The notes: generated by a model not told the origin, from the sequence alone. DNA of 63,432 nucleotides, filler included, from a bacterium (GCA_024275095.1; 9 parts of 9 records of this genome joined end to end with filler, not necessarily neighbours in it); one strand, 5' to 3'; shown: positions 1 to 63,432, counted from the whole stretch's first letter. Program-made: numbers and translations.

Positions 1-147
1 GCAGCTGGCGTGTATCAGCAGGTTGGAGAACAGGTGATTCTTCTCCCGTTAAATCCTGTGCTTCCCCCAGAGGTGCTCTCACGGGATGCACATCTCATTC
101 GTGTTATGTGGGTTTTTTGCCCGGAGAAAAGCGGGCGTGATAAATGA
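1..147 (+). CDS. 3' fragment of a CDS, possibly the C-terminus of an S24 (LexA/CI-like) peptidase domain
   Basis: Open frame from base 1 to TGA at 145-147, reading ...QVILLPLNPVLPPEVL...IRVMWVF. It resembles the L.p.Np.ypp motif of S24 domains and is truncated by the window start. Confidence 0.3.
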   Translation, partial: AAGVYQQVGEQVILLPLNPVLPPEVLSRDAHLIRVMWVFCPEKSGRDK

Positions 148-167
148 AGGTTTTCCAGGTAAAGGTT

Positions 168-2249
168 TTACTCATCCACCACCACCCACAGCTGGCTGAC
201 ACGGGGCAAAAGCTGCACGCGGAGTATCGGGCTTTTTTGTGACAGGCCCGTCCAGGCTTCAACTGCTGTGCAGCTGTCGGTGCACGCGCCGGTACGGCGA
301 AGATCAAATGAGATCGTACTTGGTGCATCCGTCCAGTTGAAGATCCCGACAATCGTGCTGCCCGGGCCGATGGTGCTCCATACAATTGAAGGGACGCTGT
401 ATCTGGAAGGCATGAACAACTGCGTTAGAATATCTGCCGGTGCACCACCGGGTTTTTGATGATCTTTCTCAATGGAAGGGATTGGGAAACTTGTACGTTG
501 TGTGACCAGTGCTTTGAATATTTCGGTGGAAAATATACGTTTCAACAGTTCTTTCTTTTCTGTTTCCATCTGTACAAGGTCATCTCCGAGTGCAAAAATT
601 TTACCAGCCAGCAGAGCCGCGTTGATAAAAGTACGTGCCTCTTCTGCAGAAAGATCCCGGAGAAGTACCGTGTCCGGGTCTCCGGCAAACACACGGTTCC
701 AGTGAAATCGCCAGAAAACATTGCGCATTTCATTTTTTACAAAAGGCCAGCCGTACGGCATTGCTTCGAAAGCAATATCAGAACCGACTCTCGCACCGTG
801 AAACAACCCAGCTGATGGAAGGAGCGGGGCACCGCACGCGAGCAAATAGGTATCCGGTCCGGCCTCTTCCGCAATAATTTCTATCCCTCGCCGGTAGGCT
901 TCAATAGAGGTCATGTAAGGCTTGTACCGGATTCCGGGCATGGCAGCGGCAAATAAAAAATCCAGTTTGAGGTACCTGAACCCCCAATGCCTCAATTCCC
1001 GTATGACACTCCGCAGAAAGTTTTCCGCTTCCGGGTGTGTAATGTCGAGGACGAGGTATGTTTTCCCGGAACCGGGATTGAGGTATCGAACGAAAGAGCC
1101 GTCAGGGTTTTTGAGGAACCAGTGGGGATGCGATGTTGCACCAGGAAGTGATTCATCGTACAGAAAAGGTGCAATCCATATGCCCGGTATAAATCCTTGG
1201 TCTATCAGCTTTTGGGCCATTTCGCTCATCGCAGTAAAAAAAGGTTTGAGAAAAGAGGGATCTCCTTTCCACTCTCCCCAGGCTTTTTCCCAGCCGTCAT
1301 CGATCTGAATGACAAGAGGAATGTCCTCGACCAGTGTTTTTAATGCTTCTGCCTGCTGCAGTATCAGACCGGCTGTAATGGAAGAGAAAAAAGTATTCCA
1401 CGAATTCCAGCCCACAGGAATAAAAGGTGCAGAAGGCCGTGTGTTGAATTTCCCGAGCAGGGTCCCGTATGTTTTTAACCCTGCTTCTATGGATTCGGCC
1501 ACCACCACTGCCAGTATGTCAGAGGAAAGCGTCTCCCCGGGGAATAAACTTTTGGCGTCACCTTCGCTGCAACCATTGACGATTTTTACGGAGCCCCCCG
1601 GGTGGAGAAGCACTCGGGTTTTAAAAACGTGACTCCGGAGAGCACCTGCTATCACTGCAAAGGAAAGGCTTTCAAATCCTCCATCCCACCAGGATACATA
1701 GGGATTTACAACGGGGTCATTGGGGTTTTCTCCGCTGTTTGACCAGATGTCTTCTGAAGGAGGTGATTCCCACTGGCCGTTCCACACAAATGCGGGGGAC
1801 CAGGACTGGTATCCATCGTGAAACATGCGGGTAATCTCGAGGCTTGTGGAGGGATTGAACTCTACGAGAAAGCATTTCACTTTTACGGGTTTGGTGGAGG
1901 TGTTTGTGTATGTAATTGAAAGAGTTGCCGAGGAAGCAAACTTTTCTGAATCCGGGGTTACATCCAGGCGGATGGAGGTGTTGTCACACTCGGGAAGCTG
2001 GTTTCCTTTCCTCCACACGCATCCTTTCACGTGAAAGGAAAAGTTTCCCGAAGTGGTATGAACAACCATTGCCGGGCCTTCTGGTGCCATGGAATATTCG
2101 AGATGAGGGGGAAGGGCACCGCCTTTTTCGCAGCCTGTTGTTATGTGAAGGGGTAAAAGCAAAAAACTTATTATTTGAAGGGCCTTTATCGTCTTTGTGG
2201 TACCGGGTCTTTCTCGGTCAATTCTCATACCCGGCATTTTATCAGTCAA
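168..2249 (-). CDS. Glycoside hydrolase, GH36/GH27 clan-D (alpha-galactosidase-like), probable lipoprotein
   Basis: 693-aa ORF with motifs GWNSWN, QIDDGWE, PGIWIAPF, YLKLDF, ACGAP and RVGSDI. The hydrophobic N-terminus ends in ITTGC (lipobox-like). Exact start uncertain. Confidence 0.8.
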   Translation of the reverse strand: MTDKMPGMRIDRERPGTTKTIKALQIISFLLLPLHITTGCEKGGALPPHLEYSMAPEGPAMVVHTTSGNFSFHVKGCVWRKGNQLPECDNTSIRLDVTPDSEKFASSATLSITYTNTSTKPVKVKCFLVEFNPSTSLEITRMFHDGYQSWSPAFVWNGQWESPPSEDIWSNSGENPNDPVVNPYVSWWDGGFESLSFAVIAGALRSHVFKTRVLLHPGGSVKIVNGCSEGDAKSLFPGETLSSDILAVVVAESIEAGLKTYGTLLGKFNTRPSAPFIPVGWNSWNTFFSSITAGLILQQAEALKTLVEDIPLVIQIDDGWEKAWGEWKGDPSFLKPFFTAMSEMAQKLIDQGFIPGIWIAPFLYDESLPGATSHPHWFLKNPDGSFVRYLNPGSGKTYLVLDITHPEAENFLRSVIRELRHWGFRYLKLDFLFAAAMPGIRYKPYMTSIEAYRRGIEIIAEEAGPDTYLLACGAPLLPSAGLFHGARVGSDIAFEAMPYGWPFVKNEMRNVFWRFHWNRVFAGDPDTVLLRDLSAEEARTFINAALLAGKIFALGDDLVQMETEKKELLKRIFSTEIFKALVTQRTSFPIPSIEKDHQKPGGAPADILTQLFMPSRYSVPSIVWSTIGPGSTIVGIFNWTDAPSTISFDLRRTGACTDSCTAVEAWTGLSQKSPILRVQLLPRVSQLWVVVDE

Positions 2250-2366
2250 ATCACCAAGAGGTACACAGTTTCTTTTACATCATGGTGTAGACATTACAGA
2301 ATTCCCTTGACGAAAGGGTGTACTCAACCATATTTTATGCACTGCATCATAAAGAGGGGGTTGAAG

Positions 2367-2738
2367 TTGGCATATCTTGCTGTGGGAGTTGCGGTTTTTG
2401 CAATCACAGCCATCGGTTTTGTGCTGATTTCCATTATTATTAATCACCTGTTGGCACCGCGACGCGTTACTCCCCTGAAAGTAGAACCTTATGAATGTGG
2501 AGAAAAAGTCGTTGGTGATGCACGGATACGGTTTGATATGCGTTTTTACATAATAGCTCTGGCATTTATTATTTTTGAAGCAGAAGTCGTCTTCTTTTTC
2601 CCATGGGCAGTGGTACTCAAAAGACTGCGATATCTTGCATTTTTTGACATGCTTGTTTTTCTCATCATTCTCGTTGTGGGGCTTTACTATATCTGGAAAC
2701 GCGGTGACCTCAAGTGGGTAAAAACCCCTGTGAGGTAG
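2367..2738 (+). CDS. nuoA: NADH-quinone oxidoreductase subunit A (copy 1)
   Basis: PYECGE, RFYIIALAFIIFEAE and WKRGDLKW motifs. Start placed at the TTG after a GAGGGGG SD. Confidence 0.93.
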   Translation: MAYLAVGVAVFAITAIGFVLISIIINHLLAPRRVTPLKVEPYECGEKVVGDARIRFDMRFYIIALAFIIFEAEVVFFFPWAVVLKRLRYLAFFDMLVFLIILVVGLYYIWKRGDLKWVKTPVR

Positions 2739-2741
2739 AAA

Positions 2742-3224
2742 ATGGGTGTTCTTGATAACAGGCTGCCGGATAATGTGTTTTTTGCAATGGCGGATGATTT
2801 TGTTAACTGGTCACGCAAAAACTCTCTCTGGTATCTCCTTTTTGCCACTGCATGTTGTGGCATAGAACTCATGCACACGGGAGGTCCGCGGTTTGATCTG
2901 GACCGGTTCGGCTCGGTATTTCGAGCATCGCCGCGACAATCGGATTTGATGATTGTCGCAGGTACGATTACGTATAAAATGGCAGACCCGGTACGCCGTC
3001 TTTACGAGCAAATGCCTGAACCCAAGTGGGTTATTTCCATGGGTTCCTGTGCGAACTCAGGGTGTCCGTTTAATCCTCACACGTACTCAGTGGTCAAAGG
3101 TGTGGACCGGATTATACCCGTTGATGTTTACATTCCCGGTTGCCCTCCACCTCCTGAAGCGCTGATAGAAGGCATTATGAAACTTCAGAGAAAAATCGAA
3201 GCATCCAAGGTCTTCAGGAAATAG
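2742..3224 (+). CDS. nuoB: NADH-quinone oxidoreductase subunit B (copy 1)
   Basis: [25 protein letters not shown] and PGCPP (N2 cluster ligands). Confidence 0.97.
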
Positions 3225-3233
3225 GTGAAACAC

Positions 3234-3704
3234 ATGAAGGACCTGAACACATTGGTACAGGATTTGCAAGCCGCTGTTGAAGGTGCGATAGAAGAGGTTG
3301 TCACAGAAAACACACAACCACCTTATATTATTGTGAAAAAAGAAAAAATTGTTCCTGTGCTTGAGTACCTGAAAAAAGAAGGTTTCAATCATCTTTCCGC
3401 TGTTTCTGCAGTGGATGAGCCGCCTGAAAAGATATGGGTGGTTTATCATCTTGTAGCAATAGGAGAGAAATCAACCCTCGCTGTTAAAACCGTTCTGCCC
3501 CGCGATGCTGCTGAGGTTGATTCGGTGGGCAATGTGTATCCAACGGCACTGTGGCACGAGCGCGAGGCCTATGACCTGATGGGAGTGAAATTTAAAGGTC
3601 ATCCTGATTTGAGGCGCATACTCATGCCCGATGACTGGGTTGGACATCCCCTTCGGAAAGATTACGAACAGATAAAAGAGTACCACGGGATTAAGACGGA
3701 CTGA
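3234..3704 (+). CDS. nuoC: NADH-quinone oxidoreductase subunit C (copy 1)
   Basis: [24 protein letters not shown]...GHPLRKDY. ATG at 3234 follows an AGGTGA SD; GTG 3225 is an alternative start. Confidence 0.95.
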   Translation: MKDLNTLVQDLQAAVEGAIEEVVTENTQPPYIIVKKEKIVPVLEYLKKEGFNHLSAVSAVDEPPEKIWVVYHLVAIGEKSTLAVKTVLPRDAAEVDSVGNVYPTALWHEREAYDLMGVKFKGHPDLRRILMPDDWVGHPLRKDYEQIKEYHGIKTD

Positions 3705-3705
3705 G

Positions 3706-4818
3706 ATGCTGGAGACGCAGGAACTTGTAATAAACATGGGACCTCAGCACCCTTCGACCCACGGGGTGCTGAGATTGTTGCTTCATACAGACGGAGAAAT
3801 TATTGTAGAAGCCCAGCCTCATGTTGGTTATCTCCATCGCGGAATAGAAAAAATCGCCGAAAAGGTGAATTACCACCAGTTTATGCCCTATACCGACCGC
3901 ATTGATTACCTTGCATCCATGAACTGCAATCACGCTTATGCCTGTGCTGTTGAGCGTCTCATGGGCATTGAGGTTCCGGAGAGAGCCCAGTTTATCCGGG
4001 TGATTATGAGCGAACTCAACCGCATCGCATCGCATCTTGTGTTTTTTGGCAGCTTCGGAATGGACGTGGGAGCATTTACGCCCTTTTTGTACGGTCTTCG
4101 GGAAAGAGAAAGGACCTTAGACCTGTTTGAAGCAGCATGTGGTCAGCGGCTTACCTACAACTACATGAAAATTGGCGGTGTTCGCTGGGACCTTCCTCCG
4201 GGATGGACAGACAAGTGTCGGGAATTTTGCGATTATTTTGAGCCCAAAATTCAGGAATATCACGACTTGCTCACGTATAACTACATTTTTATGAAGCGTC
4301 TTGGAAACATTGGTGTGCTTACACCGGAAGACGCGCTTGCCTACGGTGTTACAGGTCCCAACCTCCGGGCCAGTGGGGTGGCTTACGATATCAGAAAGGA
4401 AGAACCTTACGATGTATACGACCGTCTGGAATTTGATATTCCAGTGGGCACTGGTGAAGCGGGGGCTGTGGGAGATTGTTTTGACCGTTATATGGTTCGT
4501 ATCAAAGAGATGCAGCAGAGCGTAAGAATCATTCGTCAGTGTCTGGACATGATGCCGGAAGGCGATGTTCAGGCACGGGTGCCCCGGGTGCTCAAAATTC
4601 CGCCCAAGGAGATCTATTTCCGCGCAGAAAATCCTCGTGGTGAGCTCGGGTTTTACATTGTCGCCAACGGCAAACCATCTCCAGAGCGGCTTAAAATTCG
4701 GGGTGCCAGCTTTTCCAACATCCATGTGATGGAGAAAATACTCCCGGGCCTCATGGTGGCAGACGCGGTGGCCGTGATAGCAAGTCTTGATGTAATTCTG
4801 CCGGAATGTGACAGGTAA
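3706..4818 (+). CDS. nuoD: NADH-quinone oxidoreductase subunit D (copy 1)
   Basis: NMGPQHPSTHGVLR, GYLHRGIEK, DRIDY and ENPRGE. No NiFe CxxC pairs, so not a hydrogenase large subunit. Confidence 0.97.
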   Translation: MLETQELVINMGPQHPSTHGVLRLLLHTDGEIIVEAQPHVGYLHRGIEKIAEKVNYHQFMPYTDRIDYLASMNCNHAYACAVERLMGIEVPERAQFIRVIMSELNRIASHLVFFGSFGMDVGAFTPFLYGLRERERTLDLFEAACGQRLTYNYMKIGGVRWDLPPGWTDKCREFCDYFEPKIQEYHDLLTYNYIFMKRLGNIGVLTPEDALAYGVTGPNLRASGVAYDIRKEEPYDVYDRLEFDIPVGTGEAGAVGDCFDRYMVRIKEMQQSVRIIRQCLDMMPEGDVQARVPRVLKIPPKEIYFRAENPRGELGFYIVANGKPSPERLKIRGASFSNIHVMEKILPGLMVADAVAVIASLDVILPECDR

Positions 4819-4866
4819 GGAGTCGTGCTTGAGAATGTCAAACGAGGATGTTAAAGGGATGAGACC

Positions 4867-5958
4867 ATGGATCAGCTGACGAAATTATTTTACAGTCTGG
4901 GCCTTTCTCCTTATTACGGGATTTTTGTGGCTGCATTCTTGCTGGCGGTCATTATCCTTGCCTTTGCCCTTCTTTACGAGGGTGTGGCCACGTATGTGGA
5001 AAGAAAAGTGGCGGGTGATATTCAGTCGCGTATTGGTCCGAACAGGGTGGGTCCTTACGGAACGCTGCAGTGGCTTGCTGATGGTGTTAAGTTGTTTCTC
5101 AAGGAAGATTTTATTCCCGCCCAGGCGGATAAACTCATATTTCGAATTGCTCCTTATTTCGTATTTGTCGGTTCTTTTTTACCATTTGCAGCCCTGCCGC
5201 TGTGGGACAGATTTGTACCGGTGCCCATGAATATAGGGCTTCTTTACATCATAGCCGTTACTGCCATGGTGACACCGGGTATCGTGCTTGCAGGTTGGGG
5301 TTCCAACAACAAATGGGCATTGCTGGGCGGCATGCGGTCTGCGGCACAATTGATCAGTTATGAAGTACCCAATGCCGTTGCTTTGCTTATTCCCGTGCTT
5401 ATTGCAGGCACACTTAATCTCGATGAAATTGTGCGTGCCCAGGGCGGTGGTGGAGGAATACTGCGCTGGTTCATCTTTCACGATCCTTTTTCTTTTATGG
5501 CGTTTTTCATCTTTTTTACAGCCGGCCTGGCGGAGTGCAATCGCACCCCCTTTGACCTCCCTGAAGCCGAATCTGAACTCGTTGCCGGGTACTCGGTGGA
5601 ATATTCAGCCATTCGGTACGCCTTTTTTTACATGGGCGAGTATGGTGACATGTTCATTATTTCAGCCATGGCTTCTGCCGCGTTTCTTGGCGGATGGCAG
5701 CTTCCTCTTATTGATCCTCTCGTAAAGATTGGCTGGTTAAAAGCAGTTCTTCAGCTGGGTATCTTTTTGACCAAGACGCTGTTGCTTGTACTTGTAATGA
5801 TGTGGATACGCTGGACCTTTCCGCGTCTCCGTGTGGACCAGCTCATGGAACTTTCGTGGAAAAGATTGCTTCCCATAGCACTTTTTCTGCTCATGGGTGC
5901 AGCCTTGTGGACGGTGGTGTTTCACGGAAAAGGAATCTACGACCTCATAGTGGGGTAA
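4867..5958 (+). CDS. nuoH: NADH-quinone oxidoreductase subunit H
   Basis: ERKVAGDIQSRIGPNRVG, NRTPFDLPEAESELVAGY and PRLRVDQLM. Confidence 0.97.
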   Translation: MDQLTKLFYSLGLSPYYGIFVAAFLLAVIILAFALLYEGVATYVERKVAGDIQSRIGPNRVGPYGTLQWLADGVKLFLKEDFIPAQADKLIFRIAPYFVFVGSFLPFAALPLWDRFVPVPMNIGLLYIIAVTAMVTPGIVLAGWGSNNKWALLGGMRSAAQLISYEVPNAVALLIPVLIAGTLNLDEIVRAQGGGGGILRWFIFHDPFSFMAFFIFFTAGLAECNRTPFDLPEAESELVAGYSVEYSAIRYAFFYMGEYGDMFIISAMASAAFLGGWQLPLIDPLVKIGWLKAVLQLGIFLTKTLLLVLVMMWIRWTFPRLRVDQLMELSWKRLLPIALFLLMGAALWTVVFHGKGIYDLIVG

Positions 5959-5961
5959 AAA

Positions 5962-6498
5962 GTGGGAGTGATTAAGGAAATTATTGATGTGGCGAAGTCT
6001 CTGGGTAAAGGCCTGAAGGTTACTGTGAAGTATTGGTTCAGTCCCTCTTCCACCATTACCGTGCAGTATCCCGAAGAAAAGAGAGCCCTTTCCGAGCGTA
6101 CCAGAGGTATTCTTTTCAATGATGTGGTGAAATGCACTGCCTGTTCAGCCTGTGTGCTTGCGTGCCCCGTAAAATGCATTTCTCTGGTGCCGGTTGGAAA
6201 GGGGAAAGCACGGAAGCCCAAATCCTTCGTCATCACCATCAGCCAGTGCATGTTTTGCGGGTTGTGTGTGGATGCCTGTCCGACGAAGAGCCTGCAGCAC
6301 ACTCAGGAGTTAACCATGGCCCGGTATGGACTGGAGGATTTACAGATTGAATACGTCACCCCTGAGATGGCGGAACGTTTTGTACGTGAAGCTGAAGAGT
6401 ATGAAAGAACTCAGGCAGAGAAAGCGAAGAAGGAAGCGGAGAAGTCCGCACGGAAACCTGAAGAGAAGGGTGAAGGAGATCAGGGAGGCTCTCAGTGA
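5962..6498 (+). CDS. nuoI: NADH-quinone oxidoreductase subunit I (2x[4Fe-4S])
   Basis: TVQYPEE and two CxxCxxCxxxCP motifs, followed by a charged C-terminal tail. Confidence 0.95.
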   Translation: MGVIKEIIDVAKSLGKGLKVTVKYWFSPSSTITVQYPEEKRALSERTRGILFNDVVKCTACSACVLACPVKCISLVPVGKGKARKPKSFVITISQCMFCGLCVDACPTKSLQHTQELTMARYGLEDLQIEYVTPEMAERFVREAEEYERTQAEKAKKEAEKSARKPEEKGEGDQGGSQ

Positions 6499-7004
6499 AG
6501 GGGAACCCCGCCATTATTGTTTTCTGGTTGTGTGCCATGCTCACGTTGCTTTTTGCTGTGTGTGTGATTGTGGCACGTGACCTCGTGAGAGCAGTGACGG
6601 CCTTGCTTTTTGCTTTGCTCATGACAGCGGGCATGTATTTCGCTCTGGGTGCGGATTTTCTGGGCGCGGTGCAGATTGTCCTTTACGTGGGTGGAGTGGT
6701 TGTACTGGTGCTGTTCGGAGTGATGCTTACAAGGGATGTAGAAATGACAGTTCCTTACCTGGGATTTGGACAGTTTTTGCCTGCACTTATTGTCGCTGGT
6801 GCTGTGACATGGGGGTTGTGGCATCTGGCAGACTTCCTCCCCCGAAAAGCTTTTCCACCTGTACATCGCAGTGTCACCCCCATTCTTGGAGAGTTGTTTA
6901 TGAAGAAGTACATCGTCGCATTTGAGGTTGCTTCTGTTCTTCTGGTGGGAGTGCTTATTGGAGCTGCATATCTTGTGAGACGCGAAGTGAGGCGGGAAGA
7001 ATGA
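6495..7004 (+). CDS. nuoJ: NADH-quinone oxidoreductase subunit J
   Basis: ADFLGAVQIVLYVGGVVVLVLFGVMLT and FEVASVLL; operon position. Confidence 0.95.
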   Translation: MKGNPAIIVFWLCAMLTLLFAVCVIVARDLVRAVTALLFALLMTAGMYFALGADFLGAVQIVLYVGGVVVLVLFGVMLTRDVEMTVPYLGFGQFLPALIVAGAVTWGLWHLADFLPRKAFPPVHRSVTPILGELFMKKYIVAFEVASVLLVGVLIGAAYLVRREVRREE

Positions 7005-7309
7005 TTCTTTACACGTATCACATATTCCGTGTTTCAGCAGTGCTTTTTGGATTGGGTGTTTTTGGAATGCGGGTCAGGCGAAATGCCATCAGCATGCTTC
7101 TTTCTCTGGAACTCATGATTAATGCTGCAGCTCTTAATCTCGTGGCAGCCGCTGCGTTTACGGGCACATACATCAGTGGTTTCAGCATGGCTGTTTTTGT
7201 CATCGTTATCGCGGCGGCGGAGGCGGCTGTCGCTCTGGCAATATTTATTGCTCTGTTTAAATCTCGCAGGTCCATTGATGTGGACGAAGCAGCGGAGATG
7301 AAGGGATGA
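7001..7309 (+). CDS. nuoK: NADH-quinone oxidoreductase subunit K
   Basis: RRNAISMLLSLELMINAA and AAAEAAVALA. Confidence 0.95.
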   Translation: MILYTYHIFRVSAVLFGLGVFGMRVRRNAISMLLSLELMINAAALNLVAAAAFTGTYISGFSMAVFVIVIAAAEAAVALAIFIALFKSRRSIDVDEAAEMKG

Positions 7310-9288
7310 GCGAACACTCACTTCAAACACTGCTGGTCATTATTCCTCTTCTTCCCATGGCGGGATTTATCATCAATCGTTTCTTTGGTCGGCGTTTGGG
7401 AGAGCGTGCTGTGTCTCTGATTGGTCCTGGAGTGGTTGGGCTGGCATTCCTGCTCTCTGTAATAGTTATTGTCAGCCTTTCACTTTCAGGTGAAGAGCGC
7501 CTGGTCGCCTATGTTCTTCCCTGGATGCACGTTGGGCAATTCCAGGTGGATTTTGCGTACGTGCTTGATCACCTTTCCGCAGTAATGCTTCTGGTTGTTA
7601 CCGGTGTTGGTTTTCTCATTCACGTGTATTCCATCGGCTATATGCACGGCGACAAGAGTTATCACGTGTATTTTTCGTACCTTAACCTTTTCGTCTTTAT
7701 GATGCTTACTCTTGTAATGGCCGAGAATGTTTTGCTCATGTTTCTCGGATGGGAAGGAGTGGGACTCTGTTCGTATCTTCTTATCGGGTTCTGGTTCGAG
7801 GAGTGGGAAAGAGCCCGCGCCGGTATGAAGGCGTTTGTCGTCAACCGGGTGGGCGATTTTGGCTTTTTGCTGGGGATCCTTCTGCTGTTCTGGACTTCCT
7901 GGGAGCTGGGACATCCCACCCTCAGTTTTCACTCGCTGGAAGAGATTGTTACCCGGATGTCACCACCGGTGATAACGATTATTTGCCTCCTTTTGTTTGT
8001 TGGGGCCACAGGCAAATCCGCCCAGATTCCTCTTTACGTGTGGCTTCCTGATGCCATGGCCGGTCCAACACCTGTGAGTGCTCTTATTCACGCGGCTACC
8101 ATGGTAACGGCCGGTGTGTACATGGTGGCGCGGCTCAACTTCATGTATTCTCTTTCTCCCACCGCCTCCCTTGTTGTTGCTGCTGTGGGTGCGCTCACCG
8201 CCTTTTACGCAGGGACGATGGGAGTGGTGGCCACCGGGATCAAGAAGGTACTTGCGTATTCCACAATTTCTCAACTTGGCTACATGTTTCTGGGTGTGGG
8301 CGTGGGTGCATACGTGGACGGAATGTTTCACCTCACGACCCACGCTTTTTTCAAAGCCCTTCTCTTTTTAGGAGCCGGCAGTGTGATGCACGCCATGGCC
8401 GACGAAGAAGACATCATGAAAATGGGAGGCTTGCGCAAGTACATTCCGTATACGTACTGGGTGTTTCTCTTCGGTGCTCTTGCTCTCGCTGGAGTGCCTC
8501 CATTTGCAGGATTTTTCTCCAAGGATGAGATTCTTCTCAAGACATTTGCACAGGGCCATTATGTGCTTTATGCCATTGGACTTGCAGGAGCATTTGTCAC
8601 TGCTTTTTACACATTCCGACTCGTGTTTTTGACTTTCCACGGTGAGGAAAGATTTGACCATCACAAAGTTCATCCTCACGAATCACCGTGGGTGATGATT
8701 GTACCCATGATGATACTGGCAGTTCTTTCTCTGATAGGAGGGGCGGTGCTGGGCTTTCCTCATCACAGTTTAATGGAAGGGTATCTTGAGGAACTGTTCC
8801 GTTACGAGGTTCATGCTGAAGGAGCACCCGCTGGTTTGCTCATGCTCGTGTCCACAGTGGTTGCTCTCTCCGGCATTGGGCTTGCAGGATATGTGTATCT
8901 TCTGAGACCTGAGTTGCCGTCACGGATTGCCGAACGGTTCAAGGGACTCTATAGCCTCCTGTGGAATAAATACTGGGTGGATGAAATCTATCAGGCACTG
9001 TTTGTCAACGGTGCTCTGGGGCTGGCCCGTTCTTTAGCACGTTTTGACCTCGGCGTTGTTGATTTCCTCGTCAATTTCTCCGCACGCTTTACCGTTCTTG
9101 TCTCCCGGTTCAGCGGCTGGTTTGATCTTAAAGGTGTGGATGGAGCTGTGAATGCGATAGCGAGTGCAACAGAAGGCGCGGGGGATGGGGTTCGTCGTGT
9201 TCAAACAGGGGTGCTGCAGAATTATCTCTTGATATTCATACTCGGTGTAGCCTGTATTGTGGCTTATAAAATTTTCTTTGGAGGGTAA
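7306..9288 (+). CDS. nuoL: NADH-quinone oxidoreductase subunit L, with a 26-aa duplication in the amphipathic helix
   Basis: GWEGVGLCSY, GKSAQIPLYVWLPDAMAGPTPVSALIHAATMV and HAFFKALLF. Confidence 0.97.
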   Translation: MSEHSLQTLLVIIPLLPMAGFIINRFFGRRLGERAVSLIGPGVVGLAFLLSVIVIVSLSLSGEERLVAYVLPWMHVGQFQVDFAYVLDHLSAVMLLVVTGVGFLIHVYSIGYMHGDKSYHVYFSYLNLFVFMMLTLVMAENVLLMFLGWEGVGLCSYLLIGFWFEEWERARAGMKAFVVNRVGDFGFLLGILLLFWTSWELGHPTLSFHSLEEIVTRMSPPVITIICLLLFVGATGKSAQIPLYVWLPDAMAGPTPVSALIHAATMVTAGVYMVARLNFMYSLSPTASLVVAAVGALTAFYAGTMGVVATGIKKVLAYSTISQLGYMFLGVGVGAYVDGMFHLTTHAFFKALLFLGAGSVMHAMADEEDIMKMGGLRKYIPYTYWVFLFGALALAGVPPFAGFFSKDEILLKTFAQGHYVLYAIGLAGAFVTAFYTFRLVFLTFHGEERFDHHKVHPHESPWVMIVPMMILAVLSLIGGAVLGFPHHSLMEGYLEELFRYEVHAEGAPAGLLMLVSTVVALSGIGLAGYVYLLRPELPSRIAERFKGLYSLLWNKYWVDEIYQALFVNGALGLARSLARFDLGVVDFLVNFSARFTVLVSRFSGWFDLKGVDGAVNAIASATEGAGDGVRRVQTGVLQNYLLIFILGVACIVAYKIFFGG

Positions 9289-9294
9289 GGAATC

Positions 9295-10767
9295 ATGGGT
9301 TCTCACCTTCTTTCATGGATGACATTTTTGCCGCTTGCAGGAGCGGTACTCGTATTGCTGGTGCCGCGTTCTCGCAAGGAATTGATGAAGTGGGTTGCAT
9401 TAATATCCACTTTACCCTCACTGGGCATATCTGTTTATCTACTCACTCAGTTCAACTTTTCTTCAAGCAGTTTTCAGTTTGTGGAGAAAGGTCTCTGGAT
9501 CCCTGCTTTTAACATTCATTACTACATGGGGGTGGATGGCCTTTCCATGCCCATGGTGTTCCTTACCACCCTTCTTGTCACCATCTGCATTATAGCATCG
9601 TGGAGAATCGATACGGGACTGAAGGGGTATCTGGCCCTTTTCCTCATGCTGGAAACAGGGATGCTGGGGGTGTTTGAGGCGCTGGATTTCTTTCTCTTCT
9701 ACGTTTTCTGGGAAGTAGGACTCTTCCCCATGTACTTTATTATCGGAATATGGGGAGGGCCTCGAAAAGAGTATGCAGCCATCAAGTTCTTTCTCTATAC
9801 ACTGTTTGGCAGCGTGTTCATGCTCTTGAGCATGCTCTACATGTACTTTACAACCAATCCTCATACATTTGACCTCACTGTACTCATGCAGTCCGCTGCA
9901 GGATATCCGCTTCGTATTCAGATGATCCTTTTCGCTGCATTTTATATTGCGTTTTCCATCAAGGTGCCCGTGTTCCCCTTCCATACATGGTTGCCTGATG
10001 CTCACGTGGAAGCTCCTACCGCCGGTAGCGTTATTCTTGCAGGGATTCTTCTGAAAATGGGCACTTATGGATTGCTTCGTTTTAATTATCAGCTTCTTCC
10101 AGATGCCACCCGTGCCGCTGCTTACTTTCTCGCCGTGATGGGGACCATCAATATTGTATATGGTGCACTTGTCGCCATGGCTCAAACAGATTTCAAAAAA
10201 CTGGTGGCTTACTCCTCTATTTCTCACATGGGCTATGTATTGCTGGGGATTGCGTCTCTAACGGACCAGGGAATTATCGGCGGTACCATGCAGATGTTCA
10301 ATCACGGTGTGATCACAGCCATGCTCTTTTTGATTGTAGGTGTGATTTACGACAGGGTACATCATCGCGACCTCAACCGCTTTGGAGGCCTCGCTTCGGC
10401 AATGCCATTGTATGCAGGTATTACGAGCATTGCCTTTTTCGCGGGAATGGGTTTACCCGGGCTCAACGGATTTATTTCTGAAGCGCTCACGTTTCTCGGT
10501 GCGTTTAAGATTTACAAGATCCTCACAATTATTTCTGCAACAGGGGTGGTGCTGACAGCAGGTTACATGCTCTGGACAATGGAACGGGTGTTTCTTGGAC
10601 CCCTCAACGAAGCGTACAAGGGGATTAAAGAGATCAGCGCTCGAGAGATGCTGTGCCTGGTACCGCTGGCTGTTATCGTGGTGTTCCTGGGAATATACCC
10701 AACTCCGCTAATAGACTTAATGAAAGCGACGCTTATTGCTATCAAAGGAGGCGTACTGGGGTTCTGA
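9295..10767 (+). CDS. nuoM: NADH-quinone oxidoreductase subunit M
   Basis: FYVFWE, IKVPVFPFHTWLPDAHVEAPT, LLKMGTYG and AYSSISHMG. Confidence 0.97.
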   Translation: MGSHLLSWMTFLPLAGAVLVLLVPRSRKELMKWVALISTLPSLGISVYLLTQFNFSSSSFQFVEKGLWIPAFNIHYYMGVDGLSMPMVFLTTLLVTICIIASWRIDTGLKGYLALFLMLETGMLGVFEALDFFLFYVFWEVGLFPMYFIIGIWGGPRKEYAAIKFFLYTLFGSVFMLLSMLYMYFTTNPHTFDLTVLMQSAAGYPLRIQMILFAAFYIAFSIKVPVFPFHTWLPDAHVEAPTAGSVILAGILLKMGTYGLLRFNYQLLPDATRAAAYFLAVMGTINIVYGALVAMAQTDFKKLVAYSSISHMGYVLLGIASLTDQGIIGGTMQMFNHGVITAMLFLIVGVIYDRVHHRDLNRFGGLASAMPLYAGITSIAFFAGMGLPGLNGFISEALTFLGAFKIYKILTIISATGVVLTAGYMLWTMERVFLGPLNEAYKGIKEISAREMLCLVPLAVIVVFLGIYPTPLIDLMKATLIAIKGGVLGF

Positions 10768-10768
10768 G

Positions 10769-12238
10769 ATGACGATACTGTCCCAGATTCGATTTTTAAT
10801 CCCAGAGATTATTGTCAGTGCAGGTGCGCTTACCGCGCTGGTGGCTAATGCGCTGTTGGAGAGCAAAGAACGAATACAAACTCCCTATGTGGTTCTTGTG
10901 TCCTTTGCTACAGCCCTGTTAACGCTTGTCATTCTCGCAGCAGATGCCCCACAAAAACTGTTATGGGGCACCTATATGTTTGATGCTTATGCAGTATATT
11001 TCAAAGGATTTTTCCTGGTGCTCGGAACAGTAATTGCTCTTCTGGCAGTGCACACGCCTTCCATTAGCTCTTTGCAGTCAGGAGGAGAATTCGCTTCGTT
11101 ACTGGGTTTTTCCATTGTTGGAGCCATGGTTGCCGCCTCAGCAGGAGATTTCATTACCATGGTTGTGGCTGTCGAGACGGTGAGTATGCTGGGGTATGTG
11201 CTCGCCGGGTTTACGCGTACACGCCTCTCCAGAGAGGCTGCGGTCAAATACGTGCTTTACGGAGCATTTTCAACAGCCATATCCCTTTTTGGTATCAGCA
11301 TGATTTTCTGGGCTACCGGGCAGCTTGAATTCAAGCAGCTTTCAGCCGTGGTTCAGATAAGTCCGTACAAACAGTTCGTATTTGCGGGATTGATAATCTT
11401 TTTGACAGGACTCTTCTTCAAGGCAGCGGCTGTACCATTTCACATGTGGTCTCCTGACGTGTATCAGGGTTCTCCCACACTGGTTACAGCCTACTTTTCA
11501 GTAGGGCCGAAAGCGGCGGCTTTTGCTGTAATCGGGAGGGTCTTGCTGGACGGCTTTGCAAGACGTACGATGTCCGTTGACTGGATTGTTCCACCGGGTA
11601 TTGATTGGCCCATCGTGATCGCGGTGATTTCCGCTCTTACCATGACGGTTGGCAATCTTTCCGCTCTTTTGCAAAAAGACCTCAAACGCATGCTTGCTTA
11701 CTCTTCAATTGCACATGCAGGATACATGCTCGCAGGTTTTGCCGCCAAAAACGTAATTGGTACCTCCGGTGTACTTTACTACCTGGGTGCGTATTTGCTC
11801 ATGAACCTGGGCGCTTTCTTTGTTGTGCTCGCTGTTGAGGAGACGGGAAAGGGTACTCATCTCGACTCTATCCGCGGTCTTGGCTGGACCAGCCCTCTTG
11901 CCGGAGCCACGATGGCGATATTTCTTCTCTCTCTCACAGGGATTCCACCCTTTGCAGGGTTTGTGGGAAAACTCGTAGTTTTCGGTGCTGTTGTGAAAAG
12001 CAAGCTTTACTGGCTGGCCGTGCTGGGGGTGCTCAATAGTGTGATTTCTCTCGGGTATTACGGACTTATGCTCAAGAAAATATACCTGGAGCGCAGCGAT
12101 GAGCAGGTCATACTTCCGCGAGTGTATTCACCTGTTCTTGTGGCTCTGGCAGCCTTGACGGTTTTCCTTGGAATTTGTTTCAACCCGTTGATAGAATACA
12201 CCGCCCACGGGGCAAAGTTATTGGGGGTGCTTTTTTGA
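10769..12238 (+). CDS. nuoN: NADH-quinone oxidoreductase subunit N
   Basis: EAAVKY, FKAAAVPFHMWSPDVYQGSP, KRMLAYSSIAHAGY and GIPPFAGFVGK. ATG at 10769. Confidence 0.96.
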   Translation: MTILSQIRFLIPEIIVSAGALTALVANALLESKERIQTPYVVLVSFATALLTLVILAADAPQKLLWGTYMFDAYAVYFKGFFLVLGTVIALLAVHTPSISSLQSGGEFASLLGFSIVGAMVAASAGDFITMVVAVETVSMLGYVLAGFTRTRLSREAAVKYVLYGAFSTAISLFGISMIFWATGQLEFKQLSAVVQISPYKQFVFAGLIIFLTGLFFKAAAVPFHMWSPDVYQGSPTLVTAYFSVGPKAAAFAVIGRVLLDGFARRTMSVDWIVPPGIDWPIVIAVISALTMTVGNLSALLQKDLKRMLAYSSIAHAGYMLAGFAAKNVIGTSGVLYYLGAYLLMNLGAFFVVLAVEETGKGTHLDSIRGLGWTSPLAGATMAIFLLSLTGIPPFAGFVGKLVVFGAVVKSKLYWLAVLGVLNSVISLGYYGLMLKKIYLERSDEQVILPRVYSPVLVALAALTVFLGICFNPLIEYTAHGAKLLGVLF

Positions 12239-12606
12239 TGGGAAGTATTCCCCTTGATTTTCTGAGACTTGCTTTCTGGATTCTTGTTGTTCTTGCCATT
12301 ACAGCAGGAATGCTTGTTTTAACTCACCTGTTGGGTCCGCGCAGGCCTGACCCGACAAAAAGTTCTCCGTATGAGTGTGGTTTTCCGCCTTTTCACGATG
12401 CAAGAAAGCGCCTGTCCGTACGCTTTTACACGATTGCCATGATTTTTCTCATCTTCGATGTGGAAGTGGCGCTCATTTATCCCTGGGCGGTTGTTCACAG
12501 GGACATGGGCACCCTGGGATTTGTGGAAATATTGATTTTTCTTGTAATTTTGTTTGCCGGCTATATTTATGTAATCTTGCGGCGGGCTGTTGAGGTTGAA
12601 CGGTGA
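12238..12606 (+). CDS. nuoA: NADH-quinone oxidoreductase subunit A (copy 2)
   Basis: PYECGF and [15 protein letters not shown]. The ATG overlaps the nuoN stop (TGATG). Confidence 0.93.
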
Positions 12607-13082
12607 GCGAAGGTTTCTTTATCAGCAAACTGGAATGGCTTATAGGGTGGGGGCGTAAGTATTCCCTGTGGCCTCTTCCTTTTGGTACTGCATGTTGCGC
12701 CATTGAGTTCATGTCATCCGTGTCCTCTCATTACGACATTTCGCGTTTTGGCGCAGAGGTGGTGCGTTTTTCACCCCGCCAGGCGGACCTGATGATTGTT
12801 GCAGGAACCATTACTTACAAGCAGGTGCCTGTGCTCAAGCGAATTTACGCTCAGATGCCCGAACCCAAATGGGTAATCGTTATGGGAAATTGTGCCTGTT
12901 CCGGCGGAATTTTCGACACCTATTCCACCCACCAGGGAGTGGACATGGAAATCCCTGTGGATGTGTACGTGACAGGATGTCCTCCGAGACCAGAGGCCTT
13001 AATTGACGCCATCGTAAAAGTTCAAGAAATGGCTCAAAGAGGCGAGTGGCATGGATCGAGAAAGCGCCAAAAAGCTGGTTGA
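12603..13082 (+). CDS. nuoB: NADH-quinone oxidoreductase subunit B (copy 2)
   Basis: [26 protein letters not shown] and GCPPRPEAL. Confidence 0.96.
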
Positions 13083-13563
13083 AGAAGTAGCAGGAGAAGC
13101 CTTAGAGGGCTTCCTTGAGACAGGAGACGTACTCGCGGATGCTTTTGTCTCCAGGGATAAAATTGTTGATGTGCTTTTGACCTTGCGGGAAGAAAAAGGA
13201 TTCAAAATGCTTGTAGACCTGTTCGGGGTGGACCGTCGCCCCGATGAAGAACGGTTGGAGGTTGTTTATCTGCTGCTAAATCTCAAGGAAAAGGCTCGCA
13301 TTCGAATTCGCGTAAAGGTTCCTTTCGACGATCCGGTTGTCCCGTCTCTCACTCCTCGCTGGAAGGGTGCCGACTGGTTCGAGCGTGAAGCATACGACAT
13401 GTTCGGCATCGTATTTAAGGGTCATCCTGATCTTCGTCGTCTCCTCATGTGGGAGGGATTCGACGGGCATCCGCTGAGGAAGGATTTTCCGCTCAAGGGA
13501 AAATTGCTCCCTGACCAGCGTTACAGTAGAAATGACCCGCGCAGACACGGATGGGAGGCATAG
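13051..13563 (+). CDS. nuoC: NADH-quinone oxidoreductase subunit C (copy 2)
   Basis: [26 protein letters not shown]...GHPLRKDFP. Confidence 0.95.
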
Positions 13564-13568
13564 CAAGC

Positions 13569-13756
13569 ATGCAGTTCTGGGAAAAGGATGAAGATGGACG
13601 GATGATCATTAACGTTGGGCCGTCTCATCCGGCCATGCACGGGACACTCCGTGTGATTGTAGAACTGGATGGAGAGGTCATCCTTCGTGCAGACCCGGAA
13701 ATCGGGTATCTGCACAGGGGGGTGGAAAAACTGGCGGAACATCTCAACTATCAGGC
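13569..13756 (+). CDS. nuoD: NADH-quinone oxidoreductase subunit D (copy 2), 3' truncated by contig end
   Basis: [14 protein letters not shown] and GYLHRGVEK. Confidence 0.92.
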
Positions 13757-13856
13757 NNNNNNNNNNNNNNNNNNNNNNNNNNNNNNNNNNNNNNNNNNNN
13801 TTAATTAATTAANNNNNNNNNNNNNNNNNNNNNNNNNNNNNNNNNNNNNNNNNNNN
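13757..13856. other. Artificial contig linker
   Basis: N-run, TTAATTAATTAA (stops in all six frames), N-run; 100 nt. Confidence 0.98.
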
Positions 13857-14953
13857 AATTTGTGCTGAAAAAACCGTATGTGCCGTTTCAGACACTTGCA
13901 CTTACGCTGTACATTGTTCCAGACCCTTCCCGATGTTCATATCCACGTACAGAACCTCCCCCGGGTGCCGGAGCCTACGTGTTGGAAAAGTGGACTCCTG
14001 GAGAAGACCTTTTGCTTAAAAGTAGTCCAGTGTTTACCGGAGATGGATCAAGGCCTTCCTGCGTTGAATTTATTATCGTGGAAAACGATGTGTCCCGCGT
14101 ACTTCATTTAATGCGAGGGGAAGCGGACTATGCGATGAATGCCGTTCCACCTGATTACATCGATTACCTGAAAAAGAAAGGTTTAAAGGTGATTGAGTCG
14201 AAGGGGTTAACATACTCGTACATAGGCTTGAATCTTAAACACCCTGTACTTCGCGATGTGCGTGTGAGAAAAGCCATGGCATTTGCAATTAATCGTGCTG
14301 CTATAGTGAAAAATCTTCTCAGGGGTTATGCGACTCTGGCCAGAAGCGTGTTCCCTTCTTTTCACCCGGCTTTTGCACCGGATGCTGTAAATTATCCTTA
14401 CAATCCAACACGTGCAAGTCAACTGCTTGATGAGGCAGGGTATAAAAAGAAAGGCCGTTTCAGGTTCGTTATTGAATACAAGACCTCGCTGAACAGATTG
14501 CGTCTCCGGATAGCAAGAGTTATTGCTCAGAATCTGGAAAATGTGGGGATCGGTGTCAGTGTTCGTTCCTATGAGTGGGGCACGTTGTTTTCGGATATCA
14601 TAAAAGGGCGATTTGACATGTATTCCATGGACTGGGTGGGACTGGTGGAGCCGGACCTTCTTTATTATTTGTTCCACTCCTCGAGCAAGCCACCTGCCGG
14701 TGCAAACCGTGTGGGTTACTCGAATCCCCTTGTTGATAATTTGCTGGAAGAAGCGCGTTTTACACTTGACCCTTTCAAAAGAATAAAACTATACCGCAGA
14801 GTCCAGGAAATCCTCTCACGCGAACTCCCCTATATCAGCCTGTGGCACTGGAAAAATGTGCTTGTCCTGAACCCCCGTGTCAAAGGTGCGAAGATACATC
14901 CTGCAGGTGATTACATGAATTTCCAGGGTGTAATCCTGGAGGATGTGCAGTGA
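13857..14953 (+). CDS. Opp/Dpp-family ABC transporter substrate-binding protein, 5' truncated
   Basis: SBP family 5 motifs: LRDVRVRKAMAFAINR, YPYNPTRASQLLDEAGY and YSNPLVDNLLEEA. Confidence 0.88.
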
Positions 14954-15870
14954 AACTCGTGTATCTACGTCGCTTTATAGGAACAGTCTTTGTGATATGG
15001 GGTGCTGTTACAGCTGTGTTCCTTATTTCACGTGTATTGCCAGGTGATCCGGTCGATGTGATGCTTGGAGAGAGAGCTACAGCTGTTGAACGTGAAGCTA
15101 TGAGGCAGGCACTGGGTCTTGATAAGCCGCTCATGGAGCAATATGTGTGGTTCTTGAAGTCTCTTTCGCAGGGCCATCTGGGCAAGTCGTTTTTCTTCCG
15201 CAAGAAGGTGGAGAAAATTCTCGGGCATTATATTTTCAATACTTTCAAACTGGCTGGTTTTGCCGTTGTTGCATCACTCCCCCTTGCTTTTTTCCTGGCT
15301 TTTTTTGCAGCCCTGAGGCCGGGTGGGAAACTGGATAAAGTTGTTACATTTATTACAGCAGTATCTTTTTCGGTACCCACATTCTGGAGTGGTCCCATGC
15401 TTATCCTTTTATTTTCTATTTATCTGGGGTTGCTCCCCGTGGGTGGGATGCGGGGGGCCGAATCCATTATCCTTCCCGGACTGACACTGAGCATTCCCGT
15501 ATCTGCTGCGTTCATCCGCCACATGCGAGCGTACCTGCTTGAAGCACGAAATTCCTTTTTTACCATGGCAGCCATGGCCCGGGGGAGAAGCCTTTTTTCA
15601 GCCATGCTTACGGGGGGTTTTCTATACGCACTGATGCCGTTTATCACAATTCTGGGTCTTGAGGCTGGAAGCCTGCTCACCGGGGCGGTGATTACGGAGG
15701 CAGTATTCGCCTGGCCCGGCCTGGGACATCTGGTGGTGCTTTCCATTCAGGCACGCGATTTTCCCCTGCTTCAGGGATGTGTAATTGCCATCAGCACGGT
15801 TTACGTGGTCGTCAATCTCGTGACGGACATTCTTTACACTCTGGTGGACCCACGTGTAAGGGCTGTATAA
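14950..15870 (+). CDS. Opp/Dpp ABC transporter permease (B subunit)
   Basis: LPGDPV, GLDKPL, GAVITEAVFAWPGLG, RDFPLLQG and DPRVR. Confidence 0.93.
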   Translation: MKLVYLRRFIGTVFVIWGAVTAVFLISRVLPGDPVDVMLGERATAVEREAMRQALGLDKPLMEQYVWFLKSLSQGHLGKSFFFRKKVEKILGHYIFNTFKLAGFAVVASLPLAFFLAFFAALRPGGKLDKVVTFITAVSFSVPTFWSGPMLILLFSIYLGLLPVGGMRGAESIILPGLTLSIPVSAAFIRHMRAYLLEARNSFFTMAAMARGRSLFSAMLTGGFLYALMPFITILGLEAGSLLTGAVITEAVFAWPGLGHLVVLSIQARDFPLLQGCVIAISTVYVVVNLVTDILYTLVDPRVRAV

Positions 15871-15871
15871 A

Positions 15872-16265
15872 GTGAAGCCGACACGTTCGCTTGTAAATGT
15901 GGAACTGTATTATCTGGTATACGTGCTTCTTTTATGCGGTGTTTCGTTTGTTTTCCCTGTTGTACGAGACACAGGCATTCACATTGATAATGCCTTTCTC
16001 TCACCTTCTCTATCATTGCCTTTTGGCACGGACAGGCTGGGTAGAGATTTGTTCGTGATTTCACTGGAAGGCATTCGGAATTCTTTTATGATCGCTGTGG
16101 CTGCCACAACAATTTCGTTCTTTATCGGAACCTTTTGCGGGATACTCTCGGGTTACGCAGGAGGATTGGTTGATGCGGTGTTTATGAGAGTTCTGGAAGT
16201 GTTTCAGGCTTTCCCCGGATTTTTACTTGCACTGGCATTCGCCGCTTTTCTGGGACCTTCATTTA
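15872..16265 (+). CDS. Opp/Dpp ABC transporter permease (C subunit), 3' truncated
   Basis: PFGTDRLGRD and GYAGGLVDAVFMR. Confidence 0.9.
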
Positions 16266-16365
16266 NNNNNNNNNNNNNNNNNNNNNNNNNNNNNNNNNNN
16301 NNNNNNNNNTTAATTAATTAANNNNNNNNNNNNNNNNNNNNNNNNNNNNNNNNNNNNNNNNNNNN
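16266..16365. other. Artificial contig linker
   Basis: N/TTAATTAATTAA/N. Confidence 0.98.
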
Positions 16366-16812
16366 GTCACCGGACTTTTTAGCCACGGTAGACATGTGTG
16401 ACGGGTCCACCACGTCGAACTCCTCTTCAATGGCACAGGCCAAAAAATCGTTGTAAGCATCAGGTTTTGATAAGGGTTCCAAAAAGGTCTTGGCCTGTTC
16501 AGGTGTCCCCAGCGCATTGATAAAGTACGCAGCAGGAAGTGCAGAAAAAAGACCTCTGGTAGCCCCTGGGTCCCCCCACGCAAGTTCCTCTGCAACAACC
16601 ACGCGGTCGATCATGCTGAGACCCTGTCCCCCCACCTCTGCAGGGAACTCCATAAGAGCCAAGCCGAGTTCTGCGAAAGATTTTCTTACATCCTCGGCGA
16701 TTTCCTGAGAATCCTCAAATTCCCGCATCCTATCAAGCAACTGGTCTTGAGCAAAAGAATGCACCATGTCCACCATCAGGCGCTGTTCTTCTGTCAATTC
16801 AAATTCAACCAT
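16366..16812 (-). CDS. Acyl-CoA dehydrogenase family protein, 3' truncated
   Basis: FELTEEQRLM...FA, PAEVGGQG, EELAWGDPG and GTPEQ. Confidence 0.88.
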
Positions 16813-16958
16813 CGTTAACCCCCTTTTACTTATCTTAGTGCAAACTTGTTATTACTATAGTGATAATTTCAATACTGGTCAATGAAAACACGCAGTGTTG
16901 AAATGTAAAATGTGTTTACGTTTTGACAACTATGGTTAAAGTTTGTTAAATACCATCC

Positions 16959-17561
16959 ATGCAGAGCCATTACGTTCGGCGGGTATATGATTTTTATTCT
17001 GATTTTTATGATTTTGTGTTCGCTCCCTTCTTTCTCGCTCCTCTAAAAAAAGCCATGAAACACCTGAAATTCCCTCCGGGAGCCCGCCTTCTTGATATTG
17101 GAGTGGGGACCGGGGCGACATTGGGCTATGTCCCGGAAGATGCATGGGTGGTGGCCATAGATCTGTCAGAAGACATGCTGAAGCGGGCAAAAAAGAAATT
17201 TCCAAAAGATCGATTCTGCGTAATGGATGCTCTGAACCTGGGGTTTCAGGACGACTCTTTCCACATTGCCGTTGCGGCTTTTGTACTTACTGTCGTACCT
17301 GATCCTCAGCGAATGCTGGACGAAATGGAACGAGTGGTTAAGCCGGGAGGACAGATTCTCATTATTAACCATTTTATGAGCCGTTACACTCCCATAGCAA
17401 TTGCAGAAAGAGCACTGGACCCTGTGTGTCGGAAAATAGGCTGGAGAATGGATGTGCCCTTAGAGATTGTAACATCCAGAAAATCACTACAAATTGAGTA
17501 TGTTGTGCAGAAAAAACCCTGGATATTCTGGAAGGGAGTGGTGGCAAAAGTAAAAAAGTAA
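16959..17561 (+). CDS. Class I SAM methyltransferase, PmtA-like (phospholipid N-methyltransferase family)
   Basis: LDIGVGTG and VVPDPQRMLDEMERVVKPGG..IINHF, plus the N-terminal YD.Y..FYDFVF. Confidence 0.75.
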   Translation: MQSHYVRRVYDFYSDFYDFVFAPFFLAPLKKAMKHLKFPPGARLLDIGVGTGATLGYVPEDAWVVAIDLSEDMLKRAKKKFPKDRFCVMDALNLGFQDDSFHIAVAAFVLTVVPDPQRMLDEMERVVKPGGQILIINHFMSRYTPIAIAERALDPVCRKIGWRMDVPLEIVTSRKSLQIEYVVQKKPWIFWKGVVAKVKK

Positions 17562-17576
17562 TCTTGTCGAAGTTAT

Positions 17577-17978
17577 TCAGAAATCTTGAAAAGATTTAAG
17601 AGGGATTTTTACTCTTATATCATCGTCGTTTTCGCATATTCCATCTGGTCCACAACTGACCAGATAGTATGTATCCTCACCTCCATCGTAATACTGATAA
17701 ATCTGAAACGGCCTGCCCCAGGGGTCGAGCGAAGCCCGTCCTCCCATCACCCTAAAACTGGAATCAAGGTAAGCCTCAAGGTCATCCGGGGGGGCACCGG
17801 TACTGGAAATGTAACCCCCAATGGACAAAGCATATTTGGTCATATTTGTCTGTACGATAACGTAGTTAACGGCGTTTTTGACAAAAGCCACCTGTTTGCC
17901 AACCACCTCCACGTGAGAACTCAAAGAATAAATCAAGGCTCCGAGAGGCAAGGCACGCATAACCAGAAATTTCATCAC
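17577..17978 (-). CDS. Small protein with a GspG/T2SS-G-like C-terminal motif
   Basis: LDPWGRPF...LVSCGPDGICENDDDI; hydrophobic N-terminus. Confidence 0.55.
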   Translation of the reverse strand: MMKFLVMRALPLGALIYSLSSHVEVVGKQVAFVKNAVNYVIVQTNMTKYALSIGGYISSTGAPPDDLEAYLDSSFRVMGGRASLDPWGRPFQIYQYYDGGEDTYYLVSCGPDGICENDDDIRVKIPLKSFQDF

Positions 17979-18204
17979 GTTCGGGACTCCATCAAAGTTC
18001 TCAATCCGAGAATCAACTCCCGATCGTATGCGGTCAGCTTTTTCAACAACCCCGGAGGAACAACAAACAAATACGCATGGGAAAGTGCTCTCACTGTGGC
18101 TGTCCGGGGGGTCGAAGTGAGAAAAGCCATCTCTCCAAATATTTCCCCTTCACCCAGCACAGACAATCGCGCCTCATTTTTCAAAACTTCAACCTCACCC
18201 TCCA
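17975..18204 (-). CDS. Cyclic-nucleotide-binding domain protein, 5' truncated
   Basis: GEIFGEMAFLTSTPRTATVRA is the cNMP-binding signature. Confidence 0.85.
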
Positions 18205-18304
18205 NNNNNNNNNNNNNNNNNNNNNNNNNNNNNNNNNNNNNNNNNNNNTTAATTAATTAANNNNNNNNNNNNNNNNNNNNNNNNNNNNNNNNNNNNNNNN
18301 NNNN
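18205..18304. other. Artificial contig linker
   Basis: N/TTAATTAATTAA/N. Confidence 0.98.
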
Positions 18305-19591
18305 CGGCCGATAGGTCTTGCATTTACCCTGTACGGGCGTTTCCCGCCGGGTACCAACACGACAGAAATTGCAAGCGGGAAGTTTAACGGTGGAGGTGAT
18401 GTGAGCTTTACATGGACTCCCGTGGAAAGTCGAACGCTATTCTTACATGCTGGAGTGGGGTTTGGCTATGACGATTATTATGATGAAGGTTTTTCTCCGC
18501 AGGAAGGAATGAAGGTCGTTCCCCGTTTAAAGGGTTTTTGCGCGCTGGATTATTACTTAACCCCTAATTTTGAAATTATCGGGGAAATTACGGGCTGGCG
18601 GGTATTTACCAACGCGGATGATAATCTCAATGTATCTCTGGGTGTTCGATATGAAACAGGGTCTGGTTTTACAGTAGCGCTTGCTGCGGGTGGAGGTGTT
18701 CTGGGTGTATATCGGAGCAATGATGATGTGATATTTACCATGGGGCTTGGGTACTCATTTCGCGGAGCGAAAAAGACCAGGGGAGTAATTCGGGTCGGGG
18801 AAAAAGTGAAAGAGAAAGAGGAGAAAGTTGCGGCAGGTAAGAAAAGAGAAAAGAAGGTGAAAGTCCAGCCCCTTCCTCGAGCAAAGCCGGTAGTTGCCGC
18901 AAAAAAAATCAAAAAGATTAAGAAAAAAATACCGGCCAAGTACGCGGTACTCAATGCGTGTTCTGTTGCAGACGCCTCGGAGGAGGTTGCCAAGACGTTG
19001 ATCCTGAATGGATACGACCTCAGTTATGTGGGTGAGAGTAAAAAGAAGATGGATCGTTACACCATTATTCTCTTCAACAGGGAGCATTTGCGAGAAGCAG
19101 AGAAGGTGGCATCCCTTCTTCCCGGCAAGCAGAAAATGGTCATGAGAAGAAAACCCCGTGCTGATGGAATGATTGTAGTGTTCGCGGGTTGTGATCAGGT
19201 GCCATCTGTTAAACCAGTACCCGAGAAGAAAGCTCCTGCCCCTCCAACACCGCCACCAGCACCTGTTGCACCTTCACCACCTCCTCCGCCGAAAGTCAAG
19301 AAGTTGCCCAAGGAAGAAGTTGAAATTCGGGTTCTCAACGCATGCGGTGTGCCAGGACTTGCTAATGAAATAGGGAAGAAGCTCATACTTTCTGGGTACA
19401 TGAACCTTGTAGAAATAGGTAATGCACCAGTGAGGGGATTGAAGTCTACACGCGTCTATTACAAATATCCCTACAAAGAAGAGGCGACCGATATACTAAA
19501 ACTTTCAGGAAGTCCAGCGGGTCAGGTAATAGAGAAAAAAGACTTAGATGTGCACATTGAAATTCAGGCAGGTTGCGATTTGACACGTTGA
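18305..19591 (+). CDS. 5'-truncated envelope protein: outer-membrane beta-barrel-like region, Lys-rich linker and two LytR_C-like domains
   Basis: The frame is open from the contig start. Amphipathic beta-strands end in GLGYSF. Two domains begin VLNAC and end AGCD, separated by a Pro-rich linker. Confidence 0.65.
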   Translation, partial: RPIGLAFTLYGRFPPGTNTTEIASGKFNGGGDVSFTWTPVESRTLFLHAGVGFGYDDYYDEGFSPQEGMKVVPRLKGFCALDYYLTPNFEIIGEITGWRVFTNADDNLNVSLGVRYETGSGFTVALAAGGGVLGVYRSNDDVIFTMGLGYSFRGAKKTRGVIRVGEKVKEKEEKVAAGKKREKKVKVQPLPRAKPVVAAKKIKKIKKKIPAKYAVLNACSVADASEEVAKTLILNGYDLSYVGESKKKMDRYTIILFNREHLREAEKVASLLPGKQKMVMRRKPRADGMIVVFAGCDQVPSVKPVPEKKAPAPPTPPPAPVAPSPPPPPKVKKLPKEEVEIRVLNACGVPGLANEIGKKLILSGYMNLVEIGNAPVRGLKSTRVYYKYPYKEEATDILKLSGSPAGQVIEKKDLDVHIEIQAGCDLTR

Positions 19592-20958
19592 GGTTTTCCT
19601 TTTTTCCTGTTTTCATACCGGTTTTGTTGTTATTGATTTGCGGTTGTGGTTCTTCTGCAGAAAAGGTTGAAGTTCCCTGGCCTTCCTGGATTTTTACCCA
19701 CTGGGTGTGGGAAGATGAGAGCACCCAGGAGAGCGCGCTTCAGCTTGTAAAAGAGTATCTTGACAGGGATATTCCTGCAGGAGCAGTGATCATAGACAGC
19801 CCGTGGGAGACTCATTACAACACTTTTGTATTTGACCCTGACTTGTATCCGGACCCTTCTGCGATGGTTCACGAGTTTCATTCTATGGGTGTGAAAGTAA
19901 TTATGTGGATTTCCAGCATGATTAATACTGACAGTCCTGATTACGCTTATGCTTTAAGCAGGGGTTATTTTCTTCAGAGGGAGTCCGACTCTGGAGCTGT
20001 GGTAATAGAGTGGTGGAAGGGTAAGGGAAGTCTCCTGGACTATTTTAATCCTGATGCGCTTGAATGGTGGCATTCTCAAATGGAGAAAGTCTTAGAGCTT
20101 GACATTGATGGCTGGAAGTGTGACGGAACGGATTTTTACGCGTGGCTTGCTCCTTATTCGCCTGGAGCTGGGAGGTATATATCAAGACGGGAATATTCAG
20201 ACGCTTACTACAGGGATTTTTACGAGTATACCCGAAGAAGATTGGGGCGTGATCGTATTATTACCGCAAGACCCGTGGACAATTATGGTACAGGATACGG
20301 AGAAGACCTCGCTGTTTTTGCTCCCCGGGATGTGAACTGGGCAGGTTGGGTGGGAGACCAGGATCCTACTTTTGAAGGTCTGGAGGCTGCCCTCAACAAT
20401 ATGTATTACTCGTCACGCAAGGGCTATCTCGCTTTTGGTTCTGACATTGGTGGTTATCGGGTTGATTCAGCTTATGCCCCGTTAGGACGTTCCAAAGAGT
20501 TGTTTATCAGGTGGTCACAACTGGGGGCATTTTCACCGGTGATGGAAAATGGAGGTGGCGGAGAACATCGTCCGTGGATGTTTGACGAAGAAACGCTTGC
20601 AATATATCGGTTTTATACAAAAATGAGATATGCGATTTTAGGTTATATTGAAAGTGAAGCAAAGAAGTCGTGGAAAAAAGGTCTCTCGCTTATGCGATTT
20701 TTTCATATGAAGGATTATGCCTTTTACCTGGGAAATGACATTATTGTGTATCCAGTGTATGAAAATGTGAATCGCAGGTTTGTGAAAATGCCACCTGAGG
20801 GGCAGTGGCTGTACATTTTTAACCTGAATGGAAAGAAATATTCAGCAGGAATGACAGATGTCATACCTCTCACACTATGGGAATATCCCGTATTTGTCCG
20901 CAAGAACTCTAATGTCCACCACATTATCGAACAGTACGTGAATGGAAACTTTAAATAA
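19573..20958 (+). CDS. Glycoside hydrolase family 31, probable lipoprotein
   Basis: IIDSPW, LDYFNP.ALEWW, DGWKCDG, WVGDQ, GSDIGGY and ELFIRWSQLGAFSPVM; lipobox LICGC. Confidence 0.85.
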   Translation: MRFDTLRFSFFPVFIPVLLLLICGCGSSAEKVEVPWPSWIFTHWVWEDESTQESALQLVKEYLDRDIPAGAVIIDSPWETHYNTFVFDPDLYPDPSAMVHEFHSMGVKVIMWISSMINTDSPDYAYALSRGYFLQRESDSGAVVIEWWKGKGSLLDYFNPDALEWWHSQMEKVLELDIDGWKCDGTDFYAWLAPYSPGAGRYISRREYSDAYYRDFYEYTRRRLGRDRIITARPVDNYGTGYGEDLAVFAPRDVNWAGWVGDQDPTFEGLEAALNNMYYSSRKGYLAFGSDIGGYRVDSAYAPLGRSKELFIRWSQLGAFSPVMENGGGGEHRPWMFDEETLAIYRFYTKMRYAILGYIESEAKKSWKKGLSLMRFFHMKDYAFYLGNDIIVYPVYENVNRRFVKMPPEGQWLYIFNLNGKKYSAGMTDVIPLTLWEYPVFVRKNSNVHHIIEQYVNGNFK

Positions 20959-20966
20959 TCCACACT

Positions 20967-21348
20967 TCAGTATTCAAGCTGGGGTTCCCACTTTACCGAG
21001 TCGCCTGGAGAGACACGTATACGCAGAAGTTGTTCTATATCGTCTGTTTTCAACTCCACAGTATTTTTGCCTGCTTTAAGAGTGAATTCTATTTCATCTC
21101 CTGGTTCTATTCGTCCTTTGTATTCTCCATTGATGAAGACCTTTGCTGAGTCAGTCATTGGATTGGATATGACAATGGAAGGTGATGAACCAAAATCTCC
21201 CGGTTTTACGGTCCAGGTAATTTTTTCCCCTGACCGCAGCCGGAAGGAACGTTCGCGCTCGGTAATCCCATCTGAAAGTGATACATTTACAGAACCTACA
21301 CCTGTGAGAATACTTTTGCGTTCTCCTGGATAAACAGCCCCTCTGTAG
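20967..21348 (-). CDS. 3' end of the secreted beta-repeat (PEGA-like) protein also present at 34257-35237
   Basis: Near-identical to 34257-34611 and supplies the stop (...VKWEPQLEY*). Confidence 0.8.
20994..21348. repeat. 355-bp near-exact duplicate of 34257-34611 (two substitutions)
   Basis: Direct comparison: 21115 C vs 34378 A and 21228 C vs 34491 T. Both copies lie at contig ends. Confidence 0.93.
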
Positions 21349-21448
21349 NNNNNNNNNNNNNNNNNNNNNNNNNNNNNNNNNNNNNNNNNNNNTTAATTAA
21401 TTAANNNNNNNNNNNNNNNNNNNNNNNNNNNNNNNNNNNNNNNNNNNN
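21349..21448. other. Artificial contig linker
   Basis: N/TTAATTAATTAA/N. Confidence 0.98.
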
Positions 21449-21799
21449 CAAGCCCAAGCGGACATCGCCGCCAAAAAGAAGGGTAATCCCGAGTGTAACC
21501 AGAACAGTGGCTGTGACCTGAACGGCTCCTCCTGCAACAATCAACCGCCATAATCTGCGCACACGTTCCAGAGACAACTCAAGTCCAATACCAAACAGGA
21601 GCAATACAACCCCGAGCTCAGCAAGCATCTCGACCTGGTGCAGGTCTTTAACAAGTCCCAGTGCATGGGGGCCGATAAGTGCTCCGGCGATTATGAACCC
21701 GGCAATGGACGGCACTTGAAGGTAACCAAGCGTCACCACCACAACAACAGCCGCCGCGAGTATAACAACCAGGTCCTGTAGAAAAACCAGTCCACCCAT
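21449..21799 (-). CDS. CPA2/KefC-type cation:proton antiporter, 3' truncated
   Basis: VPSIAGFIIAGALIGP and LAELGVVLLLFGIGLE. Confidence 0.9.
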
Positions 21800-22135
21800 C
21801 GGGGTCAGGTCTCAACATTTGACATTTCTTGACTCCAGCTTAATGCCACAAGCAACCAGCCATTATTTTTTCGTCCCAAGATATCATTTTCCATGACACT
21901 CCATAAACCACACTCAAACATACAGGCATTTAGATAGTACTCCAATTTTCAATGGCCATTTTTCAGCGCAGAAGTAAAACAGGAATTGTTAATTCATACG
22001 AGGATATCCAATATCAGTGTTGTTTCAAACTATACTATGTTCTACCAATAAATCAACACACCACAACAGAAGGCTGCATGGATAGCAGGGCAATGCAATG
22101 CCCACGCTAATGTCAAATGTTGAGACCTGACCCCG
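21800..22135. mobile_element. Non-autonomous MITE/REP-like element bounded by perfect 27-bp inverted repeats
   Basis: CGGGGTCAGGTCTCAACATTTGACATT at 21800-21826 and its exact reverse complement at 22109-22135. The interior is AT-rich and apparently non-coding. Confidence 0.6.
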
Positions 22136-22139
22136 GAGG

Positions 22140-23783
22140 TTATGCAATCACGTCCAGTGGCGCCTCTTCCGCGTCCCCCGGATTGATGTTGAAAAAAGTG
22201 CACAGTGTGGGAAACACAGACAGGTTGGAGACAGTTTGAGAAATCAGCTCGCCTCGTCTTTTTGCAGCTCCACCCGTGACAACAAGGGGCACGTGCTCTT
22301 CAGCAAAAGAACCGTGGAGGCCGGGGACAAATGCAACGTCAAACGTTATTCCTTCCATGGATTTCATGAATCCCACCATCCCCGCGCGAAGAGCATCCAC
22401 GTATATAGGGAACGAAAAATTCTTTCTCAGGAACACGAACACCTGAGGCCACTTGATGAAACTCTGACCCGAGGCACAATGTGCGTTATAAAGATTGTAC
22501 GGAAAGCCAGTGTATGGGTTGATGCCTTCTGCCCTGTCCGTGCCTCTGACAATTGCAGCAATGGGCTCGTCAGGATGACCGCGGTTATATTCTTCAAGGG
22601 CACCGACGATAAGATCTTCATAACCCTCGTCAATGTTGTAAATGTAAGCATTCGGCCCTTCTGCCACGCAGTATTCGTACACGCCGGACGGGTTGTAGGG
22701 ATGTATGCCGTCAGAGGCACGCATGGGGAATCCTGCCCCGGCAAGGATTTTCCTGATGTCCACGATGTAAGGAGACGTAAGGTCAATAATGACAAAAAGA
22801 TCTTCCAGCTGACACACGCCGTCACCCGAAGGGTCGGGCGCGCCGATGGACGTCATACCATGGTCGGCGGTAATAACGACAAGCGTGTCATCCCACCGCC
22901 CTGTATCCTTGAGGAAACGCACCAGCTCGCCCACACACTGGTCAGTGAATTTCACCTGATCCTTTATGGCGTAAGGATTATCTACAATGGAGAGGTCCTT
23001 GTTTTCGAGAAAATTACCATAGATATGGCCTGCATCGTCCGGGCCTGCAAACAGGATGTACATAAAGTCAGGGTCAGCCTTGCGAATAATCTCCATGGCA
23101 CCCTCGAGGACCCACAGGTCCGACGGAAAATACTCCGGCGTAAGGCCGAGGTTCAGCGTGCACACCAGGCGCTCTTTACCTTCGGGTGACCTCACGCACA
23201 ACCTGGGAATACAGTGCTTCTCCTCACCGTATCCAGCCAGCACGTAGGATTCGGGGTTCCTCACGTATGCTGGATGGGAATATCCTGTTGCCACCACATC
23301 AACGTATTCGCTGGCAAAGGCCTCGCCCACCCAGCCCTTGCCGGTAATCACTGCTGTAACTGCCCGCGGATTACGTTCTTTAACCGCCTGAAAAAAGGTT
23401 CTCGCCTGGATGGCCCCAGGCGGATAAAAGCTGGTGATGGGCTGGTGCTTTTCATCCAACCCACCGTAATATTTGCCTGCCCCGTACACGCCAATGGGCC
23501 CGGGTGAACGGCCTGTAATAATGGCACTGTGGTTGCAAACCGTCACGGCAGGAAGCGGTGAAAAGCAACTCTCGTAGCACACTCCCTCGTTGATAAGTGC
23601 CTGCACTTCCTTCATGACAGGCTGGCCGTTCTCATCCGTGGCAAAGATATAATCAGCAGAAAGCCCGTCAAGCGCGATGATATAAGCCCGCTTTTTGGCA
23701 ACTCTGCCACAGCCATGCGAAAGACCAGCCAGCGCAAGAGCCCCAGCCGGAATGTACCTGAAAATCAGATCTCTTCTTGTCAT
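22140..23783 (-). CDS. Alkaline-phosphatase superfamily nucleotide pyrophosphatase/phosphodiesterase, probable Tat-exported lipoprotein
   Basis: MTRRDLI twin-arginine signal ending SHGC; IIALDGL, PAVTVCNHSAIITG, DDAGH, TADHG and GLHG. Confidence 0.85.
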   Translation of the reverse strand: MTRRDLIFRYIPAGALALAGLSHGCGRVAKKRAYIIALDGLSADYIFATDENGQPVMKEVQALINEGVCYESCFSPLPAVTVCNHSAIITGRSPGPIGVYGAGKYYGGLDEKHQPITSFYPPGAIQARTFFQAVKERNPRAVTAVITGKGWVGEAFASEYVDVVATGYSHPAYVRNPESYVLAGYGEEKHCIPRLCVRSPEGKERLVCTLNLGLTPEYFPSDLWVLEGAMEIIRKADPDFMYILFAGPDDAGHIYGNFLENKDLSIVDNPYAIKDQVKFTDQCVGELVRFLKDTGRWDDTLVVITADHGMTSIGAPDPSGDGVCQLEDLFVIIDLTSPYIVDIRKILAGAGFPMRASDGIHPYNPSGVYEYCVAEGPNAYIYNIDEGYEDLIVGALEEYNRGHPDEPIAAIVRGTDRAEGINPYTGFPYNLYNAHCASGQSFIKWPQVFVFLRKNFSFPIYVDALRAGMVGFMKSMEGITFDVAFVPGLHGSFAEEHVPLVVTGGAAKRRGELISQTVSNLSVFPTLCTFFNINPGDAEEAPLDVIA

Positions 23784-23853
23784 TTTCCCTTCCCTCCCTT
23801 GTTTGTGTAATTTCCCACCAGGAATCAATTCTTCCACGCGAGAATATCATCCA

Positions 23854-23953
23854 NNNNNNNNNNNNNNNNNNNNNNNNNNNNNNNNNNNNNNNNNNNNTTA
23901 ATTAATTAANNNNNNNNNNNNNNNNNNNNNNNNNNNNNNNNNNNNNNNNNNNN
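23854..23953. other. Artificial contig linker
   Basis: N/TTAATTAATTAA/N. Confidence 0.98.
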
Positions 23954-23980
23954 AAAAAGCCCCCTCCTTACGGAGGGGGC
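23954..23980 (-). terminator. Rho-independent terminator of the cold-shock gene
   Basis: Minus strand GCCCCCTCC-GTAA-GGAGGGGGC followed by TTTTT, 12 nt after the stop. Confidence 0.88.
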
Positions 23981-23992
23981 CTGTGGCCTCGC

Positions 23993-24196
23993 TCAGTCGA
24001 GCTTTCTCACCTTGACGGCCTGGAGGCCCTTGGGGGTCTCCTGGACTTCGAACTCGACCTTCTGGCCTTCACGCAGGGTTTTAAAACCCTCTTCTTCGAT
24101 GGCAGAGAAGTGCACAAACACGTCTCCGCCGCCATCCTGTTCAATGAACCCGTAACCCTTGGATTCATTGAACCACTTCACCTTACCAGTAGCCAT
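23993..24196 (-). CDS. csp: Cold-shock protein (CspA family)
   Basis: [15 protein letters not shown] (RNP1) and DVFVHFSAI (RNP2); GGAGG SD. Confidence 0.97.
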
Positions 24197-24552
24197 ACTA
24201 CTACCTCCTGAAACTACCCCTTCGGGGCTTGGATTAATTTTAATGGGAACTTTTTCGTGAGGTCCTTCTCCTGCTTAAGTATTACTTTTTCACCCTATCA
24301 CCCTGCCAGCAGGTTTGTCAAGGGTCCATGAAGAAACCTTACAATTTAAATCATGGGTATAAAAAGAACGTATTATTGCAGAAGTTGCTTTAGCCGCCGT
24401 TTTTCATGAAAAATCCTGTAACGTCAGCACTGGATGTGGTTAAAATATTCTGGGTAGTGGATTATGCCTTTTAGAATAAAAGCCCATACTTATCGGCAGG
24501 GCTTTCTTGGCATCCCTGTGGAAGAAAAAATCTCGAAAGCAGGGGTTATCAA

Positions 24553-25956
24553 ATGAAAAACAGAGAGGCTCGAGTGCTGATATTTAACTGTGATTATTCT
24601 GCCGAAAAAATAGCGAGATGCATACGTACTGGACTTGCTGCGTTTGGCCTTCAACCCGGAGGTAAAATTTTCATCAAACCCAATGCGGTATTTGTGCACA
24701 AAAAAGAAATATTCGGGGAAGAATCATACACCCATCCCGCTGTACTTGAAGGTGCTCTTCAGGTGTTCTCACGGCTGGACAATGCCTCCCGCATCTACAT
24801 AGGTGAGAAAAGTGCTATAGGACTTCCAACACGCCTCGCATACAAATATGCGGGTTATCACCAACTCGTTAAACGCATAAAAAAAACAACCAATACACCT
24901 GTTGACCTTTACTGCATCGAGGAAGACCTCCGGGCAGAACGCTTTGTCGGTGGTGTTGTTCATTCTGTTGTGAGAATTTCAAAAAGAATGGCAGAAAGTG
25001 ATTTTATGGTGTATCTCCCCAAGTTGAAACGCCATTGTGTGAGCAATATGACAGATGCGGTTAAATTAAATATCGGGATCCTCAGTGATGACGAAAGGTC
25101 TATCAGGCACGATTTTCTGCTCAACGAAAAAATTGCAGACCTGCTATCTGTTGGATATCCCGACTTTATCGTAATGGATGCCATTACCATAGGCGCGGGA
25201 AATGAAGCAGTTCCTGCACCACGTCACCTCGGAGTATTGATTATGGGCGTCAATCCTGTTGCCGTAGACCTCGTTGCCGCTCATCTCATGGGGTATACCG
25301 CTGATGATATCGATTATTTGAAGGCCGCCATAAAAAGAGGGTACGGACCAGCACGTGTAGAAGAAGTCGAGATTAACGGTGATTATTCAAATCTGGACGA
25401 ACTTGAGCCGTTACGGGAACGTTTGAAGCCATACGATGAAGAATGGCACAGATGGGACGACGTAGAAAGGGAACTGAAAAGGGCGAACTCTCCCATCAAC
25501 TTCTATTTCGGCCCTTCCACGCATAACAGTGAAAAATCACAACGCTGTGAATACGGATGTGTTATGGGTGTAAAAATGGCTTTTGCATCTCTTGAACGTT
25601 ATGCAGGTACAGATGCCTTAAAAAATGCCAGGGGAATCACCATTATTATCGGCCAACAGGGTGCAGCACCCATCGACTGCGGGGGCGAAGTGGCAATGTT
25701 CATCGGGGCATGTTCCCGGGCGAACATTGTTAATGCAAAGAAAATTGTCAGGTTAAACAAATGCTTTACCACAGCCACAGACATGATACCCCTCATCGGC
25801 TTTTATGCGAAGATACCCACACCTTACACTGATGTAAAAATGCTACCCGGTTTCATATGGTCCTTTCTTCTATCTGCAATGAAAAAACTTTTTGGAGGAC
25901 GCTATCTTCAGGACATTCTATTCTTTATAAAGCGCAATCTTATACGAAAGCTGTAA
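24553..25956 (+). CDS. DUF362-family (putative Fe-S) protein
   Basis: IFIKPN, THPAVLEG, LPKLKRH...AVKLNIG, DFIVMDAI and NPVAVDLVAAHLMG; Cys-containing C-terminal region. Confidence 0.75.
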   Translation: MKNREARVLIFNCDYSAEKIARCIRTGLAAFGLQPGGKIFIKPNAVFVHKKEIFGEESYTHPAVLEGALQVFSRLDNASRIYIGEKSAIGLPTRLAYKYAGYHQLVKRIKKTTNTPVDLYCIEEDLRAERFVGGVVHSVVRISKRMAESDFMVYLPKLKRHCVSNMTDAVKLNIGILSDDERSIRHDFLLNEKIADLLSVGYPDFIVMDAITIGAGNEAVPAPRHLGVLIMGVNPVAVDLVAAHLMGYTADDIDYLKAAIKRGYGPARVEEVEINGDYSNLDELEPLRERLKPYDEEWHRWDDVERELKRANSPINFYFGPSTHNSEKSQRCEYGCVMGVKMAFASLERYAGTDALKNARGITIIIGQQGAAPIDCGGEVAMFIGACSRANIVNAKKIVRLNKCFTTATDMIPLIGFYAKIPTPYTDVKMLPGFIWSFLLSAMKKLFGGRYLQDILFFIKRNLIRKL

Positions 25957-25965
25957 TCGCGGAAC

Positions 25966-26215
25966 TCAGGACTGACAATTGAAATCCCTGTTCCAAACAA
26001 GTGATTCACTGGCAAGCTGGGTTGCATCTGCCACCTTTGTGGAGAAGGGACTCCCTACGAGAGAGTCCCCGAGGTTATTCTCGCAGAAAGGACATACCGA
26101 AGTAATATGCTGGCCTCTATGCCCACAGCTTCTTTGAGCCTTTCCGATGCAGACATATTGCCGTGTCTCCCTGTTCCCGTCCATGATACACCCCTTTCCG
26201 CACGTGTTTTTATTT
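25966..26215 (-). pseudogene. Frameshifted remnant of a CCG-domain (HdrD/GlpC-like Fe-S oxidoreductase) C-terminus
   Basis: Joining two frames gives TCG / GVSW...ERLKEAVGIEASI / ITSVCPFCENNLGDSL...KVADATQL. Confidence 0.6.
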
Positions 26216-26404
26216 TATCCCTGGATTTATCGCCGGTAATATTTACGTGATGTTTTTCTGTTTTCACCCGGAAAGCTCTCGATCCTCCAGCTGAGGTTTC
26301 ACTTAACGAATGCTTCGCTTTGGGTGGAGCAATACCCTTGACGCTATGAAATTCTGTAGAAATGATGTTTTCATTACATAATTAAAGTAAAGGGAGAGAT
26401 TTCT

Positions 26405-26930
26405 ATGACAAGATATAAAGACTGGTGGATCCAGGCCCGCGCCGATTTAAAACATGCAAAAGATTCTCTAAAGGGGGAAGCGTACGAATGGGCTTGTTTT
26501 GCCGCCCAGCAAGCTGTGGAGAAGGCATTAAAAGCTGTGTTTGAAAAAAGAGGCGAACAAATTTGGGGATACTCTATCACACGTATGCTCCAGGTCCTTC
26601 AAAAAAGGGGGGTTAAAACCTCCGACGAACTCATTGAATCAGGAAAAATTCTGGATAAACATTATATTCCCACACGTTATCCGAGTGGATATTTTGATAA
26701 TTTTGAAAGAGAGCAACTTGAAATTTCTGGAAAGGATTGTCCTGTATTCGCCTGACGATTTTCCAGTGGATATAGACGTATTTCCATACACATTAAAAGA
26801 AGTCAAAGGTAAAAACATCCCTTTGATAAATACAGCCTTGAAAATGGGTAAAGTGCTTTTTGAAAACAAAAAAGCAGTATCACAATTGTATAAAACTTCT
26901 TCGATTGTAGCTTCAGCTTTGAAAAGTTAA
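26405..26930 (+). pseudogene. Internally deleted HEPN-MNT (nucleotidyltransferase) toxin-antitoxin pair
   Basis: HEPN N-part (WACFAAQQAVEKALKA...HYIPTRYP) joined at about 26685 to an MNT C-part in another frame (VDILIIL...FPVDIDVFPYT..E). Confidence 0.75.
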
Positions 26931-26940
26931 ACTCTGCTTT

Positions 26941-27546
26941 ATGAAGCATTCACCTGTAGACCGCTTTGCGTATCAGGACACATTCCTCCACCGCATGGAC
27001 GTAAAGGTAAAATTTACATTTGCTGGGGCAGTGGTACTGACAGCATCATTTTTGCCCGGTAGCTGGTATCTTTTTGCATTAGAACTCATGGTGTTGACCG
27101 GCATAGGAAGCCTGGCACACATACCGCTCAACTTTACACTGAAAAGGATGCTCCTGGCTCTCCCATTCGGCGGACTTGTCTTCATATCCAATGCCTTCTA
27201 CGGGAACACCTTTTCCGTGTCAGAAGTAATTGTACTGATATTACGCGCCAGCGTGTGTATTCTGGCCGTATTTCTCACTGTGGCAACCACCCCACTCTAT
27301 AAATTACTCGACGCTTCCGGCAAGCGCGGCAATCCGGCTGTACTTGTTGTAATGATGATATACAGATACTTTTTTCTTTTTTTCGATGTACTTGAACGTA
27401 CGCTGCGAGCCCTGCGGGTAAGAGGCGGGATGCGGGGACAGGCAAAAATTGCTTCTTCCGCACGTATCGCGTCCAATGTCTTCTCGCGCCTGCTCCAGCG
27501 AGCGGAGAAAATACAGATGGCCTTGCTTGTAAAAGGAAGTGGCTAA
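26941..27546 (+). CDS. cbiQ: ECF transporter T component (CbiQ/NikQ-like)
   Basis: FLHRMDVKVK, ATTP, IYRYFFL and RAEKIQMA; lies upstream of the ATPase. Confidence 0.8.
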   Translation: MKHSPVDRFAYQDTFLHRMDVKVKFTFAGAVVLTASFLPGSWYLFALELMVLTGIGSLAHIPLNFTLKRMLLALPFGGLVFISNAFYGNTFSVSEVIVLILRASVCILAVFLTVATTPLYKLLDASGKRGNPAVLVVMMIYRYFFLFFDVLERTLRALRVRGGMRGQAKIASSARIASNVFSRLLQRAEKIQMALLVKGSG

Positions 27547-28252
27547 CATGGGTTTCCTGAAGGTAAAAAATCTTTCGTGTTCTTATTCAGACGGTACTGT
27601 GGGTATACGTAACATATCATTCACATTAAACAAAAACCAGCGCATGGCAGTAATAGGTGCCAACGGTGCAGGAAAGACAACTCTTTTACTGGCCCTTGCC
27701 GGGCTGATTCCTTTTGCAGGAGAAGTGCGCTTTGACGGAATACTCCTCACCAGGAAAACTGCACCCGAAATCAGAAAACGGTTGGGATTTGTGTTTCAGG
27801 ATCCGGATGACCAGATTTTTATGCCCACTGTTTTTGAAGACGTGGCATTCAGCCTGAGAAATGCCGGAATCAAGGGAGACGAATTGAAATACAGAACATT
27901 GAAGGCCCTGGCAACTGTGGGACTTCCCCTGGAATTCCTGTCCAGAGAGCCACATCACCTGAGTTTTGGTGAAAAAAGAAGAGTATGTATTGCGGGAGCC
28001 CTTGTTCATGAACCAGAGCTTTTGCTTTTAGACGAACCCACAAGTGGTCTCGATCCTCGATCGAGAAGGGAACTGCTGGGCACGCTTCACAATCTCACGT
28101 CAACCATTATCATTGCTACTCATGATCTCGATGCAGCCGGTAAAATCTGTGATGTTGTACTTCTGTTAAAAAAAGGTCACCAGGTGGCCCTGGGAACAAA
28201 AGAAGAAGTACTGGAAGACAAAAAACTCCTGGAGCACTGCGGACTGCTCTGA
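27539..28252 (+). CDS. cbiO: ECF transporter ATPase (CbiO/NikO-like)
   Basis: GANGAGKT, VFQDPDDQIF, LSFGEKRR, LLDEPT and ATHD. Confidence 0.9.
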   Translation: MANMGFLKVKNLSCSYSDGTVGIRNISFTLNKNQRMAVIGANGAGKTTLLLALAGLIPFAGEVRFDGILLTRKTAPEIRKRLGFVFQDPDDQIFMPTVFEDVAFSLRNAGIKGDELKYRTLKALATVGLPLEFLSREPHHLSFGEKRRVCIAGALVHEPELLLLDEPTSGLDPRSRRELLGTLHNLTSTIIIATHDLDAAGKICDVVLLLKKGHQVALGTKEEVLEDKKLLEHCGLL

Positions 28253-28267
28253 GTACAAAATACATCT

Positions 28268-29545
28268 TCACGGGCACCCGGTTAATAGAACCAGTATCCC
28301 CAAGAATACGATAAACATAGCCGATAAAAGCGGCAGGTATGACACTGTTGAACTGCCTATTCGGCTACGGAAAGTTTCCGCACCTTTCAAGAAAAGCAGG
28401 CCAGCTATAAACACAGCCACGCCAAGTCCGAAACTGAAACCTATAAGAGCCATCAGCCCCAGAAAAGAATGCCCGACCGATGCGGCAGCAAGTACAATAG
28501 CTATACCTGTAGGACACGGCGCCAGGCCGTAAGAAAGCCCAAGTGTCACGTTTTCTTTGTAGGATGATACATGTAAGGCATGATCTTCATCCAGGTGCAG
28601 TACACCCTTCATCTCGCGCCAGCGCCTCCATAAGAGATAGAGCCCTACCACCACGACGAGAATTCCCGAGGCTGTACGAAAAGCACACATGCTACTGCTA
28701 ACAGGAACGTTCGTTTCCACAATGTAAATACCTATCGCCAGAAGGTATATCGCCGCCGTGTGACTCAGAACAATGGAGAGTGCCATCGCAGCAACATTGC
28801 GTGTTGTACCTTTGTGCCCGGCAAAATAAGCAGCCATAAGTGCTTTGCCATGTCCCGGGGAAATGGAGTGTATGAATCCAAGGATAAACGCAATGCCCAA
28901 CAGTAAAACCAGGTCCGCTGCTGCAGGGGTTTCTTTCGCAAGAAGCAGACCTATGCGTTTTTTAAGAGAAACGGATTGCATGGGCGGAGGGCGAATTTCC
29001 ACCCGCGCCCTGCCAGAAAATCTGTATGAATATCGCTTGCCTGCCACCGTAAGAGTAACGTAGCGATTACCAGGGGCATGGGAGTAAGAATTGTCAACGA
29101 AGGTTAAATTGTCAAGTTCTTCAGGGCATTCGCTTGTACTGCCAGAGAGCTTATAAGCAATAAGAATATTGGGCAAATTCACATCACCAGTACGGACACG
29201 AGCGTATCCTTCTTCCAATGTGAGAGGCACTGGAAAACCTCTGTTTTCCAGTACTGTGGCAGAAAGAATTTCTTCCGCCCGCCGACGTACAAGTGCGGCC
29301 CGCTCGGTAGCACCGAGCTTACCGTCTCCGTCAGCATCTACACGGTTAATCTCCTGCAATGAAAGTATCTCGCCTATATCCTCCACATAAAATACAACGA
29401 ACTGATCATTTTCACATTTGATGCTGACACTTCTGTCAATGCTGGTAAGCCCATAATCGTGGGCATAAGCCGGGCTTCGCCACCACGCAATACCCACGCA
29501 CGCAGCAAGTAAAAGCCTGCCTTTCAATCTACGACTTCCACACAA
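28268..29545 (-). CDS. RcnA/HoxN-type nickel/cobalt transporter with an N-terminal periplasmic domain
   Basis: HSISPGHGKA, SHTA and GLAPCP; signal peptide followed by AH and an EF-hand-like DADGDGKL. Confidence 0.8.
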   Translation of the reverse strand: MCGSRRLKGRLLLAACVGIAWWRSPAYAHDYGLTSIDRSVSIKCENDQFVVFYVEDIGEILSLQEINRVDADGDGKLGATERAALVRRRAEEILSATVLENRGFPVPLTLEEGYARVRTGDVNLPNILIAYKLSGSTSECPEELDNLTFVDNSYSHAPGNRYVTLTVAGKRYSYRFSGRARVEIRPPPMQSVSLKKRIGLLLAKETPAAADLVLLLGIAFILGFIHSISPGHGKALMAAYFAGHKGTTRNVAAMALSIVLSHTAAIYLLAIGIYIVETNVPVSSSMCAFRTASGILVVVVGLYLLWRRWREMKGVLHLDEDHALHVSSYKENVTLGLSYGLAPCPTGIAIVLAAASVGHSFLGLMALIGFSFGLGVAVFIAGLLFLKGAETFRSRIGSSTVSYLPLLSAMFIVFLGILVLLTGCP

Positions 29546-30309
29546 AGGCTACGAATAACAGCCGTGGCTTCACCCTGAAATTCACCACCCGCCCACTCAT
29601 CTGCAACCCACAGGTTAAACATAACATGTCCTCCCTTCCACGGCACAACATGCCGGTTTTCTGCAACAACCACATCATCTACAGAAAAGGTGACATGTTC
29701 GCTATGCCATTCGATCTCGAAGTGATGAAATGCGGAAAAGAAAGTCTCATCTACTTCCATAGACTTGGTCTCTTTAAGTATTTCACCACCTTCAGGGTCA
29801 TACCTTTTCCACGTGGTAAAATAAACAGAGGGAGCACCATAGAAGGTTTCAAGAACCTCTATATCTATTTCCTGATTATTGTCATCCAGATTATCATCGT
29901 GAAGATACGTGAAAAAAGCCGTCACCACCCCCCTTGCCCGTGCAGGCATAACCCAGGCAGAATATTTGGTACCAGGAATTTCGACGGGAACGGAAACACT
30001 GCCTATTTCAGCACCTTCGCGAACCCGAGCATCTCCACTACCCCTACCACGTGCGGTGAGCACAAGGCCGTCCTGGGTAAACATTACATTTGCGAATTTA
30101 AATAAATTACCTCCGGGTCCCCCGGGTACATTATCATCACGGATATAGAAAATATCCGAGTCAGTAAAAAGTGAATACGCATGCGCAGTACGAAAATCTA
30201 CACTCAGGACATTACATCGGTTACCGGTGCAAGACACACCCGGGAGCAGTGGTAAAACACTCAATAGAAAAATCAATAACCGGGATGTGAAAATGCGATT
30301 ACCCAGCAC
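29524..30309 (-). CDS. Glycoside hydrolase family 16, probable lipoprotein
   Basis: GVVTAFFTY, EIDIE catalytic motif, FHHFEIEW and FNLW; lipobox GVSC. Confidence 0.85.
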   Translation of the reverse strand: MLGNRIFTSRLLIFLLSVLPLLPGVSCTGNRCNVLSVDFRTAHAYSLFTDSDIFYIRDDNVPGGPGGNLFKFANVMFTQDGLVLTARGRGSGDARVREGAEIGSVSVPVEIPGTKYSAWVMPARARGVVTAFFTYLHDDNLDDNNQEIDIEVLETFYGAPSVYFTTWKRYDPEGGEILKETKSMEVDETFFSAFHHFEIEWHSEHVTFSVDDVVVAENRHVVPWKGGHVMFNLWVADEWAGGEFQGEATAVIRSLCVEVVD

Positions 30310-31387
30310 TTGCTACAGGATAAGTGCCGAGAGTTTTGACAAAAGTGGAGGATTCGCTGAGATTTTTCAACGCCCGCCTAACTCTGGGATTTGTTCTGGC
30401 TCCCTCAAAATCCACAAAGAACACATATTCCCATGGAGAATCCTTCATCGGTCGTGACTCTATCTTTGTCAGGTTAATTCCTTCTTTTGCAAATCCCTCG
30501 AGCGCACGAAACAGTGATCCGGGACGATGGGCAACGGCAAAAATGAGCGAAGTTTTCACTTTACCAGCAATGTGTTTGAGAGGACTTTTATGCAACACAA
30601 TAAACCTTGTGTAATTGTTTTTTCTATCACTGATGTTATCCGCCACAACAGGGACATTGTAAATTTCACCTGCAAGCCGACTACCCACTGCTGCCGCGTC
30701 CTTGTCCTCGGACGCAAGCTGCACAGCGCGAGCAGTTGATTCTACTTCCAGGGATTTTGCACGTGGAAGATTCTCTCTAATCCAGTTCTTGCACTGTGCA
30801 AATGCCTGGGGATGAGAGTAGATCGTCTTTATTTCTTTAAGCGGCGCATGGGAAAGTAAAGAATGTGAAATGTAAAGCATAATCTCTCCAACGATATGCA
30901 GAGAAGTAATGATGAGCCGGTCCAGCGTATGTCCCACGGTGCCCTGAATAGAATTCTCCACTGGCACAACACCATAATCTGCCATGCCTGTTTCCACCCA
31001 TTGAAACACATCATCCACATCTCTCACAGGCACAAGTTCAACCGACCGTCCAAAAAATTCCACTGCTGCTTGATGGGAAAATGTTCCCAGCGGTCCGAGA
31101 AAACACACCTGATGCTTCTCTTCCATGCTCCGCGTCATCGAGATGATTTCTCGAAACACATTGGCCACTGCCCCCCGATCAAGTTCTTCTGGAACACGCT
31201 TTTTGACGCGCTCTATAATTTCCTTCTCTCTTACGGGATCAAACACCGCCATGCCGTTCCGGGCCTTGAGTTCACGAAGCTGCCGCGCATACCTAACGCG
31301 ACGTTTCAGCAGCGTGACAATCTCATCGTCAATGCGGTCTATACGCGCTCTAATTTCAGCGATTGGATTTTTATCTTTCTTGTCCAT
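30299..31387 (-). CDS. pheA: Chorismate mutase/prephenate dehydratase (P-protein)
   Basis: IRARIDRID, FLGPLGTFS, PVENS, SHPQA, NYTRF and LTKIESRP. The ATG at 31387 follows a strong SD. Confidence 0.96.
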   Translation of the reverse strand: MDKKDKNPIAEIRARIDRIDDEIVTLLKRRVRYARQLRELKARNGMAVFDPVREKEIIERVKKRVPEELDRGAVANVFREIISMTRSMEEKHQVCFLGPLGTFSHQAAVEFFGRSVELVPVRDVDDVFQWVETGMADYGVVPVENSIQGTVGHTLDRLIITSLHIVGEIMLYISHSLLSHAPLKEIKTIYSHPQAFAQCKNWIRENLPRAKSLEVESTARAVQLASEDKDAAAVGSRLAGEIYNVPVVADNISDRKNNYTRFIVLHKSPLKHIAGKVKTSLIFAVAHRPGSLFRALEGFAKEGINLTKIESRPMKDSPWEYVFFVDFEGARTNPRVRRALKNLSESSTFVKTLGTYPVASAG

Positions 31388-31925
31388 CCCCCCTTCTCCG
31401 TAAAATTTGAATGCCACGAACGACGTAATGAACCGCTGAAAAAGCGGTGAGAGCAGCAGTGATCATAATCAGTGCCCAGCTATACCACTTGAGTTCCACG
31501 TACCCGCCTCTTTCCACAAGAAGCACAACAAAAGCAGTTGTTAGCTGAAAAAAAGTCGCCGCTTTACCTTCTGGTAAAGGCTTAATATCAATAACTCCCA
31601 CGAGTGGAATAAGCACAAATGTACCAAGCCCTGTGAGAACATCCTTAAACACAACCAGTGCAACAAGCCAGAGAGGAATATACTGAAAATACCCGAGAGA
31701 CACATATGTGGTAACAAGAAAAATTTTGTCCGCAATTGGATCAAGATACGCACCGAGTTTAGACTGGTAGTGAAAGCGACGAGCCACAAACCCATCTATC
31801 CCATCACTGGCCCAGGCTACAACATACACAGCAAAAGCAGTTCTATCATCGCCCGTGTACAAAAAGTATACAAAAAAAGGCGATAGTACAATCCGCAATG
31901 ATGTAAGCACATTCGCAGGATTCAT
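31371..31925 (-). CDS. pgsA: CDP-alcohol phosphatidyltransferase (PgsA-like)
   Basis: ANVLTSLRI and DGIDGFVARR...LGAYLDPIADK. Confidence 0.85.
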   Translation of the reverse strand: MNPANVLTSLRIVLSPFFVYFLYTGDDRTAFAVYVVAWASDGIDGFVARRFHYQSKLGAYLDPIADKIFLVTTYVSLGYFQYIPLWLVALVVFKDVLTGLGTFVLIPLVGVIDIKPLPEGKAATFFQLTTAFVVLLVERGGYVELKWYSWALIMITAALTAFSAVHYVVRGIQILRRRGDGQER

Positions 31926-32245
31926 CGTTCTCTCACAGGAAATTCAATTGTAACAAAAGTACCGGGGATAGCATCCAGGAAAAACACGTATTCCTTGCTT
32001 TTTACATATACACTCAACCGATGCCTGCCCTGTACAAGAGCAACCACGCCGTCAGCAACGAAGTCTGCCGGCCGACCATCTACAAAAATCACTGTATCTT
32101 CCGGCACGTTTTTGAACCTGACGATACAATCTCCAGAAGAGTCCAATTTTACAAACGGTTTTGAAGAAACACACCCCGCGCATACCGTGGAAAACCCCAC
32201 CGTAAGAATAAAAATAAAAACGCCGTTATTTAAGGCCCTTGTCAT
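31922..32245 (-). CDS. Small lipoprotein with a PEGA-like beta domain
   Basis: Lipobox CAGC; VPEDTVIFVDG...GRHRL. Confidence 0.5.
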   Translation of the reverse strand: MTRALNNGVFIFILTVGFSTVCAGCVSSKPFVKLDSSGDCIVRFKNVPEDTVIFVDGRPADFVADGVVALVQGRHRLSVYVKSKEYVFFLDAIPGTFVTIEFPVRER

Positions 32246-32253
32246 GATAAATC

Positions 32254-33297
32254 TTAAAAAATGCTGAGCGAGATGGTGTTTCCTTCTATTGCGTTAATCT
32301 CGGTACGAAAGTGACCGAACTGTCCGCTTTTCATCCTCCTGATGATTAATTTAAAAAGCGCACCGGCTTCAAACGAGATACCAACACCAGACGGTGTAAT
32401 CAATGAAATTTTAGGTTCGGTAATATAGGCCTGAGAAGCCTTCAGCTCTTCGATAAAATCTTTAACTCGGTCGAGGTTAAACACGTTTTCCAGAATAATC
32501 GTATAAGTTTGAAGCCTGAAATATTGCTTCTTCCATACATCCACTGCATGAGGTACAAACACCTTTGCTGCATAATGGATGGTCTCGTCGAACAGGGCAC
32601 TAAGAGGGTCTTCCTTTTTCCTGGTCATGGATGTAAACATCTTTTGAGCTGACGTAAGGTAAATGTGTCCCGGTTCCATATAGGCGCTGATATTTAATTC
32701 AGCTTTACCGTACCGGTTAAACACCAACAAAGGCATTTTTATCTCATACACATTCACATCTACAGCGATCACCACATCTGCTCGCGTAACCTCAGGTGAA
32801 TAGCGCACAGTATCTGGTGAAACTGTTTGGGTAAGTATGCTGAGAAAAGATGCACATTGTTCTTCATTAAGGTTTTCACAGGTAAGGACAATGGCCACGG
32901 CTGGAAGATAGTTGAGGGTTCTCAGTACTCCAGCCCTCGCAAGATCCCCAAGAACCATGTCATCGTTAAATTCCACCTCTATTTTTATACGGTATTCGTT
33001 ATCAACAACCCCCTCTTCAAGAATAGAAAACGTTTCTACATAGGTACGAGCACGTGGTAAAAAATCTTTCTCAAGCCATCTGGATACAGACTCTGGAAAT
33101 TCGGGTGGTAATTTGTCCTGAAGATACTCTCTCAATGCGTTCTGAAAAGCATCCTCTATTGCCTGCGCCCTTGCATCAGCATTGCCTGAGGCCTTTTCAA
33201 GAGAACACTTGCCAACTACCCCCGTAACCAGCTCTCCGCGGCTTATCATCGGGATCGAACACAAGCAAAGTACCAGGACGCCCAATCTATTGTTCAA
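32254..33297 (-). CDS. Hypothetical exported protein (FlgT N-terminal-like)
   Basis: Long ORF in the operon with a signal-like N-terminus after a [21 protein letters not shown] motif. Confidence 0.55.
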
Positions 33298-34156
33298 CTG
33301 CAGATTCCTCCCTTTGGCGTGCATGTACAATTTCAAGTGCAACATCTTTCATCTTTTCCCTGAGATAGTCAAGGCCTTCTTCCACAAGTGCTGAACCGGT
33401 AACACTCAGCGGGTACTGTCGCGCCAGGCGCACGACCCTCTCCCTCTGTACAGTACTGAGCAAATCCAGTTTATTGAAAAAGAAGATGGCATTTTTTCCG
33501 GTAGCACCAATTTCTTCAAGGGTGGAAAGCACGGCTTCTATCTGAGGCTCTATGTCTTTCCAGGTAGAGTCAACAACAACAATTATTGCGTCACTGTGTA
33601 CTACTTCTTCCAGTGTTGCTCTAAAAGCCTCTATTAATTGATGAGGAATTTTGCGTATAAAACCCACAGTGTCTGACAAAAGAACATCACCAAAATCAGG
33701 AAGATAAACCCTTCGCACGAGAGCATCAAGCGTAGAAAAAAGCTGATCCTTGACAAAAACGTCACTGTGAGTGAGAGCCCGCAAAAGAGTGGATTTTCCC
33801 GAGTTCGTATAGCCTACGAGTGCAAAAGAGAGCATTTCAGAAAGGCGACGCTTTCGCTGTTGAGCTCTCCTCTGTCGAATTTTCTCCAGGTCATTTTTGA
33901 GTTTTCGGATGCGTCGAAGGATCTTGCGGCGGTCAACTTCAAGCTGTTTTTCACCCGGACCACGCATGCCTATACCACCGCCCAACCTGGAAAGTTCTCT
34001 CCCGCGTCCAACAAGGCGCGTGAGCATATATTGAAGCTGGGCCAGCTCAACCTGTATTTTACCTTCGTTGGTCCTGGCACGCTGTGCAAATATGTCCATA
34101 ATAAGCCTGGTGCGGTCGAGAATTTTCACGCTTAATTTTTCCTCAAGATTACGCTG
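33287..34156 (-). CDS. hflX: GTPase HflX, 5' truncated
   Basis: [36 protein letters not shown] and NKLD. Confidence 0.96.
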
Positions 34157-34256
34157 NNNNNNNNNNNNNNNNNNNNNNNNNNNNNNNNNNNNNNNNNNNN
34201 TTAATTAATTAANNNNNNNNNNNNNNNNNNNNNNNNNNNNNNNNNNNNNNNNNNNN
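34157..34256. other. Artificial contig linker
   Basis: N/TTAATTAATTAA/N. Confidence 0.98.
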
Positions 34257-35237
34257 TACCGAGTCGCCTGGAGAGACACGTATACGCAGAAGTTGTTCTA
34301 TATCGTCTGTTTTCAACTCCACAGTATTTTTGCCTGCTTTAAGAGTGAATTCTATTTCATCTCCTGGTTCTATTCGTACTTTGTATTCTCCATTGATGAA
34401 GACCTTTGCTGAGTCAGTCATTGGATTGGATATGACAATGGAAGGTGATGAACCAAAATCTCCCGGTTTTACGGTCCAGGTAATTTTTTCTCCTGACCGC
34501 AGCCGGAAGGAACGTTCGCGCTCGGTAATCCCATCTGAAAGTGATACATTTACAGAACCTACACCTGTGAGAATACTTTTGCGTTCTCCTGGATAAACAG
34601 CCCCTCTGTAGCGCCCGTTGACCATTATTTCGAGGGGCACATCAGATTGATTGTTGATTACGATGGTGCCGGCTCGTTTTTTTTCTCGAATGAATGGATT
34701 CCACTCTTGAAAGTCGCCGGCTCGAATGTATAAAACTGCTTTGGTATCACCGTGCGAAGAGTGGGCTTCTACACGAACCCTACCGGGGGTTACTTTTATT
34801 TCCATAGTGTCGTAGGGCTCGAGCACGCCTCTGGGTTTTCCACTCACGTGAATTCTTATGCGAAACGGATTGGGATTATTGATAAACAGGTATCCATATC
34901 TGGCCTTCCGGGTGTTCTTCATGATTTTTTTGAGGGTTTTGATAATGTCCGGAGGATACCTGAAATTCCACACGGCTTTGCGGCCGGGTTTTACGTGGAA
35001 CGTCCGTTTGAATTCTTTACCGTAGCGGTCCTTGATTGTAACTTTTATCGTTCCTGCTTTTACAGGGAAGCGACGTATCTTTTTGGGCAGGACAAAACCT
35101 CTCAGACGACCGTTGATATATACCCTTACAGTATGCTGTGTTCTGTTTTTTATGGAGATAAAGGCTGTTCTGGCCCAGCCGGAGTCGGCCCATAAGAGGG
35201 ATATTCCCACTATAATTATGAGTAATGTTCTCCTCAT
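34257..35237 (-). CDS. Secreted protein with four tandem PEGA-like beta repeats (3' end found at 20967-21348)
   Basis: Signal peptide, GGAGG SD and four repeats of the pattern I.N......V.(I/V)NG...G...PG......V..G...V...W. Confidence 0.75.
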
Positions 35238-35425
35238 GCTCTCCTCCCGTAATTCGAGTACATGTTAAAACTTTATCATATAATAAACGATTGGTTGAGG
35301 CGAATTTACGATTGGTGTCAGGATGGAAATATTGTTCTGTCTATTGAATGCTGTGTTTTGACACCATCGCCTGCAGAATGTACTATTAAATCTCAGCTTT
35401 CGGTAGATTTTCCAGGAGGTTTGAC

Positions 35426-36217
35426 ATGGGTACAGAAAAGCATGTAATAGAGAGGAATGAAGAGCCCATTTACATTATTTCTATTAACCGGCCAGAGCGC
35501 AGAAATGCTCTTAACTGGATTACCATTACCCAGCTTTATGAAGCAATAGAGAGAGCAGAAAGAAATGAAAACATCAGATGTGTTGTTCTCACGGGAGAGG
35601 GAGGTGCATTCTGTGCAGGTCTCGACTTGAAAACGGGCCCGGGTGCAGATGGTGGTCCTGCTGATCCTGCAGACCGAATTAGATCAGGCTTTCACAAGGC
35701 CATACGTCGAATTTCAAAATCTTCGAAAATCTATATCGCAGCCATTTCGGGTGCAGCAGCAGGATTCGGTCTCGACCTCGCCCTGGCCTGTGATTTACGT
35801 TATGCGGTGTCAGATGCCGTTTTCGCAGAGAATTTTATTGAGCGCGGACTTGTACCCGACGGAGGAGGTACGTACCACCTTCCCCGGATTATAGGATTGA
35901 GCAAAGCCCTGGAACTCGCTCTCACAGGCCGACGGTTTGGCGCTGAAGAAGCCCTGTCCATGAACCTGGTAAACGGTGTGTTTGACAGAGACGATTTTAT
36001 GGCCGAGGTAATGAGAATTGCTGAAAAGATTGCAAAAGCGGCTCCTATTCCTGCGAGACTTATAAAGAAAATGATGCGAAAATCGTTTGAGTCTTCTTTT
36101 GATGATGCTCTGGAAAGAGAAGTTAAATCCCAGATCAAGTGTGTATTTTCTGAAGATTTTATCGAAGGTGTCAGAGCATTTCTTGAAAAGAGAGAACCGC
36201 AATTTAAGGGTCGTTGA
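35426..36217 (+). CDS. Enoyl-CoA hydratase/isomerase family protein
   Basis: NRPERRNAL, AFCAGLDL, LALACDLR and EGVRAFLEKREPQFKGR. Confidence 0.93.
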   Translation: MGTEKHVIERNEEPIYIISINRPERRNALNWITITQLYEAIERAERNENIRCVVLTGEGGAFCAGLDLKTGPGADGGPADPADRIRSGFHKAIRRISKSSKIYIAAISGAAAGFGLDLALACDLRYAVSDAVFAENFIERGLVPDGGGTYHLPRIIGLSKALELALTGRRFGAEEALSMNLVNGVFDRDDFMAEVMRIAEKIAKAAPIPARLIKKMMRKSFESSFDDALEREVKSQIKCVFSEDFIEGVRAFLEKREPQFKGR

Positions 36218-37168
36218 ATGCCCCCCGTAGCGCTTATTACAGGTGGAGCGGGATTCATAGGCTCTTTTTTATGTGAGCGTTTCGTTGCTGAAGGCTACGA
36301 GGTTATCTGCGTCGATAATTTCATTACAGGTCGGGAAGAAAATTTAACTTCCCTGGCAGACGAGCCACGTTTTCATCTGGAAAGAAGAGATGTATGCGAT
36401 GGGATACACGTCCATGGGGATGTGGACATAGTGCTTCATCTTGCCTCACCTGCCAGTCCCAAGGACTATTTAAAGTACCCTGTGGAAACAATGAAGGTAG
36501 GCTCTTACGGGACGTTGAATGCTCTTGATATCGCACGCGATAAAGGCGCTGTGTTTCTTCTGGCATCCACTTCGGAAGTCTACGGTGATCCGACAATGAC
36601 GCCTCAGCCAGAGAGTTACAATGGAAATGTTAATCCAGTGGGTCCAAGAGCTGTATACGACGAAGCGAAACGTTTTGGTGAAGCAATATCCAGCGCTTAC
36701 CATCGTTATTTTAATGTGAGTGTAAGGATCGCGCGAATATTTAATACCTACGGACCGCGTATGAGACCGGACGATGGTCGGGTAATCCCAGCATTTATAA
36801 CTGCTTGCCTCAAAAATCGACCATTGCCGGTGTTTGGAGATGGACGGCAGACAAGAAGTTTCTGTTATGTAGAAGATATGGTAGAAGCTTTATGGCGTCT
36901 TGCCACTTGCAATGAGAACTTTTGTGTTGTTAATCTGGGTAATCCTGAGGAGATGCCCGTGTTGGAACTGGCTCAGGTTGTCCAGGATGTATGCGGGGTA
37001 TATCCGGGTGTAGAGTTTAAGCCCCTTCCCAAAGATGACCCCAAGCGTAGATGCCCGGATATCACTCAAGCCACCCGCTTGCTGAAATGGCGCCCCCGTG
37101 TTAGCATTAAAGAGGGCCTGAAGCCGACGGTTTCGTTTTTCCAGCGGAAAATAGAGCAACAAAGTTGA
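36218..37168 (+). CDS. UDP-glucuronate decarboxylase-like SDR epimerase/dehydratase
   Basis: TGGAGFIGS, HLASPASP, STSEVYGDP, YDEAKR, RIFNTYGP and DDPKRRCPDI. Confidence 0.9.
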   Translation: MPPVALITGGAGFIGSFLCERFVAEGYEVICVDNFITGREENLTSLADEPRFHLERRDVCDGIHVHGDVDIVLHLASPASPKDYLKYPVETMKVGSYGTLNALDIARDKGAVFLLASTSEVYGDPTMTPQPESYNGNVNPVGPRAVYDEAKRFGEAISSAYHRYFNVSVRIARIFNTYGPRMRPDDGRVIPAFITACLKNRPLPVFGDGRQTRSFCYVEDMVEALWRLATCNENFCVVNLGNPEEMPVLELAQVVQDVCGVYPGVEFKPLPKDDPKRRCPDITQATRLLKWRPRVSIKEGLKPTVSFFQRKIEQQS

Positions 37169-37794
37169 ACATATACGGAGGTGAGAAGGTGGATGTTTTA
37201 AAAGAATTTCCCAAGGAGTTAACTTTGAAGGATGGCCGTCCCGTAGTTCTCAGACCCATGGAAGCCAACGATAGAGAAGTTTTGCTCCAGTTTTTCAGAG
37301 AGTTGCCCGAAGGTGACCGCCGCTATTTGCGTGATGATGTGGCCAAGGAGGAGACAATAGATAAATGGATCAGCAATCTCAATTACCGAAAGGTTTTGCC
37401 TCTCCTCGCTCTTTACGAAAATAAAGTGGTGGCCGATGGCACACTACACCGAAGCGAGTATGCGTGGGACAGTCATGTGGGAGAAATCAGAATCGTCGTA
37501 CACCCTTCGTTTCGTCGTTCGGGTCTGGGTTCTGCCATCGCACGGGAGCTGTTTCAAATAGCGTTAAAAGAAGGATTGGATAAGATCATCGCCCGTATGA
37601 TGGCAGATGACGAAGGAGCTGTGAAGGTGTTTGAAAAACTGGGATTTAAAAAAGAAGCTGTGTTGAAGGAGCATGTGAAAGACCGCAGAGGTGTTAAGCA
37701 TGATCTTCTTATAATGAGTAATAATGTATCGAAACTTCTTGAACGCTTGAAACATCTTGAGGAAGATACAGTCAGGGCTCAGGACGGTATTTGA
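37165..37794 (+). CDS. GNAT-family N-acetyltransferase
   Basis: VHPSFRRSGLGS acetyl-CoA motif and FEKLGF. Start uncertain. Confidence 0.85.
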   Translation: MNIYGGEKVDVLKEFPKELTLKDGRPVVLRPMEANDREVLLQFFRELPEGDRRYLRDDVAKEETIDKWISNLNYRKVLPLLALYENKVVADGTLHRSEYAWDSHVGEIRIVVHPSFRRSGLGSAIARELFQIALKEGLDKIIARMMADDEGAVKVFEKLGFKKEAVLKEHVKDRRGVKHDLLIMSNNVSKLLERLKHLEEDTVRAQDGI

Positions 37795-39700
37795 GGCTTA
37801 TTTTATTTTCGGCCTCCTGATAGCAGCATTAATGCTGGGGGGAGTGGGTTGCGCTCCGTCCGTCTACGTGGTGCGTAATGGTGAAAAGCTTGAATATGAA
37901 GAAGCGGCTGCCAGGGCACTAAATGAAGCACTGGATGTTTACAAAACAACGAAAGATTTGAAAAAGACTGTCAGGGCACTTAACCGGGTTTGTAAGGACT
38001 TCCCTGCTTCTTCTCATTGTCCTGAGGCTTTGATTAAACAGATTGTTCTTCTTGCAGAACACAAGTGGTGGAGGTGGGTGGAGAACAGAGCTTCGTATTT
38101 CCTGGAATACTACGGCGAAAGTGAGCAGACTCCGCTGGTAAAGTACTGGCTTCTGCAGTCATATCTTCATCAAGGTAGAATGATAAAAGCCCGAGAAATC
38201 GCGTTGAGGATACCCTTGAACAGACTTCCGGAAGATGCGGCAGCACATCTAAAATTTCTTCGTGCAGAAATTTTTTTTCAAAGTGGCCACTGGGATGCGC
38301 TGTTCAAAGAATGTATTTCTATTTTAAAGAAGGAGAGCCCCTTTAAAGAGGGTTGTCAGGTTCTCATTGACAAAGCACTTTCCATTTTTCCCCCTGACGA
38401 GGTATTGAGATATCAGCGGATATTGCAGAGCATACCCTCCCTCGTGAACAAGCTGATAGATATAGCTGATTCATATGCTTCACAAGGAGATGTGAGTAGA
38501 GCTTTGAAAATCCTTAGAAGGATAAACGTAACCGGAAAACCCGTATTAAAGAAAAAGCTTGAAACCCGGATAAGAGAGCTGGAAGTTGCCTCCGGGAATG
38601 CTTCAGGGAAAATTTTAGGAATGCTTTTGCCCTTAACCGGGGGCATGAGATCGTGGGGCGAACGTGTGCTCAAGGGGTTTCTGTTTGCTTATGCGGGAAT
38701 AAATCTTTCCAGTGATGTCAAGGTTGTTGTAGAAGATGTGGGCACAACCACTGTTTCAGCAGTGAATGCTTTTTATTCCCTGATGAAAGAGGACAAACCA
38801 TCTCTGATTATAGGTCCTGTTTCTGCCGTTGGAGCAAGCGCACTGTTGAGACACTCTCTTGTGTTTCGCATTCCCATTGTTAATATTACGCAGGTTGAAG
38901 GAATTGCCGCAGCAAGCCCCTATGCGTTTCGTTTATATCTAAGTCCCCGGGCGATGGTAGATGCCCTTGTGAGGTATTCGATAAATCAACTACACTTGCA
39001 GCGGTTTGGTATATTTTTTCCGCGTGATGGTTACGGATATTTCATGATGAATATTTTCTGGGATACTGTGGTTGAACACGGTGGCAAGGTTACCATGGCT
39101 AAAAGCTACGACCCTGCACACACTGACGTGCTTGCAGATGTTAAATTGATGGTGGGTACCTATTATATGGACGTGTTTAAAAAAGAGGCCGAAGAAAAAG
39201 GAGAAACACTGCCACCGGACTTTCAACCGCAACCGCAGGTGAACTTTGATGCCCTGTTTGTTCCTGACGTGGCTTCAAAAAGTGCCTTCATTGCTCGTCA
39301 GCTTGCGTATGCAGATGTGCTCGGTGTTCAGTTGCTGGGGACGAACCTGTGGAATAGCCAGAGACTTATTGAACTTGGTGAGAATTTTGTAGAGGGTGCA
39401 ATTTTTGCGGATGGATTCTTTGCCGATTCTCCTTTGCCTGACGTAAAGAATTTTGTTGACGACTTCTACAGTGAGTATGGAGAGAAACCTGACGCTTCTA
39501 TAGTATACGTGTACACGTTTGCCCGCTCCGTTCTCAAGTTCATGGATGAAGGCGAGCGGGATGGCGAAACCATGAGAAGGTATCTTCTTTCTACAGCATT
39601 TGTTGGACCTGCAGGGACTCTTTCCTTTGACGAAAAAGGTGAACTTGTACATCCTGTGTACATTATTGCCGTTGAGGGCGGCCGTTTTGTGGGCAAGTAA
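37757..39700 (+). CDS. Penicillin-binding protein activator LpoA-like lipoprotein (TPR plus type-I periplasmic binding fold)
   Basis: Lipobox GVGC, GMLLPLTG, IIGP, FDALFVPD and LLGTNLWNS. Start uncertain. Confidence 0.75.
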   Translation: MRKIQSGLRTVFEAYFIFGLLIAALMLGGVGCAPSVYVVRNGEKLEYEEAAARALNEALDVYKTTKDLKKTVRALNRVCKDFPASSHCPEALIKQIVLLAEHKWWRWVENRASYFLEYYGESEQTPLVKYWLLQSYLHQGRMIKAREIALRIPLNRLPEDAAAHLKFLRAEIFFQSGHWDALFKECISILKKESPFKEGCQVLIDKALSIFPPDEVLRYQRILQSIPSLVNKLIDIADSYASQGDVSRALKILRRINVTGKPVLKKKLETRIRELEVASGNASGKILGMLLPLTGGMRSWGERVLKGFLFAYAGINLSSDVKVVVEDVGTTTVSAVNAFYSLMKEDKPSLIIGPVSAVGASALLRHSLVFRIPIVNITQVEGIAAASPYAFRLYLSPRAMVDALVRYSINQLHLQRFGIFFPRDGYGYFMMNIFWDTVVEHGGKVTMAKSYDPAHTDVLADVKLMVGTYYMDVFKKEAEEKGETLPPDFQPQPQVNFDALFVPDVASKSAFIARQLAYADVLGVQLLGTNLWNSQRLIELGENFVEGAIFADGFFADSPLPDVKNFVDDFYSEYGEKPDASIVYVYTFARSVLKFMDEGERDGETMRRYLLSTAFVGPAGTLSFDEKGELVHPVYIIAVEGGRFVGK

Positions 39701-39701
39701 A

Positions 39702-40802
39702 ATGGAAAGAGGGTATAAAAGGCACCTTCAGGCGATAGAAATTTACAAACCGGGGAAACCTCTGGATGAGGTGCGTCGAGAGTACGGTCTTGACCGCATT
39801 GTCAAGCTTGCCAGCAATGAAAATCCTTTCGGTCCTTCTCCTCTGGCGGTAGAAGCCATGCGCAAAGCTGCCACGCAGGTGCACATGTATCCAGACGGTC
39901 CATGTACCCAGCTGCGGAGTGCACTTGCGGAAAAGCTGAAACTTCCGGAAGAATGGTTCATTTTTACCAATGGGTCCAACGAACTGATCGAACTTTTATG
40001 TGGTGCATATCTCAGGCGTGGTGAAAAAGCGATTTTACCTCATCCGACTTTCAGTGTTTATTACAATGCGGTGACAGCGCAGGAAGGTGAAAAAGTAATT
40101 GTTCCACTTTGTGAAGATTTTTCCTTTGATGTAAAGGCTATTGTCGACTCGATAGATAGCAATACCCGCATTGTATTTATCTCTAATCCGAACAATCCCA
40201 CTGGAACATACATGAATACAGAGGGAATAAAAGCTATTCTTTCCAAACTACCGGACGAGGGCCTTGTTTTCATGGACGAAGCTTATGCGGAGTTTGTTGA
40301 GGCTTCTGACTATCCCTCGGGATCAGAGCTTCTCAAGAATGATCATAGAATTGTTGTATCTCGAACTTTTTCCAAGGCTTATGGGCTTGCAGGCTTGCGG
40401 ATCGGATACGGTATTGCACGTCCGGAGGTAATAGAAGGACTTGAGCGACTGAGGCAGCCGTTTAACGTGAACGCCATGGCTCAAGCGGCAGCTCTTGCAG
40501 CGCTTCGAGATGAAGAACATTTGAAAAAAACCGTTGAAAATAACCGAACTGAAAAGATAAGGCTTGTAAAAGCGCTTGAAGGTTTAGGACTCCGTCCTGT
40601 TGCGTCACAGGCAAATTTTATTCTTGTTGATACTGGATATTCAGGAGAAGAAATTTTTGCATTGCTTTTGCAGAAGGGGGTGATTGTGCGGTATTTGGGT
40701 CCTGAGCTTCCAACACACATACGTGTAACAATAGGGACTCCTGAAGAGAACGATTTTTTTCTTTCAGCACTTCGTAGTGTTCTCGAGAGTATGGGTACAT
40801 GA
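39702..40802 (+). CDS. hisC: Histidinol-phosphate aminotransferase
   Basis: KLASNENPFGPS, NPNNPTG, DEAY, RTFSKAYGLAGLRIGY and RVTIGT. Confidence 0.96.
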   Translation: MERGYKRHLQAIEIYKPGKPLDEVRREYGLDRIVKLASNENPFGPSPLAVEAMRKAATQVHMYPDGPCTQLRSALAEKLKLPEEWFIFTNGSNELIELLCGAYLRRGEKAILPHPTFSVYYNAVTAQEGEKVIVPLCEDFSFDVKAIVDSIDSNTRIVFISNPNNPTGTYMNTEGIKAILSKLPDEGLVFMDEAYAEFVEASDYPSGSELLKNDHRIVVSRTFSKAYGLAGLRIGYGIARPEVIEGLERLRQPFNVNAMAQAAALAALRDEEHLKKTVENNRTEKIRLVKALEGLGLRPVASQANFILVDTGYSGEEIFALLLQKGVIVRYLGPELPTHIRVTIGTPEENDFFLSALRSVLESMGT

Positions 40803-41665
40803 TGTTCCAGCGCGTGGCCATTATAGGAGTAGGACTGATTGGAGGTTCCTTGGGAGGAGCCATTAAGGAAAGAAAGCTCGCTGAAAGCGTAGTCGGTTGT
40901 GGTAGAACCGCGGCCAACCTGGAGACAGCGGTTCAAAGAGGATTGATAGATACTTATACCACATATTACTCTGAAGCTGTAAAAGACGCTGATCTTGTGG
41001 TACTGGCAACCCCTGTAACATATTACCCTCACGTGGTGAAAGAAATGCAGACATTTTTAAAGCAAGGAACTATTGTTACAGATGTAGGCAGCGTTAAGTC
41101 CCGGGTTATAAAGGAAGTCGTGCCTCTTTTGCCTGATGATGTGGACTTTGTACCTGCCCACCCAGTGGCGGGAACGGAAAAATCGGGAGCGGCTCACGCA
41201 TTCAGCACTCTTTTCGAAGGCAGAAAATGCGTTATTACACCGTGTGAGAAAACTCGTGACGGCCTCGAGAAGGTAAAGGCGCTTTGGGAAGCTGTGGGTA
41301 TGAGCGTGGAGATTATGAGTCCTGAAGTTCACGATGAGGTGATGGCATTTGTCAGCCACCTGCCTCATATGGCAGCGTACGCACTTGTAGATTGCGTTGG
41401 TTCCTTGGATTCGGATGCAAAACCTCTTCTCCGATTTTCGGCCGGAGGATTTCGAGATTTTACAAGAGTGGCTTCCAGTCCAGAAGAGATGTGGAGTGAT
41501 ATATGCTTGTGGAATGCGGAACGTATCGTCCAGGCCATTGATGTATTTTCTCGGCACTTGGGCCGTTTGCGGGAGTTGGTCCAGAATAGTGACAGAGAGG
41601 GACTGCTTGATTTCTTCCGCAATGCACGACTTGTACGCGAAGAGGTGCTGAAAAAGAATGGCTGA
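40799..41665 (+). CDS. tyrA: Prephenate/arogenate dehydrogenase
   Basis: GVGLIGGS, TDVGSVK, HPVAGTE, SHLPH and GGFRDFTR. Confidence 0.95.
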   Translation: MMFQRVAIIGVGLIGGSLGGAIKERKLAESVVGCGRTAANLETAVQRGLIDTYTTYYSEAVKDADLVVLATPVTYYPHVVKEMQTFLKQGTIVTDVGSVKSRVIKEVVPLLPDDVDFVPAHPVAGTEKSGAAHAFSTLFEGRKCVITPCEKTRDGLEKVKALWEAVGMSVEIMSPEVHDEVMAFVSHLPHMAAYALVDCVGSLDSDAKPLLRFSAGGFRDFTRVASSPEEMWSDICLWNAERIVQAIDVFSRHLGRLRELVQNSDREGLLDFFRNARLVREEVLKKNG

Positions 41666-42938
41666 GCTTGTGGTTCAGGGGGGAGGGTATTTCTCAGGAG
41701 AGGCGTTTTTTCCAGGGGACAAATCGTTGGCCCATCGTCTGCTTATTTTCGGAGCAATGGCCGAAGGGACATCCGTATTTTTTAACATGCCTCACTCGAG
41801 AGATGTAAGATCGACAGTTTCTGTGCTCCGCGGTTGCGGCGTTGATATTCGAATAGCCGAGGAAAAAGTGGTGGTTAAAGGGTCAGGCGTTTTTCAGGAA
41901 GCGCCTGATGTGTTGTACTGTGGAAATTCAGGTACAACTGCACGCTTGATGATGGGAGCGCTGGCTGGTGCTACAGGCTATTATGTTCTTAGCGGAGATA
42001 AAAGCCTGAGAAAAAGACCCATGGCTCGAGTAACAAAACCTCTTTCGCAAATGGGTGCCCGTATCAGCGGACGTGAGGGTGCGCGTTATCTTCCTGTATC
42101 AGTAGAAGGACAGCGTCTCAAAGGAAAAGAGTTCAACCTGGCTGTAGCGAGTGCCCAGGTAAAAACAGCCGTTATTATTGCTGGATTAAAGGCATCTGGT
42201 GTTACAAAAATAACGGAACCTTATGTTAGCAGGGATCATACCGAACGTCTTCTTCCCGCGTTTGGTGTGAATATTGACAAACAGGGCCTTACCGTCAGCG
42301 TTGAAGGAGACCAGAGGCTACAGCCATTTGAATATAATGTTCCAGGTGATATCTCGTCTGCGTCTTTTTTTCTTGCAGGAGCAGCGGCGTGCAAAGGCTC
42401 CAGGTTGGTCGTAAAAAACGTGCTTCTCAATTCAACGCGAACAGGTTTTCTGAAAAAGCTGAAAGAGATGGGTGCAGATGTGCGCATTAATGTGCATACG
42501 AGAACTCCCGAACCTGCGGGCGATGTGCTTGTTCAAGGTTCCAGATTGAAAGGAGTGAAAATTCGGCCGGCAGAGGTGCCCTCGCTGATTGATGAGATCC
42601 CTCTTCTTGCGATTCTGGGTGCCGTGGCTGAGGGTGTTACCGAAATTACAGGTGCGGAAGAATTGAGAGTTAAGGAAAGCGACAGGATCAAGTGGACGGT
42701 TCGACTGCTTCGCTCTCTCGGCGCCGAGGTGAAGGAATTACCGGATGGGATGGTGATTGAAGGACCTCAGGAACTGAAAGGGGGCACTCTCATTACGGGA
42801 GGGGACCATCGCATTGCAATGGCTGCTGCAATCGGAGCTGCTGTGGCAACCGGTACATCCCGAATTTTGGGTTTTCAATGTGTGAGTGTCTCGTTCCCGG
42901 AGTTTCCTGATATTTTCAGGCATTTGTATGTAAAGTAA
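41658..42938 (+). CDS. aroA: EPSP synthase
   Basis: PGDKSLAHR, GNSGTT, RPM, SAQVK, RDHTE, RVKESDR and DHRIAMA. Confidence 0.96.
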   Translation: MAELVVQGGGYFSGEAFFPGDKSLAHRLLIFGAMAEGTSVFFNMPHSRDVRSTVSVLRGCGVDIRIAEEKVVVKGSGVFQEAPDVLYCGNSGTTARLMMGALAGATGYYVLSGDKSLRKRPMARVTKPLSQMGARISGREGARYLPVSVEGQRLKGKEFNLAVASAQVKTAVIIAGLKASGVTKITEPYVSRDHTERLLPAFGVNIDKQGLTVSVEGDQRLQPFEYNVPGDISSASFFLAGAAACKGSRLVVKNVLLNSTRTGFLKKLKEMGADVRINVHTRTPEPAGDVLVQGSRLKGVKIRPAEVPSLIDEIPLLAILGAVAEGVTEITGAEELRVKESDRIKWTVRLLRSLGAEVKELPDGMVIEGPQELKGGTLITGGDHRIAMAAAIGAAVATGTSRILGFQCVSVSFPEFPDIFRHLYVK

Positions 42939-42940
42939 TA

Positions 42941-43624
42941 ATGAAGAAGCTGGAAATTGTGACCATTGATGGACCTTCAGGGGCCGGAAAAAGCACGGTA
43001 GGGAAGTTGCTGGCAACTCATCTGGGTTTTACTTATGTGGATACGGGTGCCATGTACAGGTGCGCAGCACTGAAGGCTCTTCGTGCAGGAGTGTCCTATG
43101 ATGATGAGAAAAAGATGAGAGAGTTGCTGGAAAACACGCATATTGAATTTGAGTGGGATGGTGAAAGACTCCGGGTTATTATGGATGGAGAGGACGTCAG
43201 TGAAGAGATCAGGTCGGAAAAGATGGGTATGGAAGCCTCGCGAGTATCCCGTTTTCCCCACGTGCGCGAGTGGATGAAAAATGAGCAGAGGCGGATGGGA
43301 GAAGCAGGAAGTGCAGTGTTCGACGGGAGGGATATGGGCACGGTGGTTTTCCCTGATGCCCGTTATAAATTTTTCCTCACTGCAAGTCTGGAGGAGCGTG
43401 CTCGCAGGCGCTACAGAGAAATGCTGGAGAGAGGTTATAACGTAAGCTTTGAGGAAATATTACGAGAACTTAAAAAACGGGATGTTCAGGATTCTACCCG
43501 AGAAGTGGCACCACTTAAAAAGGCTGATGATGCTATTCTTATCGATACGACAGGCATGCCCGTTGAAAGGGTAAAGGCAGAGATGCTCAGATGGATTGAG
43601 GCAAAGCGGTCGGAAAAAATATAA
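42941..43624 (+). CDS. cmk: Cytidylate kinase
   Basis: IDGPSGAGKST, DTGAMYR and DGRDMGTVVFP. Confidence 0.97.
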   Translation: MKKLEIVTIDGPSGAGKSTVGKLLATHLGFTYVDTGAMYRCAALKALRAGVSYDDEKKMRELLENTHIEFEWDGERLRVIMDGEDVSEEIRSEKMGMEASRVSRFPHVREWMKNEQRRMGEAGSAVFDGRDMGTVVFPDARYKFFLTASLEERARRRYREMLERGYNVSFEEILRELKKRDVQDSTREVAPLKKADDAILIDTTGMPVERVKAEMLRWIEAKRSEKI

Positions 43625-43655
43625 TGTAATCGTAATTTTGCGCAAGAGGAGGGGT

Positions 43656-44507
43656 TTGAAACTCATCGTGGCAAAGAATGCGGGTTTTTGTTTTGGGGTG
43701 GAGCGCGCCATAAAGAGGATTGAGGAAGAAACGCAAAGGGGTGAACCAATTTACACGATAGGTGAAATTATTCACAATCCTCAGACCGTAGAAGCTCTCA
43801 AACAGAAGGGTGTTATCCCGGTAAAAACTCTGGAAGAAGCCGGGGGTAAAGTTGCCATACCCTCGCACGGAGGACAAAAGGGGTTAAGAGAGCGCCTGGA
43901 AAGTGAAGGCATTGATTTTGTTGATGCAACATGTCCCTATGTGAAAAAGATTCAACGATATGTAGAACAACTTTCGCGGGAGGGTTTCTTTATAGTGATG
44001 GTGGGAGATGAGAGGCATCCGGAGGTAAAATCAGCTCTCAGCTATGCACGTGGGCCGTCCAGGGTGATTACAAAGGCAACCGAGCTTCAGGATATAGATT
44101 CACGTACCAAGTTGGTTATACTCGCTCAAACAACGTTGAATCTGGAAACCTTTGCAAATGTGGTTCATGATGTTGTAAAAATCTTTGAACATGTGTACGT
44201 AATCAACACCATTTGTTCTGCCACACGGGAGCGTCAGCAGGAGGCGCGTGAAATTGCCTGGCAGAGTGATTGCGTAATAGTGGTGGGAGGGAAAAACAGC
44301 GCCAATACAAGGCGACTTAAAGAGATTGCTCAGTCCATTCAGCCCAGGACCTATCATGTGGAGTCCCCTGCAGAGATTCAACCTCAATGGTTTGACGGTG
44401 TGCAAACGGTGGGTATTCTGGGGGGGGCATCTACACCCAGGTGGTTAATTGGCGAAGTCGCTGAAATTGTAAGGCGCACAGCGGAGGAGGTTGATCATGG
44501 AGGTTGA
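43656..44507 (+). CDS. ispH: 4-hydroxy-3-methylbut-2-enyl diphosphate reductase
   Basis: AGFCFGV, IIHN, DATCPYV, HPEV, QTT, TICSAT..RQ, NSANT and GASTP. TTG start after a GGAGG SD. Confidence 0.96.
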   Translation: MKLIVAKNAGFCFGVERAIKRIEEETQRGEPIYTIGEIIHNPQTVEALKQKGVIPVKTLEEAGGKVAIPSHGGQKGLRERLESEGIDFVDATCPYVKKIQRYVEQLSREGFFIVMVGDERHPEVKSALSYARGPSRVITKATELQDIDSRTKLVILAQTTLNLETFANVVHDVVKIFEHVYVINTICSATRERQQEAREIAWQSDCVIVVGGKNSANTRRLKEIAQSIQPRTYHVESPAEIQPQWFDGVQTVGILGGASTPRWLIGEVAEIVRRTAEEVDHGG

Positions 44508-46179
44508 AAAGTTCGACGACTCACTTATCGAGGTGCCTGAAGCACCACGCCGGGGTCAGATACTTAAGGGAGCTGTGATCAGCATTACAGCTGATGGGGT
44601 GTATCTGGACATTCAGTTCAAAAGCGAGGGCATGATTCCGGTTTCCGAATTCAGTGAAGAAGAGTTGAAGTCCCTGGAGCCCGGAACCGAGCTCTCCGCT
44701 ATGGTGATGGGATTTGACCGTGATAGCGGACTCGTCCGCCTTTCACGAGAAGAGGCTGAGAAGAATTTGTTGATAGAGGAGATTGCCAGTGCAGCCAGAA
44801 CCGGACGACCTGTTGATGGGGTGGTTACGGAAAAAATCAAGGGAGGTTATCTTGTTCTCCTGCAACAGAAAGGTGTTTCTGCAAAACTGCCTGCTTTTTT
44901 GCCCGCCTCACAGGTTGACCTCCGGCGCAGACAGGTGGATGAAAGCTCCGTGCTTGGAAGGCACATGTCGTTTATTGTTGTTGAACCTGGCTCTAAGAAA
45001 CGCAAACCGGTGGTGTCGCGAGCAGCATATATAGAGAGGAATATCAAACGCCGTATTGAAGAATTTAAGGAATTAATGGGCTCTGATAAGACCGTTAAAG
45101 CGAGAGTTATTTCCATAAAAGACTTTGGAGTGTTTCTCGAAAGTGGAGGGGTAGAAATTTTTGTTAAAAGGGAAGAACTTGCGTGGAAGCGGTTTGATCG
45201 GGTTCAGCAGGTAATTGATTTTGGAGAAGAATACCCTGTCAGGCTTCTGGACTTTGACGAAGAGAAGAGACGTTTTCTCGGGTCTATCAAACAGGCTCTG
45301 CCCGACCCGTGGGAAGAGTTCACAAAGAAATATCGAAAAGGTGATGTTGTGGATGGACGCGTGACGGGCCTTACTGCATTTGGGGCTTTTGTGGAGGTAG
45401 AAGAGGGTATAGAAGGAATGATTCATGTCTCCGAATTGAGCTGGAGCCGGAATATTAAGAAACCTTCCCAGGTCCTCAAAAAAGGCGATCGTGTAAGTGT
45501 TAAAATATTAAAAATTGAAAAAGAAAAAAGGCGGATTTCCCTGAGCCTGCGTCAAACCCTTGAAAATCCATGGGAAGAATTCTTGAAGAAAAATCCTCCT
45601 GGTACTCGGGTCCGTGGAAGGGTTACATACGTGACGTCCTCCAGAGTATTCGTGGATCTGGGAGATAACATAGAGGGCATCGTGAAGAAAGAGGACCTTT
45701 CATGGGACAAGCGTGTTCCTGATCCCGTTGAACTCTACAAGAAGGGTCAGGAGATCGAATGCGTGGTTCTGCGAGGTGAGGCGGAAAATGCCAGAATATT
45801 TCTGGGAATTAAACAGCTTACGGAGGACCCCTGGCAAAAAGTGAACGAGCGTTTTCCTGTGGGTTCTGTGGTAAAAGGTCGTGTAAGTGATGTGAGAAAT
45901 TATGGTGTTTTTGTACGCCTGGACGAGGCGATGGAAGGGCTGTTGCCCAGGCCTGAAGCCATGCTGCCCAAGGATAAAAAAATTGAAGACGTGTTTTCCC
46001 GGGGCCAGGATGTGGAAGCAATTGTTACCGAGATAGATCCCAAGAAACGCCGAATAACCCTGAGTATTCGTCAACTTGAAGAACGGCGCCAGAAGGAAGA
46101 GTTAGAAAAGATTATGGGTACCAGCAAGGGGCTTCCAAAGCTTGGTGACGTGTTTGGACACATTTTAAAAGGAGGCTGA
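44497..46179 (+). CDS. rpsA: 30S ribosomal protein S1
   Basis: Multiple S1 domains (FGAFVE...EGMIHVSELSW, DPW repeats); conserved position after cmk-ispH. Confidence 0.93.
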   Translation: MEVEKFDDSLIEVPEAPRRGQILKGAVISITADGVYLDIQFKSEGMIPVSEFSEEELKSLEPGTELSAMVMGFDRDSGLVRLSREEAEKNLLIEEIASAARTGRPVDGVVTEKIKGGYLVLLQQKGVSAKLPAFLPASQVDLRRRQVDESSVLGRHMSFIVVEPGSKKRKPVVSRAAYIERNIKRRIEEFKELMGSDKTVKARVISIKDFGVFLESGGVEIFVKREELAWKRFDRVQQVIDFGEEYPVRLLDFDEEKRRFLGSIKQALPDPWEEFTKKYRKGDVVDGRVTGLTAFGAFVEVEEGIEGMIHVSELSWSRNIKKPSQVLKKGDRVSVKILKIEKEKRRISLSLRQTLENPWEEFLKKNPPGTRVRGRVTYVTSSRVFVDLGDNIEGIVKKEDLSWDKRVPDPVELYKKGQEIECVVLRGEAENARIFLGIKQLTEDPWQKVNERFPVGSVVKGRVSDVRNYGVFVRLDEAMEGLLPRPEAMLPKDKKIEDVFSRGQDVEAIVTEIDPKKRRITLSIRQLEERRQKEELEKIMGTSKGLPKLGDVFGHILKGG

Positions 46180-46180
46180 C

Positions 46181-47104
46181 ATTAGACAAAAAAAAATCAG
46201 GTATTCTCTTCTCATTTTTTCTGCTCTGGCAGTGGGTTTTTTCATAGGGATTATCTTTTCCGCAATGCGCAATTTCCTGTTTGAGGCCCGGGCTCGAGGT
46301 AAGGCTATCGCCGTCGTTTACATTGAAGGGGTTATCGGAGATTCGGAACGTGTTGTTCGTAAAATCAGGAGAGTTGAAAAAGATGATAATTTCAGAGCAC
46401 TTGTGCTTCGTATTAATTCTCCGGGAGGACTCGTCGCACCAACGTGGGAGATATACACCGCTATAAGGGAGCTTCGAGAAATAAAACCTGTTGTTGCTTC
46501 TATTGAAACAATTGGGACGAGCGGTGGATATTATGTGGCTTCAGCTGCTGATAAGATCATTGTTACTCCCGGTACCATTACCGGAAGTATTGGGGTTATT
46601 ATCCGGACGCTCAACCTCAAGAAAATTTTCGACAGGCTCGGTGTAAAAAATGTGGTCATTAAATCCGGGAAGATGAAAGACACGCTTGCCTCATACAGGG
46701 AAATGACACCCGAAGAGAAGAGGTACCTTCGAAAAATTGTTCACCAGATGTACGAACGATTTCTTAAAGACGTGGCTGTAGGGAGAGGAATGAATGTACG
46801 CGATATAAAGCCCTATGCTGATGGACGTGTGATCACCGGTGAAGATGCGGTACGGATTGGTCTGGTGGATGAGATCGGGACATTTCGAGATGCTGTTGAA
46901 GAGGCGAAGCGACTTGCGGGCTTGAAGGAGGAAGTTCCTGTAATTCCTCTGGTTGAAAGGCCTTCATTTGTTCAACGATTATTGCACAGTTTGTCTGGAA
47001 AAACGCTGGAAGACGTGATAAACGTAATTTCCACAGGAGGTATGCCGGGGCGTTATTTTGCCTATTTAAGCCCTGAATTTATTATTGGTGGAGGAGGACG
47101 ATGA
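46181..47104 (+). CDS. sppA: Signal peptide peptidase SppA (36K type), probable ATT start
   Basis: RINSPGG, SGGYYVAS, TGSIGV, KSGKMKD, DGRV and GLVDEIG. Start reasoning is given in the findings; the first canonical start is GTG 46232. Confidence 0.9.
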   Translation: MRQKKIRYSLLIFSALAVGFFIGIIFSAMRNFLFEARARGKAIAVVYIEGVIGDSERVVRKIRRVEKDDNFRALVLRINSPGGLVAPTWEIYTAIRELREIKPVVASIETIGTSGGYYVASAADKIIVTPGTITGSIGVIIRTLNLKKIFDRLGVKNVVIKSGKMKDTLASYREMTPEEKRYLRKIVHQMYERFLKDVAVGRGMNVRDIKPYADGRVITGEDAVRIGLVDEIGTFRDAVEEAKRLAGLKEEVPVIPLVERPSFVQRLLHSLSGKTLEDVINVISTGGMPGRYFAYLSPEFIIGGGGR

Positions 47105-47382
47105 CGAAACGAGAATTTGTCAATTATCTCTCAGAAAAATACCCTCAAATTACTAGAAAAGATATGGAACTCGTGGTTAATACCATACTCGATGCGATGA
47201 TTGAAGCGTTTGAGCGTGAAGAGCGCATTGATATCCGGGATTTTGGCAATTTTGTTGTCAAACGCAGACGTCCGAGAAAGGCACGAAACCCGCGGACTGG
47301 AGCGGAGGTGGATTTGCCCGAAAGACGAAAGGTCCATTTTAAAGTGGGAAAAGGTTTATTCAGGATGCTCAACGAGAAATAG
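47101..47382 (+). CDS. ihfB: Integration host factor beta / HU-family DNA-binding protein
   Basis: MTK.E, IRDFGNF, ARNPRTG and HFKVGK; position after rpsA-sppA. Confidence 0.88.
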   Translation: MTKREFVNYLSEKYPQITRKDMELVVNTILDAMIEAFEREERIDIRDFGNFVVKRRRPRKARNPRTGAEVDLPERRKVHFKVGKGLFRMLNEK

Positions 47383-47384
47383 TT

Positions 47385-47876
47385 ATGACTGTCATTGGTG
47401 TGATTTCAGATACACACCTGAATTCTCCAGATTCCAGATTCAAGGAATGCGTGGAAAGATGTTTCAAGAAAGTGGATCTCATTGTTCATTGTGGAGACGT
47501 GACATCTCTCTCGATCATTGAGTATCTTAAACGGTTTGCTCCTGTTCATGCTGTTCATGGAAACATGGACCCTCCCGATGTAGCAGAGGAATTGCCTGAA
47601 AAGATGGTGGTTGAGGTAGAAGAAGCGCGAATTGGAATAGTGCACGGATGGGGAGCTCCTCTGGGGATTGTCGGGAGAGTATTAAAAGTTTTTAGTGGAG
47701 AGAACGTTCATGCAATATTTTTCGGTCATTCCCACGTGGCGTGTAAGGAAGTAAAGGATGGGGTTTTTATGTTCAACCCCGGCCCATTTGCACGGGGATG
47801 GTTTTCCAAGAAGACATCCATTGGTATTGTAAAGGTGGAGGGCAGGAATTTTTCAGGAGAACACGTAGAGGTGTAA
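47385..47876 (+). CDS. YfcE-family metallophosphoesterase
   Basis: ISDTH, HCGD, GNMD, HG, GHSH and NPG. Confidence 0.92.
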   Translation: MTVIGVISDTHLNSPDSRFKECVERCFKKVDLIVHCGDVTSLSIIEYLKRFAPVHAVHGNMDPPDVAEELPEKMVVEVEEARIGIVHGWGAPLGIVGRVLKVFSGENVHAIFFGHSHVACKEVKDGVFMFNPGPFARGWFSKKTSIGIVKVEGRNFSGEHVEV

Positions 47877-47879
47877 TGT

Positions 47880-48368
47880 ATGGAAAGATTGTGGGCTCCG
47901 TGGCGAATGGAATATATTGAAAGTGGAGACAAAAAAGATACGTGTATTTTATGTGATAAACTTGAGGAAAAAGATGGAACGGGTAATCTCGTGTTGAAGA
48001 GAAGCGAGTATTCCTTTGTGATTATGAATAAATTTCCATACAATCCCGGGCACCTGATGGTGTGTCCGTTAAGACACATTGCAAACGTTGAAGAACTCAC
48101 ACCCGAAGAGATGAGTGATTTGTTTCAACAGATTCAAGTTTCTGTTAAAGTGATTAAAAGAGTGCTTGCACCTCACGGATACAATCTTGGACTCAATGCA
48201 GGCCGTGTGGCGGGTGCAGGAGTTGACCAGCATCTGCATTTTCACATTGTACCTCGATGGAATGGGGATACTAACTTCATGCCTGTGCTGGCAGATGTGA
48301 AGGTGATTCCGGAACATTTGATGAGAACCTACAAAAAACTCAAAGCTGCTTTTCAGGAACTTTCCTGA
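47880..48368 (+). CDS. HIT-family hydrolase (Ap4A phosphorylase-like)
   Basis: LWAPWRMEYI, NKFPYNPGHLM and HLHFHIVPRWNGD. Confidence 0.93.
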   Translation: MERLWAPWRMEYIESGDKKDTCILCDKLEEKDGTGNLVLKRSEYSFVIMNKFPYNPGHLMVCPLRHIANVEELTPEEMSDLFQQIQVSVKVIKRVLAPHGYNLGLNAGRVAGAGVDQHLHFHIVPRWNGDTNFMPVLADVKVIPEHLMRTYKKLKAAFQELS

Positions 48369-48718
48369 TGCGGCTGTTTAAGGGCATACTTGCTGGAATT
48401 GTTGTGGCATTTTTTATGCTTTTTGTGCTTCAGAACAGTGATGTGTTGCTGGGAGATGTCACATTTCAGTTAAGTTTGTTTAATTTGAAGTATAAAACCA
48501 TACCGTTTCCGCTTGGCGGATACTTCATTGCTTTCTTTCTCGCGGGATACCTGCTGGCATTTTTGATTACTTTTTCAGAGCGTATGCGCGTGATAAGAGA
48601 GAAAAGGCGGATCAGGTTGGAGACGAAGGTGTTGGAGAAGAGAGAAAAAAAGGAGAAAGAATCCGAATCCTCCTCTGGTACGGTAAGTGTAACCACTGTT
48701 AGAAAATTTCATGGTTAA
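48368..48718 (+). CDS. LapA-family membrane protein
   Basis: TM followed by FVLQN, a second TM and a basic tail; typical position after the HIT gene. Confidence 0.65.
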   Translation: MRLFKGILAGIVVAFFMLFVLQNSDVLLGDVTFQLSLFNLKYKTIPFPLGGYFIAFFLAGYLLAFLITFSERMRVIREKRRIRLETKVLEKREKKEKESESSSGTVSVTTVRKFHG

Positions 48719-49070
48719 AACCCTATTGATTGTTGCGAATTTTATTGCTCTGTGTAACTTTCACGATGGGGAAACATTGAGTATTGTGGATGCTGTTATC
48801 AGGCTGAAGGGCTGCATTGCAAACCCCTCTATTTCAGTGCCTGAAAAGAACAGAATCCGTCTTCTTTTGGGAGATGTATATTTTATCGTGGGAAATTACC
48901 GTGAAGCAGAAAAAATGTACACACAGGTTTTTAAAAGCTCTAAAACAACCCTTGTTTTTTGTGAGGCAGCAAAACGGTTGGTGAACTTTTATGGGTTCGC
49001 AGGGACAGATGATAATATTTTAAACGTGAAGAAACAAACAGGTAAACGTTACAGGTACTGTCTGCCGTAA
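48711..49070 (+). CDS. Small TPR-containing protein
   Basis: LLLGDVYFIVGNYREAEKMY is a TPR motif. Confidence 0.55.
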   Translation: MVKTLLIVANFIALCNFHDGETLSIVDAVIRLKGCIANPSISVPEKNRIRLLLGDVYFIVGNYREAEKMYTQVFKSSKTTLVFCEAAKRLVNFYGFAGTDDNILNVKKQTGKRYRYCLP

Positions 49071-49093
49071 CAACCGTAAATAAAGTTATTTGT

Positions 49094-50302
49094 TCAGTAA
49101 GGGAATCTTTTTTGTTTCAGTTCTTCAGTGAAATCTTTGAGTTCGTTAAGGTCAGATAAAAACACTTCCACAAGATAGGGATCAAGTTGGCTGCCGGATG
49201 AATTGGAAAGCTCTTTGACAGCCTTTTCAAAGGATAGAGGTTTTCGATAATGGCGGGAACCGGTAATGGCATCGTATACATCTGCAACGCTGACAATCCT
49301 GGCATTCAATGGTATTTCTTCGCCCATATACATTCCGGGATAGCCTGTCCCATCGTAGCGTTCGTGATGAAATTTAATCATTGGTATGGCAGGAACGAGG
49401 AAATCGAAGTCCCGAACAAATTGCTCGCCGAGTACAGGGTGGAGCTTTAAGATTTCATATTCTCGCTTGGTGAGTTTCCCGTGTTTTTTCACAATATCCA
49501 TCATCGCCAGTTTCCCCACATCGTGCAGCCGGGAGCCGTGATGGATGATTTTTTTCTTTTCCTCTGACATTTTTAACTTATCGGCCAGGTAAAGTGAGTA
49601 CCGGTTAACTCTGTGGGAATGACCACGGAACACCGGATTGAGTGCTTCGGATACGTCAATCAGTTTTTGGATCATGTTGTAATACTGTTGCTCCTGCTGA
49701 AGTTTCGTCTTCAGCAGGTGGAGCAGGGGTGAGAGAGTGCTGGCAAAAACCTGAAGTATGTTGAGATAAATGGTGGGAAGTGTATCTGCTGTTGCTGTCA
49801 ACACCCCGAGCACGGTGTCGCCAGAGATGAGGGGTATGGCAATAAAAGATTTGTTCCTGTATTCAGAGGTGTTCTGAAGCCAGTTCATGAATCGTGGGTC
49901 AGAGCCTGCGCGTTCTGTAAACAGGGTCTTTTTAAACAGAAAGGCCCGTCCGGAAATGCCTTCTCCGGGATGAAACACCGCTTTCTTTTTTCGTGGAGTA
50001 AGGCCTGCGGCAGCAAAAACTGTAAGCCCTCCCTTTTCTTCTTCGTATAGCAATACCGCTATTTCGTCAAGTTTGAGGCGTTTTTTCAGAAGGCCCAGAA
50101 CTTTGGCTGTGGATGCCTGAAGATCTCTGCCGCTGATGAGTTTTTGAATAACATTTGATTGCAACTTGAGAGTTGAGGAGAGAGTATCTATAAGATTTCT
50201 GAGCTTTTCATTTTCGATAGTTTTATAAAGAAGCTCCTCGGATTCAAAATTTGTGAACCCCCTATCCTCCCCCACCATTTCTACTACCTTTTTCACGTTC
50301 AT
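49094..50302 (-). CDS. GAF plus HD-GYP domain phosphodiesterase (c-di-GMP)
   Basis: GAF (PGEGISG...IPLI...LGVL); GHSHRV, LHDVGK, HHERYDGTGYP and VADVYDA. Confidence 0.92.
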   Translation of the reverse strand: MNVKKVVEMVGEDRGFTNFESEELLYKTIENEKLRNLIDTLSSTLKLQSNVIQKLISGRDLQASTAKVLGLLKKRLKLDEIAVLLYEEEKGGLTVFAAAGLTPRKKKAVFHPGEGISGRAFLFKKTLFTERAGSDPRFMNWLQNTSEYRNKSFIAIPLISGDTVLGVLTATADTLPTIYLNILQVFASTLSPLLHLLKTKLQQEQQYYNMIQKLIDVSEALNPVFRGHSHRVNRYSLYLADKLKMSEEKKKIIHHGSRLHDVGKLAMMDIVKKHGKLTKREYEILKLHPVLGEQFVRDFDFLVPAIPMIKFHHERYDGTGYPGMYMGEEIPLNARIVSVADVYDAITGSRHYRKPLSFEKAVKELSNSSGSQLDPYLVEVFLSDLNELKDFTEELKQKRFPY

Positions 50303-50351
50303 TTCATTTTATACCCCTGCGAATATAAAATCAAATTTGAACCCCCACATC

Positions 50352-50443
50352 CGGGGTCTGGTCTCAACATTGAACATTCGGGGTTTAGCGGGGGGTGGAT
50401 TCGTGTTACAGGGTCTGTTACAGGGTGTTACGGGGTCAGGTCT
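50352..50443. repeat. Cluster of REP-like repeats related to the 21800/22109 inverted repeats
   Basis: 50352-50378 matches the 27-mer at 24/27 positions and 50431-50443 is CGGGGTCAGGTCT. Three tandem TGTTAC(A/G)GGGT units lie at about 50404-50436. Confidence 0.7.
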
Positions 50444-50667
50444 GGTTTAAGAAAGTCAAGCCCTAATATATAAAAACGTAAGCGTCTATAAGAAGCTACT
50501 CACATGGGGCACCTCCCAAGATTAAAGATTTGGTGAGAAAAAGGCGCGCGTGGCACGTGTGATTGGTGCATGCCGAAAAGTAGGGCTCGGGCAGGCGGGA
50601 AATATAAGGTGCGCGTGCTGCCTTCACGCCGAAAAGAATCAGGGATAGGGTGGGTGGGAAATATAAA

Positions 50668-50767
50668 NNNNNNNNNNNNNNNNNNNNNNNNNNNNNNNNN
50701 NNNNNNNNNNNTTAATTAATTAANNNNNNNNNNNNNNNNNNNNNNNNNNNNNNNNNNNNNNNNNNNN
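50668..50767. other. Artificial contig linker
   Basis: N/TTAATTAATTAA/N. Confidence 0.98.
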
Positions 50768-51523
50768 CAGGCCATAGAACGCATCTTTCCGGCAATCAGA
50801 AAGTATCCTATCGCAAGAGCCATGGCAGGAGTACGCATAACACTCTATCAGTGGGGCCCCAACGAGGATGCGCTGTCACGGGAACATCGGATTTACGATC
50901 ACGGCAAAGAAGGAGGACCTGAGGGTCTTTACACCATTGCAGGCGGCAAGCTCGCCAGTTACCGTCTCATGTCCGAAGAAATGGGAGATGTCATAGCGGC
51001 ACGTCTGGGAGTAAAAGAAAAAAGCACAACTCATGTAGATCCCCTTCCCGGGGGTGAGCGAGAGTTAGAACCTGCTGAGATCGCTGTTCAGTATCGTATT
51101 CACCCCTACTATGCAGCACGTCTTTACCGCAAATATGGAACGCGTGCACTGGAGATATTAGACATGATGGAACAGGAACCTTCCCTGAAAGAAATCGTTT
51201 GTCGGTGTGAACCAGTAACAGCAGCAGAAATTGTATTTGCTGTAAAAGAGGAGTTCGCCAGAACGCTACCTGACGTGAGAAGACGAACGCGCTTGGGCAC
51301 AGGGGCATGCCAGGGTCGCCGCTGTGGACTGCGCGGTGCTCAAATTCTCGCTCAGGCATTGAACCTTGATGATAGTGCAGCACTGGACGTCTACAGAGAC
51401 TTTGTCCGGGAACGCTGGAAAGGTATAAAACCGGTGATTACAAAAACAAAAAACATCACGGGTATTGCTCATCTCTTTAACACAAATGCGTTTTCCCGTG
51501 TGAGAAGGCCATGGGACGTGTAA
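50768..51523 (+). CDS. glpA: FAD-dependent glycerol-3-phosphate dehydrogenase GlpA-like, 5' truncated, with a C-terminal BFD-like [2Fe-2S] motif
   Basis: AGVR, GGKLASYRLMSE, VCRCEPVT and RRRTRLGTGACQGRRC. Confidence 0.85.
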   Translation, partial: QAIERIFPAIRKYPIARAMAGVRITLYQWGPNEDALSREHRIYDHGKEGGPEGLYTIAGGKLASYRLMSEEMGDVIAARLGVKEKSTTHVDPLPGGERELEPAEIAVQYRIHPYYAARLYRKYGTRALEILDMMEQEPSLKEIVCRCEPVTAAEIVFAVKEEFARTLPDVRRRTRLGTGACQGRRCGLRGAQILAQALNLDDSAALDVYRDFVRERWKGIKPVITKTKNITGIAHLFNTNAFSRVRRPWDV

Positions 51524-52605
51524 AAGTATATGGATCCGGCACGGCGGGTTTATTCGCCGCTTACACAGCCGCTTCACTTGGTGCAGAGGTGGAAGTTTTC
51601 ACACATTCTGGTGGTTCCTCATTGTTTTTCACCGGAGCGATGTTGCCTCCGGCAAGCAATCCACGTAATTTGTGGCCTTCCTGGCTGCAGAAAGAAATGA
51701 GCTCAAACTTTATGGACGCGCTGGAGCTCCTCGGTCAAACGGGATTGAGATATGCTGGTGATCCCGAAAAGGCAGAGACATACCTGAAATCAGACGGGGG
51801 CACCCTTCTGGCTTACTTCGTTCTTGAATCAATGCGAGGAGCAAATCTTGAACACATTTCATCCGTGCGGGCTGTAATGGTGAAATTTCAAAATGAACCC
51901 TTCGTAAAAGCACCTTCCCTCAATGCCGACATCCGCGTTCTCCACATCAATAGCAATGTTCATCCTATGAAGATTGCGCGTGATGTAGAGGAAAAGGGTG
52001 TAGAAGTACTTTCATCACTCATCCCCTTAAATGAAGTGGATAACTGCGATGTAATACTCATTGAACCGTGCGCGGGATTGCGCTCTACCTCACAGGTCAT
52101 GCAGGCCCTCCGAGAAAAACTTGGCAAAGAAGTGTGGGAAGTACCTTCTCCTGGAAGCAATGTGCCCGGCCAGCGGGTACTGGAACACCTGAAACAGGCA
52201 TTCGACAATTTGCCCGTGACTTTTAAAGAAGGAAATTTTTTAACTGAAATACCCGAAGGAAACGGGGCTTCTGTCGTTTTAGCCACCGGTTTCGCGTGGT
52301 TATTTGATACCAAGAGCAACGCTTTTGCCATAACCCTGGAAGGTCCTGTACGCGAAATTTTAAGCCCTGATGCATTCCATCAGCGCACTCTTTTTAACGA
52401 TTCGCCGTGGGCACAGCACGAAGCGTATTCAGTGCACGTTCTCATTGATGAAAAGATGCGGTTGCTCTCTCTTGAAAGGGAACCACTCCATCAGGGGCGC
52501 CTTTTTGCATGCGGTTCCCTGGTTACCGGACTTGAAGGAGGAATGGCTGCAACGCTGGTATCTGCATACATTGCAGGGCGGGAAGCCGCTCGAACTTCTT
52601 TATAA
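51511..52605 (+). CDS. Anaerobic glycerol-3-phosphate dehydrogenase subunit B-like flavoprotein (divergent)
   Basis: YGSGTAG FAD motif, EVPSPGSNVPGQR, VVLATG and LFACGS; follows glpA. Confidence 0.65.
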   Translation: MGRVKVYGSGTAGLFAAYTAASLGAEVEVFTHSGGSSLFFTGAMLPPASNPRNLWPSWLQKEMSSNFMDALELLGQTGLRYAGDPEKAETYLKSDGGTLLAYFVLESMRGANLEHISSVRAVMVKFQNEPFVKAPSLNADIRVLHINSNVHPMKIARDVEEKGVEVLSSLIPLNEVDNCDVILIEPCAGLRSTSQVMQALREKLGKEVWEVPSPGSNVPGQRVLEHLKQAFDNLPVTFKEGNFLTEIPEGNGASVVLATGFAWLFDTKSNAFAITLEGPVREILSPDAFHQRTLFNDSPWAQHEAYSVHVLIDEKMRLLSLEREPLHQGRLFACGSLVTGLEGGMAATLVSAYIAGREAARTSL

Positions 52606-52610
52606 ACCGG

Positions 52611-53888
52611 ATGCAGGGACTCCTCGTCACATATTTCTTTTATCCCTTGGGCGGGGGAGCTACAAGACGTGTGCATGCGCTGGTGAAATACGCTCGTGAG
52701 GAAGATGTATTTTTTCAGGTATTGACGGTAAAACCACAGTATTATCCTTCTGTATATCAGGCTGCATCCCGAGAAGAAGCTCCACTCCCGGAAGGACACA
52801 TACACCGGACAAAAGCACTGGAGCCTCCGCGAGAGGGATTTCGTGATGTTGTTTACACAGTAAAGCAAACAGGCGGCTTGAAACAACTTGTTCTAAAAAT
52901 TGCACGCACCGTGTATCGCCATGCCATCGTACCCGATCAATTTATCACATGGTTGCCTTACGGTCTCAGGGGGGTAAAAGAGATAAAAAAATCAGGCAGA
53001 CGTTTCGATTTTATTCTTTCATCAGGGCCACCCTTTACCGCCCATCTCATTGCTCTTGCAGCGCACAGGCGGTTCAAAGCCCCCTTACTACTTGACTACC
53101 GGGACCTGTGGAATGGAAGTCGTTATTACGCAAGGCCGTTTCCCGCTTCTTTCGTCAACAAAAATTTAGAGAAAAAAGTGCTTTCCAGTGCACGTTTTAT
53201 CGCTGTAACCACCTCCAGAGCAAAACAGCGCCTGCTGCAGGAATTTCCTTTTATTGATCCGTCATTGGTACAGGTGGTCCCCAATGGATTTGATTTTGAC
53301 CCCCTACCCTTTCAGTCGCCTTCCCAAGGCCCTTTTACGTTTCTTCATCTGGGCAGCCTTACACCGGAGAGAAACCCTGCGACATTTCTTTCAGCTATTA
53401 AAAAACTGATAGAGGAAGGCTTTTTAAAAAAAGATGTGAAGATCATTTTTCAGGGCTACGTTCACGAGGTCTGCCGAGATAGTATAGAGTCGTCCGGGCT
53501 TGGCAGGATGGTAGAAATACGCCCGGACGAACCTTACAACCTGGCTGTCAGGCGCCTTCAGGAAGCCCATGTACTCATTGTTCTACAATCGTTGGCCAAT
53601 GGGGGAGACACAGCCATACCCGGTAAGTTCTACGATTACCTGGCGGCACGCCGTCCCGTACTGGTACTCGACGAAGAAGGCGCTACATCTGAAGCTGCAA
53701 GAGAGTTAGGAATTCAATCAGTAGCTCACATATTCAATGAAAGAGAAATCCTGGAAAAAGTAAAAGATATTATCCTCCGGTATGAAAAACATCTGGAAAC
53801 TGCCAACCGCTCCACGGATGCACTCATGCGCTTTCACCGACGGGAAATATTCCGCTCATTTTTCAATCAATTAAAATCAACCCTCTGA
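52611..53888 (+). CDS. Glycosyltransferase family 4
   Basis: SSGPPF, DYRDLW, VPNGFD and PGKFYDYLAARRPVL. Confidence 0.88.
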   Translation: MQGLLVTYFFYPLGGGATRRVHALVKYAREEDVFFQVLTVKPQYYPSVYQAASREEAPLPEGHIHRTKALEPPREGFRDVVYTVKQTGGLKQLVLKIARTVYRHAIVPDQFITWLPYGLRGVKEIKKSGRRFDFILSSGPPFTAHLIALAAHRRFKAPLLLDYRDLWNGSRYYARPFPASFVNKNLEKKVLSSARFIAVTTSRAKQRLLQEFPFIDPSLVQVVPNGFDFDPLPFQSPSQGPFTFLHLGSLTPERNPATFLSAIKKLIEEGFLKKDVKIIFQGYVHEVCRDSIESSGLGRMVEIRPDEPYNLAVRRLQEAHVLIVLQSLANGGDTAIPGKFYDYLAARRPVLVLDEEGATSEAARELGIQSVAHIFNEREILEKVKDIILRYEKHLETANRSTDALMRFHRREIFRSFFNQLKSTL

Positions 53889-53891
53889 TGT

Positions 53892-56800
53892 ATGACGTAT
53901 TCTGACACCAGCACGGGTATAATAAACACCCACACCATGTGGAGCAGACAAAAAGACTTATTAAAGCGTGCAGTACTGGTTACCGCCTCAGCGGGTGCAG
54001 GCAAAACCGCACAGCTGACGCAGCGGTATATCCACATTTTAAACCACTCGGAAGACCCGGAATACTTCACCTGCATTCTCGCAATTACCTTTACAAATAA
54101 AGCTGCCAAGCAAATGAAAGAACGAATTCTCTCCGAGCTCATCACACGTGCCGTCGAAAACCATGATGAAAAAGCGCTGAAAATTCTTGAATCCATGCTT
54201 CGTAATTCACGTCGGTTTCGTGTAAGCACCATTGACTCTTTTGTGCGTTCCTTATGCCTATCCTCCGCAGCATTCCTCGAGTTCCCTCCTGAATTCGACG
54301 TAGAGCTTAACCCGGATGAAACAATCAACTATGCACTCGATCTCCTATTGTCTGACCGCAGCGAAGTGAAAAGCACCGAGGAAGTAGTGGATACATGTTT
54401 GGAAATGGGAATTACACTGGGACTGAACCCCATCCCTTCACTCAAGCGCACCATTTCACGCCTTATCGTGGATTCTTACAGCAAGGTGGCAAAAGACACA
54501 CACTATGGCAATGCTGTAGAAATAAAAAAAATCCAAGACGCACTGCGTGACGCATTGAAAAAACTCATACAAAGATATGGGCAGTTAAAACCCGAAGAGA
54601 AAGACAATGCTGAAAAGCTTTTACAGTATCTGCAAAATGCCAGTGCACGTCAACTTATCAACGAGAAGGCCTTTAAACCTCTGCAGCGGCGTTCAAAATC
54701 GAAACCGAGAATGATTATTCGCAAAAACGACGGGGAACTTCAACAGCTTTACGCCGAGGTGACTCACGTTCAGAGAGATTTTGTTGATATTTATTACAGT
54801 AATCTTTCAGGGGTATTTTCTAAATTTGTAAAGAAAACCTTATATCTCTCTCATAAGCATTTGAAACGGAAGGGGCGTGTGCTTCTGGCAGATCTTTATT
54901 TACAACTTCTTGAACATCTGGAGAAAGATGAGGTGCCCACACTTTTTTTCTACTTAGGAGAAAAACTTGAACACTATCTTATAGATGAATTCCAAGATAC
55001 AAATCCTGAACAATGGGCCGTGCTCCAGCCGCTGATAGAAACCGCCATCAGTCAGAATGCACGTGCATCGTTCTTCGCAGTGGGTGACAGGAAACAGGCA
55101 ATCTATCGTTTTCGTGGAGGTGATAGCAGAATTTTCGACCACGTAATCCGTGAATGTTTCCAATCAGAACGAATCCACCACGATACGAACTCGCTGAGAA
55201 CCAATTACCGCAGTCTTCCGGCCATTCTCAATTTTGTGGCTGATGTTTTCCAGCCGACAAATTTAACCACCGGGCTCAGAGAGGTGCTTCTTTCCCAAAA
55301 TAGGGAAAAACCTCTTCTTGAGGAAGTTATCGAAGAGGTACAAAAGCTCTGGGCTTTTGACACCACGGTCAAACAAAAGCCGGCAGAAAAGAACGAGAAG
55401 GCTGAAGGGTTTGTAAAAGTCGAAGACATAGAAAATGCAGAAGATAATCTCGACGAGGTGGTTAAGGAAACACTTTTAAAACGTGTTCATGAGCTTTTAG
55501 CACGAAACTGGGCACTGGCTGATATATCAATACTGGTCAGAGACAATCAGCAGGTACAGAAAGTAACAGGCTGGCTGAAGGACCATGGTATCTCTGTTGC
55601 TTCAGAAATCACATGGGACGTGCGCACACACGCAACAATGCGTGAGATTATTGCATTGTTGCGCTTTCTCAATCATCCGCCTGATGATACTTCATTTGCA
55701 GGATTTATTATGGGAGAGCTTTTTCTCAGCCTTGCAGGGTTAAGACGGGAAGAGGTGGAAGCATTCCTTCAGGAGCACCGCCTTGAAAAGAAGTCCGATG
55801 GAAAACATCTCTACCAGGCATTTCAAAATAAATTTCCTGAGGAATGGGAAACTCACATTGCGCCGTTTTTCCGGATGGTGGGATTTCGTACGCCTTATGA
55901 GCTACTGGTTGCTTTGGCCAAACACTACCGTGAGTTTTTCGAGAAAAGGCCAGAAGACGGCGTGTTCCTCTATCACCTCCTGGAAACGGCTGCAGAGGCT
56001 GAGGCCAATGGTAATACAGGCATGGACGATTTCATGAGATGGCTGGACAGTGCACCGCAGGAAACATTTCTTCTCAAGCTACCAGATTATGGCGATGCTG
56101 TACAGGTACTCACTGTTCACAAAGCCAAGGGACTGGCATTCCCTGTTGTTATTTATCCATTCGGCTATATTACACCCCGTGCACTCCGCCTCCCGGAAGT
56201 GTTTGTGAGCGATGAGGGACACATTATCATGGGACTTTCCAGAGAATCGGCAGCAAAAGGACTAAAGATGAAAACCTTGGTTATAAAAGAAATAGCATCC
56301 AACCTCATCGACGAACTGAATCTTCTCTACGTGGCCTTTACACGGGCTCAATACGAATTACACGTGTTCTGTCTTAAACCAAAGCATTCGCCATGGATAC
56401 CCTTACCCCTGCCCAAAAATCTGCGCAACCTCACGTACGGGGTAGAAAGTAGCTCTTGCGTTACAAAAACTGTTTCACCCGGTGAAGCAGGCGAACTTGT
56501 TATTGCTCCCGTACCATTCGCGGGTGAGGGGCTGCGACGACTCGTCAGACGTCGTGGGGATGTAACCATTGACATAGAAGAACGCCGGAGACTCCAGCGC
56601 GGCAGGCTCATACACCGAGCCCTGGCCTATGTAGAGGTGGTACCAGAACATGCATGGGAAGAAATCATTCACCAGGCAGTGGAGAAAGCAGCTTTTCAGG
56701 AAAAGTTGCACGAATTATCCAGAGAAATTGCGAGAGAACTCATCACTTTTTTTCAGGAACCTGAAAATCGTGCTCTTATTCAGGGTACACCTGTAATGGT

Positions 56801-57038
56801 AGAAGCAGATTTGTGTGACAGTGAAGGCAATATTTACCGACCCGATCGAGTCCAAGAACGCGATGGTATTATGGAAGTTATCGAATTCAAAACAGGGGAA
56901 CATCCATCCGAAGAACATGCAGAGCAGGTGAAAAGTTATATTCATCTTCTGCAGTCGATATTCCAAGAAGCCCGCTTCAGGGGATACGTTGCATATATTG
57001 ACCTTCAACAGGTGGAAACGATACCGTGGCAGAACTAA
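53892..57038 (+). CDS. addA: UvrD-family helicase with a C-terminal PD-(D/E)XK nuclease (AddA/RecB-like)
   Basis: ASAGAGKT, ITFTNKAA, IDEFQDT, VGDRKQAIYRFRG, NYRS, TVHKAKGL, YVAFTRA and RPDR...EFKTG. Confidence 0.9.
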   Translation: MTYSDTSTGIINTHTMWSRQKDLLKRAVLVTASAGAGKTAQLTQRYIHILNHSEDPEYFTCILAITFTNKAAKQMKERILSELITRAVENHDEKALKILESMLRNSRRFRVSTIDSFVRSLCLSSAAFLEFPPEFDVELNPDETINYALDLLLSDRSEVKSTEEVVDTCLEMGITLGLNPIPSLKRTISRLIVDSYSKVAKDTHYGNAVEIKKIQDALRDALKKLIQRYGQLKPEEKDNAEKLLQYLQNASARQLINEKAFKPLQRRSKSKPRMIIRKNDGELQQLYAEVTHVQRDFVDIYYSNLSGVFSKFVKKTLYLSHKHLKRKGRVLLADLYLQLLEHLEKDEVPTLFFYLGEKLEHYLIDEFQDTNPEQWAVLQPLIETAISQNARASFFAVGDRKQAIYRFRGGDSRIFDHVIRECFQSERIHHDTNSLRTNYRSLPAILNFVADVFQPTNLTTGLREVLLSQNREKPLLEEVIEEVQKLWAFDTTVKQKPAEKNEKAEGFVKVEDIENAEDNLDEVVKETLLKRVHELLARNWALADISILVRDNQQVQKVTGWLKDHGISVASEITWDVRTHATMREIIALLRFLNHPPDDTSFAGFIMGELFLSLAGLRREEVEAFLQEHRLEKKSDGKHLYQAFQNKFPEEWETHIAPFFRMVGFRTPYELLVALAKHYREFFEKRPEDGVFLYHLLETAAEAEANGNTGMDDFMRWLDSAPQETFLLKLPDYGDAVQVLTVHKAKGLAFPVVIYPFGYITPRALRLPEVFVSDEGHIIMGLSRESAAKGLKMKTLVIKEIASNLIDELNLLYVAFTRAQYELHVFCLKPKHSPWIPLPLPKNLRNLTYGVESSSCVTKTVSPGEAGELVIAPVPFAGEGLRRLVRRRGDVTIDIEERRRLQRGRLIHRALAYVEVVPEHAWEEIIHQAVEKAAFQEKLHELSREIARELITFFQEPENRALIQGTPVMVEADLCDSEGNIYRPDRVQERDGIMEVIEFKTGEHPSEEHAEQVKSYIHLLQSIFQEARFRGYVAYIDLQQVETIPWQN

Positions 57039-59890
57039 TTCATTTGACGCCAGAGGAAGACGCACCTGAATGTTTAGCCCGTATCCTTGCTGCTGAGGGC
57101 AAGCGGGACCTGCGTCATACATGGGTAATATTCCCTGGCAGACGTCCCTTCTACTATCTCAACCGACATCTTGCACAACTGCTGAACGGAGCCTTCCTGC
57201 CACCAATGGAATTCACAGAAGACGAGTTCATTGAACATCTTGCACTATCCACCGGCGCAATAGAAGGCCAGCGCATAGAAACCCTGGATGCCCTCTCATT
57301 CCTTCATCAAAGCCTTAATGAGCTCTCTGGCAAGGGCCTTCTCAATCCGGGCGATTTTCAAACCTTCCTTAGATGGGGTTTTCGATTTATAAACTTTTTC
57401 GACGAACTGGAAGAACACCTCATCACCGTTAATGCTCACGCTCTCAAAAATCTGGAAGCTCAGGTTTTGTCCTTCGAAGACCGCATTCCGCGCTCCATTC
57501 AGAGTGTTCTTTCACAGATCTCTTTACTCATGCCACGGTTGCGCGATCGCCTTCTTCAAGCCCGGTACTATACACGCGGCATGGCATACCGGGCAGCAAC
57601 GGAAGGAATTAAGAGTGCCAGACCACCGGACGTAAAAAAAATTTTCTGGTACATACCTTATGCACTATCACCATCGGAAGAATATATATTGAAGCAGCTG
57701 TGGGAAGGTCCACCCGAAATCGTGGTTATATACCATGAGCCCGGCCACCTGGGAGTCGTAAAAGAACGCCCCAATGTGGTAAGTGTGCTGGAGAGATTAA
57801 AAGGAAAGTCACTCCCTGAAGCTCCTGTAAAAACCACCCCGCTACGCGTTTACCGGGCATTCAGCACTCACAGCGAAATCCTCACTCTGCGAGAGGTGTT
57901 GAGAGAAGAAATAGACAAAAATCCTGCACGCACAGCAATTGTAATGCTGCGTACCGACGTGCTCCCGGTACTCCTGTCCGAGGTTCTTGAAGGGGTCTCT
58001 GTTGAATACAACATCACCATGGGATATCCCATTGCCCACTTTCCACCTTATTCTCTTATAATGGCTTTTATTAAGGTTTTAGAAACACGCCAGGCCGGTC
58101 GCTTCTACATACCGGCACTGTTCAATTTCCTCAAACATCCTTACATTAAAAACTTGCCCCTCGAAAAAGGAGGCTCTTTCAGGGCATTCGTGCATGCTCT
58201 GGAAAACGTATTTATCAGAAAAAACCTGGCTTTTGCACGGCCCGAAACGTTAAAAGACGCAGGAGCAAAAGCAAGCAGTGAAATCAACGTGGAAGAGCAA
58301 GAAGCACTGGAAATTTACCAGTATCTGCTCGGGCTTCTTATGCACGAAAAGGAACAGGAGGACGCTCTTGCTCATACGGCGGAGACGTTGGAAAGGCTCT
58401 TTCAGTTTCTCCTGACAAAAGGTGAAGGCAAAACCCATCCCTTTGCCGAAGAGTTCATTGGACGGGTGCTTGACCTTTTCCAGCGCATACGCCTCAGTTT
58501 TATGGGCAACCTTCCCCTGCGTCAAGAAGACAGGTTTTTTCTGCTTGCACACCTGCTCCAGAGCGAAAGAGTGCCATTTTCCGGCATACCGCTGGCAGGT
58601 CTCCAGGTGCTGGGCCTTCTGGAGACACGGGGCATCGCTTTTAAAAATGTGTATATCACAGACGTTAATGAAGGGATACTTCCAACAGCAGGAGAAGGAG
58701 GCTGGCTGCCTCCGTCAATAAGGAAAGTTCTGAAGCTTCCTCTGCCAGAAGATACAGAAAAACTTCAGCGTTTCTACTTCGCACGTCTTGTCAATGGTGC
58801 AGACCAGGTAAATATCTTCTACGTAGATGCTCCAGATAAAATGCGCAGTCCCTTTGTTGAAGAAATGATTCTTACACGCAAACTCGCCGGAATAGAAGTG
58901 AAAGAAAAAGGTGTTCTGTTCTCCACGTCAACCACATCCTCTCCCAGAGAAAGTACCGCGTTCAAAAAGACATCCGCTGTTCTTACAGCGCTTAAAAACA
59001 TCCAGTTTCATCCCACAGCGCTGGATACCTACATGAAGTGTCCAGCGCGTTTCTACTTCCGATACCTGCTCAAGCTGGAAGAGGCCGACACCATTGAGGA
59101 AGATGTTGAGGCACGAGATGTGGGTAATATTGTACACGAAGCGCTTAGAACTGTATTCGAACCATTTGTGAATAAAGGATTCGTAACTCCCGAAGACATC
59201 GAAAAACGACGTTCCGTTTTACCGGTTATTGTGCGTGAGGCAATGAACCGCGAAGGTTTGGGCCCCACTGACGAGGACGCTTCCGCTGTACGCGAAATTA
59301 TCTATCACACACTACTGCAATACCTCAACAGGTATCTGGAGATAGAAAAGGAAAATGCTGAAAATAAAGGAATAAAAATTATAGCACTGGAGAAAAACAT
59401 AGAAGTGTCTTTTCCACTGGATGCGAACGGGAATGCAGTGCCAGTGGTAGGTCGGGTGGATAGGATTGACTTCTTTGATGGAAAGGTAAGAATCATTGAT
59501 TACAAGACCGGTGGCTCGGTGGACACACCAAAACGGAAGGGACTGAAAGCCCCCGCCAATCGGGAAGAAGCAAAACATATCATCAAATCCTTCCAACTGC
59601 CCCTTTACCTCTACTTGGGACGCTGCAAGGAATACTTTACCGACTACAACCAGGCCGATGCCGGTGTCATACTTATCAAGAATGTATTCAAAAAACCACG
59701 CGAGGTATTAAAAAATGTATTTTCTTCATCGTCAAAACCTTCAGAGATAATGGAGAATGTTTTTATACCTGCCATGCGGCTTCTCATAAAAGAAATAATT
59801 GATGAAAGCAATCCTTTTATTCCGGACTCCTCTGACTAGAGATACTGCGATCACTGTCCCTACCCCGCCCTGTGTCGCAGGCCCTATTGA
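57026..59890 (+). CDS. addB: AddB-like PD-(D/E)XK Fe-S nuclease subunit with an in-frame TAG at 59837-59839
   Basis: FPGRR, LQVLGLLETR, YMKCPARFYF, GNIVHEAL and GRVDRID...IIDYKTG. The Cys motif CDHCPYPALC follows the TAG, with TGA at 59888-59890. Confidence 0.85.
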
Positions 59891-59900
59891 AATCACTCCA

Positions 59901-59930
59901 TTGACATACATGGGTTAGGACTGCTAACTT
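59901..59930 (+). promoter_or_regulatory. Possible sigma70 promoter for the DUF302-TolC metal-efflux genes
   Basis: TTGACA (59901-59906), an 18-nt spacer ending TGC, then TAACTT (59925-59930). Confidence 0.35.
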
Positions 59931-59982
59931 TTATGCATAATAAGCACGAGCATCCGAGTCCAGTAACAAACAGGAGGAGAAC

Positions 59983-60369
59983 ATGAGTTATGCGATGACA
60001 CGAACAGTAAAAGGTTCGTTTGAAGACGTGATTCAACGAACCATACAGGCACTTCATTCTGAAGGCTTCGGCATCCTTTGTGATATAGACGTAAAAGCCA
60101 CGCTCAAAGCAAAACTCGGAGTGGATTTTCGCAACTACCGGATACTGGGAGCATGCAATCCCCCCTTTGCTTACAAGGTCTTGCAACAGGAGGATAAAAT
60201 CGGACTCCTCCTCCCGTGTAACGTGATTGTCCATGAAAAAGAAAATGAAACAATAGAGGTTGCCGCCATTGACCCAGTAGAAGCCATGAGCGTGGTGAAC
60301 AATCCCTCCCTCGAGAAGGTAGCGGAAGAAGTAAAAGAAAAGCTTCAGCACGTTCTGGAAAAGCTGTGA
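59983..60369 (+). CDS. DUF302 family protein
   Basis: EGFGIL..IDV, YRILGACNP, IGLLLPCNVIV and AIDP; AGGAGG SD. Confidence 0.92.
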   Translation: MSYAMTRTVKGSFEDVIQRTIQALHSEGFGILCDIDVKATLKAKLGVDFRNYRILGACNPPFAYKVLQQEDKIGLLLPCNVIVHEKENETIEVAAIDPVEAMSVVNNPSLEKVAEEVKEKLQHVLEKL

Positions 60370-60418
60370 TCGGCACTTCAACCCCATGGACTTTTGATCC
60401 ATGCAGAAGTTATGATTA

Positions 60419-60874
60419 ATGTTGATGTATAGATTTTTCCATCAGTGGCGTCCAGGTATTGCAAAAGTTTTTCCAGTAGTTCTGTTTTCATGCATGTTGC
60501 TGGGTACCATGGAAGCGTGGGGGGCACTGCTCTGTTTCGGGACAAACGATCATTTCGCCATTGAAATGCCTATGCAAACGGAGCTACCCTCTCAATTAAA
60601 CGCCTTTGTATTCCCCTCGGCAAGCGCACTATTTCACATAGAGCAAAGCTGTGGATACTGCACCGACGTGCCTCTCAGTATTTACACCCTCGTCCCCATT
60701 GCCCCCAATATTCCCGAACCCGGCAGTCGCGGGTCCGGGACCACAGCGCAAACGAATCCAGAAGGACTTAATCCTCAAACAAGAATTATAACGGGTAAAG
60801 GCACCTTAGCCTTTAGATGTTTGAAACCGTCTTTTGCACCTTTCATTATTTTGTCCACAGTTCTTCGTAATTGA
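60419..60874 (+). CDS. Hypothetical protein with CxxC, possible accessory to heavy-metal RND efflux
   Basis: LCFGTNDHFAIE and CGYCTDVP; directly upstream of a TolC/CzcC-like gene. Confidence 0.5.
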   Translation: MLMYRFFHQWRPGIAKVFPVVLFSCMLLGTMEAWGALLCFGTNDHFAIEMPMQTELPSQLNAFVFPSASALFHIEQSCGYCTDVPLSIYTLVPIAPNIPEPGSRGSGTTAQTNPEGLNPQTRIITGKGTLAFRCLKPSFAPFIILSTVLRN

Positions 60875-60945
60875 TTTCCCGCCTTAATTTTTTGTCGTAA
60901 GTCGCAGCCCAAACAACAGCAGACATGAAAATGCAGGAGGTCTGT

Positions 60946-61228
60946 ATGAAAGAGATGTTGAAAATCCTGTGTATGTGTGTGCTGGTAAACACATCAGCAC
61001 ACGGTGAACAATTAAAAATTCAAAAACAAATCGTTGAAACACTCACACTACAGGAAGCTGTAACACTCGCGCTTTCCAGACATCCCGAAATCCAGGCATT
61101 CCCGTGGGAAATCAGCGCCGCTGAGGTTGCTGCGTTTCAGGCGGGTCTCTTCCCCAATCCAGAGCTGGAGGTGGAAGTAGAAAACATCGCAGGGTCCGGC
61201 CCTTACCGGGGAATTTCAGGACTGGAGA
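60946..61228 (+). CDS. TolC/CzcC-family outer membrane efflux protein, 3' truncated
   Basis: LTLQEAVTLALSRHPEI and QAGLFPNPEL; ATG after AGGAGG. Confidence 0.85.
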
Positions 61229-61328
61229 NNNNNNNNNNNNNNNNNNNNNNNNNNNNNNNNNNNNNNNNNNNNTTAATTAATTAANNNNNNNNNNNNNNNN
61301 NNNNNNNNNNNNNNNNNNNNNNNNNNNN
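61229..61328. other. Artificial contig linker
   Basis: N/TTAATTAATTAA/N. Confidence 0.98.
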
Positions 61329-61408
61329 CATGCCTCACGGCAATGGAAGCTCCGTATACACCCGTGAATAACATCTCCACCCACACCTCCGTTATTGCGT
61401 CGTGAACA
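61329..61408. repeat. 80-bp exact direct repeat, copy 1 (start of the last contig)
   Basis: Identical to 63353-63432. Confidence 0.95.
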
Positions 61409-62738
61409 CCTGAAAACCGCTATACGCTTCCATTCCATGCTCGTCGATGTCGAGGCCGCGCAGTTCTTCATCGCGGCTCACGCGCAGGCCAAATGTACTG
61501 TGAATGAAATAAAACACCGCTGACATGCTCACAAACACGAACAGCGTACAGGCTGCAACACCCAGCGCCTGGATGCCCAGTTGGGTCAAACCTCCGCCAT
61601 GAAACAAACCCTCATGCGCGAGGCCGAGAGACCTGTGTCCGAAAAGCCCCACTGCAAGAGTGCCCCAGACGCCGTTAAAACCGTGAACAGGAATGGCTCC
61701 TACAGGATCGTCAATGCGGACGTAATCGAGAAAGAGCACTCCGTAAACCACGATAATGCCAGCAATAAGACCGATCACAATGGCTTCTCCCGGCATGACA
61801 AAAGCACACGGTGCAGTAATGGCGACAAGTCCGGCGAGAGCTCCGTTCATGGTCATTGAAAGGTCGGGCTTGCCATATTTGATCCACACTGTAATCATCG
61901 CCGAAATGGCACCTGCTGCTGCTGCAAGGTTGGTATTGGTGGCAATAAGAGCAATTTTTTCACCATTGCTCACAGCAAGAGCAGAACCCGGGTTAAAACC
62001 AAACCAGCCGAACCACAGGATAAACACGCCCAGAGCCGCAAGCGGCAGGGAGTGCCCCGGCACTGCACGGGGAGACCCATCAGGACCGAACTTTCCTATG
62101 CGCGGCCCTAAGAAGAGCACCCCTGCAAGGGCCGCGAATCCTCCTGTGGCATGAACAACCGTTGAACCGGCAAAATCCGCGAATCCCATGGATGAAAGCC
62201 AGCCGGCTCCACTCCATACCCAGTGACCAACGATGGGATAAACAACAGCACTGATGAATACCGTGTACATGAGATAAGAGCGAAACTTCATGCGCTCGGA
62301 CATGGCTCCTGCAACAATGGTGGCAGCAGCACCGCAAAAAGCCGCCTGGAAAAGAAAAAACGCATACAAAGACACCCCCGACGGATTGGGAGCGTTTGAA
62401 AGGCCGAATCCTTCTGTCCCTATAAAACCGCTTCCATTACCGAACATGAATGCATAACCCATGATGAAGAACATGATGCTGGCCACACCGTAATCGATAA
62501 AATTCTTCATGAGAATGTTGACCGTGTTCTTCGCCCGGATAAAACCCGCCTCCACCATACCGAAACCGGCTTGCATGAAAAACACGAGGAAGGCAGCTAT
62601 GAGCACCCAGAGGGTGTCAAGACCGCGGACAACCTCGTCCAGCGTGAGGTCTGCTGCCAGTGCGTGGCTCGATATTAAAAGTATTCCGGGCACAAAAAGT
62701 ACAGGTAACCACCGTAAACGTAAAAACCGCATAGACAT
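61392..62738 (-). CDS. amtB: Ammonium transporter
   Basis: FFMQAGF..VEAG, DFAGSTVVH, LWFGWFGFN, NGALAGLVAIT, DDPVGAIPVHG and GLD..EHG. Confidence 0.97.
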   Translation of the reverse strand: MSMRFLRLRWLPVLFVPGILLISSHALAADLTLDEVVRGLDTLWVLIAAFLVFFMQAGFGMVEAGFIRAKNTVNILMKNFIDYGVASIMFFIMGYAFMFGNGSGFIGTEGFGLSNAPNPSGVSLYAFFLFQAAFCGAAATIVAGAMSERMKFRSYLMYTVFISAVVYPIVGHWVWSGAGWLSSMGFADFAGSTVVHATGGFAALAGVLFLGPRIGKFGPDGSPRAVPGHSLPLAALGVFILWFGWFGFNPGSALAVSNGEKIALIATNTNLAAAAGAISAMITVWIKYGKPDLSMTMNGALAGLVAITAPCAFVMPGEAIVIGLIAGIIVVYGVLFLDYVRIDDPVGAIPVHGFNGVWGTLAVGLFGHRSLGLAHEGLFHGGGLTQLGIQALGVAACTLFVFVSMSAVFYFIHSTFGLRVSRDEELRGLDIDEHGMEAYSGFQVFTTQ

Positions 62739-62771
62739 CCTCCTTTCCCAAAGGGTTCAGTGCCGCTTAAA

Positions 62772-62909
62772 TCAAATGACGTGCCAGCACAGGTAGAAAT
62801 TTATAACTTACCGAAATACCGTTCCTTCCTGGACAAAGAGGCACAAACAGGGGCGAACAATCCTACCAAATTGTAGGAAAGTTCACCCCTGAATGACAAA
62901 ATTGTAGGA
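62772..62909 (-). promoter_or_regulatory. Putative sigma54 promoter of amtB with two upstream enhancer-protein sites
   Basis: Minus strand CTGGCAC-GTCAT-TTGA (62787-62772); palindrome TCCTAC-N6-GTAGGA at 62861-62878 and a partial copy at 62892-62909. Confidence 0.6.
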
Positions 62910-62920
62910 TTCGGCTCTTT

Positions 62921-63262
62921 TCAGCCGATGGCCACACTTCCTGTCTCGTCCGTCCGGATGCGTATGCATTCCTCGAGGTTCACGACAAAAATCACACCGT
63001 CTCCGATCTGGCCTGTTTTCGCGCCTGCCTTGATACCCTCGATCGTGGGAGCAAGGAACTCGTCATTCACTGCAATTTCCAATCTGACTTTTTTGAGAAG
63101 ATTCACCTCGATCTCCACTCCCCGGTAAGACTCCACAAAACCCCTTTGGCGCCCGCTACCCAGCGCATTCGTCACAGAAATATTGAAAATATGCCGTTTG
63201 TAAAGTTCCTGCTTGACAACGTTCAGCCTCTCAGGCCTGATATATGCAATAACCAGTTTCAT
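62921..63262 (-). CDS. glnK: P-II nitrogen regulatory protein
   Basis: AYIRP, GSGRQRG...YRG (Y51), LLKKVRLEI, TGQIGDG.IFV and RIRT.E.G; adjacent to amtB. Confidence 0.93.
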   Translation of the reverse strand: MKLVIAYIRPERLNVVKQELYKRHIFNISVTNALGSGRQRGFVESYRGVEIEVNLLKKVRLEIAVNDEFLAPTIEGIKAGAKTGQIGDGVIFVVNLEECIRIRTDETGSVAIG

Positions 63263-63352
63263 AATACACCCCCTGTGTATAAACCTTTCTCAACACCCCT
63301 GCCTCATCTCCTCCTGCCACGCGCGCTCCGTATATGCTCGCTCCGCTCACCA

Positions 63353-63432
63353 CATGCCTCACGGCAATGGAAGCTCCGTATACACCCGTGAATAACATCT
63401 CCACCCACACCTCCGTTATTGCGTCGTGAACA
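63353..63432. repeat. 80-bp exact direct repeat, copy 2, including the last codons (VFTTQ*) of an upstream amtB-like frame
   Basis: Identical to 61329-61408; minus-strand stop at 63416-63418. Confidence 0.93.

Follow-up and report, generated by a model that had tools for sequence, protein, structure and literature searches.

The NuoL encoded by the first nuo gene set of the window (the whole stretch of 63,432 nucleotides analyzed here), hereafter NuoL1, is an ordinary NuoL core with one extra 26-residue unit in its lateral amphipathic helix, derived from an old tandem duplication. Its operon is typical of a widespread class of nuo operons with 11 genes that lack nuoEFG and carry a single nuoM. 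It is not a 2M operon that has suffered damage, nor an oddity of the source genome. More generally, long-helix NuoL with a single nuoM is common among bacterial operons without the NADH-binding genes. So far, the 26-residue insertion has been taken to indicate a fourth pump encoded by a second nuoM, but in the survey described here it mostly occurs without a second nuoM and with the NADH module lost. The proton count per electron pair of complex I is dictated by how many antiporter-like subunits it has, and pump number in turn sets the respiratory energy yield or the cost of reverse electron flow.

Gene layout and the extra unit of the NuoL lateral helix

The window consists of nine contigs joined by runs of N, taken from a source genome of 136 contigs (2.45 Mb, 97% complete). 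The long-helix nuoL is located on the first contig, C62 (window positions 1-13756), and all genes of C62 given here are on the plus strand. The first gene set forms an operon of 11 core genes, nuoABCDHIJKLMN, in which nuoD is located directly before nuoH. Open reading frames and Pfam matches identified nuoA (2175-2738, with the true start probably later), nuoB (2742-3224), nuoC (3225-3704), nuoD (3706-4818), nuoH (4867-5958), nuoI (5962-6498), nuoJ (6495-7004), and nuoK (7001-7309), and every gene of the set matched above its curated cut-off. The gene nuoL (7306-9288; 660 aa) lies between nuoK and nuoM, as expected of NuoL, and its product was identified by the Pfam domains Proton_antipo_N and Proton_antipo_M (E = 9e-21 and 3.8e-85), matches to NuoL/Nqo12 chains in the PDB (E = 3e-140), and an AlphaFold2 model. 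Pfam matches also bear out the L-M-N order of the original prediction, with the sole nuoM of the operon, of normal size (9295-10767; 490 aa), followed by one nuoN (10736-12238), for which the start is either the TTG at 10736 or a later ATG. Neither the list of open reading frames nor Pfam showed nuoE, nuoF, or nuoG between nuoD and nuoH of this set. The missing NuoEFG is what suggests that the 11-gene enzyme may use an electron donor other than NADH, such as ferredoxin.

A second nuo set follows directly downstream, as originally predicted. On C62 it comprises, by Pfam, nuoA2 (12175-12606), nuoB2 (12603-13082), nuoC2 (13051-13563), and the start of nuoD2 (about 13551 to 13756, where the contig ends). 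The last 302 nt of C62 overlap the start of contig C41 in reverse complement with two mismatches, and the second operon runs on into C41, on its reverse strand, in the order D-E-F-G-H-I-J-K-L-M-N. Because of this overlap and the gene order on C41, the 11-gene and 14-gene nuo operons are placed in tandem across the contig join. A whole-genome search with PF00361 found six antiporter-like genes, which are the L, M, and N genes of both sets, and no orphan nuoM outside the two operons.

The lateral helix of NuoL1 (HL) spans positions 8914-9201 (residues 537-632), as assigned by DSSP on the AlphaFold2 model. Near the C-terminus, the motif FDxxxVDxxVN occurs twice in the nuoL frame at the predicted distance of 78 nt, encoded at 9043-9075 (FDLGVVDFLVN) and 9121-9153 (FDLKGVDGAVN). 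Each copy belongs to a unit made up of the motif FDxxx[IV]DGxVN and 15 further residues. Unit 1 (9043-9120, residues 580-605) is the extra unit, and unit 2 (9121-9198, residues 606-631) corresponds in register, relative to the QTG motif and TM16, to the one unit that short-helix NuoL has. The TM16 anchor helix follows at 9214-9279 (residues 637-658) with the QTG..Y motif in front of it. The two units share 9 of 26 residues, compared to a mean of 1.7 over 609 adjacent pairs of 26-residue windows, and all window pairs with at least seven identities are located at residues 564-582, so this is the sole internal repeat of 26-residue period in the whole of NuoL1. At the DNA level, the units are identical at 28 of 78 positions (background mean 20.2, sd 4.2), a value reached by 39 of the 609 windows. 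Since this identity is no higher than the background, the duplication is old, and a recent duplication of the unit is ruled out.

The repeat amounts to a net lengthening of the helix, as the original prediction had proposed. The spacing from the DExY motif to the QTG motif is 70 residues in NuoL1, compared to 46 in the NuoL of the second set and 44-46 in the related NuoL outside the long-helix class in which it was measurable (with one exception at 38). In a phmmer alignment to Thermus Nqo12, query residues 585-618 match only chain residues 561-567, and the lateral helix of NuoL1 is approximately 26 residues longer than those of Thermus Nqo12 and of the genome's own second NuoL. Cyanobacterial NdhF has one motif, which finds a match in both NuoL1 copies. 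Counted from the last acidic motif, QTG follows at a distance of 26 in most sequences of either class (70 of 84 long-helix and 46 of 53 short-helix NuoL), and both classes share the TM16 anchor motif, which was found in 84 of 103 long-helix and 55 of 74 short-helix NuoL.

Conservation was scored over 67 long-helix NuoL with 39-56% identity to NuoL1, and both units are conserved across phyla. In unit 1, D581 and D586 are invariant among the 67 sequences, while D607, D612, G613, V615, and N616 of unit 2 are at least 90% conserved. Within the anchor region, Q633 is at least 90% conserved, and G635 and Y640 are invariant.

The AlphaFold2 model of NuoL1, a single chain built on the same 67 sequences, has a mean pLDDT of 88.9 and divides HL into helices at residues 537-544, 546-553, 555-607, and 612-632, followed by TM16 at 637-658. 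The pLDDT over HL ranges from 47 to 81 and falls below 50 at residues 606-612, the junction of the two units. In this single-chain model, the insert is predicted to lie in line with the helix and to prolong HL without looping out. The 50 best solved chains aligned to the model (VIA-align) are all NuoL relatives (Z 49-55), and the core superposes on E. coli NuoL at 1.4 Å rmsd over approximately 550 residues (Z ~55), with 41-47% identity. Residues 5-603 of the 625 residues of Mycobacterium NuoL align to model residues 5-609, and residues 1-586 of the 605 residues of Thermus NuoL align to model residues 8-613; the whole helix of these two proteins is exhausted by model residues 609-613, and none of the 50 best NuoL chains aligns past model residue 626. 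A profile of the long helix (A1) matches nine PDB chains, the three best of which match as two overlapping halves, and none of the nine spans both units with a clear score. Accordingly, this PDB search with A1 yielded no solved structure of a long-helix enzyme. A complex prediction for two copies of the NuoM of set 1 (NuoM1) returned no answer (score 0.00 against a mark of 0.42, in a run made with no controls) and counts neither for nor against a NuoM pair.

Distribution and gene order of long-helix operons

Long-helix NuoL was recognized by an HMM criterion, used instead of an initial motif search that missed 18 of 79 NuoL in a first comparison set and 24 of 99 loci in the main survey. The first set, 80 related loci from named records, contained six loci with a long helix, one cut at a contig end, and 70 with a short helix; two of the six long-helix loci are ordered L-M-M-N and four L-M-N. 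Among the first 40 kin genomes, seven have a NuoL with a spacing of 70-71, each in a single-nuoM operon ordered A-B-C-D-H-I-J-K-L-M-N.

The main survey applied profile A1 to 401 genomes, a broad sample in that they are kin to the source genome at the domain level only. Matches were found in 214 of them, either over approximately 300 nt end to end or as halves of approximately 160 nt. End-to-end matches occur at no fewer than 100 places in at least 99 of the 401 genomes, including our own, and 99 places from 98 other genomes were retrieved for reading of gene order. All 99 retrieved loci passed the HMM criterion, and 92 of them show two acidic motifs 24-28 residues apart. The pattern search misses this spacing in the remaining seven (L167, L172, L199, L234, L240, L241, and L244), of which L240, L241, and L244 may not be true long helices.

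The survey does not support the unusual architecture of the original prediction. The long-helix nuoL is followed by M-N in 82 of the 99 retrieved loci and by M-M-N in only three, while 12 have an M with no N found, some of them at contig ends, and two have another order. The complete order nuoABCDHIJKLMN, as in set 1, is present in 66 of the 99. Two observations had been named together beforehand as speaking against the prediction, commonness in single-nuoM operons and a good L-M-N model with the insert looped out; the former was found, and the single-chain model keeps the insert in line. In a few loci, nuoL and nuoM are separated by more than 500 nt.

Long-helix NuoL is associated with operons that lack nuoEFG. 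The gene before nuoH is nuoD in 70 of 106 long-helix loci but in only one of 69 short-helix loci, whereas nuoE, nuoF, or nuoG takes this place in seven long-helix and 39 short-helix loci. In a further seven long-helix and six short-helix loci the preceding gene is nuoA, and it could not be assessed in 22 and 23 loci, respectively. The arrangement lacking nuoEFG is thus present in 70 of 77 long-helix loci compared to one of 40 short-helix loci, a contrast given here with no test statistic because the survey genomes are related, and hence not independent, and the short-helix comparison set was sampled differently.

Matches to PF00361 were counted in 98 of the 99 long-helix genomes (G181 was left out). 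The commonest count is six (26 of 80 long-helix genomes), i.e., two nuo sets as in the source genome, and was also obtained for G000, G006, G029, G031, and G034. Exactly three such genes are encoded by 10 of the 98 genomes. Nine of these are 93-100% complete (G032, G061, G077, G102, G233, G239, G241, G303, and G373), and the tenth, G255, is 68% complete. In the nine genomes of at least 93% completeness there is therefore no NuoM available from elsewhere.

In a tree of NuoM (174 tips), there are seven changes between the long and short classes, and two clades consist purely of NuoM from long-helix operons (one of 54 tips, support 0.91; the other of 27 tips, support 0.99). NuoM1 groups with the NuoM of other long-helix operons, whereas the NuoM of the second set (NuoM2), which is 46% identical to NuoM1, groups with those of short-helix operons. 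In the two-M operons L007 and L030, the paired NuoM group as sisters within the clade of 27 tips (support 0.99), and those of L230, L236, and L239 fall within another long-helix clade. All five operons belong to one class of helix length, with a DExY-to-QTG spacing of 70 in L007, L030, L230, and L236, and 74 in L239. Since the pairs are nested in long-helix clades, at least two duplications of nuoM took place in operons with a long helix already in place, and the second nuoM of the published 2M operons arose inside the long-helix, single-nuoM class. A tree of the NuoL core (177 tips) shows 15 changes between long and short helices and no clean origin for the insertion.

Possible roles of the longer helix

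We tentatively propose, with somewhat less than even confidence, that two NuoM molecules, both from the one nuoM gene, sit under the longer strap and form an L-M-M-N arm from three genes; this proposal rests on geometry and parsimony. If helical, the extra unit would add approximately 39 Å (26 residues at 1.5 Å each), which is roughly the width of one antiporter-like subunit. TM16 would probably still dock on NuoN, because the unit on the TM16 side and the anchor motif keep the register of the short helix. A gap wide enough for a further antiporter-like subunit would then exist between NuoL and NuoN; it may be occupied by another NuoM molecule made from the one nuoM gene, with the lateral helix acting as a ruler that fixes the pump number. 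In an enzyme that lacks NuoEFG, pumping five protons for every two electrons would be in keeping with a donor of low potential, for example ferredoxin. To our knowledge, there is no precedent for one antiporter-like gene product occupying two non-equivalent places in a relative of complex I. Two NuoM copies would be consistent with an extra unit that is one pump wide and repeats the pump-contacting motif, with the unchanged register of TM16, and with the equal helix length where two nuoM genes exist. On the other hand, the low model confidence at residues 606-612 may reflect a kink or bulge, and the mixing of long and short helices in the NuoL tree suggests that the unit may come and go easily, which would fit a less critical role.

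The alternative closest to the gene content is that the strap is longer but holds no fourth pump, so that L, M, and N are present as single copies and the proton stoichiometry is unchanged. In that case, the docking site of TM16 may be shifted along the arm in the direction of NuoH, over NuoK/J/A, or the insert may form a stabilizing kink or bulge. With three antiporter-like genes in nine near-complete genomes, this is the simplest reading of gene content, and the break and low confidence of the modeled helix between the units, as well as the interleaving of long and short helices in the NuoL tree, are in its favor. We regard it as the main rival, somewhat less likely than two NuoM copies. Against it, the motif repeated by the duplicated unit is the one that runs alongside an antiporter-like subunit when the helix is short, and both copies keep their acidic residues, while the unchanged anchor motif and register of TM16 argue for the same docking partner. 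Moreover, two-M operons of equal helix length arose at least twice within the class, and TM16 would have had to re-dock each time. In addition, when the helix of E. coli was lengthened by an insertion of 6-7 residues, pumping efficiency fell to 20-25% (Belevich et al., 2011; PMC3274701, available in part), and the length of the helix is therefore not free to vary.

A fourth pump could also come from another source. The fourth place may be taken by NuoM2 of the tandem 14-subunit operon, as the position of the second nuo set directly downstream and the predominance of six PF00361 genes among long-helix genomes would allow. NuoM2 belongs, however, with the NuoM of short-helix operons and is less than half identical to NuoM1, its own set already has a short-helix NuoL with room for one M, and nine near-complete long-helix genomes manage without a second set. 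This last observation defeats supply in trans as a general answer, one of the options of the original prediction, and we consider it highly improbable. An unrelated membrane protein encoded elsewhere that fills the gap under the longer helix is very unlikely; nuoL ends at 9288 and nuoM starts at 9295, and most of the 99 loci pack L, M, and N without room for a spare gene. The long helix could instead be a relic, left over in an operon that once had two nuoM genes and lost one, as the prediction had also suggested. Its length equals that of two-M operons, and a “transition toward or away from” extra pumps is allowed for by Yu et al. (2022; PMC9040806, available in part). Against such a loss, single-nuoM operons make up at least 82 of the 99 long-helix loci across many families, the two-M pairs are nested inside single-M clades and not the reverse, both units are under clear constraint in the 67 NuoL, and the duplication is old at the DNA level; a relic thus seems quite improbable.

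Double use of NuoM may extend beyond the source genome. It is conceivable, although less likely than not, that long-helix complex I without NuoEFG, present in at least 99 of the 401 genomes, has four pumps from three genes, with the helix as a ruler and five protons per two electrons, and that 2M operons carry a nuoM duplicated later. If so, 2M operons would be those in which a doubly used nuoM was subsequently duplicated and diverged, and this would also explain the apparent repeated origins of 2M. If one NuoM is used twice, a large class of bacterial complex I would have a new way of building its arm and a different H+/e- ratio. If, instead, the insertion is no sign of a fourth pump, the evidence for 2M complexes needs re-examination.

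Comparison with known complex I variants

The 2M complex I was reportedly defined by Chadwick, Hemp, Fischer, and Orphan in 2018 (ISME J 12:2668). Papers that cite this work describe it as a complex I that has gained a further NuoM and an insertion in the helix (PMC9040806 and PMC12342949, both available in part). The insertion is given as 26 residues at the same place of the NuoL lateral helix as in NuoL1 (PMC9040806, available in part), in agreement with the size of about 26 aa given in the original prediction. NuoL1 thus carries the lateral-helix insertion of approximately 26 residues by which 2M complexes are recognized, and its resemblance to them extends to the tandem motif and spacing of the two-M operons in our survey, so that the prediction of a 2M-like insert holds for both form and length. 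The difference lies in the second nuoM that defines 2M complexes, since the operon of NuoL1 has a single nuoM between nuoL and nuoN and the genome has no spare. In a further likeness to set 1, the 2M operons of Nitrospira are described as encoding NuoC and NuoD separately, and a role linked to ferredoxin has been proposed for them (PMC12342949, available in part).

Canonical NuoL, Nqo12, and ND5, as represented by E. coli (3rko and 7z7r), Thermus (4he8), and Mycobacterium (8e9g), share with NuoL1 the DExY start, the acidic motif, and the QTG-TM16 anchor, but have one helix unit where NuoL1 has two. In Green complex I from rhizobia and Complex_I_3 of Manganitrophaceae, two MrpD-like subunits replace NuoL, and MrpD2 of Complex_I_3 carries a 26-residue helix insertion (PMC9040806, available in part). 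The extra pumps of these complexes come from extra genes (PMC9040806, available in part), in contrast to set 1, which has no extra gene.

In the literature covered, which took in Chadwick et al. (2018) through citing papers only, long helices in single-M or 11-subunit operons were found only in the available part of Yu et al. (2022, mBio; PMC9040806), and PMC13490349 and PMC8129789 contained nothing on long helices in single-M operons. In the Manganitrophaceae, according to the available part of Yu et al. (2022), the insertion is also present in NuoL of two clusters with canonical gene content, and such clusters are considered either able to take up extra pumps or in transition, with the choice left undecided (PMC9040806). 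These two clusters, Complex_I_1 and Complex_I_2 of ‘Ca. Manganitrophaceae’, are the known systems that share with set 1 a helix insertion together with a single nuoM (PMC9040806, available in part). As far as the available part of that paper goes, the mismatch is described there for one family, whereas the source genome belongs to a different lineage and the genomes surveyed here are its kin at the domain level only.

The two NuoL copies of the genome

The second nuo operon of the genome, a 14-subunit set, encodes its NuoL on the reverse strand of contig C41 (6774-8681). Its core is 65.7% identical to the core of the long-helix NuoL (window 7306-9288) of the first, 11-gene set (nuoABCDHIJKLMN), and the two form sister branches in the NuoL tree (support 0.97), each being at most 60% identical to any of the 175 other NuoL proteins compared. 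The remaining subunit pairs of the two sets share only 26-56% identity. As judged from these sequence comparisons, the tandem operons may have had their nuoL genes homogenised, with the first set keeping the long helix. Among all 400 genomes compared, the kinship of this genome reaches the domain level only, and it is a deep lineage that stands alone in this comparison. The tandem layout itself, with an 11-gene long-helix operon adjoining a second nuo operon in either order, also occurs in other genomes, at loci L221 (G324), L224 (G170), L118 (G039), L159 (G261), and L195 (G247).

Contig joins

The window is made up of nine contigs (C62, C64, C65, C66, C67, C68, C70, C71, and C104) with N runs between them at 13757-13856, 16266-16365, 18205-18304, 21349-21448, 23854-23953, 34157-34256, 50668-50767, and 61229-61328. 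Genes cut at these joins are contig-edge effects and not pseudogenes, including an SBP_bac_5 gene (from window 13862), a permease piece of 149 aa (15872-16321), and the N-terminus of an acyl-CoA dehydrogenase (16318-16812, minus strand).

Long helices and additional pump-like genes elsewhere

In six long-helix loci (L185, L197, L198, L203, L206, and L210), more than 500 nt lie between the end of the NuoL match and nuoM. Their NuoL reading frames are also long, spanning 722-1430 codons from stop to stop; these loci may carry C-terminal NuoL extensions or a small additional gene. The barley chloroplast NdhF (PDB 7eu3_F) matched the long-helix profile at positions 23-96 in one 75-residue stretch (E 1.3e-5). 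A single-stretch match to this profile was not seen in the chloroplast NdhF chains 9grx_F and 7wff_F, and that of 7eu3_F may point to a lengthened helix or have arisen by chance in the alignment.

Two further clusters, L233 (contig C10 of G302) and L240 (contig C23 of G329), each contain two NuoL-like and several NuoM-like genes, listed in the orders J-K-L-M-[long-helix L] and H-I-J-K-L-M-M-[long-helix L]-M-N, respectively. Both are reminiscent of the five-pump Complex_I_3 of Manganitrophaceae (PMC9040806).
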